A DNA stretch of 64,000 nt from Chloroflexota bacterium (GTDB lineage: Bacteria > Chloroflexota > Dehalococcoidia > Lucifugimonadales > UBA3495), in the NCBI GenBank assembly GCA_028875655.1, contig JAPPCX010000085.1:9887-73886 (forward strand), written 5' to 3'. Made by a program: the position numbers and the translations under genes. Shown one piece after another: positions 1 through 64,000 of the stretch (its first letter is position 1; each line of letters begins with the position of its first letter). The notes under the pieces are model-generated. The model saw only the letters and a program-made list of their open reading frames with translations. It did not search any database and was not told the DNA's origin.

Positions 1-113
1 TTCGACCGCACCCATCTGCGTTTGATTTTCAGACCCGACCGCGACGAACGCACGCCCCGTTCGGGTATCCGTTCGTCAAGGGCAAATCCGGCTCGAAGGG
101 CCAGCGCCAGGCG

Positions 114-857
114 ATGACCATACTCCAACGCGCGAGCCGTGCTACGTGGGTGATGCTCGTGGCGACGCCCATACTGGTCGGGGCCGGCGTAATCCTCCTG
201 GTATTCGCTCCGCAGCTGTCGCCCGTCCTTCGGTACACGGCGGTGTGTGTGTTGGCCTACCTGGTTGGGTCGCTGTCGTGGGGCTACATGCTGGTTGACC
301 TGGCGATGGGCGAGGACATCCGGCACTTCGGCAGCGGACGCACCGGGATGTCCAACATTCTGCGCACGGCTGGCGGCAAGGCGGCGACTCTCGTGTTCGT
401 GCTGGACGCCGGCAAAGCCGTTCTGGTCGTCCTGCTGGCGCGCGCCGTCGCCGGGTCCGTTGCAGCCGGATCTGTTGAAACCGAAGTTGCCGCCGCGCTG
501 CTTGCCTTGTGCGGGCATAACTGGCCGATATACCTGGGATTCCGCGGCGGACGTGGCATCATGCCCGGATTCGGCGGCCTGTCGGTAATGGCGCCTTGGG
601 TAGCAATAGCCGGCGGAGTGCTGTTCCTTGTCGTAACACTTTCCAGCCGCATACTGTCCCTGGGCAGCATCGTGGGTACTTTGGCCGTCGCTCTGATCAG
701 CCTGGCGCTGACCTTTGTGATCGGACACCACCAACTGTACACGCTGTACGCCTTTGTGGGCGGCGCGCTCATCATCTGGCAGCACCGGGATAACATACGG
801 CGCATCGCCAACGGCACGGAGCGGAAACTCGGCTTGCCAGGTCTCCGCAATCGCTAG
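114..857 (+). CDS. plsY: Glycerol-3-phosphate acyltransferase PlsY
   Basis: Multi-TM protein with PlsY-like motifs FGSGRTGMSNILR and HNWPIYLGFRGGRG. An N-terminal extension of about 40 aa means the true start may be internal (for example GTG at 243). Confidence 0.85.
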   Translation: MTILQRASRATWVMLVATPILVGAGVILLVFAPQLSPVLRYTAVCVLAYLVGSLSWGYMLVDLAMGEDIRHFGSGRTGMSNILRTAGGKAATLVFVLDAGKAVLVVLLARAVAGSVAAGSVETEVAAALLALCGHNWPIYLGFRGGRGIMPGFGGLSVMAPWVAIAGGVLFLVVTLSSRILSLGSIVGTLAVALISLALTFVIGHHQLYTLYAFVGGALIIWQHRDNIRRIANGTERKLGLPGLRNR

Positions 858-929
858 GCTTGGCGGGTTCCATAACGGGAATCCTATGCTAAACTGCGAT
901 TAACGCTCAGAAATGGCAGGTGCAGGCTG

Positions 930-1916
930 GTGCAGCAAACTATTGAGACCCCCACCGCCGGAGTTTCTCCGGTCATAGTTGATGCGGCCGCTGTCGCCCG
1001 TCGCATCGCGGTCAATGTCGCCAACGTCATCATCGGCAAAAACGACGTTATCGAGCAGGCTCTCGCCGCCCTGATCGCCGACGGACACATACTGGTTGAG
1101 GACGTTCCCGGCGTGGGTAAAACCATGCTGGCGCGTTCTTTGGCGGTGTCCATCGGCGGCACCTTTTCGCGCATCCAGTTCACCCCCGACCTCCTCCCCA
1201 GCGACGTAACCGGAGTTTCCGTGTACAACCAGGGAACGGGGGATTTCAGCTTCCGTTCCGGCCCCATCGCCGCCCAATTGGTCTTGGCGGACGAGATCAA
1301 CCGCGCTACCCCAAAGACACAGTCCGCCCTGCTGGAGGCCATGGAAGAGCGACAGGTTACGGTTGATGGCGTCACTCACCCGATGCCGGCTCCGTTTCTG
1401 GTCATCGCCACTCAGAACTCCATAGAGTATGAGGGAACGTTCCCGCTTCCCGAAGCCCAACTTGACCGGTTCCTTTTGCGGGTTAACGTCGGTTACCCGC
1501 AGTTTGACGAAGAGATAACCATCATCGCGCAACAGGAGTTCTCCCACCCGATCCAGGAACTGCAACCGGTGGCGTCTCCCGAAGACGTGATTCAGTTGCA
1601 GCAGGCCGCTCAGAGCGTGTACGTTGACAGCCTGGTCCGCGAGTACCTGGTGTCTCTGTCCGAAGCGACACGCTCTCACCAGGACGCCGCCTTGGGAGCA
1701 TCTCCCCGCGCGTCCCTGGGACTGTTCCGCACCGGCCGCGCGCTGGCGTTGATTCGCGGACGGGATTACGTGCTGCCCGACGACATCAAGGAACTGGCCG
1801 TCGCCGTATTGTCCCACCGCATCGTGTTGACTCCGGCAGCCCGGATGCGGGGCATCCGACCCGAGCGACTCGTATCCGAAGTGCTCAACACGGTAGCCGT
1901 GCCGGGCGCCGGATAG
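930..1916 (+). CDS. MoxR-family AAA+ ATPase
   Basis: Walker [10 protein letters not shown], Walker [10 protein letters not shown], and the typical MoxR length and C-terminal lid. It is followed by DUF58 and transglutaminase genes, the canonical operon. Confidence 0.9.
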
Positions 1917-1984
1917 AGCGGAGTAATGGCTAACGTCCTAATTCTGGACAGGACGGGAATCCACCGTTTCCACGAGGTTTGGTG

Positions 1985-2290
1985 ATGCACACCTTCGACG
2001 TTATTGTTTGGGCTGGCCCCCTTTCCGACGGCTCTATTTCCTACTCCTGCTGGTGCTCGTATGTTGTGGGCGTTTGGGGACATGGCGAGACCGAAGAGAA
2101 AGCGCTGGCTGACATCGTCTCCGCAATGACAGACGTCATCTACCATCCTTGGGATGATGGAGTTAGTCTGGCTGACTTTGAGATGGCCGCCGCAGAAATG
2201 GCGAGCGTGATGCAAGAACTTTCCGAGGAAGGCATTGACTATAAGGTTCATCGGGTTTCTATCCCGGCCAAAGAGCCGGCCGGCGTCTGA
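1985..2290 (+). CDS. hicB: HicB-like (UPF0150) antitoxin candidate
   Basis: The small protein FDVIVWAGPLSDGSISY...VGVWGHGETEEKALADI resembles the HicB N-terminal fold signature. GAGG lies 8 nt upstream of the ATG, and the stop overlaps the next start by 1 nt (TGATG). Confidence 0.55.
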   Translation: MHTFDVIVWAGPLSDGSISYSCWCSYVVGVWGHGETEEKALADIVSAMTDVIYHPWDDGVSLADFEMAAAEMASVMQELSEEGIDYKVHRVSIPAKEPAGV

Positions 2291-2562
2291 TGCCGCGATT
2301 TGCCAATGTTCGCCCCCGCAGGTTGCGTCGTGTGCTGCTTCAAATGGGATTTATTGAAACTGTCCATAACGACCACTGGCGTTACCGCCATCCCGGACTG
2401 GGTTTGCGTACCCACGTATCCTATGGCAACAATGAAATCAGAGCTGAATTGATGGGCGACATCATCACCCATCAGCTGCGAATGACTATTGACGAATTTC
2501 GGGACGCCATGAACGGCGACATACCGGAACGCTTTACCAACCCCGAATTCTGGACCAACTGA
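2290..2562 (+). CDS. hicA: HicA-like (YcfA family) toxin candidate
   Basis: 90-aa basic protein. RRLRRVLLQMGFIETVHNDHWRYRHP...THVSYGNNEIRAELMGDIITHQL resembles the HicA dsRBD-like pattern, and it is translationally coupled to the upstream HicB-like ORF. Confidence 0.55.
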   Translation: MPRFANVRPRRLRRVLLQMGFIETVHNDHWRYRHPGLGLRTHVSYGNNEIRAELMGDIITHQLRMTIDEFRDAMNGDIPERFTNPEFWTN

Positions 2563-2570
2563 CACATCCT

Positions 2571-3875
2571 ATGATGGTTAGACGCGCAGTTAGCCAGCAC
2601 CGGCGCAAGCTTCTTTTCGGCCTGCTCATCCTGGCCGTGCTTTTCTACGCCCTGGGCACCGGCTTCCCCTTCTTCTACCGGCTGCTGTTCACGCTGATCG
2701 CCCTGGTGGTCATCGGCTACGGGTGGGCGTGGCTCAATTTGCGCGGCCTGGAAGTCCGCCTGTTCCGTATCGGCACGCGCGGGCACATCGGGGAGTACCT
2801 CGACGGGCAGGTCCAGCTGGTGAACCACACCAGGATGCCCAAGTCCTGGTTGGAAGTCGTCGAGGACACCGATTTGCCGCAGCCGGGCGGCCGTACCGTG
2901 GCGCTGGTCAAGGGGCAGTTGCGGTCCTTCCGCATCGCCACCTACCTGTCCCGGCGTGGCATCTATCGCACCGGCCGGCTCCGCGTAACGGCCCGCGACC
3001 CGTTCGGCCTTTTCCGGTTGACCCGAACTTTCCTCGATGGTCAGTCTTTCACCGTCCTTCCGCAAACGGTGCCGCTCCCGGACCTCGATCAGCGTTTCGC
3101 CAACCTGCCCAGCGACAGCGTCTTCTCCCGCCGCACCCCGGCCATCACGCCGGAATCATCCACCGTCCGCGACTACGCCCACGGCGACAGCCTGCGGCGC
3201 ATCCATTGGCCGTACACCGCCCGCATGAACCGCCTCATGGTCAAGGAGTTTGACATCGGCGTTTCCGCCCAGGCCTGGGCTGTGCTCGACATGGAACGCC
3301 GTTCTCACGTCGGCGAGCCGCCCGACAACACGGAAGAACTCGCCGTCACCATCGCGGCCTCTCTGGTGCGACACTGGGATGAAACGGCCACCCCGGCAGG
3401 TTTGGCCGCCAACGGATCCGAGCCCTGGATTCTCAAGCCCGACCGCCGGCCGGCCCAACTGGGAGTTCTCATGGAAGCATTGGCCGGCGTCCGTTCCGAC
3501 GGCGTCTTGCCCATGGAAAGATTCCTTCAAGACCTGCGGCCACACCTTTCCGGTTTCAACACCCTTATGGTCATCACTCCGTCCCGCCGGCCGGAATGGG
3601 CCTCCATCCTGGTCGGTATGCGCCGGCAAGGCGTCAACGTCGCCGTGTGTTACGTCGATCCCGCCGGTTTCGCCGGCGACGGCAGCGAAGCGCAGACCGG
3701 AACCACCGGGCAAATCACCGCCGACTACCTCGCCCAGCACGATGTCCCCGTGTACCTGGCGCGCCGCGGCGAGGACATCAACCGCGCTCTGTCGCTTCCG
3801 CTGGCTCCCAGGACCGAGCCGGCTGAACGCGTCGGCGAGGACGCAGGCCGCCGCGCCGAGGCAATCGTGGCGTGA
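2571..3875 (+). CDS. DUF58 domain protein (MoxR-operon partner)
   Basis: Two N-terminal TM helices and the DUF58 signature RDYAHGDSLRRIHWPYTARMNRLMVKEFD. It sits between the MoxR and transglutaminase genes. Confidence 0.85.
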   Translation: MMVRRAVSQHRRKLLFGLLILAVLFYALGTGFPFFYRLLFTLIALVVIGYGWAWLNLRGLEVRLFRIGTRGHIGEYLDGQVQLVNHTRMPKSWLEVVEDTDLPQPGGRTVALVKGQLRSFRIATYLSRRGIYRTGRLRVTARDPFGLFRLTRTFLDGQSFTVLPQTVPLPDLDQRFANLPSDSVFSRRTPAITPESSTVRDYAHGDSLRRIHWPYTARMNRLMVKEFDIGVSAQAWAVLDMERRSHVGEPPDNTEELAVTIAASLVRHWDETATPAGLAANGSEPWILKPDRRPAQLGVLMEALAGVRSDGVLPMERFLQDLRPHLSGFNTLMVITPSRRPEWASILVGMRRQGVNVAVCYVDPAGFAGDGSEAQTGTTGQITADYLAQHDVPVYLARRGEDINRALSLPLAPRTEPAERVGEDAGRRAEAIVA

Positions 3876-3882
3876 TTGGCTT

Positions 3883-6426
3883 ATGGTAACCGCGACGACC
3901 GCAGCTCCCACCCTGCCGCAACCCGCCGCCGACGACGGTGCCTTCCAGCGGGCTGGGTCTTGGCTGGGCCAGCGTTCGCTCTTGCTGGCCTATGTCCTCC
4001 GGCCTCCCGACGGTTGGATCGCCGCCGGCCTGCTGGCGCTCAACATGGTCATCGTCGTGTGGTCGGTGGAGGTAGCGGATTGGGCGCCGACTCCCCCGCT
4101 GGTGCTGGTGATCCTGCTCGCCGTGTTGACCGCCCTGGTGCTCACTCGTGTGCGGCTATGGGCGGCCGCGTTGATACCCGTCGGTTTGCTGATCGGCGCG
4201 GGCGTCGTAATCTGGCAGATGACCGCCGCCCCACCGGAGGAACTGCGAATCGCTTCAACGCCGGAATTCTTCGAGCGTCTCGGCGACTGGATCCGGGCCG
4301 CGCGCACCGAGGGAATCAGCGTCGATCCGCTCCCCTTCGCCGTTGGCCTGATGATTGCTTCCTGGCTGTCTGGGTTCTTCGCCGGTTGGGTATTCTTCCG
4401 GTATCGCAACTTCTGGGGAGTCTTCGCCCTCGGGTCTCTGGGCATCCTGTCCAACCTCACCTTCCTCCCGGAAAACGCCAGCGTTTACCTGGGGATCTAT
4501 CTGTTCACCGGCCTGTTGCTGGTCGGTTGGGTTCAGTCCGTCCGGGCCAGACAGCGCTGGGACCGGGAGCGCCACGTGTACGACGGACACCTGGGTCTCC
4601 TCACCGCCAGCGACACGACGCTGGTGGCATTCGTGGCGTTGCTCATCGCCTTCCTGATTCCGGTCGGCGGGCAATGGGGTCCGGCCAACTCCGTGTATAA
4701 CTTCACGCGCTCGCCCCTGATCCACTGGGAAGAGGATTTCAACCGTCTCTTCGCCGGCCTGCCGGCCCGACGGCCCCTGCCCTATCGCATTTGGGGAGAC
4801 ACCATGGCCTTCCAGGGCACCATCAATCCCACCAATACCCCGGTGCTCCAGGTCAACTCGTCGGTGCCCCTCTACTGGAAAGCCCGCTCCTACCCCACCT
4901 ACACCCACGAAGGCTGGCTGTCAGAAGGCACGGTACTCAAAGAACCGGGCTGGAAACCCGACTACAGCGCGCCCAGCCCTGAGCAGGAGCGCTTCAACGT
5001 AACCTTTGAAGTCATCCCCAAGTATGACAGCCGCAGCCTGTTCGCCGGCGGGCAAACCGTAGGCGCCAACCGCGACATCCGCATCGAAACGTTCGACTCG
5101 CCCCGCTACGTTATCGACCCGCACTTGGACGGCTCCACCGACGATCTGCCGTCCGCCTTGCGCCAGGCCGTCGCCGGCGTCCGCCATGAGGTCGCCACCG
5201 ACCCCTACGTGTCCGACGATGCCATCGTATCCGCCATTCCCGGCGTGTTCAAGCTGGAGTCGGTGGAACGGGAAGCTGACGGCCGGGTTGTCAACGCCGT
5301 GATCGCTGAAATCATCCCCTCCGAACCGGATGTGCTGGCGGTGCGCGCCGCCGGCGGCAACGCCGCCTCGGGAGACCCATACCAGCTGACCGCCTCGGTG
5401 TCGTCAGCCAGTCCCGACGACCTGCGCCTGGCCGGCCAGGAATACCCCACCTGGGCCTGGATTCGCTACACCCAACTGCCGGAGGATATGCCGCCTCGCG
5501 TCGCCGAATTGGCCCGGGAAATCACCGCTGATGCCAATACACCCTACGACAAGGCCAAAGCGGTCGAAGCGTGGCTGAAGGACAACATCACCTACAACCT
5601 CGCCATCGATCCCCCTCCCTTCGGCGCCGACGGTGTCGATCACTTCCTCTTCGATAGTCGGGAGGGCTACAGCGAGTATTTCGGTTCGGCAATGACCGTC
5701 CTGATGCGCAGCGTGGACATACCCGCGCGGATGACCACCGGCTACACCACCGGCAACCTAATCGACGGCTCGAACCTGTACCTGGTGTCCGACCGCCATA
5801 GCCATGGTTGGGCCGAAGTCTATTTCCCCGGCTACGGCTGGATACCCTTTGAGCCTACCCCCGGCCGGGAAATTCCGGTGGTGATTCCGCCGGAAGAGCA
5901 AGCGGCGATGGCCGCGCTCAGGACCAACTCCGACGGCTCCGGCGACCTGCCCTGCGAAATCGAGGAGGACTGCGAAGAGGCCGACATCTCATTGAGCGCC
6001 GACGACATACCTGTGCCCGAAGACCGAACGACCCTGCTGTGGAACGCCGTCCGCGCCGCGCTGCCCTGGGTCATCGCGATTGGCGCCGTCCTCATGATCC
6101 TGGCGGTTTCCGCGTGGACCGTCTGGCGCTGGTTGTTGGCAACCCCGGCCAATGCCGCCTCAACCTACCGGCGTTTGCGACGGCTGGGCCGCTTCGCCTC
6201 GTTGGCTCCGGCGCAACATCAGACTCCGCACCAGTGGGCCGCAACGGTTCTGCAGGCTCTGCCCGAGCAGCGCGCAGAAGTGCTGCGCATCGTTGATGCC
6301 TACGTTCTCAGCACATATTCGGGGCGCGCATCCGATGAATCGTCGGCCTGCAACCACGTCGCGGACGCCTGGCGCTCCGTCCGCTTGCCCCTGCTGTGGT
6401 ATGCTCTGCGCCGCCGCGAAGCGTAG
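3883..6426 (+). CDS. TgpA-like membrane transglutaminase-core protein with a C-terminal DUF4129-like region
   Basis: Multi-TM N-terminus and a core reading EGYSEYFGSAMTVLMRSVDIPARMTTGY...SHGWAEVYFPGYGWIPFEPT. The track ORF starts at 3250 but overlaps DUF58, so the ATG at 3883, just after the DUF58 stop, is chosen. Confidence 0.85.
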   Translation: MVTATTAAPTLPQPAADDGAFQRAGSWLGQRSLLLAYVLRPPDGWIAAGLLALNMVIVVWSVEVADWAPTPPLVLVILLAVLTALVLTRVRLWAAALIPVGLLIGAGVVIWQMTAAPPEELRIASTPEFFERLGDWIRAARTEGISVDPLPFAVGLMIASWLSGFFAGWVFFRYRNFWGVFALGSLGILSNLTFLPENASVYLGIYLFTGLLLVGWVQSVRARQRWDRERHVYDGHLGLLTASDTTLVAFVALLIAFLIPVGGQWGPANSVYNFTRSPLIHWEEDFNRLFAGLPARRPLPYRIWGDTMAFQGTINPTNTPVLQVNSSVPLYWKARSYPTYTHEGWLSEGTVLKEPGWKPDYSAPSPEQERFNVTFEVIPKYDSRSLFAGGQTVGANRDIRIETFDSPRYVIDPHLDGSTDDLPSALRQAVAGVRHEVATDPYVSDDAIVSAIPGVFKLESVEREADGRVVNAVIAEIIPSEPDVLAVRAAGGNAASGDPYQLTASVSSASPDDLRLAGQEYPTWAWIRYTQLPEDMPPRVAELAREITADANTPYDKAKAVEAWLKDNITYNLAIDPPPFGADGVDHFLFDSREGYSEYFGSAMTVLMRSVDIPARMTTGYTTGNLIDGSNLYLVSDRHSHGWAEVYFPGYGWIPFEPTPGREIPVVIPPEEQAAMAALRTNSDGSGDLPCEIEEDCEEADISLSADDIPVPEDRTTLLWNAVRAALPWVIAIGAVLMILAVSAWTVWRWLLATPANAASTYRRLRRLGRFASLAPAQHQTPHQWAATVLQALPEQRAEVLRIVDAYVLSTYSGRASDESSACNHVADAWRSVRLPLLWYALRRREA

Positions 6427-6473
6427 CCCCATAAACCGGCGATCCGATCCGACGGTTTCGCCACAATTCGGAC

Positions 6474-7004
6474 GTGACCATGAGCAACGGCAGCCCTCTT
6501 TACCGCTGTCTCCATGAATCTCCGGTAGGCTGGATTGCCTTATTGGGAACCGGCAAAGGATTGCAACGGGTGAGCCTGCAACCCGAGCCTCAGGACGCCT
6601 TGGCCGGGTTGGGCGAGGCCGCGGAGTCCGCCGAGGACAGACCCGACGTGTTCGCCGACACCCTGGCCGCCCTTGATGACTACTTCGCCGGCCACACGTC
6701 CGCATTGGCTCGCATCCAGGTGGACCTTACCGGCGCGTCTCCCTTCTTCAGCGCGGCATGGGAAGCCTGCTGTTCAATCCCGCCCGGCGAAACCCGATCC
6801 TACCAGTGGCTCGCGGAAGCGGCCGGCAATCCGAAGGCATCCCGCGCGGCCGGGCAGGCCATGGCGAAAAACCCCCTGCCGCTGGTTATCCCGTGCCACC
6901 GTGTCGTCGGCAGCAATGGCGGCCTCCACGGTTACGGCGGTGGCGGCGTGGGCGTCAAGGCGCGCCTGCTTGAACTGGAACGGCAGCAGCGCGTTCTTCT
7001 ATAA
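6474..7004 (+). CDS. ogt: Methylated-DNA--protein-cysteine methyltransferase
   Basis: Active-site motif LVIPCHRVVGSNGGLHGYGGG (PCHRV) in the C-terminal domain. Confidence 0.9.
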   Translation: MTMSNGSPLYRCLHESPVGWIALLGTGKGLQRVSLQPEPQDALAGLGEAAESAEDRPDVFADTLAALDDYFAGHTSALARIQVDLTGASPFFSAAWEACCSIPPGETRSYQWLAEAAGNPKASRAAGQAMAKNPLPLVIPCHRVVGSNGGLHGYGGGGVGVKARLLELERQQRVLL

Positions 7005-7049
7005 TCCACACAACCCTATCCAACCGCGCCGTCGGCAGGAGGTTCCACC

Positions 7050-7499
7050 ATGGCAGGGCAAAAATTTACTTCGTGGGTGCATGGCGCCGCGATGACCGGG
7101 GAGTATCTCAACCGCATCACTTCCGTGCGCCACTGCGGCCCCTTCGTGCGCATCGAGGGCAACGAGGGACAGAATACGTGGCTCCACTTCGCAATCCCCA
7201 CGCCCACCGTGCAGAACGGCAGCCGCACCAAGGCCGAGTCGGTGGCCGTTTCCTTCCGCGCCCGCTCTCACGCCAGCGTGGCCGAAGTGCTGGTGTACGA
7301 CGGCGAGAAGATCATCGCCGAACATCTCGGAATGGCCATTAAAGGCGACAACCTGGACGCCAGCTTCGAGATTCCGGGCGCGCCCGAAGTTGACCGGGGC
7401 ATCAACGTCGTGGTCGGCGTGACCTTCGACCAGGGCGCGCCGGACATCCGCTCCATGCAGGTCGAAATCGTCGGCGTCGGCGTGAACTTCGCGGGCTAG
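7050..7499 (+). CDS. Hypothetical protein
   Basis: AGGAGG lies 7 nt upstream of the ATG, and the composition is globular and protein-like. No family recognised. Confidence 0.6.
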   Translation: MAGQKFTSWVHGAAMTGEYLNRITSVRHCGPFVRIEGNEGQNTWLHFAIPTPTVQNGSRTKAESVAVSFRARSHASVAEVLVYDGEKIIAEHLGMAIKGDNLDASFEIPGAPEVDRGINVVVGVTFDQGAPDIRSMQVEIVGVGVNFAG

Positions 7500-7783
7500 A
7501 CCCCCTCCACAATCATCACGTTGGAAATGGTGGAGGCGATGCGCAGCTCCTTGGGGCCGGCGTAATCGTCGGAGTAGTACCACCCCTTGGCCTTCTCCAG
7601 GCTGTCGAACTCCAGCACCACCGTGCGGCGTTCGGGCTGGTCGCCCTCCACCACCGACACCTCGCCGCCGCGTACCAGGTACCGGCCGCCGTGCTTCTCG
7701 ATGGTGGCCGGAACCTGCCCGCGATAAACCTCGAACTGCTCCGGGTCGGTCACCTCAATGGTGGCGATGATGTAAGCGGCCAT
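7496..7783 (-). CDS. DUF1330 domain protein
   Basis: 95 aa. MAAYIIATIEVTDPEQFEVYRGQVPATIEKHGGRYLVRGG matches the DUF1330 (dimeric alpha/beta barrel) pattern. Confidence 0.8.
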   Translation of the reverse strand: MAAYIIATIEVTDPEQFEVYRGQVPATIEKHGGRYLVRGGEVSVVEGDQPERRTVVLEFDSLEKAKGWYYSDDYAGPKELRIASTISNVMIVEGV

Positions 7784-7797
7784 GGTATTCCTCCGGT

Positions 7798-8796
7798 TTA
7801 CGACTGCGTCAGTTCCCGCACCGTTTCAGTGAGCGCCGGTATCACCTTCTCCCAATCTCCGACCACGCCGTAGCGGGCGTCCTTGAAGATGTTGGCGTCC
7901 GCGTCCCTGTTGATGGCGACGATGGCCTTGGACCCGCTGCAACCGGCCATGTGCTGGCTGGCGCCGGATATGGCCACGGTGATGTACAGGTCGGGCGTGA
8001 TGGTCTTGCCGGTCAATCCCACCTGGTAGTTGGCCGGGACCCAGCCAGAGTCCACCGCCGCGCGGGATGCGCCAACGGCTCCACCCAGCAGGTTCGCCAA
8101 CTCCTCCAACTGCGCGAAAGGCTCCGGTCCACCGAGGCCGCGCCCACCGGACACCACGATCCGCGCGTCCTCCAGCTTGATGCCCTCGGCCTCTTCTTTG
8201 ACCACATCCACCACGCGGGTTTTCGCTGCGGACGGGTCGATTTCCACCGGGAAATTCACCACCTGACCGCTGCGGCCCGCGTCGGCGCCCAGCGGTTCGT
8301 ACGTCTTGGGCCGGATGGCGGCGATCTGCGGCGTCTGGTTGCAACTCACCACGGCGACGGCGCTGCCCCCGTACACCGGGCGGTTGGCCAGCAGCTTGCC
8401 GGTGCTGGCGTCGGCGGACACCTCCAGGCAGTCCTGGGCCAGGCCCACACCCATCCGGAAAGCCAGGCGGGGAGCCAACTCGCGCCCCTCATTGTTGCGG
8501 GCGATGAGAATAATGTTGGGATTGGCCTCGCTGGCCAGGGTCTGCATCGCCGCAAGGTACAGGTCCGGGTGGTATTCGCCCAGACTGGGGTTGGTCACCG
8601 CGTAGGCTCTATCGGCCCCGTGGGCGATGGCCTGCTGCGGAGCGCCGGCCAGGTCGGCGCCGATCAGTCCGATGGCAAGTTCCTGTCCCAACGAGTCGGC
8701 CAGCGTCCGGCCGGCGGCGAGCAGTTCCTGGGCGGTCGAGGAGAGTTCACCCTGGGGCGCCTCGCCGAATACTAAAATTCCGGTAGCATCTGCCAT
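7798..8796 (-). CDS. etfA: Electron transfer flavoprotein alpha subunit
   Basis: C-terminal FAD-binding signature [29 protein letters not shown], located downstream of etfB. Confidence 0.9.
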
Positions 8797-8838
8797 TATC
8801 TTGCAGTCTCCGTAGGTTGGTGTGTAACAAATCTCCCC

Positions 8839-8863
8839 GTCATTCCGGCTTTCGCCGGAATCC
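8839..8863. repeat. Palindromic repeat family A copy (GTCATTCCGGCTTTCGCCGGAATCC)
   Basis: Hairpin-forming 25-mer in the 72-nt etfB-etfA spacer. Related copies occur at 9816, 34632, 39680, 41553, 49538, 51845 and 62002. Confidence 0.85.
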
Positions 8864-8868
8864 GTTGG

Positions 8869-9669
8869 TTAGATGAAACGGTCTTCCCGCAGTTTCAGGG
8901 CGAGCCTGCGCGCCGCGTCAGCATCGTCGTCGCCTTCGATGATCTCGCAGTCCTGCTCGCGCTCCGGCACGAAAAGATCGTGCAGAGTGACGCGAGGTTC
9001 CAGCTGGCTGTCGTCCAGGTCCAGGTCGCCGGTTGTCCAGACGGTGGGGCGCTTGCGGGTGGCGGCCATGATGCCCCGCAGCGTTGGGTAGCGCGGCTGG
9101 CCCAGTTCGTTGCTTACCGTGACCAGCGCGGGCAGGTCGGCTTCAACGACCTCGAATCCGTCGGGGGCGAGCCTTTCGACCACCACTTTGTTATCCTGCA
9201 CGTCCACCTTTTTGCCCAGCGTGATGCACGCCATGCCCAGGGTCTCGGCCACGCCCAACGGCACCTGGGCATTGTCCCAGTCCGATGCCTGCCGTCCGCA
9301 GATGATCAGGTCGAACCCGCCCAGCTTGTTGATGGCCGACGTGAGCAGCTGGACGGTAAAGAAAGAGTCCACCGAGTTGGCGAACGCGTCGTCCTGCAGC
9401 AGCACCAGTTCGTCCGCCCCCATCGAAAGCGGCTTTTTCATCACGTCCAGCGCGAAGGTAGTGCCCGAGGATATGACGGTGATGTTCGCGCCCTGCTCGT
9501 CCTTGATCTGGAGCGCGGCCTCAACGGCGTTCTCGTCGAAGCCATTGACCACGGGCGGGATGTTCGGCGGCGGGACAACCTGGCGGGCGTCCGGGTCGAT
9601 GCGAAAGGCGGCGGCCGGCATTTCCGGGTCAACGACCTGCTTGGCCAGCACGCAAATGTTCACGGGCAT
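8869..9669 (-). CDS. etfB: Electron transfer flavoprotein beta subunit
   Basis: EtfB-type N-terminus MPVNICVLAKQVVDPE, 266 aa, adjacent to etfA. Confidence 0.9.
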   Translation of the reverse strand: MPVNICVLAKQVVDPEMPAAAFRIDPDARQVVPPPNIPPVVNGFDENAVEAALQIKDEQGANITVISSGTTFALDVMKKPLSMGADELVLLQDDAFANSVDSFFTVQLLTSAINKLGGFDLIICGRQASDWDNAQVPLGVAETLGMACITLGKKVDVQDNKVVVERLAPDGFEVVEADLPALVTVSNELGQPRYPTLRGIMAATRKRPTVWTTGDLDLDDSQLEPRVTLHDLFVPEREQDCEIIEGDDDADAARRLALKLREDRFI

Positions 9670-9792
9670 GGGTAAGTTACTCCCGACGGAAATCGTAAAA
9701 TGCTATGTGAAAGTTATCACTAGCCCATGGCAGTGTCAAACCGCCGAACCACCCGTCCACCACCGTCGCAGATTCCCCCTCCGCTTACCGCT

Positions 9793-9840
9793 CACCCTGA
9801 GCCTGTCGAAGGGCCGTCATTCCCGCGAAAGCGGGAATCC
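9793..9840. repeat. Composite repeat: family D (CACCCTGAGCCTGTCGAAGGG) plus family A (GTCATTCCCGCGAAAGCGGGAATCC)
   Basis: Family D reappears inverted at 63053-63072. The family A hairpin is at 9816-9840. The composite lies in an intergenic region. Confidence 0.8.
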
Positions 9841-9873
9841 AGTAGCCGCCCAGCACAACGGCCCGACCCTGAT

Positions 9874-10104
9874 TCAGCGAGGCAGCGTCTCAGTCGGAGA
9901 AACCGAGCCGCTTGGAATCTGCTCGTAAGAGAACGCCGGAATAGCCATACGGGTACTGGCGTGTTCGATGGTCAGAGCGCAAAGACGGCCGGCGGTGTCC
10001 AACTCCAAAAGCGTGTCCCCGCCCAGGTCGCGGGTTTCATCAACCTCGGCCGGATAAAGCTCGATGTACAGAGTATCGGTATCCGCAAAGTATTTGACGT
10101 TCAT
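9874..10104 (-). CDS. DUF2283 domain protein
   Basis: MNVKYFADTDTLYIELYPAEVDETRDLGGDTLLELD matches the DUF2283 pattern. The alternative upstream ATG at 10158 would overlap the preceding gene by 38 nt. Confidence 0.7.
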   Translation of the reverse strand: MNVKYFADTDTLYIELYPAEVDETRDLGGDTLLELDTAGRLCALTIEHASTRMAIPAFSYEQIPSGSVSPTETLPR

Positions 10105-10120
10105 GGCCTGAACCCGGTTC

Positions 10121-10963
10121 TCAAACCGCCACCCCAGGCCACTTCCCACGACGCGCATCTTGCAATGCCTCTATGAGGGCAGGTGCCGGCTCTTGATATG
10201 CCTTGTATATCTTTTCGACACACTCAGCTACGGAACTAGCGAAGAGTTCCTGAATAGGCCAAGGGTAATATAGGGCGGAGAGTTCATATCCTTTCCTTTC
10301 GCCGTTTTTGTCGACAAATCCGAAGTACAGCGTCCATACATACGAGTTTTCTTTGGCCGTGATGATAGCGCCCGCCCAATCCATGGGCTCGATTGGATCC
10401 GTTATCCAGACTTCAAAACGGCCGTCGTCAAGGGGCAAGATTTGATACCCGGCTCCGGCTATGGACATGTCCAAGATGCCCGCCCATGGCCAAGTCCTCA
10501 CATCACCAAGCCAATCTTCTGCAACCGACGTAGCAGCCAATGAATCAAGATAGAGTCGCCGCATTTCGAATCTGACGGTTTGGCCGCCCTTGAGACGTTC
10601 GGCAGAATACCTGACATCCTGAAAAGTGCCTCCGTCGTACTCGATAAAGTTGAGAGATTCGCCCCGTTTCGCTTCAATCTCTTCCTGTGCATCCACAGGG
10701 ATTTTACCCCAGAGATCCTTCAGGCTGTGTCCATAAGGTGACTTATCGTCAAAGTAGATCTGGTAGATCAGTTTCAGCGCCGCCTCCGCCAACCGTATCA
10801 GAACTTCTTGCGTAAGCAAATTCCATCCGTATAGGACTCTATGATCTTCAATCTGCACTGTGGCATCTTCTAAATACTTACAAGCTTGAAGCCTACCCAT
10901 GATTTCAGCGAATTGCAACTCTGCCTGCTGTCTTGTTTCTTGGGATATTTTCTTTTGCGACAC
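10121..10963 (-). CDS. Hypothetical protein with an N-terminal HEPN-like domain and an unknown C-terminal domain
   Basis: AEAALKLIYQIYFDDKSPYGHSLKDLWGKI ... FQDVRYSAERL resembles the PF05168-type HEPN pattern (aE.aLK ... tHdL..L ... RY). The gene is markedly AT-richer: counted lines give 40-43% GC against 70% in the adjacent gene. Confidence 0.55.
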   Translation of the reverse strand: MSQKKISQETRQQAELQFAEIMGRLQACKYLEDATVQIEDHRVLYGWNLLTQEVLIRLAEAALKLIYQIYFDDKSPYGHSLKDLWGKIPVDAQEEIEAKRGESLNFIEYDGGTFQDVRYSAERLKGGQTVRFEMRRLYLDSLAATSVAEDWLGDVRTWPWAGILDMSIAGAGYQILPLDDGRFEVWITDPIEPMDWAGAIITAKENSYVWTLYFGFVDKNGERKGYELSALYYPWPIQELFASSVAECVEKIYKAYQEPAPALIEALQDARRGKWPGVAV

Positions 10964-11032
10964 AATTTACCTCATCAAATCGCCAAAGGTCTGTTTCTTG
11001 TGTATTTCAACACTCAGCTTGCAGATGCTCCG

Positions 11033-12487
11033 TCACGCCGCCATCCCCATCTCCCGCAACCGCGCCACCAGGTATTCCTGCGGCCTGTCCCCCTTCACCC
11101 GGTTGCAGTGCGCGCACAGCAGTTGCAGGTTGTCGATGTGGTCGGTACCGCCGCCGGACTGTGGGATGACGTGGTCAACCTCCAGATGGCGGAACTCAAA
11201 CGCCGACCGGCATCCGTTGCACCGCCCTTCCTGCTGCCCAAACAGCACGTGCTTGTTCTGGCGGTAGGGAATCGGCGCGTCAATATCCGTCCGCCGTGGA
11301 ATATCCGTCCGCGCCGTAACCAGCCGGTTGTGAAACAACTCCCCCATGGTCTGCTGCAACCGCATATTGACCAGCTCCACGGCCTTGGGCGATATGTCAA
11401 TCCCAATCCAGCGCCGGCCCAGGTTCTCGGCGGCCACGCACGCAGTAGCGCACCCACAAAACGGGTCCAGCACCACGTCGCCCTCGTTGCTGCTGGCCCG
11501 AATGATGCGCTCCAGCAACGCCAGCGGTTTCTGCGTCGGGTAGCCGATGCGCTCGCGGGCCTGGGCACCGATAGGGGCGATGTCCGTGATAATGTCCTGA
11601 ATCTGGACACCTTCGCCTTCGTGCGTGTATCGCTTTTGTTGCGGGACTGAGCCGCGCTCTGGCCAGTACACCAGCCCTGCCTCGTCCAGCAGGTCCAGCT
11701 TTTCCTGAGTAGAAAGAGCTCCCAGGCTAAGTTCAGGATACGCGGATTGCAACGCAGATAATGGAACTGCCCAATGACGCCCGGAAACATTTGGGTCAAC
11801 GCCTTTCCAAGGCATTCCCGAATCGCCGGTACGTGTACCAGCTCCAGTTAGCGTAACCAACCGGTAACGGCCCCGGTCGTCTTCAAAACGGTAATACCGG
11901 TCTAAGTAGGCAATGTCGTATTCCTGATAAACGCGGTTCCACAAGTAACCGTCGGATGCCGAATAAAACAAAATCGTGTCGTGGATCGGCCCCCACCGTT
12001 TGGAACCGCCATGAGAGCCGGTCCGTTTCCAACCTATTTCGTTCCTGAAGTTACTTTGCCCGTAAATACTGTCCATCAGCATCTTCAGGTAGTGGCTCGC
12101 CGTCGGATCGCAATGCAGGTAGATGCTGCCCGTATCCTTCAGCACCCGCCGCATTTCCAGCAACCGCACCGCCATCATGCACAGGTACGACTGCATCCCC
12201 TTGCCGTGCGTCAGGCCCGCCGTTTGCAATACCTGGTACATCGCTCCGCCTCCGGCGGACTCGTCGGCAATCAACCCCATCCACGCCACGTCCAAATCCG
12301 ACAGCGTCCACGTGTCCTTGAACGCCGCGCCCGCCGCCGCCGAACCCACTGGCGCGGCGTAGTTCCGGTTCGAGTTGAACGGCGGGTCCAGGTAAATCAG
12401 GTCAACGCAGTCCGAGTTGATCCCCCGCAGGATGTCCAGGTTATCGCCCGTCCAGACGGTCTTGTCGGCAAAATTAGGCGTCGTCAT
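11033..12487 (-). CDS. Beta-class N4/N6 DNA methyltransferase fused to a C-terminal HNH endonuclease domain
   Basis: Motif IV LIYLDPPFNS lies near the N-terminus and motif I VLDPFCGCATACVAAENLGRRWIGIDIS comes later. The C-terminus carries CNGC...HLEVDHVIPQSGGGTDHIDNLQLLCAHCNRVKG (HNH). Confidence 0.9.
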   Translation of the reverse strand: MTTPNFADKTVWTGDNLDILRGINSDCVDLIYLDPPFNSNRNYAAPVGSAAAGAAFKDTWTLSDLDVAWMGLIADESAGGGAMYQVLQTAGLTHGKGMQSYLCMMAVRLLEMRRVLKDTGSIYLHCDPTASHYLKMLMDSIYGQSNFRNEIGWKRTGSHGGSKRWGPIHDTILFYSASDGYLWNRVYQEYDIAYLDRYYRFEDDRGRYRLVTLTGAGTRTGDSGMPWKGVDPNVSGRHWAVPLSALQSAYPELSLGALSTQEKLDLLDEAGLVYWPERGSVPQQKRYTHEGEGVQIQDIITDIAPIGAQARERIGYPTQKPLALLERIIRASSNEGDVVLDPFCGCATACVAAENLGRRWIGIDISPKAVELVNMRLQQTMGELFHNRLVTARTDIPRRTDIDAPIPYRQNKHVLFGQQEGRCNGCRSAFEFRHLEVDHVIPQSGGGTDHIDNLQLLCAHCNRVKGDRPQEYLVARLREMGMAA

Positions 12488-12546
12488 GGCCCGATTTTAG
12501 CACAAATGCACACCCGCTCAATCCGAATCCGGCGGACGACATTCCG

Positions 12547-13182
12547 GTGACGCTTCCCCCTTGCCGCCAGCGCTCCCTCGTCCGTACCATATTAACTAAC
12601 ATCCCAAATCCTACCGCCACCCAGGCCGCGAGCCGTTCAATGCCCACGTCCAAACACCGCAAACATCGCTCACCCAAACCCGCTCATCTGCCCGTCAAAG
12701 CCACTGACAACGCCCTCAAAACGCCTCTTCCGGCGCCCATTCATCCTCCCGACCCGCCCTCGGTCCTTCCTGCATTAGCGGAAGTGAGAGGAAACGAGCG
12801 GGAAATCGACCTTTCCAGCCTTTCCCCTCGCCAGCAGGCCGCTCTTCCCATCGTCGCCTGCTTCCCCACCATCGTCCAGGCCGCCCGCGCCGCTGGGGTC
12901 GGTGAGTCCACCCTGCGACGCTGGCTCACCGACCCCGCCTTCAGCGGCTGCCTCGCCGAACTCCGCCGCCAGTCCGCCAACCTCGCCCGCCGGAAACTTC
13001 TGGAACTCACCCCACTCTGCGTCTCCGTCCTCGCCGACGCCATGCGCGACCCCGACCCGGCCATCCGCCTCCGCGCCGTCAACTACGTCTTGTCCTTCAA
13101 CCTCCGCGCCGCCGAACTCGAAAACCTCCGCTCCAACCTCGAAAACCTCGAAACCGCCGTAAGCCTCCTCCAACAACCCTGA
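12547..13182 (+). CDS. Hypothetical HTH-containing protein (possibly phage-derived)
   Basis: IVQAARAAGVGESTLRRWLTDPAF is a helix-turn-helix-like segment. The N-terminal ~70 aa are Pro-rich and low complexity, so the start is uncertain (for example ATG at 12640). Confidence 0.5.
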   Translation: MTLPPCRQRSLVRTILTNIPNPTATQAASRSMPTSKHRKHRSPKPAHLPVKATDNALKTPLPAPIHPPDPPSVLPALAEVRGNEREIDLSSLSPRQQAALPIVACFPTIVQAARAAGVGESTLRRWLTDPAFSGCLAELRRQSANLARRKLLELTPLCVSVLADAMRDPDPAIRLRAVNYVLSFNLRAAELENLRSNLENLETAVSLLQQP

Positions 13183-13255
13183 ACCCCAAATCCTGCCATT
13201 CCCAATCCCCAATCCCATCCATCCTGCCGCAGGTCCGCCTCTGGCGGTTTCATCC

Positions 13256-13609
13256 ATGCAAAACTCCCCCTCTCGAGGTAATCCCATGACCATCTCCCAA
13301 ATCCGCCGCCGCGTCAACGCCCTCAACCGCCGGTTCGCCCCCGAACTCGCCATCATCAGGCTCCGCCGCCTCGCCCAAGCCGTCAGCGACGACTGGGACC
13401 CCGACCAACCCCCGGAGCCCCACGACGTCATCCAGCGCGTCGCCAAAGCCGGCTTCCGCCTGCCCACCTTCATGCGACTCCGCCGCTACCTCGACGACAC
13501 CATACGTCAGGGTGATGTACCCGAGCCTGAGTGCATCGTCCTCGACCTGCTGCCCTGGGCCGGCAAAGACCGCTACCGCGCATTCTTCCGCTGGGAACTC
13601 CCCGCCTGA
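13256..13609 (+). CDS. Hypothetical protein
   Basis: 117-aa ORF co-directional with the HTH gene. No family recognised. Confidence 0.4.
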   Translation: MQNSPSRGNPMTISQIRRRVNALNRRFAPELAIIRLRRLAQAVSDDWDPDQPPEPHDVIQRVAKAGFRLPTFMRLRRYLDDTIRQGDVPEPECIVLDLLPWAGKDRYRAFFRWELPA

Positions 13610-13711
13610 AGCCCCACGCGCTAATCACCTCCGTTATCGCCAGTGGTGATGACGGTTATCACTGCTTGTGGTAACCTTGCCGGACCACATCATTCTTGGA
13701 GGAGAAGCACA

Positions 13712-15157
13712 ATGTGCGCCATGGTAAAGACTCGCAACGGCCTGACCGTTACCACTTCGTCCCCAGCCGCGGCCGACCTGTATCAGGAAGGTCTTGATCT
13801 GGTGCTTTCGCAGAACTATGGGCCGGAAGAAAAGATTCGGGCCGCCATTGACGCGGATGACGGCTTTGCCATGGCCAACGTCGTGCTGGCCTACTCCCTT
13901 CACTTGCAGACCAACGTGCCGGCCGCGCGCGAGGCCGCGAATCGAGCCGTCGATCTGTCCGCTGGTCTCTCGCAGGAAGAGCGACAATCGGCGCAGATTA
14001 TGCACTGCTTCACCCACGGCAAGGGCGCCGAGGCCATCAAACTCATCCACGAGCATCTTGCCGAGTTCCCCACCGACACGCTGGCCATGCGCGTGGCCCA
14101 GCGGCTCTACATGCTGGGCTGTTTCGGCGCCGGCGTGCCGGACTTCCCCAGTCACCTGATGGCCTTGATGCACAAGGTCGCCCCCGCCAACGGCGAGGAT
14201 TGGGCGTTCCTGGGTCAGTATGCGTTCGCCCACCACGAGACCAACCAGCCCGAAAAGGCCATGGACCTGGCGCTGCGCTCGCTGGACGGCAACCCGCAGA
14301 ACGCGGTGGCTTCCCACTCCGTAACCCATTCCTACTTCGAGCAGGGCGACGCTGCCACCGGCGGCGCCTGGCTGGCCAACTGGCTGGATGGTTTCGACCG
14401 CCGCGCGGCGTACAACACCCACCTCTCCTGGCACCTGGCCCTCTTTGAACTGGCGCAGGGCAAATACAACCAGGCGCTGGACCTGTACGAGACCCACATC
14501 AGGCCCGGCGTTCAGGCCCGCAATCTGGCGAACTTGCAGGACGCGGCGTCGCTGATGTGGCGGTTGCAGATCTATTCGGGCGAACAGCCGGCCAAGCCGT
14601 GGGACGAGGTTCGAGACATGGCGCTGCCCGCCGCCGATGGCCCCGGCGCGGCCTTCCGGGACTGCCACGCCGCCCTTGCGTTCGCCGGCGCCGGCGATGC
14701 CGAGGCCACGCAAAGGCTGGTGGACCGCCTCACGTCGCAGGGTGAAAAGGGCGACGACCTTTCCCGCGAAATGACGCTGCCCATCGCCCTGGGCGCGGCG
14801 GCATTCGTGGCCGGGGACTACGACGAGGCGGCCGACCTGATGGGGCCGACCTACCCCATGCTGGCGCGCATCGGCGGCAGCCATGCTCAGCGGGAGGTCT
14901 TCGAGGACACCCTGCTCGAAACCTGCATCCGCGCCGGCCGCTACGACGACGCCAAGGATATGCTGGACGAGCGCCTCTCCCGCCGTTCGTCAGTGAGGGA
15001 CACCTACTGGTACGGACGCCTGGAGGCCGAAGCGGTGCAGGGCAGCGCCGAAGCATCCCGCGAACTCCTGGTGCGGGCGAGGGCTGCCTGGGCTCCCACC
15101 GCCGACGAAAGCGCAACCGAGTTGCAGCGCCTCGCGTCCAGCCTGGACTGCGGCTAA
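13712..15157 (+). CDS. TPR-repeat protein (TTC38-like)
   Basis: All-helical repeat protein. GGAGGA lies 8 nt upstream of the ATG at 13712. The track start at 13643 is probably too far upstream. Confidence 0.7.
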   Translation: MCAMVKTRNGLTVTTSSPAAADLYQEGLDLVLSQNYGPEEKIRAAIDADDGFAMANVVLAYSLHLQTNVPAAREAANRAVDLSAGLSQEERQSAQIMHCFTHGKGAEAIKLIHEHLAEFPTDTLAMRVAQRLYMLGCFGAGVPDFPSHLMALMHKVAPANGEDWAFLGQYAFAHHETNQPEKAMDLALRSLDGNPQNAVASHSVTHSYFEQGDAATGGAWLANWLDGFDRRAAYNTHLSWHLALFELAQGKYNQALDLYETHIRPGVQARNLANLQDAASLMWRLQIYSGEQPAKPWDEVRDMALPAADGPGAAFRDCHAALAFAGAGDAEATQRLVDRLTSQGEKGDDLSREMTLPIALGAAAFVAGDYDEAADLMGPTYPMLARIGGSHAQREVFEDTLLETCIRAGRYDDAKDMLDERLSRRSSVRDTYWYGRLEAEAVQGSAEASRELLVRARAAWAPTADESATELQRLASSLDCG

Positions 15158-15163
15158 AACAAG

Positions 15164-15197
15164 CCCGTAGGGGCGAATAATTATTCGCCCCTACGGG
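15164..15197. terminator. Perfect 34-nt palindrome (family B, CCCGTAGGGGCGAATAATTATTCGCCCCTACGGG); candidate bidirectional terminator
   Basis: Lies between convergent genes, and its right arm contains the last codons and TAG stop of the exonuclease gene. Related GGGGCGGG...CCCGCCCCTAC hairpins occur at 38009 and 51871. Confidence 0.6.
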
Positions 15198-16060
15198 AGC
15201 CTATCGAGCAGGGATTCCAGCCCCAGTGACTGGCAGAATTCCTCAAGCTCCGGCAGCCGGACGCCCGTCCAGCGCAACTGCTCCGGATCGGTCTCCGGCA
15301 ACGGCACGTCCAGCCGCAGCCTCGCCAGTTGACGATAGAGCAGGGCGTCGTCCATGCGCTCCGCCAGCCCGGAGGCCAGCGCGGGCGCGCCCCGGATTTT
15401 CAAGCCCCAATCACCGGCGTCCGCCGGTATGGCCTCAATGGCGCCGTATTCGCTCAACACGGTGGCGGTGGAACGCGCCCCCCAGCGGGGGATGCCGGGG
15501 ATGCCGTCGGCGGAATCGCCCACCAGCGCCAGGTAGTCGGGAATAGCGGCGGGTGTAACGCCGAACTTCTCAATGACGCCGGCCTCATCCATCACCTCAC
15601 CCTTGCGGCGGTCCAACGCCACCACCCGCTGGCCGGACACCACCTGCGCCAGGTCCTTGTCGGGAGAGCACATCAACACCTGCTCCACAGCGTCGAACTG
15701 GGCGAACCGGACGGCGGCAGCGGCGATGGCATCGTCGGCCTCGAACTCTGTCATGGGCCACACCGTCAGCCCCAGGGCTAAGGCCATCTGCTCCGCGAGG
15801 GGGAATTGCGCCAGCAAATCGGGTTCCACCCCGTCGCCGGTTTTGTACCCATCGAACAGCTCGTTGCGGAAGGAACGGATTACGGAGTCAAACGCCACAC
15901 CCACATGAGTAACGTCGGGCTGGTTGAGCAGCGCGATGAGCGACTGGGCCAGCCCATGCGTCGCCTTGACGTCCCTGCCATCGGGGGCAGCGCGCCCCGG
16001 CCGCGGCGAGTAGTGGGCCCGAAAGAGTTCGTAGGTCCCGTCAACCAGGTGAATCTTCAT
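15191..16060 (-). CDS. 5'-3' exonuclease (FEN / Pol I N-terminal domain-like)
   Basis: MKIHLVDGTYELFRAHY at the N-terminus, acidic clusters (EADD, GDSADGIPG) and an H3TH region. Confidence 0.85.
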   Translation of the reverse strand: MKIHLVDGTYELFRAHYSPRPGRAAPDGRDVKATHGLAQSLIALLNQPDVTHVGVAFDSVIRSFRNELFDGYKTGDGVEPDLLAQFPLAEQMALALGLTVWPMTEFEADDAIAAAAVRFAQFDAVEQVLMCSPDKDLAQVVSGQRVVALDRRKGEVMDEAGVIEKFGVTPAAIPDYLALVGDSADGIPGIPRWGARSTATVLSEYGAIEAIPADAGDWGLKIRGAPALASGLAERMDDALLYRQLARLRLDVPLPETDPEQLRWTGVRLPELEEFCQSLGLESLLDRLP

Positions 16061-16141
16061 AACGGGGTCGCCGTCCACCCGCGGTTAGGTGGCGACAAGC
16101 TTGCGGGCGGCGGTGGTTGCCATGGGGACCTCCCTGCTGGG

Positions 16142-17719
16142 TCAGTCCAGGTAGCGGTAGCCGGGCAGGGTCAGGAATTCGATGAAGTCTTCGGACAGGA
16201 CGATCTCGTCGAGGAGTTCCACCGCTTTATCGAGTGAGCCGGCGTTCTCCTGCCCACGCTGTTCCACCAATGCGGCGGCCTCTTCAGCCCTCACCTGCCG
16301 ATACAACTCGGTGGTGACCGGTCGGCCGTCGTGCAGCGACGCGCCGTGTCGTATCCACTGCCACAGCTGCGAGCGGGAGATTTCGGCGGTGGCGGCGTCT
16401 TCCATCAGGCCGTAGATTGCCACGGCGCCGTTGCCCCGGGTCCAGGCGTCAACGTACTGCAATGCCACGCTGACGTTGTTGCGGAGTCCGGCCTCGGTGA
16501 TCTGGCCCTCCGGAACCGCCAGCAGGTCGTCAGGCGCGATGCGCACTTCGGGGATCACGGACAGTTGGTTATCGGTGGAAAAAGCGGATTGGAAAACGTC
16601 GAGCACCGGAGGTACGAGGCCGGGGTGGGCTACCCACGCGCCGTCGAAGCCCTGGTCGGCTTCGCGCTGCTTGTCGGAACGCACCTGGGCGAAAGCGGCT
16701 TCGTTGGCCGCCTCGTCGTCGCGGCGCGGGATGAAAGCGGACATGCCGCCCAACGCGTGGGCCCCGCGGCGATGGCAGGTGTTCACCAGCAGGTGCGCCG
16801 CCGACGTGAGGAAATGCGTGGCCATGGTGACCTGCGCGCGGTCGGGGAAAACCATATCGGGGCGGTTGTTGAACACCTTGATGACGCTGAAAATGTAGTC
16901 CCAGCGGCCCAGGTTCAAGCCCGCCGGCCGCTCACGGAATTCGTAGAGGATCTCTTCCATCTCGAACGCGGCCAGGATGTGTTCAATGAGCACCGTAGGG
17001 CTGATGCTGCCGCGGGGGATGTCGAGCCGTTCCTCGGCGTAGTTGAACACGTCGTTCCACAAACGCGCTTCCAGATACGATTGGAGCTTGGGCAGATAGT
17101 AGTACGGTCCTGTGTCATGGCTCTGCTGGGCGACCCGGTTGTGGTATATGGTCAGGCCGAAATCGAAAAAGGAGCCGGCGACGGGTTCGCCGTCCACCAG
17201 CACGTGACGCTCCATGAGGTGCAATCCACGCGGACGCACACAGAGGGTGGCGGTTTCATCATTCAACCGGTACTGGCGACCATCGGCGGCCTCATCGCTA
17301 ATGGTACGGCGATAGGCGTCGCGCACGTTGAGCTGGCCGTCCAACGTAGGCAGCCAGGCCGGGGAATGGGCATCCTCAAAGTCGGTCATATAGACCTGGG
17401 CGCCGCAGTTGAGCGCGTTAATCACCATACGCCGGCTGGATGACGGGCCAGTGATCTCCACGCGCCGGTTGGTCAGATCGGCCGGGGCCAGTTGCACCCG
17501 CCAGTCGCCTTCGCGTACCGCGCGGGTCTCCGTCAAAAAGTCGGGCGTGGCGCCCGCGTCGATCTCCGTCTGCCGGCGCTTGCGAGCATCCATCAACCGC
17601 CGGCGCGTGGTTTCAAAGTGACGGTGCAGTTCGGCGACAAACCCAAGGGCGTCGTCAGTAACAACTTCGGCGTGCTGCGCCGGCACGGGGCCGAGAATCT
17701 GAACTTTGCTATCTGCCAT
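16142..17719 (-). CDS. aceB: Malate synthase A
   Basis: 525 aa with full-length resemblance to AceB, including DFEDA (MTDFEDAHSP), GRWDYIFS and the C-terminal region. Confidence 0.92.
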   Translation of the reverse strand: MADSKVQILGPVPAQHAEVVTDDALGFVAELHRHFETTRRRLMDARKRRQTEIDAGATPDFLTETRAVREGDWRVQLAPADLTNRRVEITGPSSSRRMVINALNCGAQVYMTDFEDAHSPAWLPTLDGQLNVRDAYRRTISDEAADGRQYRLNDETATLCVRPRGLHLMERHVLVDGEPVAGSFFDFGLTIYHNRVAQQSHDTGPYYYLPKLQSYLEARLWNDVFNYAEERLDIPRGSISPTVLIEHILAAFEMEEILYEFRERPAGLNLGRWDYIFSVIKVFNNRPDMVFPDRAQVTMATHFLTSAAHLLVNTCHRRGAHALGGMSAFIPRRDDEAANEAAFAQVRSDKQREADQGFDGAWVAHPGLVPPVLDVFQSAFSTDNQLSVIPEVRIAPDDLLAVPEGQITEAGLRNNVSVALQYVDAWTRGNGAVAIYGLMEDAATAEISRSQLWQWIRHGASLHDGRPVTTELYRQVRAEEAAALVEQRGQENAGSLDKAVELLDEIVLSEDFIEFLTLPGYRYLD

Positions 17720-17742
17720 GTTTGTCTATCCCATCGCAATTG

Positions 17743-20061
17743 CTACTCTGCCGATAGCCCGAGCTCAACCAGACGCCGCCGGCCGGCCGCATCTATCGAC
17801 AAGTTCGACTGTAATCCATCGCGGTACTTGCGCTGCAACTCGTTGAGCTGGTACGCCACCGGGCGCATCCCTTCGGCCCGGTGCGCCGCGGCCTCCGCCA
17901 GCGTTTCGTAGGCCTGGTCCATGGACCAGTAGAACGAAAGTAGCCAGGATAATTCCCGTTCGTTGGCGGGCGCCGGTATATCCGAGATATCCAGCACGGT
18001 ATTGACCACCTTGGTGTAACGCAGGATGCCGGCTTTGTCCTGCTGATCCCTGCCGTAGTAACGCCGGTGCATTAACTCCGCCACTCGTTCAGCGTAGTCA
18101 TACTGTCCATAGATGACGGCGGGCAGCCACTTCTCTCGCAGATTGACCGCCTCGTTGCCCTTGGCATCGACTACTGCCACCGCCACCTCGGAGCGCAGCA
18201 CCCCATCGTACTCGAACTTGACGGCGTTGCGCAGCAGGGCTTCCTGCAGCAGCATGGTCAACTCGCGGGGTATCTTGATGTAGCGCGAACCGGCCGCTTC
18301 GTCATTGGTGTCCGCGCCCACGCCGCCGGTGTTGAACGCATAGTATTCCTGCGGCATCCCGCCCCAAGACAATTGTTGCAGCACGTGGTAGAGCAAGTTC
18401 GCGTTTTCGTCCTCCAAGCCGATAATAAACGGGTCAGAGAAATACTCTACGTAGGGCCGGCCGATGGCCCCGATGGCCGCGCCCATCTGGACAGCCTCAC
18501 CGTACATGAGCACGCGGATGTACTGTTCCAGGCTGAGGCGGCGCAGGGGCGGGATCACAGTGTTCTGCCGCATCACCTCCTGCCAGAAGACCCGGTTAGT
18601 GTTCTCCATGGGTACGTGGACCGAGTCTGACAGCCTGCCGCCTGTGATCTTTTCGATCAGCCCCTGGGCCCCCTTGCGCTGCAGCAACCCGCGACGGGAC
18701 AGGATCATGCGCATGTTGCGAACCGGATTTTCCAGGTAGTTGGGTTCCCTACTTTCCACCTTGACCGGAACGTTTTCCAACGTTTCATCCGCCGTGGTAA
18801 CACCGGGCGCGCCGCGTAGCACGTCGTAAGTGATGGGGTCGTCCTCGCGAGTCAGGCCGAATGGCACCGCGTAGAAATTGTTTTCCGTGCCGTCGATGGC
18901 GTGAGAGATCAACGCGCTGCTGCCATCCAGACGGCTGGGGGTCGGCTCGTCCAGCGGTTGGAGCAACACAATGTCGTCGTTCATGGGATAGACCCCTTCC
19001 TCGGGATCCTGGGGGAGATTCAGGATGCCGGCAAGTTCGCTGTTGGCCAACTCAACCATGATGGTCAGCGTGCTCTTGCCATGTAGCGAGGGGCCGACGG
19101 TAACCAGAGCGGTGTTGGTAATTTCACCATCCAACGCTCGTGCGCGCGCCATGCTCAGCGCCGCCTGCACCGCGAGGCCGTTGTTCTGTTTAACCTGGTG
19201 CATGGCTATAGACAGCGGCCCCATCTTGTGCTCGCCCACGTAATCGAACCCAAAGTGCAGGGACAAGCCGCGGGTCGGCGCCTTGAACACCAGCTGGGTA
19301 ATGCCAGCGTCGCGCAACTGCGTTTTCAGGCTGTCATCCAAACCCAGATCGTCCATCCAGTGCGGTACGGACACTTCCAGGATGTCCGGCGATTCCTGCC
19401 ACAGATCCTGGGGCAGGTCGAACGTCAGCCGGCGCCACATGTACGGCGCCTGCATGTACCGGGTACCAAACAGCAGTTGGCGGGCGTGAAAAGACCGGCC
19501 GGGAGCGTCGCAAATCTGCCGGTCGGTCTGCACGATGCCGTTCTTCATATCGGGGTTCGAGCTGGCGAAGTCGGCTTCCATCTTGTCGCATACCTTATGG
19601 AATACCGGCGCGAACAGCCGCTGGTTGTCTTCGGAAAATGCTAGCGCGTCCCGGTTGCGGGTGAACCCTTCCACAAAATACTGCGTCAGGTCCGGACGTC
19701 GAACGACGCCCAACTGGCTGAAAAAGGCTAAGCCGCCGTTGTCCAGCCGGAACACGGTCTCCGGCCACACTTTGCTGGAGGCTCGGCCAGCCGCGTTGGC
19801 TTCAACCCCTTCGGCCTCCAGCTCCTGCGCCTGCGCCAGCAACTCCGATTGCCGTTCGGCCGGCAGGTCCTGGAATATGGGCATGTTGCCGATAATCCAA
19901 TCTTCGGAAGGATTGTACAGGGTGCTGTCGGGGCGCTGGCCTCGTCGCGCGATTTCACACAGGCGAGTCAGGGCCGCTTCAAACTCAGGAACGATATCCG
20001 GACCGGCCAGCGGCGACTTGCCATCGGGTCGATCGGTAGAGCTGTTGGTCGGGCTGGTCAA
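17743..20061 (-). CDS. Divergent PEPCK-like P-loop protein (772 aa)
   Basis: GPSLHGKSTLT resembles PEPCK kinase-1a GLSGTGKTTLS. It is followed by NDDIVLL (compare GDDEHGW), ENNFYAV (compare EGGCYAK), TLENV and FNTGGVG (compare NTGWTGG). The gene ends 23 nt upstream of aceB. Confidence 0.55.
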   Translation of the reverse strand: MTSPTNSSTDRPDGKSPLAGPDIVPEFEAALTRLCEIARRGQRPDSTLYNPSEDWIIGNMPIFQDLPAERQSELLAQAQELEAEGVEANAAGRASSKVWPETVFRLDNGGLAFFSQLGVVRRPDLTQYFVEGFTRNRDALAFSEDNQRLFAPVFHKVCDKMEADFASSNPDMKNGIVQTDRQICDAPGRSFHARQLLFGTRYMQAPYMWRRLTFDLPQDLWQESPDILEVSVPHWMDDLGLDDSLKTQLRDAGITQLVFKAPTRGLSLHFGFDYVGEHKMGPLSIAMHQVKQNNGLAVQAALSMARARALDGEITNTALVTVGPSLHGKSTLTIMVELANSELAGILNLPQDPEEGVYPMNDDIVLLQPLDEPTPSRLDGSSALISHAIDGTENNFYAVPFGLTREDDPITYDVLRGAPGVTTADETLENVPVKVESREPNYLENPVRNMRMILSRRGLLQRKGAQGLIEKITGGRLSDSVHVPMENTNRVFWQEVMRQNTVIPPLRRLSLEQYIRVLMYGEAVQMGAAIGAIGRPYVEYFSDPFIIGLEDENANLLYHVLQQLSWGGMPQEYYAFNTGGVGADTNDEAAGSRYIKIPRELTMLLQEALLRNAVKFEYDGVLRSEVAVAVVDAKGNEAVNLREKWLPAVIYGQYDYAERVAELMHRRYYGRDQQDKAGILRYTKVVNTVLDISDIPAPANERELSWLLSFYWSMDQAYETLAEAAAHRAEGMRPVAYQLNELQRKYRDGLQSNLSIDAAGRRRLVELGLSAE

Positions 20062-20185
20062 GGCGTTTCTCCCGATGGGAAGGGTGACTCAAGTATGCTA
20101 CCGCTAACCGCCCCTACTGTCAAAAAGGGAATATCTCCGAAACAGCTCCCACGCCGTTGCGATACGCTCGTCGACGCCCAACCTA

Positions 20186-20893
20186 TCACACGGCAACGGC
20201 GGCCAGTTTTTCAGGTATCCAACTTCTGAGTAGGTCCATCAACTCGGCGCGGCATTCGTCCAGGCGGTGCTCCGCGCCCTCGTAGAGTACCAACTCTCTT
20301 GGGTCCTTGGCCCAGTCGTGTATCGCAACCGCGCACGAGAAGGGGAGGCGGGTATCAGCCTTGCCGTGCACCACCAGCAGCGGGGTGGGCGACAGCATTC
20401 CCGCGCCCTGTGCTCCATAGGTCTGAGGCGACAGCGACACAACGCCCGCCACGTGGTCGCTGAACGCAGCGGCAGCGATCACCACCGCACCGCCGAAGGA
20501 ATGTCCCACCACCACCGCAGGCCCGTATTCCATCGCCCTGAGGAAGTTGATTCCGGCCAGCAGATCGAGAGCGCACTCCTGGATTTCGTTGGGATAGCGG
20601 TAATCCATCCTGAGCGATGTTATTCCCTGGTTGGTAAATTCCTGCGACAACTCGGCGTACAGGCCGCTGGCCGGGCCACCGAAACCACCCCGAGCGCCGC
20701 AAACCCAGATGACGGCGCGTTTGGCGTCCGGGGCAGCGTGCAGAATCGCGGGGATGTCGCCCCGCGTCGTGCGTACTACCAGACCTTCACCGGCGTCGCC
20801 TTCATGGGGCGGCCCGACCAGCACCTGCTCAATGCGAGTGCCCAGGCGGTTATCGGCGTCAGAAGGTTCCCCAGCCGCGGATTGGTTGGCCAT
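20186..20893 (-). CDS. Alpha/beta hydrolase (dienelactone-hydrolase-like)
   Basis: Nucleophile elbow VVGHSFGGAV, 235 aa. It starts 2 nt after the histidine kinase stop. Confidence 0.8.
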   Translation of the reverse strand: MANQSAAGEPSDADNRLGTRIEQVLVGPPHEGDAGEGLVVRTTRGDIPAILHAAPDAKRAVIWVCGARGGFGGPASGLYAELSQEFTNQGITSLRMDYRYPNEIQECALDLLAGINFLRAMEYGPAVVVGHSFGGAVVIAAAAFSDHVAGVVSLSPQTYGAQGAGMLSPTPLLVVHGKADTRLPFSCAVAIHDWAKDPRELVLYEGAEHRLDECRAELMDLLRSWIPEKLAAVAV

Positions 20894-20895
20894 GA

Positions 20896-23223
20896 CTAGA
20901 TCTCCGTTCCCAGGCTGGCTCCCTCGGCAAACGCACCAACAGGCTCTTCTTCCTCGCTGTCCAGGTTCAGTTCGGGTACCTGAGGCGCCTCCAACGGCAG
21001 CCCGATGACCATTTCGGTGAATTCTCCCGGCTCGGACATTACCTCAATCGTTCCCCCGTGCTCTCTGATTATGTCGTTGCAGATGGACAACCCCAGCCCG
21101 GTACCTTGCCCGGTGGGTTTCGTGGTGAAAAATGGATTGAAAATCTGTTCGATAATCTCAGGCGGCATGCCGCTGCCATTGTCCCGGATCCGTACTTCGA
21201 CCTGGTCTTCGTTCCGACGGGTAGTGAGCAGTAACGTGGGCATATAGCCGTCCCCGTCGGCTGATTCCATCAGCTGTCGGCGCTTTTCGTCGGTGGCGTA
21301 GCAGGCATTGCTGACCATATTCAGGAACACGCGCCCGATGTCGCGGGGATTTACTTCAATGTCCTCCATTTCCTCAAAGTCGTACTGCAAGTCAAGCTGG
21401 AACTCGGAATCCAGGGCCCGGGCGCTGTGGTAGGCCAGGCGGGCGTGTTCGTCCAGCAGGTTGTTAATGTTGCTCATCTCATGGGTCACGGAATCGCGGC
21501 CCATCAGCAGCATGTCCTGCACGATGCGATTAGCCCGCTCCCCGTGCATCTGGATGCGTTCCATGTTTTCGGACAGATCAGCGAAAATGTCCTGTATTAG
21601 TTCCTTTTGCTCATCGTCCAGATGGCCGTCTTCATTCTCCTCGAACGTTTCGCGCATTTCATCCAGCAACTCCTCGGATGACTCGGAGAAATTCTTGACG
21701 AAATTCAAGGGGTTGCGGATTTCATGGGCAACGCCGGCCGTGAGTTGGCCCAGCGAGGCCAGTTTCTCTTGTGCGACGATCCGATCCTGGGCGGCGGTCA
21801 GGTTGGTCATCGCCTCCTCAAGCTGATGGTTCTGACTGTCCAGCCGCGCATTGATGTTCTCCAATTCCGCGTTCTTGCTGTCCAGTTCGTGGTTCTGGCT
21901 ATCCAGACGAGCGTTGATGCCTTCCAGCTCGGCGTTTTTGCCTTCCAGTTCCTGGGCGAGTTCTTCCACCAGGTTCAACCTGATGGCTTCCTGAGCGTTG
22001 TGTCGGAAAATTTCCAGCGCCGCGGCCATTTCCGCCACTTCGTCCCGCCCGCCAACCTCGACCCTGGTGTCCAGATCGCCGGCGGCCAGGCTGCGCATCC
22101 AGCCGGCAATGAGCTCCAAGCGGCGCAACAGCACACGGCCCACAAACAGCCATGCGATGATCAGCGCTCCGCCGACGCTGATGAAGCTGATGACCAGCAG
22201 TAGCGTACGGCCGGTCAGAATCGCCTGCTCTGAGGCGATGGTGGCCTCCTGCGCTCCCGCTTCGGCGGCGCTCACGAGACCGTCCACCTCGTCCACCAGC
22301 AACTCGGCTATGCTGTGGTTGTTGGTTAACAATAGTTCTTGCCGGTCTTCCAGTTCCAATTGCTTGGCCCGCAGGTCGAATACGTTATCTTTACCTAATC
22401 CCATCTCCAGCAGGCGGTCAAAACTGGGCTTCAGCTCATCGTAGGATGAGGTTCCCTGCAAGTGGGACAGGTTGGTCCTGATGTTGCCGGACGAAGACTC
22501 AAACCTTTCCCGGAAAGGCTCGATCAAGGAACTGTCGGAGACGATGTACGCGCCGGCCATCAATTGGCTGGCAATTTTGGCGTTGGACTGCAACTCACTC
22601 AGGTAACGATACTGGGCTTGTTCATCTTCGGAAGTATGCTCAGTACGGGGAGCCCGGGGTTGGTCGAGCTCGGTGTAGCCGGTCTGGATGTAAAAGAACT
22701 GCCGGTCGATTTCGGGAACGATGAGGGTGTCCAGGTCAAGAGCGAGCGTTTCAAGTTCCTCTTGCAGCGAGTCAATTTGATCGCTCAGGGTGAAACTCTG
22801 CCACATACTGCTGTTCAAGCCGGCGATGTTGTCAATCAGCGCGTTGGAGTAGGTATTTATGCGCTCGAAGCGCTCTTGCTCACCGCCCTTGCTTCGCAAA
22901 ACTGCCAATTGCTCGTTGAACAGCCGATGGGCAGTCGCGATTTCATCGCCGACGCGGGCCACTTCCTCCGGCGTAGTCGCCGCCGTGAGAGTATCGGCCG
23001 ACGCCACGAGATCCTGGCTGTACTGGGCCACGCCGAAGGCCGACGCCAGTTCGGGAACGCTGCGTTCATTGACCCGGCTCTGCGCCTCGCCCACCTGGTT
23101 GAAGGAGAACCACCCCACCAGGCTGGCGGCAAAGGTAAGAGCCACCGCGCCGCCCAGGGCCAGGTACAGTTGCGCCGAAATGCGGTAGCGATATTCCAGC
23201 AGCCTTTGCACTAGAGAGATCAT
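20896..23223 (-). CDS. Membrane sensor histidine kinase (extracytoplasmic domain, HAMP, coiled coil, HisKA, HATPase_c)
   Basis: N-terminal TM, ~300-aa external region, second TM, HAMP (LAAGDLDTRVEV), H-box VAHEIRNPLN, and N/G boxes (DNGSGMP, GTGLGLS). Confidence 0.9.
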   Translation of the reverse strand: MISLVQRLLEYRYRISAQLYLALGGAVALTFAASLVGWFSFNQVGEAQSRVNERSVPELASAFGVAQYSQDLVASADTLTAATTPEEVARVGDEIATAHRLFNEQLAVLRSKGGEQERFERINTYSNALIDNIAGLNSSMWQSFTLSDQIDSLQEELETLALDLDTLIVPEIDRQFFYIQTGYTELDQPRAPRTEHTSEDEQAQYRYLSELQSNAKIASQLMAGAYIVSDSSLIEPFRERFESSSGNIRTNLSHLQGTSSYDELKPSFDRLLEMGLGKDNVFDLRAKQLELEDRQELLLTNNHSIAELLVDEVDGLVSAAEAGAQEATIASEQAILTGRTLLLVISFISVGGALIIAWLFVGRVLLRRLELIAGWMRSLAAGDLDTRVEVGGRDEVAEMAAALEIFRHNAQEAIRLNLVEELAQELEGKNAELEGINARLDSQNHELDSKNAELENINARLDSQNHQLEEAMTNLTAAQDRIVAQEKLASLGQLTAGVAHEIRNPLNFVKNFSESSEELLDEMRETFEENEDGHLDDEQKELIQDIFADLSENMERIQMHGERANRIVQDMLLMGRDSVTHEMSNINNLLDEHARLAYHSARALDSEFQLDLQYDFEEMEDIEVNPRDIGRVFLNMVSNACYATDEKRRQLMESADGDGYMPTLLLTTRRNEDQVEVRIRDNGSGMPPEIIEQIFNPFFTTKPTGQGTGLGLSICNDIIREHGGTIEVMSEPGEFTEMVIGLPLEAPQVPELNLDSEEEEPVGAFAEGASLGTEI
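21826..21951. repeat. 63-bp tandem duplication (x2) inside the kinase coiled-coil linker
   Basis: Encodes ELEGKNAELEGINARLDSQNH followed by ELDSKNAELENINARLDSQNH. The DNA units are clearly related. Confidence 0.75.
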
Positions 23224-24530
23224 CCGCCAGCCCTCCGACGAGCGTCCAAGGAGTCGATCGCAACATACTCCCCTTTCTCGTCAATCATCGTCAGGAAAAC
23301 GGTGTCGGAACCCTGGTTGTCGCCGGCTCCGTACCGGAGTTCAAAGCCGTCCAGGTCAACCGGTTCGGAGTTGCGAAAACCGGCCATGAAACACTCCCGG
23401 GTCAGTTCGGCGCCGCACCGTTCCAGTCCGGCGATGGCCAGCCGTCCTGCCAGGTAGCCTTCCAGCGAAACGAAGCCGGGCTGCGCCTCGGAATCATATT
23501 CAGCCAAAGCCTGATGATAAGCGGCCACAACGGGAACAGAGCCGTCGTGAGGGAAGGGCACCACCTGGGTCACGAATACGCCCGCGCCCCGGTCCGGGTC
23601 CAGTTCGCTGAGTTCCTGGGCCAAGGCGTTGCTGCCCACAAAGGATATGTTGATGAACTCCCAATCTTTGCCAACATGCCGCGCCCATGCGATCAACGCC
23701 GCCAGCGGACGATAGGCTCCCACCAGAATCACGGCCTCCGGGTCGCCTTGCTGCAGGTCAAGCAGTCCGGTTTTCACTGCAGTGGTATTGCGCGGATACA
23801 GACCCACCGCGGCCGGTTCCATGCCCCGTTTGGTCAGCGCGGCCAGAGCGCCGTTCAGCCCGGCCCGGCCAAATGAATCATCCTGGTACATCACGGCGAT
23901 TTTCGTTATGCCCAGGTCTTCGGTCAGCCGCGCCACCATCGCCTCGGTTTCCTGGTTGTAGGAAGAGCGCATGTTCACCACGTTGGGAAGGACATTCGCA
24001 TCCCTCAGAAAGGCCGCGCCAGTGAAAGGGGCGAGGTAGGGAATTTCCGCGTCTCTAGCAACGGGAGTGGCAGACCGGGAGGTAGGGGTGCCGACGGCGC
24101 CGATCAGGGCGAAAACCCCTTCCTCGATGAGCTCCGTAGTATTGGCGATGGCCAACTCCGGCTCGTAGGTATCGTCCAGCGACGTCAACTCCAGTTGACG
24201 GCCATGCACACCGCCGTTCCGGTTGGCTTCGGCAAACGCCGCCTCAATGCCGAGCTTCATGCCCAAACCCAACTGGCTGGCGGGGCCACTGAACGCCGCG
24301 GATTGCCCGAATACGACCCGGTCTTGATATACTCCGGGCGAGCCTGATCCCGGGGCGGCCTGGGTAGGAGGCGCCAGACTCCCCACGGATGGAGTCGCCG
24401 TACCGTCACCGTCAACGGAGGTGCCCTCGGCGGCCGGTTGGCAGCCCGCGAATCCCAAGGCAATGGGAATAAGCATGACGGCGGCGAGGCTGAACAGCCT
24501 GCCCTTCAGTTGGCCGAGTGTTCCCCTCAT
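23220..24530 (-). CDS. LivK-type (Peripla_BP_6) substrate-binding lipoprotein
   Basis: Lipobox LGFAGC and type-I periplasmic binding protein features. It has 4-nt overlaps with both the upstream RsbW-like gene and the downstream kinase gene. Confidence 0.85.
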   Translation of the reverse strand: MRGTLGQLKGRLFSLAAVMLIPIALGFAGCQPAAEGTSVDGDGTATPSVGSLAPPTQAAPGSGSPGVYQDRVVFGQSAAFSGPASQLGLGMKLGIEAAFAEANRNGGVHGRQLELTSLDDTYEPELAIANTTELIEEGVFALIGAVGTPTSRSATPVARDAEIPYLAPFTGAAFLRDANVLPNVVNMRSSYNQETEAMVARLTEDLGITKIAVMYQDDSFGRAGLNGALAALTKRGMEPAAVGLYPRNTTAVKTGLLDLQQGDPEAVILVGAYRPLAALIAWARHVGKDWEFINISFVGSNALAQELSELDPDRGAGVFVTQVVPFPHDGSVPVVAAYHQALAEYDSEAQPGFVSLEGYLAGRLAIAGLERCGAELTRECFMAGFRNSEPVDLDGFELRYGAGDNQGSDTVFLTMIDEKGEYVAIDSLDARRRAGG

Positions 24531-24937
24531 CCGCCTTTGCGCTTTACCATCGCCAAGCGATTCTTGCCGTTTTCACGCTTGTAGTGCAGTTCGTCCATCA
24601 TCTCGCGCACCAGAAAGATGCCCAGCCCGCCGATGGGCCTTTCCTCCAGCGAGGCGTCAAGATCCGGTTCAACGGCATCGGTCAGAGGGTCGAAAGGCCG
24701 GCCGTCGTCGGCAATCTCCAGCCTGACCTCATCTGCATTCGTGTCCAGCGAAACTTCGATGTCTCCCGTGGCGCCGCTGTAGTGCACCACGTTGACCCAC
24801 AACTCATCAAGAACCAGGTTGACTTTGAAAATCAGGTCCGGTGGCCAATCGTCCCGCTCTCCCACGTCCTCCACCACCGCGGTGATCCGCTCCAGCTGGT
24901 CCAAGCTCGGGGCTATTTTCAGGGAAATTGATTCCAT
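24527..24937 (-). CDS. RsbW/SpoIIAB-like anti-sigma-type serine kinase (HATPase)
   Basis: 136 aa with VLDELWVNVVHY, IADDGRPFDP and GGLGIFLV, which match the N, G1 and G2 boxes of partner-switching kinases. Confidence 0.8.
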   Translation of the reverse strand: MESISLKIAPSLDQLERITAVVEDVGERDDWPPDLIFKVNLVLDELWVNVVHYSGATGDIEVSLDTNADEVRLEIADDGRPFDPLTDAVEPDLDASLEERPIGGLGIFLVREMMDELHYKRENGKNRLAMVKRKGG

Positions 24938-24950
24938 GATGCCACGGACC

Positions 24951-26111
24951 TCACTTAATCTTCAGCGCCAAGCAGGTGATGTCGTCGAATTGGGGCGCAC
25001 CGCCGGCAAAGTCGCTCACCGCGTCAAGAATGGACAGGACGGCTTTCCGGCAGTCTTCGGGTTCGCGATCGAAGGTGTCCTGCAACCGCTCCATTCCGAA
25101 TTCTTCTTCCTCGGTGTCAATCGCCTCAGTTACGCCGTCGGTATAAAATACCACCGTATCACCGGGCGCGCAGGTGATGCTGCTTTGCTCGTATTCCCCG
25201 CCGGGCAAAATGCCCAAGGCGACGCCGTTGGTGCTGGGTATCACGCTGCTGCTGCCGTCATCATGAACGATAATGGGCAGGTTGTGGCCGCCATTGGCGT
25301 AAGTCAGGGTCCTGGTTTCCGGGTTATAGACTCCGTACAAAACCGTGACGAACATCATCGCTTCGTTGTCGTCGTAGAGCAGGTCGTTCACTTCCTGCAA
25401 AACCTTGCCCGGGTCCTTCAACCCGATGGCCGCTCCCTTCAGCAGCGTGCGGCTGGCCATCATAAACAAGGCCGCCGGCACGCCCTTGCCCGAAACGTCG
25501 GCGATGGCCAATCCGATGTTTCCGTTTTCCAGTGAGAAGATATCAAAAAAGTCGCCGCCGACTTCCTTAGCGGGAGTCATGCTGCCGAACACGTCGTAAT
25601 GATCGGTCTCCGGAAACTCGGTAGGAAGGATGCTTTGCTGCATCTTGCTGGCTACGTCGAGCTCATTCTCGATTGCCGCCAGCCGAACCTTAGAAGACTC
25701 GGCTTCCCGCCACGCTTCAAGATTGTTCAGCGTTCGTTCGATGGTGACCCTGAGGTCATCAAAGTCCAGCGGCTTGGTAACGAAATCGAAGGCGCCGCGA
25801 TTCATTGCCGCCCGGATGTTTTTCATGTCGCCGTAGGCCGAAATGATGACCGAGCGCGTGTCCGGAGCCACCTCGGGTATGTGCTCCAGCAGCGAAAGGC
25901 CGTCCATCTGGGGCATGTTGATATCGGACAGCACCATGTCTATGGCGTCGTCTTGTCCCAGTTTCTGCAAGGCTTCGACGCCGTTCTGCGCGAACACGAA
26001 CTGGTACTGCCCGGACCGGATGCTACGGCGCATCCGTTGCAGGACCAGGGGTTCCAAGTCCGGCTCGTCGTCCACTACCAGTATTCGGTATCCGCCTGCC
26101 GTGTCACCCAT
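24951..26111 (-). CDS. Response-regulator receiver fused to a PP2C/SpoIIE phosphatase (RsbU-like)
   Basis: REC domain (ILVVDDEPD...DMVLSDINMPQMDG) followed by PP2C motifs (GGDFFD, ADVSGKG, TDGVTEA). GGAGGA lies upstream of the ATG at 26111. Confidence 0.9.
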   Translation of the reverse strand: MGDTAGGYRILVVDDEPDLEPLVLQRMRRSIRSGQYQFVFAQNGVEALQKLGQDDAIDMVLSDINMPQMDGLSLLEHIPEVAPDTRSVIISAYGDMKNIRAAMNRGAFDFVTKPLDFDDLRVTIERTLNNLEAWREAESSKVRLAAIENELDVASKMQQSILPTEFPETDHYDVFGSMTPAKEVGGDFFDIFSLENGNIGLAIADVSGKGVPAALFMMASRTLLKGAAIGLKDPGKVLQEVNDLLYDDNEAMMFVTVLYGVYNPETRTLTYANGGHNLPIIVHDDGSSSVIPSTNGVALGILPGGEYEQSSITCAPGDTVVFYTDGVTEAIDTEEEEFGMERLQDTFDREPEDCRKAVLSILDAVSDFAGGAPQFDDITCLALKIK

Positions 26112-26182
26112 GACTCCATCCTCCGCGATTATCTGTTGCCGTGTGGCTTGCAAGGACGGACGCGATTGCGCCCGGGTCCCGG

Positions 26183-26521
26183 TTAGCCGTTCACGGCGGC
26201 GACGGCGTCTGCCTGCGAAGAGTGAATGTCGATCACTCGGTCAAAACCGCTGATCTCGAACACTTCACGGACGGTGCCCGTAAGTGAGCAAATTGCGAAC
26301 TTGGCATTCTGCTGTTGCAATTTCCTTGCCGTCTGGAGGATCACGCGGAGGCCCGCACTACTAATGTACGTCAGGCGTTCCATGTCCATCACCACGGCTC
26401 GGTCATCCGACTCGATGGCAGATTCCAACTCCTGATAAAAAGCCTGGGCGTTGGCGCTGTCAACGCGCTCCTCAGTGTGAATGATCAGCGTTCCGTCGTC
26501 CCGACGTGATTCTATTGGCAT
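26183..26521 (-). CDS. STAS-domain anti-sigma-factor antagonist (RsbV/SpoIIAA-like)
   Basis: LTYISSAGLRVIL carries the conserved phosphorylatable Ser context. With the start at ATG 26521 (GAGGA upstream) the product is 112 aa. Confidence 0.85.
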   Translation of the reverse strand: MPIESRRDDGTLIIHTEERVDSANAQAFYQELESAIESDDRAVVMDMERLTYISSAGLRVILQTARKLQQQNAKFAICSLTGTVREVFEISGFDRVIDIHSSQADAVAAVNG

Positions 26522-26737
26522 GATTCGATCCTCTGCTGTCAAATTGGTGATGTCTTTACCGCGCAGCGCCACCTTGTATTGCATTCAGCTGCTTCAAAAG
26601 CGAATGGAACGGCCAAATACCGATGGCACGAGAAACGGTAACTGCGATTTTACGGGTAATTTATTGTCATGTACAGTGCGGCAACCGCGATTTCGCCTCA
26701 CTTTGGGAAATGGCCGGCTTGGTCCTTGCCGAGTTAG

Positions 26738-28153
26738 TCAGTCCCGACCGGGCCAAACCGGGTCGTGGAATCCTAAAGGCACGGTCGGTCGCACCCAATA
26801 GGGCCGGGTTTCCGACAACTCCAGCGCCGGCGCCAGATGGCTCAACCGACCGGCCGGTACGTCGGTCTCCGTGGACCAATTTTCAATCTCCTGCGGCATG
26901 AATTCGGGGGACACGTGGCGAAGTTTGTCTTCCGGGACCTGGCCCTGGTTCACCAGCCACCGGCCGACCTGGGCCAGCGAGATTCGCACCAGCCAACTGC
27001 CTCCTTCGCGCACTCTGCGAGCCAATGCCAGGGTCGTACCGAAGGCCATCAAGTATCCGGTCAGATAATCAATCGCCGAAACGGGGTAGAACTGCGGGCC
27101 CGGTTCCGCGCCGGGGAACAACTCCCCCTGACGGTGGGTTATGCCGCTTACCGTCTGCACCACGGTGTCAAAGCCCCTGCGCTCGGCCCACGGCCCAACG
27201 CGGCCAAAGGCGGATAGCGACACGCACACGATACCAGGCCGCAGTTGGGCCAGATCCTGCGGAGAAAGACCGCGCTGCGCCAGCGCACCCGGACGGTATC
27301 CCTGGGAAAACACGTCTGCTTCCCGAACCAGCTCTCGCAAAGCCTCTAGGTCATCCGCATCGCGCAAGTCCAGGTGCGTGGACAGCTTACCGTGCCCCGT
27401 ATCAAATTCCTGTATCCCGCTGCTGGGCAGATGCGCGGCGGTAACTTTCAACACGTCCGCCCCGTGTTCCGCCAAAGTACGGGCACAGGTTGGCCCGGCC
27501 AGCACTCGCGTCAAATCCAGGACCCGCACCCCCGACAGGGGCCTGGAACCCTCGGGCAACGGCTCCGGCGGGCTGTCCCCGATCCGGTCAATCTCCAGCA
27601 AGGGCAGCGATGCCACGGCAGCGGACTGCGGATGCTGCGCCCATTCCGCCATGGATCGCACCATCCCGCCGGCTCCCCTGGCGGCGATGATGGCCTCCTC
27701 AAGTTCCAGGGCATCCCACAGGGCCACCGCACGCCTCACTGCATCGCGGTCTTCCGGCACGCCCAGCACACCCAGGGCGGCGTCCCGGTGGTTGGGGAAA
27801 TTGCAGTGGAGGTAGCTCCAACGCCCGTTTTTGGCAGGATACACCCCCATGACCGAAGGGCGTTCCCGAGCCACCGGCGCGCCGCCGAGTTTCAGATACT
27901 GGCCGCTGCGAAGCGACGCCGTCGCCCGCCTCGCATTGATCGCAATCTCCTGACGACGCCCCGTGCGGAGTTCCCAAAGGTCCGACACGGCCAAGCCCAC
28001 GGCCGCCAAGCTGGCCGACGCGGTTTCCCCGATTCGGAAGGGCGTCGGCAATATAGGGTCAACTCCGCCCGAAAACTCGACCTGACGGGATCGTGCATAG
28101 TCCCAACCGGGAATCGCAAGCAGTGTCTCCAGAATGCTTTTTTCCGCCGCCAC
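26738..28153 (-). CDS. Family III CoA-transferase (CaiB/BaiF)
   Basis: GVRVLDLTRVLAGPTCARTLAEHGADVLKV and a downstream Asp-containing core typical of the family. Confidence 0.85.
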   Translation of the reverse strand: MAAEKSILETLLAIPGWDYARSRQVEFSGGVDPILPTPFRIGETASASLAAVGLAVSDLWELRTGRRQEIAINARRATASLRSGQYLKLGGAPVARERPSVMGVYPAKNGRWSYLHCNFPNHRDAALGVLGVPEDRDAVRRAVALWDALELEEAIIAARGAGGMVRSMAEWAQHPQSAAVASLPLLEIDRIGDSPPEPLPEGSRPLSGVRVLDLTRVLAGPTCARTLAEHGADVLKVTAAHLPSSGIQEFDTGHGKLSTHLDLRDADDLEALRELVREADVFSQGYRPGALAQRGLSPQDLAQLRPGIVCVSLSAFGRVGPWAERRGFDTVVQTVSGITHRQGELFPGAEPGPQFYPVSAIDYLTGYLMAFGTTLALARRVREGGSWLVRISLAQVGRWLVNQGQVPEDKLRHVSPEFMPQEIENWSTETDVPAGRLSHLAPALELSETRPYWVRPTVPLGFHDPVWPGRD

Positions 28154-28223
28154 ATTCGCTCCTTGCCGATCGTCGCGTTTGAACTCTTCCGTTATACCGT
28201 CGTGAGATAGTACAGGAACTTCT

Positions 28224-28253
28224 TTGCCGATTCAATTTGCCCGCATGTACAAT
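28224..28253 (+). promoter_or_regulatory. Candidate sigma70-type promoter of the Asp23 operon
   Basis: TTGCCG, an 18-nt spacer, then TACAAT, about 75 nt upstream of the Asp23 ATG. AGGAGG SD at 28317-28322. Confidence 0.4.
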
Positions 28254-28328
28254 CGTGATACCATACACCAATAGGAAATTCCAGCGGCGACCGATCTCGC
28301 CGCGAATTCGGAAAACAGGAGGATACTA

Positions 28329-28775
28329 ATGGCAAACGGCGAAATTGTGGCTGCGGAAATTTTCCATCCCGACGCATTTCCATTCTCTACCGACAACCCC
28401 AGCGGCGTGCCCGGCGACACGAAGATTGAGCCCAACGTGGTCGCCGCCATCGTGGGGCATGTGGTTGGCGCCGTGTCCGGCGTGGACCGACTGGGGAATC
28501 CCGGCGGCATCCTGCGGGCAGTAGCCGACACGGTACGCTCCCCAGCCTCGGCCCGGGCGCAGGGCGTCGGAGTTGAAGCCGGCCAGAAAGAAGCCATCAT
28601 CGACCTGGACGTGGTCATGGTGTATGGCCACCGGATTCCCAGCGTGGTGCAGGAAATCCGCGAGACCGTAGCTCAGGAGCTTTTCGATCAGATTGGCCTG
28701 GTCGCCAAGGAAATCAACGTGGGCGTGGTTGGGATCGAATTCCCGCCCAACGCCCCGTCCCGCGGCGTGCTCTAG
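28329..28775 (+). CDS. Asp23/Gls24 family envelope stress protein
   Basis: IEPNVVAAIVGHVVGAVSGVDRLG and the overall Asp23 pattern. Confidence 0.85.
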   Translation: MANGEIVAAEIFHPDAFPFSTDNPSGVPGDTKIEPNVVAAIVGHVVGAVSGVDRLGNPGGILRAVADTVRSPASARAQGVGVEAGQKEAIIDLDVVMVYGHRIPSVVQEIRETVAQELFDQIGLVAKEINVGVVGIEFPPNAPSRGVL

Positions 28776-28795
28776 CCGCCCTTGAAGCGCCATAT

Positions 28796-29374
28796 ATGAA
28801 TGCCTTTAACGGCTTTCTGGTGACATTGGGCGCCCTGGCGTGCATCGCCGTCGGGGTGCTCATTTTACTGGTGGTTACCGATACCCTGGCCTCACAGGCC
28901 GTTCCCGTATCCCCGCTCCGGCAGCAACTCACCATCATGGCTCAGGATACCGGCGGCGCGTGGTGGCGGGATGTCGGCATCGCCCTGGGTTTCATTGTCG
29001 TTGGTATGATCGTGCTGGCATTGGAGGCCAGGTTGGTGACCCGCACCGCCGCCCCCGGCATGGTGTTGGTCAGTTCCGAGTCCAACGGATCGGTTCGTAT
29101 GTCCATTGACAGCATAGTACAGTTGGCCCAGCGCACCGCCCAGAGCAACCGGGAGGTGCGCAGCATGCGCTGCCGCGTCCGCGTTACGGCGGCTGGCCTT
29201 GTGATCGAATGCGCGGCCGGCCTGCGCATGGGAGCAGACGTTCCGGCGGTGACCGCCGAAATTCAGCAAGACGTCCGCGAGGTGATCGAGCGCCTGACCA
29301 GCCTCCAGGTCATCGACGTTCCGGTTCGCGCCCGTTACCAAGGCGACCGCGACCAATCGGTATTAACGAGGTGA
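28796..29374 (+). CDS. AmaP-like membrane anchor protein (Asp23 operon)
   Basis: Two N-terminal TM helices, about 190 aa, immediately downstream of Asp23. Confidence 0.5.
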   Translation: MNAFNGFLVTLGALACIAVGVLILLVVTDTLASQAVPVSPLRQQLTIMAQDTGGAWWRDVGIALGFIVVGMIVLALEARLVTRTAAPGMVLVSSESNGSVRMSIDSIVQLAQRTAQSNREVRSMRCRVRVTAAGLVIECAAGLRMGADVPAVTAEIQQDVREVIERLTSLQVIDVPVRARYQGDRDQSVLTR

Positions 29375-29378
29375 TCCG

Positions 29379-29600
29379 ATGCCCGGCTTGATAGTTTCCG
29401 GTCTGTTGGGTGGGCTAATTTTCGGCGTCATCCTGGTTTGGCAGGGCGCGGGCGCGGCCGGGCTCGTCCTCCTTTTCACATTGATCGGTTTGCTGATCGG
29501 CTTCGTGATGTGGTTGGGCTGGCGACTTTCCACCGGCCAGGTGGATTTACAAACCCTCAGGGCGTTGATCGACGTCATATTCCTGAATCGAAATCGTTAG
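29379..29600 (+). CDS. DUF2273-like small membrane protein
   Basis: 73 aa with two Gly-rich TM helices, in the usual third position of Asp23 operons. Confidence 0.6.
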   Translation: MPGLIVSGLLGGLIFGVILVWQGAGAAGLVLLFTLIGLLIGFVMWLGWRLSTGQVDLQTLRALIDVIFLNRNR

Positions 29601-29707
29601 CCGGCAAATTCTCGTTGCCAATGGCCGGCGTTGACGCTCTTCCGGTCACGGTGCTACATTGGCGACTACGAAACGGGGTAGATAACCGCAGCCAGGGAGG
29701 GATGGAA

Positions 29708-30832
29708 ATGGCCAAGATGGACTTTGGACTGTTCACCACTTGGAACGCCGTGTACGAGGGTGGCAAGGTTCCCTGGGACCCTGAATATGCCGGCGGCAAG
29801 CTCCTGGAAGCCGAAGCCTACAAGCAGAACTTCAAGGAGATCGATCACATCGAGGACGCGGGCTGGGACTATGTCTGGTTCGGGGGAGGCCACTTCTCCA
29901 CCCAGGGCAGCATGGACCCGCAGTCCCTGATGCTGTCCGCCGTCATCGCCAACCACACCGAGAACATCAGGATTGGCACCTCGATTCATCGTCCGACCCT
30001 GCGATTGCCCGGCGAAACCGTATCGGAGCGGGCGTTGCCCCACGAGAGGTACGCCTTCGACAACCTCCAGTTGGAAGACCCATTCCAGGTGGCGGAACAG
30101 GTAGCTATAGTGGACCAGGTCAGCGAAGGCCGGTTCATTTACGGCCCGGGGGCTCGGACTCGCGGTTCCGACGAGCGGCGGGAGTACTTCTACGAGTACC
30201 TCGAGCTCCTCAAGCAGCTCTGGGACGAAGACCATTTTTCCGGGTTCGAGGGCAAGTATTTCAACTATCCGGCCTTCTACGAGAACTACATGAGCATTCC
30301 CAAGCCGGTGCAGAAGCCGATGCCCATGCTGCTTCCCGTGGACAGCCAGGAGAGCTTCGTGCCCATGGGAGAGCGTGGCTATCGCATCGCCATCGGCGCC
30401 GGCAGTTCCCCGCATAACCTGCGCGGCTCCGCCATACTCCGTCAAGACGTTCAGGATTACCGCAAGGCGTACATCGACGCCGGGCATGAGGGTGATCCCA
30501 CCACGGTGGTGCGCGTGCCCACTCTCGTCGCCGACACCCAAGAAAAGGCCGACCGCAGGGTCGAAGACCTCATGAACCTCGCTCGCATCTACTACGCGGG
30601 CCGTGTCGCCATTGGCAGCACCGACGCCGGCAGCGCCGGACCCGACGCCACCGAGGAGGTTAACCTCTTCGGCACGCCGGCGGAGGTGGTCGAGAAGATC
30701 CACATGTTCCGGGAGGCCTTCACCACCGACGAGATCATGTTCGAGTGCAACTGGACTTCTTCGGTGCCGCGCGAGGTGGTCATGGAAACCCTGAAGTGTC
30801 TTTCTGAGGATGTGATTCCGCACTTCAAGTAG
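29708..30832 (+). CDS. LLM-class (luciferase-like) flavin-dependent oxidoreductase
   Basis: MAKMDFGLFTTW..., a TIM-barrel LLM pattern and a C-terminus ending PHFK. The start could be 29702 or 29708 (GGGAGGG upstream). The track ORF start at 29438 is a 5' extension. Confidence 0.85.
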   Translation: MAKMDFGLFTTWNAVYEGGKVPWDPEYAGGKLLEAEAYKQNFKEIDHIEDAGWDYVWFGGGHFSTQGSMDPQSLMLSAVIANHTENIRIGTSIHRPTLRLPGETVSERALPHERYAFDNLQLEDPFQVAEQVAIVDQVSEGRFIYGPGARTRGSDERREYFYEYLELLKQLWDEDHFSGFEGKYFNYPAFYENYMSIPKPVQKPMPMLLPVDSQESFVPMGERGYRIAIGAGSSPHNLRGSAILRQDVQDYRKAYIDAGHEGDPTTVVRVPTLVADTQEKADRRVEDLMNLARIYYAGRVAIGSTDAGSAGPDATEEVNLFGTPAEVVEKIHMFREAFTTDEIMFECNWTSSVPREVVMETLKCLSEDVIPHFK

Positions 30833-30871
30833 GCTGTCACCGGCCACGCTCAAAGCGTGTCTCGGTAATGT

Positions 30872-31534
30872 TCACGGGGTTCCCCTCTGCGGTGAGTGTA
30901 AGCCGCAGCAACTGGAACCCCGTTCCGTACTGTTGTTACCATCGCTACGATCCTTCAATAGCCGCCAACTGATAAGGCACAAACAGCCATAGAGGATCCC
31001 CTCTGCGAAACGTTGCAGCAAACCTCGCCATTGAGCGAAGTCAGGTACCAACGCAAATGAGTAGAGCGTAATAAAGGTTGCGGCCAACACCAACCAGGCC
31101 ACTCGCCGTACTGCCGAGAGTCTGCTGTTGCAGGACAGCAAAACCAACCCGAGCGTGGTCATGACGAGCGTGATTGCGGACAGGAAATTGTGCGCATTCT
31201 GGGTAAAACTGCCCATCGTAGGACACCCCAAATCGCAGGGCGCAAAAGCCGAGCCAGCATAGGCCACCGGTTCAGCAATAAGCAACCAACAGCCGACTTT
31301 ACTGATACCGTTCAATCTTGCGCGTGGCGCGACCGCCAGCAGCAACAAGAGGCCGAGCAAACCCAAGGGGAGAAACCCCAGGTAGCCTATCTGCCAACTC
31401 CAGTCCGAACCAGTAGCATTGAGCTCGCTGATGTATTGGCTAACGTGGCTGTATTCAGCCTTCAGCGCCGCGCCGCCAAAAAGCACAAAAGGATAGTAAA
31501 CGGCAAGACCGACGATGAGCCAGCGCCAACTCAT
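30872..31534 (-). CDS. DUF998-like integral membrane protein
   Basis: Six predicted TM helices and the EYSHVSQYISELNATGS motif. The start overlaps the Uma2 stop by 1 nt (TGATG). Confidence 0.6.
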   Translation of the reverse strand: MSWRWLIVGLAVYYPFVLFGGAALKAEYSHVSQYISELNATGSDWSWQIGYLGFLPLGLLGLLLLLAVAPRARLNGISKVGCWLLIAEPVAYAGSAFAPCDLGCPTMGSFTQNAHNFLSAITLVMTTLGLVLLSCNSRLSAVRRVAWLVLAATFITLYSFALVPDFAQWRGLLQRFAEGILYGCLCLISWRLLKDRSDGNNSTERGSSCCGLHSPQRGTP

Positions 31535-32214
31535 CAGCCAACGGCCGGAATAAAGTCGGCCACCGCCAGCACAGCGTCGGGGAACGCCTGCGGACTTATA
31601 GCGCCGTCCAGCGGAACAACGCGGACGTTGGCGTAGGCCGTCCCTTCAGGCTCAGTGTTGACCACCAACTCCCCGGTCCGCAGGTTGGCAACCCACACTT
31701 CCGGTATTCCGGCAGCGGCGTAGCGGGCCAACTTTTCGCCCAAGTCAAACTCCAGCGAACTGTCGGCAACTTCAACCAGCAAATACACGTCGGACGGCAG
31801 AACCGGCCCGATCTCGTTGATGGAACCTCGCCGAATGACGGCGATGTCCGGCTGGGGTGCGCTGACGTCGTCCAGCTGGATGGAACCCTGCACACGAACC
31901 ATAGCCCTATCTCCCAGGGCAACGCGCATCAGGTCAGCCAACCAGTCAACGCTGTTCAGGTGTCGGTTGCCAATGGGCACCATTTGGATTATCACTCCGT
32001 CCAGCAGTTCAACACGTTCTTCTTTCGCCAAAATGCCGGCGGCACCCAGGGCCAAGTACTCGTCCACCGTGAAACGCCGGCTTGCATCCTCCGGCACAAT
32101 CCCGCAAGCGACCATCGCCTCCCTCTCGGCGGCGTTGAATTGGCGTAGCGCCCGGGTATGCGTCGTTGTCATGACGTTCTCCAGAGATGCAGGCGATGAA
32201 CGGGCCAACGGCAT
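31534..32214 (-). CDS. Uma2-family (DUF820) putative endonuclease
   Basis: FTVDEYLALGAAGILAKEERVELLDGVIIQMVPIGNRH ... PDIAVI ... LLVEVADSS matches the Uma2 PD-(D/E)XK-like pattern. Confidence 0.8.
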   Translation of the reverse strand: MPLARSSPASLENVMTTTHTRALRQFNAAEREAMVACGIVPEDASRRFTVDEYLALGAAGILAKEERVELLDGVIIQMVPIGNRHLNSVDWLADLMRVALGDRAMVRVQGSIQLDDVSAPQPDIAVIRRGSINEIGPVLPSDVYLLVEVADSSLEFDLGEKLARYAAAGIPEVWVANLRTGELVVNTEPEGTAYANVRVVPLDGAISPQAFPDAVLAVADFIPAVG

Positions 32215-32308
32215 TGTACCATCGACGTAGCTCGGTTACGGGACTTACCAGGCAATGAGCGCATTGTGCTAAACTACGGCCATCACCACTCCACGGAGTA
32301 TTGACGCC

Positions 32309-33436
32309 ATGACTACAACTACCAAAGACCCCATCCTCGTCGTCATCCAGCTGACGGGCGGCAACGACTACCTTAACACCGTCATTCCTTACGACGACGG
32401 CCGCTACCACGACAGCCGGCCCACCGTCGGCATCCACGCCGACCGGGCGCTGCCCATCGACGATACCTACGGGTTTAATCCGGCCCTGCCGGAGATCAAG
32501 GCCCTGTACGACGCCGGCAAGGTCGCAGTCATCAACGGCGTTGGCTACCCGACGCCCAACCGTTCCCATTTCCGCAGCATGGACATCTGGCATACCTGCG
32601 AACCGGAAAAGGTAGGCACTGAGGGGTGGCTGGGCCGCGTCATACGCGACATCGACCCGCACGCCGAGAACGTGCTAACCGGAGTGAACTTCGGCCGCGG
32701 CCTGCCTCGGGCCATGGCCCTTTCCGGTGTGCCCGTGGCCTCAGTGGCCGTGCTGGAGACCTACGGCGTCCTCACCGGAATCCAGGGCGAGCCGGAACGC
32801 GGACAGGCTCTCGACATCTTCGCCCGCATGTATTCGCCCACCGTCGGCCTGGGGGCGACTATGGACTACCTGGGTCAGACGGGACTCGATGCCCTCAAGG
32901 GCGCTGACATACTCAAGGCCGCCCCCGACATGTACACGTCGTCCGTGGAGTACGCCGACACCGGCATCGCGAAGAACCTCCAGGGCATCGCCAAGGTGCT
33001 TACCGCCAATCTGGGCACGCGCGTCTTCTACACGCAGCAGGGCGGCTACGACACCCACGCCAGCGAGGCCGACGTCCATCCCAAGCTGCTGGGCGACCTG
33101 AGCCGCGCCGTCAGCGACTTCTACGCCGACCTGCGCGAACACGACGCCGCCGACAACGTGGTGATGTTCGCCTTCACCGAGTTTGGCCGGCGCGTCAAGG
33201 ACAACGGCAGCGGCACTGACCACGGCAGCGGGGGCGTGGCCTTCGCCATCGGCGACCCGGTGCGTGGCGGCATGTATGGCGCCTACCCGTCCCTGGCCGA
33301 GGGCGATCTCGTCGAGGGCGACCTCGCGTTCAACACTGACTTTCGCGGCGTGTACGGCACCCTGGTGGAGCAGTGGCTCGGTCTGGACGCCAAGCCGGTG
33401 GTGGGCGGGAGTTTCGAGCAGCCGGAGTTCGTGTAG
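32309..33436 (+). CDS. DUF1501 domain protein (sulfatase-superfamily)
   Basis: ILVVIQLTGGNDYLNTVIPY and GSGTDHGSGG motifs. No obvious Tat or Sec signal at this start. Confidence 0.85.
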   Translation: MTTTTKDPILVVIQLTGGNDYLNTVIPYDDGRYHDSRPTVGIHADRALPIDDTYGFNPALPEIKALYDAGKVAVINGVGYPTPNRSHFRSMDIWHTCEPEKVGTEGWLGRVIRDIDPHAENVLTGVNFGRGLPRAMALSGVPVASVAVLETYGVLTGIQGEPERGQALDIFARMYSPTVGLGATMDYLGQTGLDALKGADILKAAPDMYTSSVEYADTGIAKNLQGIAKVLTANLGTRVFYTQQGGYDTHASEADVHPKLLGDLSRAVSDFYADLREHDAADNVVMFAFTEFGRRVKDNGSGTDHGSGGVAFAIGDPVRGGMYGAYPSLAEGDLVEGDLAFNTDFRGVYGTLVEQWLGLDAKPVVGGSFEQPEFV

Positions 33437-33446
33437 GGTGGTTGTA

Positions 33447-34616
33447 ATGAGGTCCGACACCAACGGCAACCATCTCGCCGCGCCATCACCCGGCGCGGCT
33501 ATCTATGTTGATACGGAGAACCTACCTGCGGGATTCCGACCACGCGCAGAACATCGTCGCTCAGATCATCGCAGACTGGCCCGGCCCCCTCCCATTGGGC
33601 AGCGTATCTCTATACGTGCGGGCCGACAAAGTCGCGGTATGGGAAATGTGGGCCGAATCGTCGTACCCAGATTTGCGGGTACGAGTGCGCGGCGTCCAGC
33701 ACTTCAGCAACCACAAGGCCAAGAATTCAGCGGACCTGGCCATCACCGCCGACGCCGTGGCCGACCTGGTCACCGGCCAAGCCGCAGCCGTCGCCGTGGT
33801 CAGCAACGATAGCGACTTCGGCGCGCTGTTCGTGAAGATAAAAGAAATGGCACACTCCGCCGGCCTGGAGGACACGCCGTTCCTCTGGATCACATCCCCA
33901 GACGCCGGGGCGCTGTCGCCGGAAATGGAGCGGTTCATCCCCGACGGGATGCGCTGGGACTTGTCCGCCGCCCTCCCTACGCCGGCTGCTGAGGTGGTTC
34001 ATCCGGAACCTCAGCCATTGCCCAAGCCGGTCCAGCCGGCTGCGCTGGCCTCGGCCTCCGCCTTCGGCAAGTCCGACACGGATAACGAAGCCATTGCCGA
34101 GGAGTTGATACGGCAATTGCCTGTCGGCAGGTTCAAAGCGGCCGACGCGCAGAAAATCGTCAAAAAGCGTTGGTCAAAACACCCGGCGGCCTCCGGCGAC
34201 ACGGCCCAGTTTGGACAGTTCCTGGGTAAAGAAGTCTGGCCGGCCCTGAAAGAGCGCGGCGTAACCATGCCCGGCAGAAGCTCACCGCGCACCTACGAAA
34301 TCACTCAGGCCGCCAAGGAATCCATCGCCAAACCGCAGCCCCAATCCGCAAGCCAGAGCAAAGCGAACGCTGACTCCACTCCGTCGCCACTGGCATCACT
34401 GACGACCTGTTCAAAGCGTCCGATGCTCAGAATGCCCTGAAACAACTCCAGCCCCAACATCCGGCCGCGTCCTACACTGCCGCGCAGTTCGGCACGTGGT
34501 TCGCCCGGCAACTCTGGCCAGTCATGGAACAGCATGGTGTCGTCCTGGCCAACGACAAGCCACGCCGCTACGAAATGACCCCCGACGCGCGGCATCGCCT
34601 CACCGAGTTGGGCTAG
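33447..34616 (+). pseudogene. NYN-domain (LabA-like) gene with two apparent frameshifts and a duplicated C-terminal domain
   Basis: The NYN N-terminus AAIYVDTENL is in the frame of ATG 33447. The rest of the NYN domain (NSADLAITADAVADL...VVSNDSDFGALFVKIKEM) is in the +1 frame (track ORF 33505-34440). A second copy of the C-terminal domain is back in the first frame, up to the TAG at 34614-34616. Confidence 0.6.
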
Positions 34617-34631
34617 CGCACGCTTTCCGGC

Positions 34632-34654
34632 GATTCCCGCTTTCGCTGGAATCC
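34632..34654. repeat. Degenerate family A repeat copy (GATTCCCGCTTTCGCTGGAATCC)
   Basis: Hairpin core of family A without the GTCATT extension, in an intergenic region. Confidence 0.7.
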
Positions 34655-34769
34655 AGGCACGAAATTTTGGTGACACCTGCCCGTTGACGCAGGGCAACAG
34701 TGTGAATGAACATACGTTCTCCAACGCCGGCAATTCCCATACCGCGCCGCCGGCCAGGAGCGAACGACT

Positions 34770-36197
34770 ATGCTCATCAAAAGTACCCCCGACCGCTACG
34801 ACAAGCTGCAAATCCTCGGCGGCATGGCTGCCTCCGACGACATCCTAACCGCCGGCAAAGCCGACCGCGGCGGCCACTCCCTCAGCGGCAAGTTCGCCGC
34901 CGGTTCCATCGGGAGCGGCAGAAACCGCGTCGCCTACTCCGACCCGCGCAAGAACCCCGCGCCGGGCATCTACAAGGCCAGCCTGCCCAACGGCAAGAAG
35001 ATCAACCTGATGCGGGTCATGTTCACTGATTTCTGCAAGATGGACTGCGCCTACTGCCCCAACAGCATCTACGTGCCGCGCAAACGCTACGCCTTCAAGC
35101 GCGAGGAACTGGCCGATACCTTCGCGGAACTGCACCAACGCCTGGCCGTGGACGGCCTGTTCCTCAGCTCCGGCATCGCAGGCGACGGGACGAAGACCAC
35201 CCAGCGCATGGTGGAAACCGTCGAGATCATCCGCAAAAAGCACGGCTTCAGGGGCTACATCCACCTCAAGGTCATGCCCGGCGCATCCCGTGAACTCGTC
35301 GAACGCGCCCACCGGCTCGGCAGCCGCCTGTCCGTCAACATCGAAACGCCGGAACCCGACATGATGCGCCGCATCAGCCCCCACAAGGACTTGCAGAAAG
35401 ACATCCTGGACCCCATGGCCTGGATCAACGACCTGACCCGCGAAACCAGCGGCGGCGCGGTGGGGCAGGCAACGCAGTTCGTAGTCGGCGCGGCCGACGA
35501 GTCCGACCGCCAGATCTACCACCGCGTTGACCAGATGTACACCGACTGGAACCTCAAGCGCGTCTATTACCCGCCCTTCCGTCCGGCTCGGCACACGCCC
35601 ATGGAGGAAAAGCCACCGGTCCACGCCGGCCGCGAGCATCGCCTCTACCAGATGGACTGGTTACGCCGGGTCTATAACTTCGCCTCATATGAGATAGATC
35701 TCGCCTTCGACCACGGCGGTTTCCTCTCCCTGGAGCAGGATCCCAAGACGGTCATCGCCATGGAGAACCTGGACGCCTTCCCCATCGACCTGAACGCCGC
35801 CAGCCGGGACCAGTTGCTGCGGATCCCCGGCATCGGGCCAGTGTCCGCCGGCCGCATCCTGGAGAACCGCCGTCGGCACAGCATCGACAACTGGCGCGAT
35901 TTGCAGGCCATGGGCGTGGTCCGCAAGCGGGCCTGGCCTTACGTGGTGTTCCCCGGACAGCGTCCGCCCTCGGGCAAGCAGTTGCGCCTGGACCTGTTCG
36001 GCGAGGCCAGCGACCGCCGCGCCGCGGAGGCCGCTGGCGTTACACTGCCACCGCCCAAGTCGGGAAAGCTGTCCAGCATCATGGAACCCCCGGCGACGTA
36101 CAACGCCGGGGGAACATACGACGGTCACGAGTGCATCCCCGGCAGCCGTGGGGCGATGTGCGCGGGGTGCCCCATCAACCCGGCGTCGGCTTCCTGA
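34770..36197 (+). CDS. Radical SAM protein with a C-terminal helix-hairpin-helix (putative DNA modification/repair radical SAM family)
   Basis: CxxxCxxC motif FCKMDCAYCPNS, plus HhH LNAASRDQLLRIPGIGPVSAGRILENRR. The overall layout resembles TIGR03916-type proteins. Confidence 0.8.
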   Translation: MLIKSTPDRYDKLQILGGMAASDDILTAGKADRGGHSLSGKFAAGSIGSGRNRVAYSDPRKNPAPGIYKASLPNGKKINLMRVMFTDFCKMDCAYCPNSIYVPRKRYAFKREELADTFAELHQRLAVDGLFLSSGIAGDGTKTTQRMVETVEIIRKKHGFRGYIHLKVMPGASRELVERAHRLGSRLSVNIETPEPDMMRRISPHKDLQKDILDPMAWINDLTRETSGGAVGQATQFVVGAADESDRQIYHRVDQMYTDWNLKRVYYPPFRPARHTPMEEKPPVHAGREHRLYQMDWLRRVYNFASYEIDLAFDHGGFLSLEQDPKTVIAMENLDAFPIDLNAASRDQLLRIPGIGPVSAGRILENRRRHSIDNWRDLQAMGVVRKRAWPYVVFPGQRPPSGKQLRLDLFGEASDRRAAEAAGVTLPPPKSGKLSSIMEPPATYNAGGTYDGHECIPGSRGAMCAGCPINPASAS

Positions 36198-36232
36198 TAC
36201 CGGTTGCCCGGTGCGCTAGTACCGGGCATCAT

Positions 36233-36742
36233 CTACCCCGCCTCCAAGTCGTCCGACGGTATCTCGTACCAATAGAGCCGCTCCGATTCCACGGATTCTT
36301 TCAGATTCCAGTCGTACCGGACGCCGGCGACTGCTGCCGTTGCCGGCAGGCCGGTGAAGCGTGTCATCAATTCGGCATTACGCAGGGCGCGGCGTGAATC
36401 TCGGCCGTTCACGGTGAAGGACGCTTCTACGGCAATGTAATGCGGGTTGCCCTCGCCGTCGGCAACCTGCATCACCAGGTCGGCGCGATGGAAACTTCTC
36501 AAGTCGTTGCGGGTAAGGTCAGAAACATCATGCTACTCGGTCGGCCGACGCAAGTCGGCCGGTACCAGAGATTTCTCCCACACAATGCCCATCTCGCGAG
36601 CAATCAGGTCCGCCTCATTGCGCACAATGTCGTAAACCCTGCGGCCTATTATCCAGGTCAAGTCTTCCTGCATCCGGACTAGATTCGCCTCCATCTGGGC
36701 GCAAATTTCGGATAGCAGTACCCTGGTGTTCTCGATAGTCAT
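36233..36742 (-). pseudogene. Hypothetical gene (coiled-coil N-terminus plus a PD-(D/E)XK-like C-terminus) interrupted by an in-frame TAG
   Basis: Track ORFs 36533-36742 and 36233-36502 are in the same frame and separated only by the TAG at 36533-36535. Read-through gives ...ADLRRPTE*HDVSDLTRNDLRSFHRADLVMQV...YIAVEASFT. Confidence 0.5.
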
Positions 36743-36863
36743 AGATGCCCCTCAGTCGCTATCTGAATTATAGCAGCGCGGCTGTTCCGCCTTGTCGCGA
36801 TCTCCCCGTGCTATTATTGCCCCACAACTCCTAATCATCCCGTTCCTGGAGGCCATCTACCCC

Positions 36864-37997
36864 GTGAAGAGCTACTACTTCTCTGAGTTTCCGTACCACG
36901 AATACCCTGATGAAGAGGGCGACAAGTACCCGTCCCTGCGCCTCACCTTCCCCAACACCTGGTTCAATCCCAATACGGCCAACGGCCTGTTCAAGCGCTA
37001 CTTTGACGAGTGCGTCTATGCCGACGAGCTGGGCTTCGACGGCATCATGCTCAACGAGCACCACAACACGCCCTCCTGCATGAACGCAGCCACCAACCTG
37101 TCTGCCGCCGTCCTGGCGCGCATCACTCACCAGGCCAAGATCCTGCTGCTGGGCAACATCCTGCCCATCCACGACAACCCGGTCCGCCTGGCCGAAGAAC
37201 TGGCGATGATCGACGTCATATCCGGCGGCCGGCTCATCTCGGGATTCGTCCGCGGCACCGGCGTGGAGACCGTCTCCACCAACAACAACCCGGTGGCCAA
37301 TCGGGAACGTTTTGAAGAGTGCCACGACTTGATCATGAAGACGTGGACCACTCCCGGCCCGTTCCGCTGGGAGGGCAAGCATTACAACTTCAGGGTCGTC
37401 AACCCGTGGATGGTGCCGATTCAGCAGCCGCACCCGCCCATCTGGGTGCCTGGCACGTCATCGCCCGAGACCGCCGAGTGGTCCGGCCAGCACGGGTACA
37501 CCTACGTGGCCTTCCTCACGGACCTGGACGTGACCGAGGAGCTGTTCGGCATGTACACCCAGGCCGCCAAGGGCGCCGGACGTGAGGCCGTGCCCGACAA
37601 CTTCGGCTACCTGCTGTGCTGCTACGTCGGCGACACCCAGGAGGAAGCCGACGAGCAGGCCAGGCACTTCATTTGGCGCATGGGGCCCACCGTCCGCGGC
37701 CCGCGCGAGTACATGGCGCCCGTGGGCTACCGTTCCGCGGCCGGCGCCGCCATCGCCGCCCGGCGCTCCGGCCTGAAGCCCCTCAACCTGCAAACTTTCG
37801 AGGAACTGAAGGAGAACTACCACATCGTCTGCGGCACTCCCGACACGGTTCTGGAAAAGCTGGAATACCTGCACAAGCGTCTGGGCATGGAGCACCTGGT
37901 TTTCTACGGGCAGGAATCACGCATGGACCACAAGGCCACCATGAAGAACATCGGCCTCTTCGGCAAGGAAGTCCTGCCCGTCATCCAGAAGTGGTAG
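36864..37997 (+). CDS. LLM-class flavin-dependent oxidoreductase
   Basis: KSYYFSEFPYHEYPD..., FDGIMLNEHHNTP, and a C-terminus resembling the other LLM gene. GTG at 36864 has GGAGG 12 nt upstream. Confidence 0.85.
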   Translation: MKSYYFSEFPYHEYPDEEGDKYPSLRLTFPNTWFNPNTANGLFKRYFDECVYADELGFDGIMLNEHHNTPSCMNAATNLSAAVLARITHQAKILLLGNILPIHDNPVRLAEELAMIDVISGGRLISGFVRGTGVETVSTNNNPVANRERFEECHDLIMKTWTTPGPFRWEGKHYNFRVVNPWMVPIQQPHPPIWVPGTSSPETAEWSGQHGYTYVAFLTDLDVTEELFGMYTQAAKGAGREAVPDNFGYLLCCYVGDTQEEADEQARHFIWRMGPTVRGPREYMAPVGYRSAAGAAIAARRSGLKPLNLQTFEELKENYHIVCGTPDTVLEKLEYLHKRLGMEHLVFYGQESRMDHKATMKNIGLFGKEVLPVIQKW

Positions 37998-38008
37998 GGC
38001 AAAAATGA

Positions 38009-38034
38009 GGGGCGGGATTGAAACCCGCCCCTAC
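38009..38034. terminator. GC hairpin (family B-like, GGGGCGGG-ATTGAAA-CCCGCCCCTAC) between convergent genes
   Basis: 8-bp perfect stem located between the LLM stop (37997) and the USP stop (38058). Confidence 0.5.
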
Positions 38035-38057
38035 GCGCCCGACCGTCCGGCTGGGCG

Positions 38058-39059
38058 TTACACCCCGGCGAACTCGCTTTCCCGACGCACTTCCGTCATA
38101 TCCCCGGTCAGCATCGGCCCTCGCACCAGCAGCGTCGGAGCCGGCGAGCGGCGCACCACCTGGTCGGCCACGCTGCCCAGCAGCGCCCGCTCCACTCCCC
38201 GGCGTCCGCGCGTCGCCATCACCACCAACCCGTTCCTGGAGCGTTCCGCCAGTTCAACCACCGCGTCCGCCGGATTTTCCCGGGAGTTTACCGCCTCCAC
38301 ATCGGAAAGCCCGAACTGCGTTTCCATTGCTTCGGCCTTGCGCCACAGATATTCTCGCGACAGCGCTGCCATGCTGGCGGCCATTTCCGCAGGGCCGCCG
38401 AAATGGAACCCGCCTTCGCCGTCCAGCCGCGTCCACTGGGTATGCGAGCGGAAGTAGTCCGTGTCGTGGGTGCTGCGTACCAGGATGAGCTGCGCACCGC
38501 AGGCCCGCGCCAGTTCGCCGGCGTGGGGCAGCGCGTGCTCGGCAAAGGCGGAGCCGTCCAGCGGCACGATTATGTTGTCCAGCGACTTGCCGACCGCCGT
38601 GCCGCCCCGGCCCCAGCCCCGCACCACCAGCGTGGGGTTGACGACGCTGCGAACCACTCGGCTGGTTACGCTGCCCATCACCAGACGGGAGAAGCCGCCC
38701 CGGCCATGGGTTGACATCACGATAAGCGCGCCCGGATGCCGATTGCCCAAGGCAACGATAAACTCGTCGGCAGGCCCTTCGTGAACGGCGACGTGGACAG
38801 GCGTGGTTACGCCCATTCTCTGCAGACGGCCCTTTTCCGCGGTCAGAAACGCCGTGATCCGGTCATGCTCAGCCAGGGCCATGGTGCTGCTGAAGCGGCC
38901 ATGTTCCGCATCGGCGTGCCACACCGGAATGCCGTCATAGGCTCGCGCCAGGGTCAGGGTGGCTCCGCTGATACCGGCCATCAGACAGGCCGGATGCAAG
39001 GCATGGGATGACAGTTCGGACCCGTCCAGCGGAACGATGATGTTGTCGTATAGCGCCAT
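38058..39059 (-). CDS. Universal stress protein with tandem UspA domains
   Basis: The motif YDNIIVPLDGSELSSHAL is repeated as LDNIIVPLDGSAFAEHAL, together with the G-x2-G-x9-G-S/T motifs (GRGGFSRLVMGSVT; GRRGVERALLGSVA). The start is set to ATG 39059; the upstream part of the track ORF is AT-rich leader. Confidence 0.85.
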   Translation of the reverse strand: MALYDNIIVPLDGSELSSHALHPACLMAGISGATLTLARAYDGIPVWHADAEHGRFSSTMALAEHDRITAFLTAEKGRLQRMGVTTPVHVAVHEGPADEFIVALGNRHPGALIVMSTHGRGGFSRLVMGSVTSRVVRSVVNPTLVVRGWGRGGTAVGKSLDNIIVPLDGSAFAEHALPHAGELARACGAQLILVRSTHDTDYFRSHTQWTRLDGEGGFHFGGPAEMAASMAALSREYLWRKAEAMETQFGLSDVEAVNSRENPADAVVELAERSRNGLVVMATRGRRGVERALLGSVADQVVRRSPAPTLLVRGPMLTGDMTEVRRESEFAGV

Positions 39060-39188
39060 CGCGGCACCTCCTCTATATGGATTGCTTGCGATTCCAAGTT
39101 TGTGAAATCCTGCACATTTGATATTGAGATATTGATTATTGTTTATAGAGATAATATACCATTCCAAGGCAATGCTGGCAACGCCGCA

Positions 39189-39220
39189 ACAAAAAACGAG
39201 GGCAACCACAAGGGTTGCCC
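39189..39220 (-). terminator. Rho-independent terminator of gcvH
   Basis: On the minus strand GGGCAACC-CUUGU-GGUUGCCC is followed by UCGUUUUUUGUUG, 35 nt downstream of the gcvH stop. Confidence 0.7.
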
Positions 39221-39254
39221 CTACGCAAACCGAGGTCCGGTCCAGATTTGCAGG

Positions 39255-39641
39255 TTACAGTTGCCCGATGTATTCCTCGTAGGACGCGGCGTCCAGCAGG
39301 CTGTCCAACTCTGCGGGGTTGCTCATGCTGACCCGCAGCATCCAGCCGTCCCCGAATGGGTCGTTATTCACCAGTTCCGGTTCCTGGGCCAGCCGGCCGT
39401 TCACTTCGGTCACCCGGCCGCTGACCGGGGAAAACAAGTCGGAAACGGCCTTGACCGACTCGATCTCGCCCATTTTGGCGAGGTAGCCCACGGCATCGCC
39501 CACCGCCGGCAACTCCACGTACACCACGTCGCCCAGTTGATCCTGAGCATAGTGAGTGATGCCGACCAGCACCGTATCGGCGCCGGCTTCGGACACAACC
39601 CACTCATGCTCCCGGGTATATTTACGGTCGTCGGGATTCAC
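39255..39641 (-). CDS. gcvH: Glycine cleavage system H protein
   Basis: Lipoyl-lysine context ESVKAVSDLFSPVSG and N-terminus YTREHEWV. GTG start. Confidence 0.92.
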   Translation of the reverse strand: MNPDDRKYTREHEWVVSEAGADTVLVGITHYAQDQLGDVVYVELPAVGDAVGYLAKMGEIESVKAVSDLFSPVSGRVTEVNGRLAQEPELVNNDPFGDGWMLRVSMSNPAELDSLLDAASYEEYIGQL

Positions 39642-39679
39642 CTTGCTAAAACCTCCATGTTGGTCCGTTAGCCCGCTCT

Positions 39680-39704
39680 GGATTCCCGCTTTCGCGGGAA
39701 TGAC
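39680..39704. repeat. Family A repeat copy (GGATTCCCGCTTTCGCGGGAATGAC)
   Basis: Lies in the gcvT-gcvH spacer (39642-39741), in inverted orientation relative to the copy at 9816. Confidence 0.85.
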
Positions 39705-39741
39705 GGTAATGTCAACAAGCCCTGGTTCCCCATCTTACTTT

Positions 39742-40899
39742 TCATGCGGCGCGGCGGTAGAACGGCAACTCGGTTGTCGTCACGTCTGCCGCGCGCCCGC
39801 GAATGTCCACTTGCAGCGCCGTACCCGGCTCGGAATACGCCGCGTCAACGAAGGCCATGGCGATGCAGCGCTCCAGCGTCGGCGAGTAGCTGCCGCTGCT
39901 GACCGTGCCCACCACCGCGCCGTCGGCCAGCACGTCGTAACCGGCCCGGGGGGCGCTTCGTCCCGGCATGGTCAGGCCGACCAGTTGCCGGGGCGTACCG
40001 TACACCCGCTGGTGGTCCAGCACGTCCGCCCCGTTGAAGCCGCCGTCCCGGCGCACAAACCGGCTCAACCCGGCCTCGATAGGGGTAATGGTGTCGGCCA
40101 ACTCGTGCCCGTGCAAAGGCAACCCGGCTTCGAGCCGCAGCACGTCCCGGGCGCCGAGACCGCAGGGGGTTGCTCCCGCCTGGGTCAGCCGACCCCAGAT
40201 GAACGCGGCGTCGGACGACTGCACCGCAAGCTCAAACCCGTCCTCGCCCGTATAGCCCGTGCGCCCGATAAAGATCCGACGACCGTCGATGTGTCCCCGG
40301 CCCCAGGTGTAGGGACGGAGCAGGGACGGCTGCGGTTCGCGGCCCGGGTTTCGGGCCAAGCGCGCGCCGGGGCTGAAATCTTCTAACAATCCATCGACGA
40401 TGCCGGCGGCCTGCGGCCCCTGCACCGCGATCAGGCCGGTGGCCATCGTCCGGTCGGTTATCTGCACTCCCCGGCCGTCGTAGTGCTGCGCCAACTGCCG
40501 GTCGAACCACAGCACCACGACGGCGCGGTTGCCGGCATTGGGAATCAGCAAAAACTCGTCATCGGAGAGGCGGTAGAAGATGGTGTCGTCAATGACGCCG
40601 CCCCGCTCGTTGCAGATGAAGCAGTACCGGGCGCGTCCCACCCGCAAGTCCGACGCTGAGCCGGTGAGCAGGATGTCCAACAAACCGGCCGCGTTCGGGC
40701 CGCTGATGTTCAGCCGGCCCATGTGCGACACGTCGAAAATGCCCGCCGCCTGACGTACCGCCTCCACCTCCGCGATGGTTCCCTGGTACTGCACCGGCAT
40801 GTCCCAGCCGCCGAAAGGCACCATCCGGGCGCCGGCGGCGACGTGGGTGTCGTAGAGGGTGGTGCGTAGGTTCTCTGCGGGGGAAAGATCCGTCGTCAT
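39742..40899 (-). CDS. gcvT: Glycine cleavage system aminomethyltransferase T
   Basis: [25 protein letters not shown] and full-length GcvT resemblance. ATG 40899 is preferred over the TTG at 40929. Confidence 0.92.
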
Positions 40900-40931
40900 G
40901 TCATGCGTGTCGCCCGTGGATGATGGCAAAC

Positions 40932-40960
40932 ATCATACCTTTATCGCCTATGACGCGCAA
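40932..40960 (-). promoter_or_regulatory. Candidate sigma70-type promoter for gcvTH
   Basis: On the minus strand: TTGCGC, a 17-nt spacer, then TATGAT, ending about 33 nt upstream of ATG 40899. No strong SD seen. Confidence 0.3.
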
Positions 40961-41179
40961 TCGTGGGACGGGACAGGAGGCGGGCGAGTTCGTGGTTGTG
41001 GCAGGGTTCCCATTTTCGATTGACGCTCCTTTTTTGACGGTTGCGGGTTTTTCCTTGCTGCCGGATGATTGATTCGGGTCTTGGAGGTTCAGGGTTGTCG
41101 GCGCTACGGCCGGAGCGTGGTATGCAATATTGAGTCCTAGTCTCCCGCGTGCTGACCGTATTGGTCGATGAGGGGTTTC

Positions 41180-41217
41180 CCCCTCACCCTAACCCTCTCC
41201 CGCCAGGAGAGAGGGGA
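41180..41217. repeat. Family C repeat (CCCCTCACCCTAACCCTCTCCCGCCAGGAGAGAGGGGA)
   Basis: CCTCTCCC...GGAGAGG hairpin. A second copy lies at 57352-57389. Confidence 0.8.
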
Positions 41218-41552
41218 CTTGCGACCCTCGCGGAGCGGTGCTGACACCCGCCGTACCGGTCCCGGCCATGACGATTAATAGGCCGTCCTCAGGCGCGAGC
41301 CGGCGGTGCATGTGATTCCGACTGGTTTTGACCGTAGTGTTGCGCCGGGGCGCAACGTGAACCTGAACCTCTGATGACCCGATTTTGGATTGGCCGGTGT
41401 CGGGCGTTGGGCCCTGGCCAGGGGCCTGGCGTCCGACGTGGAATACAGTGTAGAGAACGGACGTGCGGATGGTCAAGGGGCGGGTGTCACTCACGCGCGG
41501 ACCATTGGGGGGAATTGTCTGAATCAGGATTTGCCGGATTTGAGGATTTTCT

Positions 41553-41599
41553 GGATTCCCGCCTGCGCGGGAATGACGGTAAGAGAGGCGGGAATGACG
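41553..41599. repeat. Family A repeat copy plus an extra right-arm half-site
   Basis: GGATTCCCGCCTGCGCGGGAATGAC (41553-41577) is followed by a second GCGGGAATGACG at 41588-41599. Confidence 0.8.
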
Positions 41600-41735
41600 A
41601 GAGGGGGCGGGATTGCCGCGCAGCGCTCACAATGATGGGTTGTGCCAGGTGGGAACGCCTGAGGGAGCGGGAGTGACGGGTGGAGGTGTTGGGATGAGCC
41701 GGTATAGCCCAATCGATACGTGCTAACCTTCAGTT

Positions 41736-42767
41736 ATGCGTTTTCCGTGGGCCAACATTGCGCTGATTGTCCTACTGGCGGCGGAGCTGGTCACCGGATA
41801 CCTGGGCTTGACCCATAACAACCCGGAGTGGATTGCGGCGATGCACCTGCACCGGGTTTTTGGTTTCGCCATTCTCGCCCTGTTTGTCTGGAAATCCCGC
41901 AACATACTCGGTTCGCTGAAGTCCGGTTACAACTGGCGGCGGTCAGGGCGGGAAATGGTCTGGTCGTTGGTCCTGCTGGCGGGATTGCTTATCGTGCTGG
42001 GGTTGGGGTTGTCCTGGAGCCACCTGGGCAGCTACCACTGGCTGGGGTTCTCCGGCACGACCATCCACATGAACCTGGCGTGGATGCTGATACCGCTGCT
42101 GCTCTGGCACTCGCTGCGTCACCGGATCAGCTTCCGGACGCGCTACCTGTCCGACCGACGCAACCTACTGCGCGTTGGCGGGTTGGCGTTGGCGGGACTG
42201 ATGCTCTGGCGCACCGCCGAGTTGGCGGGCATCTTGTCTGACGGTCCGGGCGCGCGCCGGCGCTACACCGGATCGTATCCCGAAGACGGGCCGGACTTTC
42301 CCGTGACCATGTGGCTGAACGACAAGGTGCCCTATGTGGACGCCGACAGTTGGCGTCTGCGGGTGGAAGGCCACGTGCAGCAGCCCTTCGAGATGGGCAT
42401 CGCCGAATTGCAAGGATGGAACAACGCCCTGACCGCCACTCTGGACTGCACCGGGGGCTGGCATACCACGCGGCAGTGGGAAGGAATATCGGTTAGCGAA
42501 TTACTGGCTCGCGCCCAACCCAAACCCGGGGCGGCCAGCATCACCATCCGTTCGCGCACCGGCTACTTCCGGCGCTATTCGCTGGCCGAGTCCGAGCGGG
42601 CCATTCTCGCCAGCCGGGTTGACGGGGCGCCGTTGTCGCCGGGGCATGGGTTCCCGGCCCGCATGGTGGAGCCGCACAAGCGCGGCTACGACTGGGTAAA
42701 GTGGGTGGACGCCATCACCGTCAACGACACCGGGAAGTGGTGGCAGCCGCCGCTGCCGCTGACGTGA
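41736..42767 (+). CDS. Membrane-anchored molybdopterin-dependent oxidoreductase (sulfite-oxidase-fold domain fused to an N-terminal multi-TM domain)
   Basis: About 5 TM helices, then WRLRVEGHV...LDCTGGWHTTRQWEGISVSELL...GFPARMVEPHKRGYDWVKWV, typical of the Oxidored_molyb domain. Confidence 0.8.
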   Translation: MRFPWANIALIVLLAAELVTGYLGLTHNNPEWIAAMHLHRVFGFAILALFVWKSRNILGSLKSGYNWRRSGREMVWSLVLLAGLLIVLGLGLSWSHLGSYHWLGFSGTTIHMNLAWMLIPLLLWHSLRHRISFRTRYLSDRRNLLRVGGLALAGLMLWRTAELAGILSDGPGARRRYTGSYPEDGPDFPVTMWLNDKVPYVDADSWRLRVEGHVQQPFEMGIAELQGWNNALTATLDCTGGWHTTRQWEGISVSELLARAQPKPGAASITIRSRTGYFRRYSLAESERAILASRVDGAPLSPGHGFPARMVEPHKRGYDWVKWVDAITVNDTGKWWQPPLPLT

Positions 42768-42856
42768 GCGTTCGCATTGGTTAGACATCAGGGTTGGGGC
42801 GCGGCTTGGGCTATGCTAAAATCAGCCGCAACAAACACCAGCAAATGAGGTGCCGC

Positions 42857-45121
42857 ATGGCGAATATCGTCCTTTCCAATACCAACTACAATGTCGTCGG
42901 TACGCGGCCGATCCGCCACGACGGGGCCGACAAAGTTACCGGCCGGGCCAAGTATGGCGCCGACTTTGAGATGTCCGGGATGCTGTTCGGCAAGGTGCTG
43001 CGCAGCCCCCACGCCCACGCCCGCATCAAGTCCATCGACACCTCCGCAGCCGAGGCGCTGCCGGGCGTCCGCGCCGTGGTTACGGGAGCCGACCTGCCCA
43101 TCGCCGCCAAGGACAACCCGCCCCTGTCGGCCCGCGCCGCCAGCGACAATGTCCTCGCCGGCGCCAAGGCGCTGTTCCGCGGTCATCCCATCGCCGGCGT
43201 CGCCGCCGATTCCGCCCACGTCGCCGAGGAAGCGGCGGGGCTGATCAAGGTGGAGTACGAAGTCCTGTCTGCCAGCACCAACGTCCTGGACGCCATGAAG
43301 GACGACGCCGAGCTGCTGCACGAGGATATGACCACAACTGAGTTCGGCGAAGAGACCGACAAGCGCAGTAACGTCTCCAACCGCTTCGTGCACGAGCAGG
43401 GCGACGTGGAAAAGGCGTTCGCGGAGGCCGACTACGTGGTGGAGCGCGAGTTCGACACGCGCACGGTGCACCAGGGATACATCGAGCCGCAGAACGCATC
43501 CGCACTGTGGAACGCGGACGGGCACCTTACGGTATGGACGAGCACGCAGGGCGCGTTCGTAGCGCGCGACGCCCTGGCCGGCGTGCTGGAAGTACCGGTG
43601 TCCCAGATCAAAGTGGTGCCCATGGAGATCGGCGGCGGATTTGGCGGGAAGATTCCGATCTACCTGGAGCCGATAGCTGCGCTGCTGTCAAAGAAGACGG
43701 GACGCCCGGTGAAGATGCAGATGAGCCGCACCGAGACCTTCGAGGCCACCGGGCCGACGGCCGGCGCTCACGTGAAGGTAAAGATGGGCGCGAAGAAGGA
43801 TGGCACATTGGTGGCGGCAGACGCGGTATTGATCTACGAGGCGGGGGCTTTCCCGGGGTCCTCTCCGGTGTCCGCCGGGGCCCAGTGCGTGTTCGCGCCC
43901 TACGATCTCGAAAACCAGCGTGTTGAGGGCTACGACGTGGTCACCAACAAGCCCCGATCCTTCGCCTACCGCGCCCCGGGAGCGCCGATCTCCGCCTTCG
44001 GCGGCGAGCAGGTCGTCGATGAACTGGCGGCCAAGTGCGGCATGGACCCGCTGGAGTTCCGCCTCAAGAACGCCAGCAAGGAAGGCAGCCGGAGGGTTGA
44101 CGGCCCGCAGTTCCGGGTGATCGGCAACATCGAAACCCTGGAAGCGGCCAGGGACTCCGACCACTACAAGTCCGAGTTGTCGGGCCCCAACCGTGGGCGC
44201 GGCATCGCCAGCGGATACTGGATGAACATCGGGTTGGCGTCCAGCGCCAGCATCAGCGTGAACGCCGACGGCACCATCGGCCTGGTGGAGGGTTCGACGG
44301 ACATCGGCGGCTCCCGCGCGTCCATCGCCATGCAGGCGGCCGAGGTTCTCGGCATCCCCGCCGAAGACGTCCGCCCGCAGGTAGGCGACACCGACTCGGT
44401 GGGCTACACGTTCCTGACCGGCGGCAGCCGCACCACGTTCGCGACGGGATGGGCCGCATACGAGTGCGCCCAGGAAATCAAGACCAAGATGATCAACCGG
44501 GCCGGCCAGATCTGGGAAAAGGATCCTTCGGAAATTGACCTGGCCGACGGCATCTTCAAGCACAACTCCGACGAAGACCTGCAAATGTCCTTCAAGGAAC
44601 TGGCCGCGCAGCTGGGCCGCACCGGCGGCCCCATATCCGCCCAGGTCAGCGTCAGTCCCGGCGGAGAAGGCGGCGCGTTCGGCACTCACCTGGTGGACGT
44701 GGAGGTTGACCCCGACACCGGCAAGGTGGACGTGCTGCGCTACACCGTCGTGCAGGACGCCGGCAAGGCCATCCACCCCAGCTACGTGGAGGGCCAGATG
44801 CAGGGCGGTGCCGTGCAGGGCATCGGCTGGGCCCTTAACGAAGAATACTTCATGAACGACTCGGGCGACATGGTGAACTCCAGCTTCCTGGACTACCGGA
44901 TGCCCACCAGCCTGGACCTGCCGATGATCGACACCATCATCGTGGAAAAGGCCAACCCCGGCCATCCCTACGGAGTGCGCGGGGTGGGCGAGGTTCCCAT
45001 CGTTCCCCCAATGGCCGCCGTCGCCAACGCCATCCACGACGCCATCGGCGTGCGTATGGAGCAGTTGCCCATGTCCCCCGGCGCCATCCTGGAAGAGCTG
45101 TGGGAGAAGAATGGCGACTAG
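42857..45121 (+). CDS. Xanthine dehydrogenase/aldehyde oxidase family molybdopterin-binding large subunit
   Basis: VGTRPIRHDGADKVTGRAKYGAD at the N-terminus, GGGFGGK, and the C-terminal GVRGVGEVPIVPPMAAVANAI. ATG 42857 chosen. Confidence 0.9.
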   Translation: MANIVLSNTNYNVVGTRPIRHDGADKVTGRAKYGADFEMSGMLFGKVLRSPHAHARIKSIDTSAAEALPGVRAVVTGADLPIAAKDNPPLSARAASDNVLAGAKALFRGHPIAGVAADSAHVAEEAAGLIKVEYEVLSASTNVLDAMKDDAELLHEDMTTTEFGEETDKRSNVSNRFVHEQGDVEKAFAEADYVVEREFDTRTVHQGYIEPQNASALWNADGHLTVWTSTQGAFVARDALAGVLEVPVSQIKVVPMEIGGGFGGKIPIYLEPIAALLSKKTGRPVKMQMSRTETFEATGPTAGAHVKVKMGAKKDGTLVAADAVLIYEAGAFPGSSPVSAGAQCVFAPYDLENQRVEGYDVVTNKPRSFAYRAPGAPISAFGGEQVVDELAAKCGMDPLEFRLKNASKEGSRRVDGPQFRVIGNIETLEAARDSDHYKSELSGPNRGRGIASGYWMNIGLASSASISVNADGTIGLVEGSTDIGGSRASIAMQAAEVLGIPAEDVRPQVGDTDSVGYTFLTGGSRTTFATGWAAYECAQEIKTKMINRAGQIWEKDPSEIDLADGIFKHNSDEDLQMSFKELAAQLGRTGGPISAQVSVSPGGEGGAFGTHLVDVEVDPDTGKVDVLRYTVVQDAGKAIHPSYVEGQMQGGAVQGIGWALNEEYFMNDSGDMVNSSFLDYRMPTSLDLPMIDTIIVEKANPGHPYGVRGVGEVPIVPPMAAVANAIHDAIGVRMEQLPMSPGAILEELWEKNGD

Positions 45122-45195
45122 GCTCTCTGCCGTCATAGAGCACAATTGCCGGCGGCGGTTTTACATCGTCGCCGGTATCCGTAAAGTAGGACAAC

Positions 45196-45531
45196 ATGAC
45201 GACACCAACAGCGGCGACGCCCAGCATCGAGGAGCGTATGGCTAACCTCGAGTCACGGATGGGAACGCTAGAAGCTGTGATGACACTGTTCATCGAGGAG
45301 CAACGGGAGCACCGGCGCGAAGTCAACGCTCGGTTTGACAAGATCGAAGAAGACCAGCGGGAGCACCGGCGCGAAGTCAACGCTCGGTTCGATAGGATGG
45401 AGACCCGCATGGACCGGCTGGAGACCCGCATCGATCAGGTGGCGTCGAGCATCCCGCGTATGCTTTACGCAGTAATCGGCATTTTCACAGCGGTGACGGT
45501 TGCCCTCATAGTATCCAACGTCGTCGGGTAG
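45196..45531 (+). CDS. Coiled-coil, C-terminally TM-anchored small protein
   Basis: 111 aa with heptad-like repeats and a terminal hydrophobic helix MLYAVIGIFTAVTVALIVSNVV. Contains an internal tandem duplication. Confidence 0.65.
   Translation: MTTPTAATPSIEERMANLESRMGTLEAVMTLFIEEQREHRREVNARFDKIEEDQREHRREVNARFDRMETRMDRLETRIDQVASSIPRMLYAVIGIFTAVTVALIVSNVVG
45301..45408. repeat. 54-bp tandem duplication (x2) within the CDS
   Basis: The units begin at 45301 and 45355 and share an identical 32-nt core CGGGAGCACCGGCGCGAAGTCAACGCTCGGTT. They encode QREHRREVNARFD twice. Confidence 0.85.
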
Positions 45532-45569
45532 CCACCAAAACCACTGCCACACCACGAGGTAACATCACA

Positions 45570-46118
45570 ATGGCCCGCGTACCTTTCGCCACCAGAGACA
45601 ACATGGACGCCGCCGGACAGGCGGTTTGGGACGAGATTGAAACTTCGCGCGGCGGCGTGCAGCGCAACTATGCCGCCATTCTCAACAACCCCCAGGCGGC
45701 CAGCAACTTCGCCCACTTGGGCGGCTATGTGCGGTTCCAGACTCCGCTGGACCCACGGGTAAAGGCGGTAGCCGTGCTGACGGCGGCGCGGGAAGCGTGC
45801 GGCCACTACGTCTGGACAGTGAACCAGCCGGCCGCCCGCAACGCCGGACTCACCGACGCCGACATCGCAGCCATCCACGAGTACCGCGCGCCCAACGGCC
45901 TGTCGGGCGATGACGCTGCAATATCCGGTTTCGTTATCGAACTGCTGCGCCAGCACCGCGTATCCGACGCCACTTTCGAGGCCGTCCGCGGCATCCTGGG
46001 CGATGCCGGGATCGTGGACATGCTGGTGGTGGTGGCGTACTACCACGGCCTCGCCCACTCGCTGCAAGCGCTGGCGGTGGAGCTGCCGGAGGGGACGGCG
46101 GATGCCTTGACCTACTAG
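45570..46118 (+). CDS. Carboxymuconolactone decarboxylase (AhpD-like) family protein
   Basis: 182 aa, all-helical, with LDPRVKAVAVLTAAREACGHYVWTVN typical of CMD-family proteins. Confidence 0.75.
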   Translation: MARVPFATRDNMDAAGQAVWDEIETSRGGVQRNYAAILNNPQAASNFAHLGGYVRFQTPLDPRVKAVAVLTAAREACGHYVWTVNQPAARNAGLTDADIAAIHEYRAPNGLSGDDAAISGFVIELLRQHRVSDATFEAVRGILGDAGIVDMLVVVAYYHGLAHSLQALAVELPEGTADALTY

Positions 46119-47455
46119 CCGCCGTTTTGCTCTGGCTCGAATTCACTGAGGCAGTTGACGATTACCTCGTTCATGTCGGGGAACTCGTTCTGAACGAATG
46201 ATGACACGAGTCCCTCAATTTTGGATTTCACAGAAGGGTCGTCCCAATTCCCGAAGTCTGATTCGTCCAGGATATTCCACTTGTATTCTTGCAGATGCGT
46301 TACGCCAGTTTGCAAACTGGATTCCCTAGGCTTGAACACCAGCGGATTTTGCCTCACATTCTCAAATAACTTCTTTCTGATTTCCTCGTCTGTTCCAGGA
46401 AGCAGCGCTAAAGCCGGTCCACCAGCATTGACAGGGTTCTGTGGACAATAAAAAACGAAAAGCAGCAACGGGTTTGATTCCTCCCAGTATCTCCCGGTCT
46501 GCTGGGCTCCGTACTTGTCCCAATCCTCAGGGCGGAATCGGATGTAGTCTGGATCCTCTCGATCCAGAATCCAGCCATCGAGTTGGCTGATCGCTTGCTT
46601 GAGTATCCGTTTCATATCCCCCCGGTAATCTGGCTTGTTTTGATATATCAACTCAATCGCTTCTCTGTGCTCCAGGTAGATTTTGCGGGCCAGTTGTGCA
46701 ATGTTAGTATTGGCGTCGGGCACGATATTTCTCCGTAGGGTAGTGGCGTATTGTTGCAAGAAGGCTCGCACGTCTTCTTTGACAGGGTTTGCGGGGTTTG
46801 AGATGGTTTGTTCCACCAGTTGCAGAACAATCTTGTAGTCAGCTGCCGTCCAGTATTTCTGCTCCTCTTCCCGGTAAGGTAGCGTACCCCGGGGTGACAG
46901 GAATACGTAATGCCTGCGCCAATGGGGATAGCGCTCTTTCAGAGCCTCACGATAGCGCGTCAACTGCTCACTGTGTTCCCACGACCATATCTTGTTCTCG
47001 ATTGCGCAGAGGAATTCCTCTGTGTGGTTCAAAACCAGTATGTCCAGATATCCCCATTGACCATCCACCTCATTGACCCATTCCCGATGCACTCTTGTCC
47101 TTGACCAGTCAATGGTATGAAACTCAGCTTGGGCTCCGGTTTGGAGGAGGAAAGACCGGAGGAAGTAATCTCCCAATCCGTGGCTCTGATTAGGGTCCAG
47201 CAGCCAAGCTAGAAAATTGGAATGAAATTCCTCATCATTCGATAGCCTCAGAAAATCCAAAGCGTCGAACTCGGCACGCTGTTCTTCAATCAGGTCGCGC
47301 AGCCGTTTCAAGTCTGGTTCAACGGCAAACTTCTTTAGCGCAGCAATTTGCGCCTGATTCCCTTCAGCCAGCGTTACCTCCAACCGTTCCAAGTCAGGGG
47401 CCACGCCCTCCAGCGCCGCAATCTGTTTTGCCGTTTCGGACTCGTTTGTTTGCAT
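46115..47455 (-). CDS. PD-(D/E)XK nuclease-family protein (446 aa)
   Basis: HSNFLAWLLDPNQSHGLGD ... GYLDILVLNHTEEFLCAIENKIWSWE gives a D...E-x-K core. The gene is AT-richer (counted lines 45% GC). The start is set at ATG 47455. Confidence 0.7.
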   Translation of the reverse strand: MQTNESETAKQIAALEGVAPDLERLEVTLAEGNQAQIAALKKFAVEPDLKRLRDLIEEQRAEFDALDFLRLSNDEEFHSNFLAWLLDPNQSHGLGDYFLRSFLLQTGAQAEFHTIDWSRTRVHREWVNEVDGQWGYLDILVLNHTEEFLCAIENKIWSWEHSEQLTRYREALKERYPHWRRHYVFLSPRGTLPYREEEQKYWTAADYKIVLQLVEQTISNPANPVKEDVRAFLQQYATTLRRNIVPDANTNIAQLARKIYLEHREAIELIYQNKPDYRGDMKRILKQAISQLDGWILDREDPDYIRFRPEDWDKYGAQQTGRYWEESNPLLLFVFYCPQNPVNAGGPALALLPGTDEEIRKKLFENVRQNPLVFKPRESSLQTGVTHLQEYKWNILDESDFGNWDDPSVKSKIEGLVSSFVQNEFPDMNEVIVNCLSEFEPEQNGG

Positions 47456-47573
47456 GATGGTTGCCGACCTGCAAGAATGATGGCGGGACATTCGGCGGTG
47501 CGTCGTTGCCGCCAAGCCGCGCGCGATAATACCATGCCAGAGTGAACCGCGTGAACCGCCCGGGGGAACCGTT

Positions 47574-47891
47574 ATGGCTACGATTACGAAAGACATCACC
47601 GACCAGGTGGCCGCCATCATCGGCGACACGCTCAACGGCTGGTTTCAGCCCCATCTCAACTTCGACCCCATCGTCGTCCGGCAACGCTACGACGACTGGT
47701 ACGGAGAGGACTACCTGGAAGCGTGGATTGTGTGGGAGGGAAACCACGACTACATGGACCATTCCCGTATCAATGACCTACCCTTAGACATTGAGCCGGA
47801 GTTGGACGAGCTGGGCGTCAATCTGAGCGTTCATCAGCACTACGTCGCCAAGTGGGAATGGGATCTTATACATGAGAAATTGCTCAAATGA
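47574..47891 (+). CDS. Hypothetical acidic protein (candidate partner of the HEPN-like protein)
   Basis: 105 aa, Asp/Glu/Trp-rich, with no nucleotidyltransferase (GS...DxD) motif. It overlaps the downstream gene by 4 nt (ATGA). Confidence 0.6.
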   Translation: MATITKDITDQVAAIIGDTLNGWFQPHLNFDPIVVRQRYDDWYGEDYLEAWIVWEGNHDYMDHSRINDLPLDIEPELDELGVNLSVHQHYVAKWEWDLIHEKLLK

Positions 47892-48373
47892 ATCCGCTCG
47901 AACTAATCGCCCTGGCCCGTGTCCTGGTTGACGGTGTTATTGCAGGTGATCTTGATTCGGCTACCCAAACCGAACTGCGTCGCGCCGTTAGTTGCGCCTA
48001 CTATGCCATGTTCCATACCCTGGCGCTGAGCAACGCCAACACCCTGATTGGAGCATCACCGGCTGATCAACAGCGTTGGGCCTGGCAGCAAACTTACCGC
48101 GCCGCCGACCATCGCCCTACCCGTAACAAACTAAGCAGCGCCAGCCTGGGCGGCAGGTTCCCCAGAGCAATTCGCCGATTCGGCGTAGCTTTTGCCGACG
48201 TTCAGCGTGTGCGCCATTCCGCCGATTACGATCCCCACAGCGAATTCTCCGCCACAGACGTGAGCGAATTAATCGACCGGGTTCAAGACGCTATTGCCGC
48301 TTTCATCCAAACCCCAGACGACATACGCCGTGATCTCGCCATACACATTCTGACCAACGTTCGCAGCGACTGA
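47888..48373 (+). CDS. HEPN-like domain protein
   Basis: ELRRAVSCAYYAMFHTLALSNA ... FADVQRVRHSADYD matches the HEPN helix-1 pattern and the R...(A)DY pattern. Confidence 0.55.
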   Translation: MNPLELIALARVLVDGVIAGDLDSATQTELRRAVSCAYYAMFHTLALSNANTLIGASPADQQRWAWQQTYRAADHRPTRNKLSSASLGGRFPRAIRRFGVAFADVQRVRHSADYDPHSEFSATDVSELIDRVQDAIAAFIQTPDDIRRDLAIHILTNVRSD

Positions 48374-48409
48374 CCTCTCTAACCGCCACACTAGACACGG
48401 AGGCTCACC

Positions 48410-49063
48410 ATGCCCGATTACGCGTACCTCGTCCAGATGGACATACCCGCCGAGCACGAGGCTGACTTCAACCGCGTGTACGATACCGAGCACGCCAAGT
48501 ACATCACCAACGCGCCCGGCGTGCATTCCTGCGACCGCTTCCTGCTGAAGTCCACCGACGCGCCCAAGTTTGCCCGCTACGCCGCCTTGTACGGCATAGA
48601 CGTCCCCGGCGTGCCAACCTCCGCCGGCTGGCAGGTCGAGAGCGAGAAGGGCGACTGGGCCACCAAGATACGGCCCCACGCATCAAATCGCACGCATACC
48701 ATCCTCCGGCGCATCGCCGACTCCGGCGACGCTTCCGGCGATGCCGGCTATCTCTTCATCGTGCAGACCGACATTGCCGCCGACGTTGAGGACGAGTTCA
48801 ACCACCTCTACGACACCGTACACCTGTCGGGCCTGTGCGAAGTTGACGGGGTGGTGAGCGCGCGGCGGTATCGGGTGGAGACCACCAACCTGGATGGCCT
48901 CCAGAAGTACGCGGCGATGTACCGCATCACCAGCCCGTCGGTGATCGATTCGGAACCGTGGCTGGCGGCGGTGCAGGACGAATGGACCGCGAAAGTCCGG
49001 GACAAGTGCGTGGGCCTCACTCGCACTATGATGGAATGCGTGGCCAGGCACCCGGCTGCGTAG
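48410..49063 (+). CDS. Hypothetical protein with two tandem DUF4286/EthD-like (alpha/beta barrel) domains
   Basis: The two halves align: YAYLVQMDIPAEHEADFNRVYDTEH...FARYAALYGI against YLFIVQTDIAADVEDEFNHLYDTVH...LQKYAAMYRI. Confidence 0.6.
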   Translation: MPDYAYLVQMDIPAEHEADFNRVYDTEHAKYITNAPGVHSCDRFLLKSTDAPKFARYAALYGIDVPGVPTSAGWQVESEKGDWATKIRPHASNRTHTILRRIADSGDASGDAGYLFIVQTDIAADVEDEFNHLYDTVHLSGLCEVDGVVSARRYRVETTNLDGLQKYAAMYRITSPSVIDSEPWLAAVQDEWTAKVRDKCVGLTRTMMECVARHPAA

Positions 49064-49069
49064 CCTCCA

Positions 49070-49561
49070 ATGGCCGCGAACGTAACCATCCACACCGACG
49101 GGGCCTGCCTGGGGAATCCCGGGCCGGGCGGCTACGGCGTGATTCTGGAACACCAGGGACGGCGCCGGGAGTTGTCTGGCGGCTACGCGCAGACCACCAA
49201 CAACCGCATGGAGTTGTTGGCCGCCATTGTCGGCCTGGAGGCGTTGAACCGGCCTTGCGACGTTACGCTGTACTCCGATTCCCGTTACCTGGTGGACGCG
49301 GTGAGCAAGGGCTGGGCGGTCAAATGGCGCAGCAACGGCTGGATGCGGAACAAGCGCGAGGCGGCGGTCAATCCCGATCTGTGGGAACGGCTGTTGAATC
49401 TGCTGGAACGCCACAATGCCGAGTTCAGGTGGGTGCGCGGGCACAGCGGCGACCCGGACAACGAACGGTGTGATGCGCTGGCTTCCGCGGCGGCACGTGG
49501 TGACAACCTGCCCGCCGACCCTGGCTACCCGCCGGCTGGATTCCCGCTTTCGCGGGAATGA
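49070..49561 (+). CDS. rnhA: Ribonuclease HI
   Basis: [24 protein letters not shown] and the [19 protein letters not shown] motifs. The last ~8 codons and the TGA lie inside a family A repeat. Confidence 0.92.
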
Positions 49562-49592
49562 CGGTGTGATCAGCGGGAATAACGGTGTATCA
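49538..49592. repeat. Family A repeat copy followed by a direct duplication of its right arm
   Basis: GGATTCCCGCTTTCGCGGGAATGAC at 49538-49562. GCGGGAATGACGGTGTGATCA (49552-49572) is then repeated as GCGGGAATAACGGTGTATCA (49573-49592). Confidence 0.8.
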
Positions 49593-49732
49593 GACGGGAG
49601 TTAAGATGTAGCAGGCGAGAATGACGGGAACTGAACAGGCATGAAAGGAGCGGCCGGTCCCGAGGGGGAGCCGCTGAAGGAGCGGCTCGCTGCCGGTCGC
49701 TGGCTTATGATTGTACCCACCGGACCGCTCGG

Positions 49733-49762
49733 TTGCAACCGATAGTACAGTTTCGCTACAAT
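49733..49762 (+). promoter_or_regulatory. Candidate sigma70-type promoter of the EF-G-like gene
   Basis: TTGCAA, an 18-nt spacer, then TACAAT, about 40 nt upstream of ATG 49803. Confidence 0.4.
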
Positions 49763-49802
49763 CGGGGAATCACATCCCAATGAACCGGAAGAGGTAATCG
49801 CC

Positions 49803-51830
49803 ATGGCTGTATCCGCCAGTACCATCAGAAACGTTGCGCTGCTTTCTCACAGCGGCGCCGGCAAGACTACCCTTGCCGAAACCATGCTGTTCAACGCCAA
49901 GGTGATCAACCGCATTGGCCGGGTTGAGGACGGCAACACCGTCTCCGACTACGAGCCTGAAGAGAACAAGCGCGCCGCCAGCGTGCAGACCAGCCTGCTC
50001 CGGTTCACCGAAGGCGATGATAAGGTCAACCTGCTGGACACTCCCGGCTACGACGAGTTTCTCGGGGAGGCCGTGTCCGCCGTGCGCGTTGTGGAATCGG
50101 CCATGATCCTGGTGGCCGCGCCGACCGGCGTGGACGTTGGAACCGAAAGGGCGTGGGACCTGGCGCGGGGTCGGGACCTGCCCGTCGCCATCGTGCTCAA
50201 CAAGATGGACCGGGAGAACGCCAGCTTTGAGCGCAACGTGCAGGAGATCCAGAGCGTCTTCGGCAGCCAGTGCGTGCCGTTCCAGCTGCCCATCGGCGAG
50301 GCGCAGGACTTCACCGGCCTGGTGAGCGTCATCGACCCGCCGGCCGACATCCCCGCCGGCGTGGTGGGCGACTTCGACGCCGCGCGAGAACGGCTCATCG
50401 AGGCCGTCGCCGAATCCGACGACGCGCTGGCCGACAAGTACCTGGAGGGCGAAGAGATCACCGCCGCTGAGGTAACCGCCGGCGCGCGGGAGGCCATCCG
50501 CAACGGCGATCTGACGCCCATCCTGGTCAGTTCCGCAACGCAGAATATCGGCGTGGAGGAGTTGGTCAAGGTGATGCGGGACTTCCTGCCCTCACCGGCC
50601 GATCTGCCGACCACCTCCGGCGACGCCGACATCGCCGCCGACGCTGCCGGCCCGCTGGCCGCGCTGGTCTTCAAGACCACCTCCGACCCCTTCGTGGGCA
50701 AGCTGTCCATGTTCCGCGTCTTCCGCGGCACGGCCCATTCCAACGGCGAGGTCTATAACAACAATAAGGGAGAGTCCGAACGGCTCGGCCAGTTGTACCT
50801 GCCGCAGGGCAAGAACCAAGACAACGTAGCGGAAGTGGTGGCCGGCGACATCGGCGCAATCGGCAAGCTGAACGCCACCCTGACCGGCGACACGCTGTGC
50901 GCCAACGACAGCCGTGTGACGCTGCCCGGCGTGGAGTTCCCCAAGGGCTTTTACTCGCTGGCGGTGATGCCGGCCACCCAGGCCGACCTGGACAAGATGT
51001 CCACGTCGCTGGCTCGCATCGTGGAAGACGATCCCAGCCTCCAGTTCACCCGCAACCCGGAGACCAGCGAGAGCCTGCTCACCGGCTTGGGCGAGGTACA
51101 GATCGAGGTTGCTCTGGATCGCATCTCCCGCAAGTTTGGCGCCAACCTGAACGTCAAGCTGCCCGTGGTTCCCTACCGCGAGACCATCACGCAGGTGACC
51201 AACTCCGAGTACCGCCACAAGAAGCAGACCGGCGGCAGCGGGCAGTACGGCCACGTGCTGCTGCGCATCGAGCCCATGACGCGCGACGAGGGGTTTGAGT
51301 TCGGCAACGAGGTTGTGGGCGGGCGCGTGCCGCGGGAGTTGATTCCGGCGGTGGAGAAGGGCGTGGTCAACACGTTGAAAGAGGGCGTGCTGGCCGGCTT
51401 CCCGGTGGTGGACCTGAAGGCCGTCATCTACGACGGCAGCACCCACCCGGTGGACGGCAAGCCCATCGCCTTTGAGATCGCCGGCAGCCAGGCGTTGCGC
51501 CAGGGTATGCAGAAGGCGTCGCCCGTGCTGCTGGAACCCATCTTGAGGCTGTACGTCACCGTGCCGGAGAACTACACCGGCGACATCATCAGCGACATGA
51601 ACAGCAAGCGGGGCCGCATCCTGGGCATGAGCCCCGAGACCCGCTACACGGTGATTGAGGCCGAGGTCCCGCAGGCCGAGGTGCAGCACTACTCCCAGGA
51701 CCTGCGCTCCATGACCGGCGGGCGCGGCTCCTACCGCTTCGAGTTCGACCACTACGAACAGGTGCCGCAGAACATCGAGCAGCGGGTGATCGACACTGCC
51801 AAGCAGGCCAAGGAGACGGCGACGGCGTAA
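49803..51830 (+). CDS. Elongation factor G paralog (EF-G2-like translational GTPase)
   Basis: G1 HSGAGKTT, G3 DTPGYDEF, G4 NKMD. At 675 aa it has the five-domain EF-G length. Confidence 0.9.
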   Translation: MAVSASTIRNVALLSHSGAGKTTLAETMLFNAKVINRIGRVEDGNTVSDYEPEENKRAASVQTSLLRFTEGDDKVNLLDTPGYDEFLGEAVSAVRVVESAMILVAAPTGVDVGTERAWDLARGRDLPVAIVLNKMDRENASFERNVQEIQSVFGSQCVPFQLPIGEAQDFTGLVSVIDPPADIPAGVVGDFDAARERLIEAVAESDDALADKYLEGEEITAAEVTAGAREAIRNGDLTPILVSSATQNIGVEELVKVMRDFLPSPADLPTTSGDADIAADAAGPLAALVFKTTSDPFVGKLSMFRVFRGTAHSNGEVYNNNKGESERLGQLYLPQGKNQDNVAEVVAGDIGAIGKLNATLTGDTLCANDSRVTLPGVEFPKGFYSLAVMPATQADLDKMSTSLARIVEDDPSLQFTRNPETSESLLTGLGEVQIEVALDRISRKFGANLNVKLPVVPYRETITQVTNSEYRHKKQTGGSGQYGHVLLRIEPMTRDEGFEFGNEVVGGRVPRELIPAVEKGVVNTLKEGVLAGFPVVDLKAVIYDGSTHPVDGKPIAFEIAGSQALRQGMQKASPVLLEPILRLYVTVPENYTGDIISDMNSKRGRILGMSPETRYTVIEAEVPQAEVQHYSQDLRSMTGGRGSYRFEFDHYEQVPQNIEQRVIDTAKQAKETATA

Positions 51831-51844
51831 ACTCCGCCTAACTC

Positions 51845-51898
51845 GTCATTCCGGCGAAAGCAGGAATCAAGCAGGGGCGGGTTTGAAACCCGCCCTGC
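51845..51898. repeat. Family A repeat (51845-51868) plus a family B-like hairpin (51871-51898) between convergent genes
   Basis: GTCATTCCGGCGAAAGCAGGAATC followed by GCAGGGGCGGGTTTGAAACCCGCCCTGC. Probably acts as a bidirectional terminator. Confidence 0.75.
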
Positions 51899-51902
51899 CT
51901 GA

Positions 51903-53606
51903 TTAAAAGCCCCAGGTGGGTTGGTATTCGCCGTACACTTGGCGGAAGACGCCCATCATCTCGCCCAGGGTGGCCTCCGCTTTGACGGCTTCGATGAGGG
52001 GGTACATGAGGTTGGCGTCGCTGCCGGATTGTCGGGCGGCGGATTCCAGGGCGCGCAGGCGGACGGCGACTTCGCGGCCGTCGCGGCGGCGGCGCACCTC
52101 GTTGAGGTGGGCGACGTGGCGCTGCTCGCCGGCCTCGTCAACGCGCAGGATGGGGATGCTGAGGCTTTCGTTCTCATCCACGTACTCGTTGACGCCCACG
52201 GTGATGCGTTCCAGGCGATCCTCTTCCTGCTGGTAGATGTAGGCGGCGTCGGCAATCTCCCGCTGGAAGAAACCCGACTCCAACGCCGGTATCACGCCGC
52301 CGTGGCGGTCAATCTGCTGGAAGTAGTCGTAGGCGCCAGCCTCCACCTGGTTGGTCAACGCCTCCAGGAAGTAGCTGCCGCCGAGAGGGTCAACGGTGTC
52401 GGTGACGCCGGTCTCGTGGGCAATGATCTGCTGGGTGCGCAGGGCTTGCAGGGCGGCATCCGCCGAGGGCAACGCCCACGCCTCATCCTTGCCGTTGGTG
52501 TGCAGCGACTGGCAACCGCCCAGGACGGCGGCCAGGGCCTGCAACGACACGCGCACCACGTTGTTCTCCGGCTGTTGGGCGGTGAGCGACGCGCCGGAGG
52601 TCTGGGCGTGGAACCGCATCCAGCCGGAGCGTTCGTTCTCCGCGCCGAAGGTCTCTCGCATTTCCCGAGCCCAGATGCGGCGGGCGGATCGGAACTTGGC
52701 GATCTCCTCGAAGAAGTCGTTGTGGACGTTGTAGAAGAAACTCAGGCGGGGGGCAAAGTCGTCCACCGCCATGCCGCGCTCAACGCAGTGGCGCACGTAC
52801 TCGAAACCGTCGGCCAGCGTGAAGGCCAGCTCCTGCACCGCGTTGCTGCCGGCCTCGCGGATGTGATACCCGCTGATGCTGATGGGGTTGAACCGGGGCA
52901 TGTTGTCGGTTGCGAACTCCACCGTATCCACCACCAGGCGCATGGACGGGTCGGGCGGGAATATGTACTCGTTCTGGGCGATGTATTCCTTGAGGATGTC
53001 GTTCTGGAGGGTACCGCCCAGAGACGCCATCTTCGCGCCCTGACGTTCGGCGGCGGCGATGTACATGGCCCAGATGATGGCGGCCGGGCTGTTGATGGTC
53101 ATGGAGGTGGTGACCTGGGCCAGCGGGATGCCGTCGAACACGGTCTGCATATCCTCCAGGCAGGACACCGCGACGCCGCACTTGCCGAACTCGCCGCGCG
53201 CCCGCTCGTCGTCGTGGTCGTAGCCGTAGAGCGTGGGCATGTCGAAGGCGACGCTGAGGCCGGTTTCGCCCTGGTCCAGCAGGAAGCGGAACCGCTCGTT
53301 GGTTTCGGCCGGCTCGCCGAACCCGGCGAACATGCGCATGGTCCAGAGGCGGGAGCGGTAGCCGGTGGGATGCACGCCGCGCAAGTAGGGATACTCGCCG
53401 GGCAGGCCGACGTCGCGCAAGTAGTCGCTGTCGGCGACCTCCGGCGGCCCGTACAGCGGCGCGACCGGGATCTGGCTCAGCGTTTTGTAGACGGACTTCC
53501 GGCCGGGAGCGGCATCAGCGCGCTGCTGCCACTGGGCGGTGCGCTGCTGGATGGCGTCGTTATCGTGTTCGTTGGAGAGAACCATGGGGAGGCTCCTGTT
53601 AATCAT
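51903..53606 (-). CDS. Methylmalonyl-CoA mutase family, catalytic (large, N-terminal) subunit
   Basis: [37 protein letters not shown], and a 567-aa TIM-barrel substrate domain. There is no B12-binding domain in this ORF. Confidence 0.9.
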
Positions 53607-54054
53607 GGATGTCTATTGCCATGATGATGTGGTTAGGGTATTTGGTCAATAAATCGCGGGCAAGCGGTATTTTCGCCGGGTCGGGCGGATGAAAAATGTC
53701 GTAAACGTGGCGCATCAAGTTCAGCCGTTCAACTGGCGTGAAAATTTCGGACGGCCAGCCTCGTTCGTCAGGATCGAGCCGTCGAACCACCGTCACGTTT
53801 CCCGGAACGTCCCTCCACCATTCGTTTTGCATGTCATGGGGCAGGGGTATGTCATCAACAAGTTCCGGGGCCAACTGTCCATTCCAACGACCGCCGATTA
53901 CATACCAACCAATCCGCTCCTGCTTAGGGTCATCCAGAATTGACTCCATAGATAAGCAAGCCGCCGTCATTTCGACAGCGGTAGGAATGGCTTGTTCAGT
54001 CTCAACGTCGGTTACAACCCAAGAATATGAGTGCATGTTGGTATCCAAAAACAT
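53599..54054 (-). CDS. Hypothetical protein
   Basis: About 150 aa with lower GC (counted lines 50-52%). The stop overlaps the mutase start by 8 nt. No family recognised, and the start is uncertain (54054, 54036 or 54081). Confidence 0.5.
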
Positions 54055-54064
54055 GTTTCGATTA

Positions 54065-55282
54065 TTAGACCAGACGCACAAAGCGCCGCCGTCCGGCGCG
54101 AATCACGTCGCCGGCGCGCAGTTCCGGGGCGTCGCCGGGCGTTACGCTTATTCGCTCGCCGTTGGGGTGGATGATTTCGACGGCGCCCTGGGTGATGAGG
54201 CGGCGGGCTTCGGCGTTGCTGGAGGCCAGGCCGGTTTGGGCGAGTAGGCGGTTCATCGGCAGCTCCGCGATGTCTGACAGGCTGACTTTGGGCATGTCGT
54301 CGGGGAGGTCGCGGCGCTGGACCACTTTCTCGAAGTGGGATTCTGCGGCGCTGGCGGCGTCGGCATCATGGAACACTGCCGTGATGTATCGCGCCAGGCC
54401 CTTCTTGAAGTCCATGGGGTTGGCGGTTTCAGACTCCATTGAGTGTTGCATTTCGGCAATATCAGCGTCGGGCACGTCGGTGAGGTACTCGTAGTAGGAC
54501 GTTATCAGGTTGTCGGGCAAGGACATGAGCTTGCCGTACATTTCCTGGGGCGGCTCTTCCAGCGCGACGTAGTTGCCCAGGCTCTTGCTCATTTTCTGGA
54601 CGCCGTCGGTGCCGACGAGAATGGGCATCATGAAGCACTGCTGGGGAGTCTGGCCCATCATGCCCTGGAGCTCGCGGCCCACCAGCAGGTTAAACATCTG
54701 GTCGGTGCCGCCGAACTCCACGTCGGACTCGATGACCACCGAGTCGTAAGCCTGCATCAGCGGGTAGAGCATTTCGGTGATGGCGATGGGTTGGTTCTGG
54801 GAGTAGCGGTTGGCAAAATCCTCGCGGTGCAGGAACTGGTTGATGGTGAAGCGGCTGGTCAGCTCGATGACGTTGGCCAGGGTGAACTCGCCGAACCACT
54901 GACTCTGCCATTCCACCTGGGTGCGGTCGCGGTCCACCACCTTGAAGAACTGGCGCATGTAGGACTCGGCGTTTTCCAGCACCTCGGCGTGGCTGAGCAT
55001 GGTGCGGGTTGCCGAGCGTCCCGAGGGGTCGCCGATCTGCGCCGTCCAGTCGCCGACGATGAGGATGACCTGGTGGCCAAGGTCCTGGAGCTGGCGCAGC
55101 TTGCGTAACCCAACGACGTGGCCGAGGTGGATGTCGGGCCGGCTGGGGTCGAAGCCCATCTTGAGGCGTAGCGGCTGGCCTCGCCGGAGCATCGCCGTGA
55201 ACTCATCCTCGGAGATGATGCGGCTGACGCCCCGCCGAGTGATGGGGGACAGGTTTTCGGGAATCTCTACTCGACTGGTCAC
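54065..55282 (-). CDS. tyrS: Tyrosine--tRNA ligase
   Basis: HIGH-type motif PDIHLGH, KMSKS present (KMSKSLGN), and a C-terminal S4-like domain. Confidence 0.9.
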   Translation of the reverse strand: MTSRVEIPENLSPITRRGVSRIISEDEFTAMLRRGQPLRLKMGFDPSRPDIHLGHVVGLRKLRQLQDLGHQVILIVGDWTAQIGDPSGRSATRTMLSHAEVLENAESYMRQFFKVVDRDRTQVEWQSQWFGEFTLANVIELTSRFTINQFLHREDFANRYSQNQPIAITEMLYPLMQAYDSVVIESDVEFGGTDQMFNLLVGRELQGMMGQTPQQCFMMPILVGTDGVQKMSKSLGNYVALEEPPQEMYGKLMSLPDNLITSYYEYLTDVPDADIAEMQHSMESETANPMDFKKGLARYITAVFHDADAASAAESHFEKVVQRRDLPDDMPKVSLSDIAELPMNRLLAQTGLASSNAEARRLITQGAVEIIHPNGERISVTPGDAPELRAGDVIRAGRRRFVRLV

Positions 55283-55311
55283 GCTGTTAACCTCGCCGTC
55301 GTCCCGGCCGG

Positions 55312-56298
55312 TTACGCGTTGTCCAGCCGGTCGTGTTCTTCAAGTATCCTGCGGGCGTTGTCCACGTCCCGGTTCATCTGGGTGATGAGGGCATCGATGC
55401 CGTCAAAGGTCTCCTGGCCGCGAAGCCGAGACACGAATTCCAGCCGCAGGTTCTCGTCGTAGATATCATCCGAGAAGTCCAGCAGGTGGGCCTCGATGAG
55501 GCGCTGGCTGAGGCCGAAGGTGGGGCGGACGCCGATGCTGGTGGCGGCCAGGTGCCGCACGCCGTTGACTGTGGCGTAGGTGGCGTACACGCCGTCGGCG
55601 GGGATGACGAAGTTCTGGGTGGGGATTATGTTGGCGGTGGGGAAACCCAGCTGCCGCCCCATCTTGGCGCCATGCACCACCACGCCGTCGGTGGCGTAGG
55701 GCCGGCCCAGCAGGTACTCGGCGCCGTCCACGTTCCCGTCGGCCAGTGAGTTGCGCACGCGCCGGCTGCGGACGGCCTCGCCTTCCAGTTCCAGCGGGGC
55801 CACCGTTTCCACCCAGAAGCCCAGGGAGGCGCCGCGGCGGTGCAAGTATTCCAGGTTGCCGCTGCGGTTGCGGCCCAGGGCGAAATCCGGCCCCGTGACG
55901 ATGCCACGCATCTTGAGGCAATCGACCAGCAGGGCGGTGAACTCGTTGGCGTCCAGGTTGGCCAGTTCGTTGGTGAATTCCAGGCAGATGACGCGGCCCA
56001 CGCCGGCGTCGTAGAGCAACTGCACCTTTTCTTCGGGGGTGATGATCTTGTTGACGGTGCGGTCGGGGTTGACCACCTCGGCGGGATGGTTGCTGAAGGT
56101 GATCACCGTGGGGATCAGCGACGGCGCGGCCAACTCGAACATACGCTGGAGCAGGTGGCGATGGCCGCGATGGACTCCGTCGAAAACGCCGATGGTGATG
56201 ACGGTTTCCCCGCCGGGCGGAGGCGCAGCGTCGGCAAGGGCCTGGCGAAAACTGCCACCGTCAAGGGCGCGGGGAGCAGGGTTTTCCGGAGTTGACAT
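55312..56298 (-). CDS. ribF: Bifunctional riboflavin kinase / FMN adenylyltransferase
   Basis: IGVFDGVHRGHRHLL (FAD synthetase) and GFPTANI...GVYA...RPT (riboflavin kinase) motifs. Confidence 0.92.
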   Translation of the reverse strand: MSTPENPAPRALDGGSFRQALADAAPPPGGETVITIGVFDGVHRGHRHLLQRMFELAAPSLIPTVITFSNHPAEVVNPDRTVNKIITPEEKVQLLYDAGVGRVICLEFTNELANLDANEFTALLVDCLKMRGIVTGPDFALGRNRSGNLEYLHRRGASLGFWVETVAPLELEGEAVRSRRVRNSLADGNVDGAEYLLGRPYATDGVVVHGAKMGRQLGFPTANIIPTQNFVIPADGVYATYATVNGVRHLAATSIGVRPTFGLSQRLIEAHLLDFSDDIYDENLRLEFVSRLRGQETFDGIDALITQMNRDVDNARRILEEHDRLDNA

Positions 56299-56541
56299 TG
56301 CTGCAGATTGGCCGCGAATTGAATGAACGGACGTAACGTTGGCCGCAGATAGTCAGGAGCGCCCGGCGCGTCAGTAAGTGCGAATGTCCGCTGCGGCGTC
56401 GCGTAGCATGGCACGACGATGGTAGCACACCCGCCGACGGGCGGGCAAGCAAGGAGGAGCGTGGTTCGACACGCTCGCCACGAGCGGGGGCGGCATGGAG
56501 CAGTGGCTGGGGAGTGAGCGGAGATTGGCCTAGTGAAGGGG

Positions 56542-56570
56542 TTGACAGGCGGCACATTCGCAATTACGAT
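56542..56570 (+). promoter_or_regulatory. Near-consensus sigma70 promoter of small-protein gene A
   Basis: TTGACA (56542-56547), a 17-nt spacer, then TACGAT (56565-56570). GGGAGGAAA SD lies 6 nt upstream of ATG 56626. Confidence 0.55.
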
Positions 56571-56625
56571 AATGAAAATCGCAATCGGTAATGATTCGGT
56601 GAATCAAGCAGGGAGGAAAGCAACG

Positions 56626-56847
56626 ATGGTTACTGTCAACGAGCGAACGATCAACGACCAGATTGACCGGCGATCCGGGTTGCTTAGCGAATGGGTGGAA
56701 GAGGACATGAGCAACGTGCTGACCGAGTTCGGGGCACGGATGGAAGACGCCGCGCCGGAGCGAGTCCGGCACATCCCGCCGCCGAGCCTGGCCTATGGCA
56801 TTCCCATGGCCGGAGTGCGGTACTACACCTACGTACCGGAGAGTTAG
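56626..56847 (+). CDS. Small protein A (73 aa), paralog of small protein B
   Basis: It shares MVT(V/L)NER, DM..VL.EFG and YGIPMAGVRYYT with the ORF at 57064. The leader GGGAGGAA(A)GCAACGATGGTTAC is conserved between the two. The track ORF start at 56533 runs through the promoter. Confidence 0.65.
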   Translation: MVTVNERTINDQIDRRSGLLSEWVEEDMSNVLTEFGARMEDAAPERVRHIPPPSLAYGIPMAGVRYYTYVPES

Positions 56848-56980
56848 CGGCGGAGAGAAACGGCGCAGCGTCCCGGGGCGGCCATCAGGGTCGCCCCGCT
56901 TGTTGTCGCTGGTGGCGGGCGTGATAGGACGAGCGGAGACGACTCGCCGGTTTTTTAATACGGTTTTAACGTTTGTGATA

Positions 56981-57009
56981 TTGACTATCATGGATATTGC
57001 ACCTATGAT
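56981..57009 (+). promoter_or_regulatory. Near-consensus sigma70 promoter of small-protein gene B
   Basis: TTGACT (56981-56986), a 17-nt spacer, then TATGAT (57004-57009). GGGAGGAA SD lies upstream of ATG 57064. Confidence 0.6.
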
Positions 57010-57063
57010 ACAAACCGTATCAACTTTCAGGCAACGATAATCCACTACAGGGAGGAAGCAACG

Positions 57064-57273
57064 ATGGTTACCCTCAATGAACGCCCCACCACCAAGAACG
57101 CCAGTCGCGGCGCCGCCCTCCTTGGGGACCAGGTGAAGCAGGATATGGCGGACGTGCTGAACGAGTTCGGCGTCCAGCCTGCCGAGCCGGTAATTGAAGC
57201 ACCCAAGATGACGTTCGGCTACGGGATTCCCATGGCCGGCGTGCGGTACTACACCTTCGCGCGCGCGGCTTAG
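57064..57273 (+). CDS. Small protein B (69 aa), paralog of small protein A
   Basis: Strong SD, its own promoter and terminator, and clear paralogy to 56626-56847. Confidence 0.7.
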   Translation: MVTLNERPTTKNASRGAALLGDQVKQDMADVLNEFGVQPAEPVIEAPKMTFGYGIPMAGVRYYTFARAA

Positions 57274-57305
57274 CGCAGCAGGCTGAAGGCGGGCTAACGC
57301 TGGTC

Positions 57306-57340
57306 GGGCCGGGGAAATGTCCCCGGCCCTTTTGTTTATT
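57306..57340 (+). terminator. Rho-independent terminator of small-protein gene B
   Basis: GGGCCGGGG-AAATGT-CCCCGGCCC followed by TTTTGTTTATTT. Confidence 0.75.
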
Positions 57341-57351
57341 TCCGCGCTGCG

Positions 57352-57389
57352 CCCCCTCACCCAGCCCTCTCCCGCGAGGGGAGAGGGCT
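57352..57389. repeat. Family C repeat copy (CCCCCTCACCCAGCCCTCTCCCGCGAGGGGAGAGGGCT)
   Basis: Related to 41180-41217. Its hairpin AGCCCTCTCCC/GGGAGAGGGCT lies just downstream of the stop of the minus-strand TrxR-like gene. Confidence 0.8.
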
Positions 57390-57402
57390 ATTAAGATGCT
57401 GG

Positions 57403-58668
57403 TCAGTCGCCCGAGTAGCCGCGATTGGGGATTTCGTCCTCCATGTGGGCGCGGATGCCGATGAGAGCGGCGGCGCCCTCGCCGACGGCGGCGGCCACCT
57501 GCTTGGTGCTGCCGGCGCGGGCGTCGCCGGCGGCGAATATGCCGTGGCGGTTGGTTTCCATCATGGACGCGTCCGGGGCCGAGCCGGTTACGATGAATCC
57601 GCGCTGGTCCAGCTCCACCACGTCGGAGAGGAAGCCGGTGTTGGGGTCCAGGCCGATGAACACGAAGACGCCGGCGGGGTGGAGTTCCTGCTGTTGGCCG
57701 GTTTTGAGGTCCTCCACCAGGACGGACTCCAGCTTGCCATTGCCGCGAAACTCGCGGACGGTGGTGTTGAGGCGGACGTCCATTTGAGGATGGGCGGCGG
57801 CTTTGTCCTGCAGCACCTGGCTGGCGCGCAGGCGGTCGCCTACCTCCAGAACTGTAACGCGGGAGGCGAAGCGGGTGAGGAACAGACCCTCCTCGATGCC
57901 GCTGTTGCCGCCGCCGACCACCAGGGTGTCCAGATCACGGTAGAAGGGGCCGTCGCAGGTGGCGCAGAAGTGGACGCCGGCGCCGATGAAGTCATCCTCG
58001 CCGGGGACGTTGAGCCGGCGGTAGCGAGTTCCCGGAGCGAGCAACAGGGCCGGGGCGCGGTACTGCTGACCCGATTCGGTGGCGACAGTGTGGGACACGG
58101 CCCGCACTCCCGACTCTTCTCCCTCCGGAAGAGAGGTGTCTATGGACGCGACGGTCTGGGCGACCAGGAGTTCCACGCCGAAGCGTTCGGCCTGCTCGCG
58201 CATACGGTCGGCGAGGTCGGCGCCGGCGATGCCCTGGGCGAAGCCGGGGTAGTTGTCGATGCGCTCGGTGGAACCGGCCTGTCCACCTACCCCGCCGCGC
58301 TCAATGACCAGGGTGTCCATGCCCTCGCGGGCAGCGTAGATGGCGGCGGTGAGTCCGGCGGGGCCGGCGCCGATGATGATGAGGTCGTAATAGGACCGGC
58401 TGGCCTGGGGGATGATGCCCAGGCGGGCGGCAAGCTCGGCGTTGCTGGGCTCGGCCAGGACGGGGCCGCCGTCATGGAACACAATGGTGGGGATAATCTG
58501 CCGGCCGTCGTTGAGCCGGCGGACGGTTTCCTGGGCGTCCGGTTCCTGCTCGATGTCGATCCAGCGATAGGGTATGCGATGCTCGGCGAGGAACTGCTTG
58601 GAGCGTCGGCAGTCGGGGCACCAGAGGGCGCCGTACACGGTTATGTCGGGATAGGTGGGCGTGGTCAT
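57403..58668 (-). CDS. Thioredoxin-disulfide reductase fused to an N-terminal glutaredoxin-like domain
   Basis: N-terminus YGALWCPDCRRSKQFL (CxxC, Grx/NrdH-like), followed by FAD GxGxxG (IIIGAGPAGLTAA), the redox-active CATCDG, and the NADPH-site GGGNSG. Confidence 0.88.
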   Translation of the reverse strand: MTTPTYPDITVYGALWCPDCRRSKQFLAEHRIPYRWIDIEQEPDAQETVRRLNDGRQIIPTIVFHDGGPVLAEPSNAELAARLGIIPQASRSYYDLIIIGAGPAGLTAAIYAAREGMDTLVIERGGVGGQAGSTERIDNYPGFAQGIAGADLADRMREQAERFGVELLVAQTVASIDTSLPEGEESGVRAVSHTVATESGQQYRAPALLLAPGTRYRRLNVPGEDDFIGAGVHFCATCDGPFYRDLDTLVVGGGNSGIEEGLFLTRFASRVTVLEVGDRLRASQVLQDKAAAHPQMDVRLNTTVREFRGNGKLESVLVEDLKTGQQQELHPAGVFVFIGLDPNTGFLSDVVELDQRGFIVTGSAPDASMMETNRHGIFAAGDARAGSTKQVAAAVGEGAAALIGIRAHMEDEIPNRGYSGD

Positions 58669-58708
58669 CGGATGCTTGCTCCGGAGCGGCGGCGGTCGGA
58701 CGACGATG

Positions 58709-59992
58709 TCACAAAATTACGGCGGATTCACGCCATTGGGCGATGGTGTCGGGTGGGTAGCCGAGGTCGGTGAGGACGGAGTCGGTGTGTTCGCCGAGGG
58801 CGGGGAGGTCGCCGGCCTGGAGGGGGGTGTCGCTGAAGGCTACCAGGGGGCCGGCCATGCGGACGTTGCCGAGGTCGCGGTGGTTAACGTCCACGGCGAA
58901 GTTGTTGGCCTCGACCTGGGGGTGGTCAAACAGCTCTTCGACGAAACGCACCGGGCCGGCCGGGACGCCGGCGGTGTCCAGCAAGGTCAGCCATTCGCCG
59001 TTGGTTTTGGCGCGGAAGATTGCCTCAGCGTCGGTCATCAGTTGGGCGCCGAACTCGGCGGCTTCCCGGGAATGTTGGTCGTAGCCCTCGTCGAAGCGGA
59101 TGTCGTGGAGGCCGATCACGTCCAGCAGCTTGAGGCGGAGGGCGGCGTTTAGGCAGCCGACCACCAGCATGCCGTCGGCGGTCTGGAAGAAACGGTAGTA
59201 GATGTTGCCGGGGGACTGGAAGTGCTGGGCCTGGTACACCTCCAGCAGGTCGGGATAGGGTGTGCCGGCGGCGCGCATGGCGTCCACGGACGCGCGGACC
59301 TCGCGGTGGGGTTCCAGGTCCAGGGAGTCGATGCGGACGAAACGCATCCCCAGCATGAGCAGGCTGGTTCCAAGCAGGGATGCTTCGAGCTTCTGGCCTT
59401 GTCTTTTTTGACCGGGGACGGCGTTGCGTTCGCGGGCGAACAGCGCGCCGCAGACGGCCCACGCCTGGGCCAATCCGCAGGCGGAATCGACGAGGGGACT
59501 GGCGACAATCTGCTCGGGAACGCCGTTGACGACCTTGCCCTCGGCGGTGGCGATGCCGGACATGGCCTGGATGATGATGTCGTAGCCGGGGCGGTAGGCG
59601 TCGGGGCCCTCGTAACCGAAGGCGGAACCCTCGCAGTAGATGATGGCCGGGTTGATGGCGGACAGGGTCTCGTAGTCGATGCCCAAGCGACCGGCAACGT
59701 CGGGCCGGTTGTTGGCGAGGACGACGTCGGCCTGCCCAGTGAGGCGGCGTATCACGTCGGCGGCTTCGGGCCTGGTGAGGTCCAGGGTCATGGAGCGTTT
59801 GCCGCGGTTGTAGGCCATGAAAGGGCGGCCGTCGGTGGGCAGGACGGCCTGGGCATAGCGCCAAAGGTCGCCCCAAGGCGGTTCGACCTTAATTATGCTG
59901 GCGCCCATATCGGCCAGCAGCATCCCCGCGGTGGGGGTGGCGATCATCGTGGAGAATTCGACGACGTTGATGCCGTGGAGGGGGCCGGGCAT
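58709..59992 (-). CDS. Family III CoA-transferase (CaiB/BaiF)
   Basis: GINVVEFSTMIATPTAGMLLADMGASIIKVEPPWGD is the typical N-terminal signature. Confidence 0.85.
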   Translation of the reverse strand: MPGPLHGINVVEFSTMIATPTAGMLLADMGASIIKVEPPWGDLWRYAQAVLPTDGRPFMAYNRGKRSMTLDLTRPEAADVIRRLTGQADVVLANNRPDVAGRLGIDYETLSAINPAIIYCEGSAFGYEGPDAYRPGYDIIIQAMSGIATAEGKVVNGVPEQIVASPLVDSACGLAQAWAVCGALFARERNAVPGQKRQGQKLEASLLGTSLLMLGMRFVRIDSLDLEPHREVRASVDAMRAAGTPYPDLLEVYQAQHFQSPGNIYYRFFQTADGMLVVGCLNAALRLKLLDVIGLHDIRFDEGYDQHSREAAEFGAQLMTDAEAIFRAKTNGEWLTLLDTAGVPAGPVRFVEELFDHPQVEANNFAVDVNHRDLGNVRMAGPLVAFSDTPLQAGDLPALGEHTDSVLTDLGYPPDTIAQWRESAVIL

Positions 59993-60061
59993 AGGGCTAT
60001 TGCAGCGGTGGCTAGGCGGGCAATCGGGGCGGTTTTGAGTGTCGCCTATTATAGCATCGGG

Positions 60062-61390
60062 CTATTGGGTGAGGCGGATACGTTCGGGGCCGAGAGCCAG
60101 CATGTCGGGCGGGATCATGGCGGCGAGGGATGACGGGGTGTAGCCGTGCCCGGCGGGTTGGCCGTCCAGCCACGACAGTGCTGCTGCGGCGCGTTCCTGC
60201 GAGACTCCTTTGGCCTGGAGCAGGACGCGGAAATCACCAAGCCCGCCGGGTTGGGCCAAGTGGGTCAAGTTGGTACGCCAGGCGCGGGTGTCATCGGGTT
60301 CTGGTTGGAGGGCATCGGGCAGCGTTTCGGGGGGCAGGCCGTTGGGTCCGACGGGCAGGGTAATCCAGCCCGCCAAAGGCGGGCCGCCGGCGTCGACAGG
60401 CGGCGCGTTGCGGCGGATGGTTTGCAGGCCCAGGCGCTGCAGGAACCAGCCCTGGGGGACGTTGCCGACGGTGGCCAGGCCGGCTGTCTCACCGGCTCGT
60501 TGGGCGGAGGTGAAATCGACCTGGGCCGTGATGTCCTGGCGTCCCACGTAGAGCAGCGGCGCGTCGGTCTGGCGATGGGCGCGGTAGGTTACGAGGGTTC
60601 CCTGGGGCCGCAACGCCGGGTCGTAGAGGTCAGCAGCGGCGCGGCCATAGTCGAGGATAAGGACGAAACCGCAATCTACCATTGACGCAACCACTCCGGC
60701 CCACACATCCAGCAGCAGGCATATTTCGGCGGTTTGGCCGTCGGCCAGGGTGATGCCCAGATCTGAGAGACGAGATTCCAGATCCGGCGTTGAAGGTTCT
60801 GCCGGCAGCTCGACCAGTGCGCCCTCGTAGCCGTCGGCGACGTCGGACTCGATGGCGACGTACAGCTCGCGCAGGCGGCCTCCTTCCATGCGTACCTGAT
60901 GGACGGGCATGGCATCAAGCAGTTCGTTGGAGAGGACGCAGTGGACAGGCGAAGGAAGCGATGACAGATCGGGCGAAAGGATGTCGGCGACCACGCGCCC
61001 GGCGTTGGGCAACCCTGTTTCCCAGCCGGAAGCCGGGTAAGGGTCGATGACAGTGTACCTGATGGCATCGCCAAAACCGCCGGGCAGGTGGCGAGAAGCG
61101 GTGAGGATGTCACGACAGAGCAAGCCGTCGCCTCCGCCGGGTTCCAGGACGTTGAACGGATCGGGGCGTTCCAGCAACGTCCAGAGGTGGACGAGCTGAA
61201 CGGCGAGCAGTGCGCCGAAGGCGGGATGAATGCGGGGGCCGGTGTAGTAGTCAGAGCCGGCTGCGGGATGCGTGTAGTAGCCGCCCGGGCCGTAGAGGGC
61301 GGCGGCCATGAACTCGGCGAAGGTGATCGGGCCGTGGCGGGCGATGCGGCGGCGGATGGCCCGTTCCGCCGGGGAGGGAATTGTCGTCAC
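60062..61390 (-). CDS. MidA/NDUFAF7-like class I SAM-dependent methyltransferase (DUF185)
   Basis: ITFAEFMAAALYGPGGYYT at the N-terminus and VLEPGGGDGLL as the SAM motif I. Confidence 0.8.
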   Translation of the reverse strand: MTTIPSPAERAIRRRIARHGPITFAEFMAAALYGPGGYYTHPAAGSDYYTGPRIHPAFGALLAVQLVHLWTLLERPDPFNVLEPGGGDGLLCRDILTASRHLPGGFGDAIRYTVIDPYPASGWETGLPNAGRVVADILSPDLSSLPSPVHCVLSNELLDAMPVHQVRMEGGRLRELYVAIESDVADGYEGALVELPAEPSTPDLESRLSDLGITLADGQTAEICLLLDVWAGVVASMVDCGFVLILDYGRAAADLYDPALRPQGTLVTYRAHRQTDAPLLYVGRQDITAQVDFTSAQRAGETAGLATVGNVPQGWFLQRLGLQTIRRNAPPVDAGGPPLAGWITLPVGPNGLPPETLPDALQPEPDDTRAWRTNLTHLAQPGGLGDFRVLLQAKGVSQERAAAALSWLDGQPAGHGYTPSSLAAMIPPDMLALGPERIRLTQ

Positions 61391-61441
61391 GAGATTGCCA
61401 TCCGCCTCAGGCGGACTGCGCTCCCCGCACCAGCACGGTCA

Positions 61442-61813
61442 TCACCGGTACATGGGCTTGAAGAAGCTGTGAAGAAAGTTGTTGCGGTGGGCCCAGGAGT
61501 GGGCGCGCTTGAGCACGGCGTCGGGTATCGGTTCGGCACTGCGGCCCGGCCCTCCCGGATTGGTGATGCGCAGGGTTTCGTGGTCGGCCAGTTCGGGCGG
61601 AGCTTCGGCGGTGTAGAGCAGTTCGCAGCCCTCGGCCTCGGCGTAGAGCTTCAGGCTGTCGAATCCCTTCACGCGCCGGCCGGGCGTCTGATAGACGTAG
61701 AACTCGGTGCTGCCCACCAGCTCGTCGAAGTGGTCGTTGCCGTTGCCGCGTCCGCCGCCCTGGCGAATCTGGTCGCGGCCTATGCCGTAGTTGCTCAACC
61801 GTCTGTGCTGCAT
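61442..61813 (-). CDS. Hypothetical protein
   Basis: 123-aa ORF upstream of and co-directional with the MidA-like gene. No family recognised. Confidence 0.45.
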   Translation of the reverse strand: MQHRRLSNYGIGRDQIRQGGGRGNGNDHFDELVGSTEFYVYQTPGRRVKGFDSLKLYAEAEGCELLYTAEAPPELADHETLRITNPGGPGRSAEPIPDAVLKRAHSWAHRNNFLHSFFKPMYR

Positions 61814-62001
61814 GATGGAACCGCCTGAAGTCGCACTGTGTTTGCTATTGCGTGGCTTCGCTCAGCCACCGGCTCATGCCTTCGATGAAATCGTCGCGGA
61901 CTCGGCTGGACTCGCCGCAGAACTCCGAGATCAGCTGCTCTTTGAACGCCTGCGGATCCCGCCCGGCAGGAACTGCCAGTTGTTCGCCTGTTAACAACTA
62001 C

Positions 62002-62026
62002 CGTCATTCCGGTGAAAGCCGGAATC
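62002..62026. repeat. Family A repeat copy (GTCATTCCGGTGAAAGCCGGAATCC)
   Basis: Lies in the 300-nt spacer between two minus-strand genes. Confidence 0.85.
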
Positions 62027-62116
62027 CAGAAACCGTTAGTGACCGGCAATGTCGTTACTTTCATAAGGCTCTGGATCCCGGATCAAGTCCGGAATGGCGG
62101 TAGTAATCGAGCGACT

Positions 62117-63028
62117 CTACGGGTAGATGGCCCAGCCGACGGTGTCGGTTTTGGCGTGGAAGAAGTGGCCGTCGGTGGAAGTCACGAAAACGTCGGTGTT
62201 GTCGGCACCGCCGAAACAGACGTTGGTGGGGCGGGTGGCCGCCACCGGATGGGTTTCGATGACGCGGCCGGTGGGGGAGAACACGTAGAGCATGGGGCCG
62301 GGGCCGCCGCTAGGCCAGCCGGCGGTGGCGATGATGTTGCCGTCGGTGTCCAGGCACATGCCGTCGATGCCGCGGTGGACAGCGTTGGCGTCGCGCCCGA
62401 AGGTGTGCAGCGTCTTGTAGCTGCCCAGAGACCCATCGGCGTTGATGGGGTAGGCGCGCAACTCGCGGTCGATGCCGATCTCGTCGCTGTTGCTCTCGGC
62501 GACGTACAGGGTGCTGCCGTCGGGGGAGACCAGGATGCCGTTGGGCATGGTGGTGTCCCAGGTGGAGCGGACAGTCTGGTATGAACCGTCGGCCTGGGGC
62601 ACGGCACACAGGACGGAGCGGTGGTCCAGCTGTTCCACCTCATGGGGGTCTATGTTGCCGGCGTTCCAGGGGTTGGTGAACCAGATGCGTCCCTGGCGGT
62701 CGATGGCCAGGTCGTTGGGGGTATTCAGCGGCACGCCGTCCAGGTTGTCGGCGACGGTGACCATGCTGCCGTCGGGGTCGAAACGGACGATGGCGCGGCC
62801 GTTCTGACAGCACCCGAAGAGCCGGCCGTCGGCGTCAAAAGCCAAGCCGTTGGTGCGGTTGGTGTTTTCGCGGAACACCGAGAATTCACCGGACTTGGGG
62901 TTGTAGGCGTAGATCCGGCTGGCGTGAATGTGGGTGAACAGGGCGACCTCGCCGTTCCAGGCGGGGCCTTCGGTGATGCCGCCGGGCGGGTCTTCAAAAC
63001 GGTTGAGGAGGCTGAAACGCCAGGACAT
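62117..63028 (-). CDS. SMP-30/gluconolactonase/LRE-family beta-propeller protein
   Basis: GITEGPAWNGE, NGLAFDADGRL, PNDLAIDRQGRIWFT and PNGILVSPDGSTLYVAE are blade motifs. Confidence 0.85.
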   Translation of the reverse strand: MSWRFSLLNRFEDPPGGITEGPAWNGEVALFTHIHASRIYAYNPKSGEFSVFRENTNRTNGLAFDADGRLFGCCQNGRAIVRFDPDGSMVTVADNLDGVPLNTPNDLAIDRQGRIWFTNPWNAGNIDPHEVEQLDHRSVLCAVPQADGSYQTVRSTWDTTMPNGILVSPDGSTLYVAESNSDEIGIDRELRAYPINADGSLGSYKTLHTFGRDANAVHRGIDGMCLDTDGNIIATAGWPSGGPGPMLYVFSPTGRVIETHPVAATRPTNVCFGGADNTDVFVTSTDGHFFHAKTDTVGWAIYP

Positions 63029-63052
63029 ATTGGGGTTCTCCTTGCAGGTGGT

Positions 63053-63072
63053 CCTTCGACAAGCTCAGGATG
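63053..63072. repeat. Family D repeat copy, inverted (CCTTCGACAAGCTCAGGATG)
   Basis: Reverse complement of the CA(C/T)CCTGAGC(C/T)TGTCGAAGG unit seen at 9793-9813. Confidence 0.75.
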
Positions 63073-63199
63073 AGCGGGAAAGTTGACTGGGCTCAGCATG
63101 AGCGAGCAGGTTTGGCGGGATTGTAGCAGATGCAGCCGATTGCAGGCATACCTCTGCGGAATTACAATGGATACATAACATAACGTTCAAAATATAGAG

Positions 63200-63904
63200 G
63201 TGTTGACCTTGGTATCCGTAGGCTCCAGGAAGTTTCTGGCAACCGTGGTGTCCGTCCTGGCCGCCGTAGTCGTGCTTGGCGTGGCGGCGTGGATGCTGAT
63301 GGGCAACAATGGCGGCGGCCCGCAAGCTGACGCCGACGTGCGGATCGTACCTCCGGTGGATGCCGCAAACGCGGACACTTCCATCGGCACTGATGCCCCT
63401 ATCGTCTCCCGACACGATGAAACGCCCGTCCCGGTTGATATTGCCGTGTATCTGACGGGGGAGGTAATCAACCCGGGCGTTTATACAGTGGCTCCGGGGC
63501 AGCGGCTGACCGACGTGGTAAATCTGGCCGGAGGCCCCACCGAAAACGCCGACCTGGGCCGCGTCAACCTGGCGGCCTACGTATCGGACGCCGCCCATTA
63601 TCGGATACCAGCCAAGGGGGCAACCGACGACAGCATGGTCGGCGCGGTTTCGGATACCAATGGATCCGGGACAAGCCGAATTCCGTCAACTGCCACCTGC
63701 GCCGTTCCCGTTGACATCAACGTCGCCAGCGCGGAATGCTTGGAAACGCTGCCCGGCATCGGCAGCGTTCGCGCGCAGTCCATCGTGGCCCACCGGGATC
63801 AGGCAGGACCATTCGTCACCGCCGACAGCATAACCGCCGTACCGGGCATCGGCGATGGCATCTACGGGCGTATCGCCGACATGATTACCGTCAACAGCCG
63901 GTGA
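63200..63904 (+). CDS. comEA: ComEA-family DNA-binding competence protein
   Basis: N-terminal TM, an SLBB-like region (VYLTGEVINPGVYTVAPGQRLTDVV), and two C-terminal HhH motifs (LETLPGIGSVRAQSIV; ITAVPGIGDGIYGRI). Confidence 0.85.
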   Translation: MLTLVSVGSRKFLATVVSVLAAVVVLGVAAWMLMGNNGGGPQADADVRIVPPVDAANADTSIGTDAPIVSRHDETPVPVDIAVYLTGEVINPGVYTVAPGQRLTDVVNLAGGPTENADLGRVNLAAYVSDAAHYRIPAKGATDDSMVGAVSDTNGSGTSRIPSTATCAVPVDINVASAECLETLPGIGSVRAQSIVAHRDQAGPFVTADSITAVPGIGDGIYGRIADMITVNSR

Positions 63905-63930
63905 TGCTCTGGTACGGGTGTATTCACTTT

Positions 63931-63965
63931 GTCATTGCGAGGCGCGAATGCGCCGTGGCAATCTC
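63931..63965. repeat. Family E palindromic element (GTCATTGCGAGGCGCGAATGCGCCGTGGCAATCTC)
   Basis: Hairpin GGCGCGAATGCGCC flanked by the inverted pair CATTGC/GCAATC. Only one copy is present in this window. Confidence 0.6.
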
Positions 63966-64000
63966 GCCAAAGTAGCAGCCTTCTCGTCCGAACGAGATTG

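Follow-up and report, generated by a model that had tools for sequence, protein, structure and literature searches.

A conserved NYN-domain gene of a Chloroflexota bacterium, probably broken recently by two frameshift mutations

The NYN-domain gene at 33447-34616 (+) of the window (here, the whole 64,000-nucleotide stretch of Chloroflexota DNA that was analysed) presents its coding signal in three segments whose reading frames alternate. Is this a working gene, an error of assembly, a case of recoding, or a gene in decay? The initial annotation, made from the sequence alone, left decay, assembly errors and recoding side by side; the orthologs, the form of the two lesions and the presence of both in other contigs speak for decay and against the other two. 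We put the probability at roughly 85% that the locus is a pseudogene of recent evolutionary origin, derived from the gene of a conserved NYN-domain nuclease and broken by two independent slippage mutations.

Three reading-frame segments of one ancestral gene

In a three-frame translation of 33447-34640, the frame of the ATG at 33447 opens with MRSDTNGNHLAAPSPGAAIYVDTENL, the +1 frame carries the rest of the NYN domain (…NSADLAITADAVADL…VVSNDSDFGALFVKIKEM) together with the first C-terminal module, and the final ~78 residues (…ITDDLFKASDAQNALKQ…RHRLTELG*) stand in the first frame again, ending at 34616. The closest intact ortholog, P0002, is divided in the same way by tblastn against the window, which returned three collinear matches in alternating frames: residues 1-26 at 33447-33524 (100% identity, E 2.6e-11), residues 26-316 at 33526-34398 in the other frame (E 4e-170), and the C-terminal ~80 residues in a match ending at 34613, back in the first frame (E 4e-46). 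The three matches lie far beyond what chance would produce. Translation and tblastn thus bear out the succession of frames described in the initial annotation, with the N-terminus in the frame of ATG 33447, the remainder in +1 and a return to the original frame.

The ancestral start at 33447 is preceded, at a distance of 5 nt, by a Shine-Dalgarno-like GGGTGG (33436-33441, +; read from the sequence). The N-terminal segment in its frame (33447-33524, +; residues 1-26 by P0002 tblastn) includes strand beta-1 and the family-invariant Y20, D22, E24 and N25. A ribosome initiating here would add 26-27 native residues and then translate out-of-frame sequence to the first stop, at 33810-33812 (+), giving a product of 121 aa. 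The annotated ORF in the +1 frame (33505-34440, +; 311 aa, P0013, OXI54_11155) is a central remnant that starts at a fortuitous ATG and ends at a fortuitous TGA (34438-34440). It contains winged-helix module 1 (34081-34326, +), delimited by the modelled topology H-b-H-H-b-b-H of P0002 residues 212-293 and by hhalign against module 2. Winged-helix module 2 and the ancestral stop lie at 34380-34616 (+) in the frame of ATG 33447, as placed by tblastn and AlphaFold2 (pLDDT 91.4). Since the earliest in-frame start past the stop at 34371 is ATG 34524, which would give merely 30 aa, module 2 cannot be expressed separately.

In dozens of related Chloroflexota genomes the gene is whole. With the repaired protein as query, 262 homologs were found; the best 120 of these are almost all 390-400 aa long, mostly align over 95-100% of the query and contain PF01936, and the sole near-identical match among them is P0013, the 311-aa fragment itself. 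All homologs among those listed are single-frame proteins, and an intact ortholog (~394 aa) spans all three segments of the window. Our scan of species-representative genomes yielded 76 loci. In some 47 Dehalococcoidia genomes the NYN gene occupies one shared chromosomal site: a highly conserved DUF1501 gene precedes it, and in ~28 of these ~47 it is followed by a radical-SAM/HhH gene that is a relative of TIGR03916. At all of the syntenic Dehalococcoidia loci but L051 the match lies in one open frame; L051 was rejected as a broken locus because it consists of two adjacent intact paralogs. The initial annotation had proposed comparing orthologs for a single frame, and had named independent genes with the boundaries 33505-34440 and unconserved ends as the finding that would speak against a split gene. 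The orthologs proved to be single ORFs of ~394 aa, and they conserve both the N-terminal and the C-terminal segment that are out of frame in the window.

Among the loci flagged as not being one open frame, only two look frameshifted: the second copy in a Limisphaerales MAG (OZ241891.1; L081:4001-4788), where the tblastn match switches frame at ~4468-4555, and a locus in an Alphaproteobacteria MAG (L084:4001-4499), where it switches at ~4242. L061, L066 and L079 were rejected as broken loci, as in each of them a single-frame tblastn match overruns the gene end.

The repaired protein matches Pfam PF01936 over residues 17-133 with 36.4 bits (cutoff 24.2, E 8.9e-9), which places it in the NYN family; the 311-aa remnant scores 27.8 bits, at profile positions 62-115 only. 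In the window, the NYN (PIN-like nuclease) domain covers 33495-33960 (+; from PF01936 on the repaired protein and from Foldseek) and is broken by lesion 1 past its first strand. We modelled P0002 with AlphaFold2 from an alignment of 61 homologs (mean pLDDT 75.7), obtaining an NYN domain at residues 17-170, a disordered linker (175-209), module 1 (212-293), a short linker and module 2 (311-393). The NYN region has a pLDDT of about 80-92, with beta-1 at E17-22. Foldseek matched it to 2qip (VPA0982; E 2.2e-4) and to the MARF1 NYN domain 5yaa (E 8.6e-4), both with a probability of 1.00, and the model predicts a PIN-like alpha/beta fold like that of solved NYN structures. D22, E24, N25, D95, D101, D120 and D122 do not vary within the family. 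In the orthologs the conserved acidic active-site set lies in one frame, whereas in the window the 4-nt duplication parts D22, E24 and N25 from the rest. A PDB search with the full-length profile returned nothing at E <= 10, NCBIfam has no family for the intact protein, and PADLOC assigned it to no defence system.

Two indels and a probable recent loss of function

We mapped the lesions against the closest ortholog DNA (L001). Lesion 1 is a 4-nt tandem duplication at 33520-33527 (+) that turns ACCT into ACCTACCT (GAGA-ACCT-ACCT-GCGG in the window, GAGA-ACCT-GCGG in L001), and is supported also by the BLAST gap lists against L001, L006 and L008. It lies directly after the first beta-strand, where it shifts the frame by +1. 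Lesion 2, seen in the same alignment and in the gap list, removed 19 nt between 8-nt direct repeats (TCCGTCGC) and left a junction at 34380-34387 (+). L001 reads C-TCCGTCGC-AACTCGCCGCT-TCCGTCGC-CACTGG here, while the window retains one TCCGTCGC, having lost the other repeat copy plus the 11 nt between the copies. This deletion is situated in the linker preceding the second winged-helix module and shifts the frame by -1. Undoing both lesions, by deleting the surplus ACCT and filling the gap of 19 nt, restores exactly 1185 nt, the length of the gene in the three closest orthologs.

The initial annotation had located the shifts within 33522-33540 and 34374-34400; there are indeed two, and their exact sites are 33520-33527 and the junction 34379/34380. 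Single-base indels (loss of one G of GGG at 33531-33533, gain of a base near 34390) were ruled out by the L001 alignment, which gives +4 and -19. The shifts had also been called compensating. Their signs are opposite, and the net change over the ~860 nt between them is +4 - 19 = -15 nt, but translation from ATG 33447 stops at 33810, before lesion 2 is reached; the compensation is therefore arithmetic only and rescues nothing.

From their form, we infer that both lesions are replication slippage events, and independent ones. A duplicated 4-mer, and a deletion with loss of one direct-repeat copy, are what slippage frameshift pseudogenes show; what is mildly notable here is the presence of two independent lesions in a gene otherwise almost without decay. 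No single-lesion intermediate allele was seen.

The displaced segments suggest that the inactivation is recent. Relative to L006, the N-terminal one has 2 synonymous and 0 nonsynonymous differences and the C-terminal one 14 and 1, and such near-exclusively synonymous change points to purifying selection until recently. Substitutions specific to the window lineage number 1 synonymous to 6 nonsynonymous, against 55 to 37 in sister lineages (Fisher p = 0.04), a comparison that draws on 7 substitutions, located mostly in the disordered linker, within an apparently recombinationally mosaic gene; it hints at relaxed constraint on the window copy. Apart from the two indels the gene is nearly free of decay, which fits a very recent loss and would equally fit a gene still in use. 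The 311-aa ORF is without G16, Y20, D22, E24, N25 and L26, all invariant in the 61 homologs. Since it thereby lacks beta-1 and D22/E24/N25, and has neither module 2 nor the Shine-Dalgarno-like motif, the window copy has presumably lost its nuclease function.

Identity across 33447-34616 is mosaic when the window is compared with L001, L006 and L008. The window is nearly identical to L001 over ~33740-34380 and ~10% divergent at both ends; against L006 and L008 the ends are identical in protein and the inter-module linker (residues ~296-309) is completely different. This pattern suggests recombination between alleles of co-occurring strains.

Could ORF 33505-34440 nevertheless be expressed and maintained as a protein that binds nucleic acid but has no catalytic activity, made of a partial NYN domain and one module? 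The ORF is long, it is an annotated CDS (P0013) with module 1 intact, and single-module homologs occur naturally. However, these natural one-module homologs all have a complete NYN N-terminus, and an NYN domain is unlikely to fold if beta-1, the central strand of the PIN-like fold, and three invariant polar residues are missing. The ORF's last ~20 residues are moreover out-of-frame sequence, and the Shine-Dalgarno-like, purine-rich motif present before ATG 33447 is absent before ATG 33505. We hence consider a retained function of this kind improbable, although the 311-aa ORF might hold some non-catalytic activity via module 1.

An artefact of sequencing or assembly would mean that the genome holds an intact gene and that the indels come from assembler or read errors. 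The window does derive from a metagenome-assembled genome, and lesion 2 lies in a linker that is highly variable between strains, where strain mixtures can confuse assembly graphs. Yet the lesions recur. The exact 311-aa product occurs on six contigs, and in the four that were retrieved (L002-L005) both lesions are present in 4/4. The Logan assembly SRR10996928 is 100% identical to the window across 4.5 kb, an ENA assembly and a GenBank MAG contig have one mismatch each, and the Logan assembly SRR10996931, from a different run, has two mismatches; each contains both lesions. Identical indels in four further contigs, from different assemblers and at least two sequencing runs and 0-2 SNPs from the window, make an assembly error unlikely. 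Nor is their form that of a typical error, as a 4-nt duplication and a 19-nt deletion are unlike homopolymer miscounts (we looked for homopolymers at either lesion and found none), and the 8-nt repeat is much shorter than assembler k-mers. All other indels in a ~23 kb syntenic alignment of the window and L006 either fall between genes or keep the frame (3 or 9 nt, or paired +2/-2). The absence of any further coding frameshift there counts against error-prone sequence, and agrees with the remark in the initial annotation that frameshifts are otherwise missing from the window. We therefore give an artefact very little weight, although the same populations could also contain an intact allele.

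Programmed recoding, in which a +1 shift near 33525 and a -1 shift near 34380 would yield the full-length protein, has hardly anything to recommend it: the shifts are opposite in sign, total a multiple of three and connect segments almost perfectly conserved at the protein level, but neither shift occurs in any ortholog (all are single-frame), simple indels relative to the orthologs account for both, and two independent efficient events would be needed in one gene. The search for slippery heptamers proposed in the initial annotation came up empty at the lesions: 34300-34440 contains no X XXY YYZ heptamer, 33520-33530 contains none of the known +1 motifs, and the first site (AAC CTA CCT GCG) is unlike any known +1 site. 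For the second shift, the usable span amounts to about a dozen bases, after the frame-0 stop at 34371-34373 and before the first helix of the module. Genes with programmed frameshifts (prfB, +1; dnaX and IS elements, -1) likewise show an apparent frame change inside one conserved coding gene. Unlike these, the window's shifts come without ortholog conservation, a slippery sequence or a known in-frame stop or pause context, and they would have to be two and opposite. With no homopolymer or slippery site, and with lesions that the orthologs lack, recoding is very unlikely.

If the locus is indeed a recent pseudogene, the deposited 311-aa "hypothetical protein" OXI54_11155 would be a pseudogene fragment, better flagged than treated as a family member. 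The locus would then be a further case of a gene lost through replication slippage, here in an uncultured lineage of Chloroflexota, and would call for no new mechanism.

The C-terminal winged-helix modules

Aligned with hhalign, modules 1 and 2 match with 99.6% probability (E 3.9e-24, 38% identity, 69 columns). The tandem C-terminal duplication seen in the initial annotation therefore stands as a repeat, but the orthologs share it, so that it is old and no peculiarity of this gene. Module 2 alone was modelled with a winged-helix topology, and among PDB entries it came closest to forkhead, ETS and PadR winged helices, with weak scores throughout (E 0.15-1, TM about 0.5). Each module is thus predicted to fold as a winged helix, the fold class of LOTUS.

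The initial annotation had gone further and guessed an OST-HTH/LOTUS-like domain. OST-HTH domains are winged HTH domains with an insert between helices 2 and 3 that carries a conserved Ghxph motif (PMC2848206). No LOTUS entry is among the top 50 PDB fold matches of module 2, and 0 of 42 module sequences match Pfam OST-HTH (PF12872) at E <= 10. We also compared three module profiles by hhalign with the OST-HTH alignment in the supplement of Anantharaman, Zhang & Aravind (2010; PMC2848206). The positive control, bacterial against eukaryotic OST-HTH, reached 94.4% probability, whereas the module profiles, including one of 95 sequences (Neff 5.3), reached 0.7-2.6%. The modules do have an invariant F-G (F37, G38) before helix 3, and the hhalign path sets this region opposite the OST-HTH YG(y/f)xkL in an alignment that is not significant; the residues after F-G (GTWFA, GQFLG) are unlike Ghxph. 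No sequence relationship to OST-HTH was thus detected, and by the tests run here the module would not count as a member of that family. Two other candidates were dropped, namely DUF7284, a sub-threshold Pfam match on the modules (E 0.04-0.1), and methyltransferases, two non-significant matches from a PDB search with the module profile.

Run against 1.84 billion representative proteins, the module profile gave 111 matches at E <= 1e-3, with one copy per protein in 98, two in 9 and three in 2. All ten of the module carriers that we sampled have an N-terminal NYN domain (9/10 above cutoff), and 0/10 has an OST-HTH match. The module seems to serve NYN nucleases as an accessory domain that has no name yet.

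In architecture, these proteins resemble the LK-nuclease (DUF88/NYN, PF01936) + OST-HTH proteins, such as the bacterial NE0665 and the eukaryotic MARF1/Limkain-b1, in which an N-terminal NYN/PIN-like domain is likewise followed by one or more winged-helix modules. The C-terminal OST-HTH modules of LK-nuclease proteins are predicted to bind RNA, and the bacterial proteins are described as standalone RNA-degradation enzymes without conserved RNA-system neighbours (PMC2848206). Similarly, no RNA-system neighbour was seen at the window locus. The differences are that the modules here have no detectable OST-HTH sequence relationship, that the module family is tiny, and that the window copy is inactivated. 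By analogy, we infer that the module probably acts much as OST-HTH does and keeps the nuclease bound to nucleic acid.

Shorter homologs of ~265-285 aa, with an NYN domain and a single module, were found in unrelated gene contexts at loci L056-L079, in Limisphaerales, Pseudomonadales/Gammaproteobacteria, Ca. Poriferihabitaceae, Defluviicoccus and other Dehalococcoidia MAGs. Many of the record names suggest sponge metagenomes, and this distribution would fit horizontal spread among sponge symbionts. These MAGs are probably of sponge origin, going by record names such as Ca. Poriferihabitaceae and by the MAG series to which they belong. Tentatively, the ~80-aa module may be an undescribed winged-helix family distinct from OST-HTH/LOTUS, fused only to NYN domains (in 1-3 copies) and concentrated in probably sponge-associated bacteria of several phyla, the groups by record name being Dehalococcoidia/SAR202, Limisphaerales, Pseudomonadales, Ca. 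Poriferihabitaceae and Defluviicoccus. If so, symbionts might share this RNA nuclease through horizontal transfer and in connection with their symbiosis, and one of their lineages would only lately have lost it. Public data contain few examples of the module, and a formal description as a domain family could be worthwhile.

Gene neighbourhood

Two variable islands, at 30846-32258 and 36185-36847, flank the conserved block of DUF1501, NYN and radical-SAM genes. A pair of genes at ~30.9-32.2 kb, encoding a DUF998 protein and a Uma2 protein (putative restriction endonuclease), is also found in L001 and is missing from L006 and L008. On the other side, a segment of ~660 nt holds two small minus-strand ORFs, 36233-36472 (79 aa) and 36533-36742 (69 aa), neither with a Pfam match; at its place L001 has a Fic gene and L006 has nothing.

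Within the block, 10 nt separate the DUF1501 and NYN genes in the window, and up to about 3 kb elsewhere (loci L009-L055). In L001, an additional gene for a 145-aa Asp_protease_2-like protein lies between the two (L001:2895-3332). The downstream gene (34770-36197, +) encodes a radical-SAM protein with a C-terminal helix-hairpin-helix, which scores 283.9 bits against TIGR03916 ("putative DNA modification/repair radical SAM protein"), below the cutoff of 343.5. The radical-SAM gene is absent from the fetched 4-kb flank in about 19 of the ~47 syntenic genomes. The three proteins also differ in rate: the NYN protein evolves much faster (about 50-83% identity) than its neighbours, the DUF1501 protein (87-98%) and the radical-SAM protein (75-96%).
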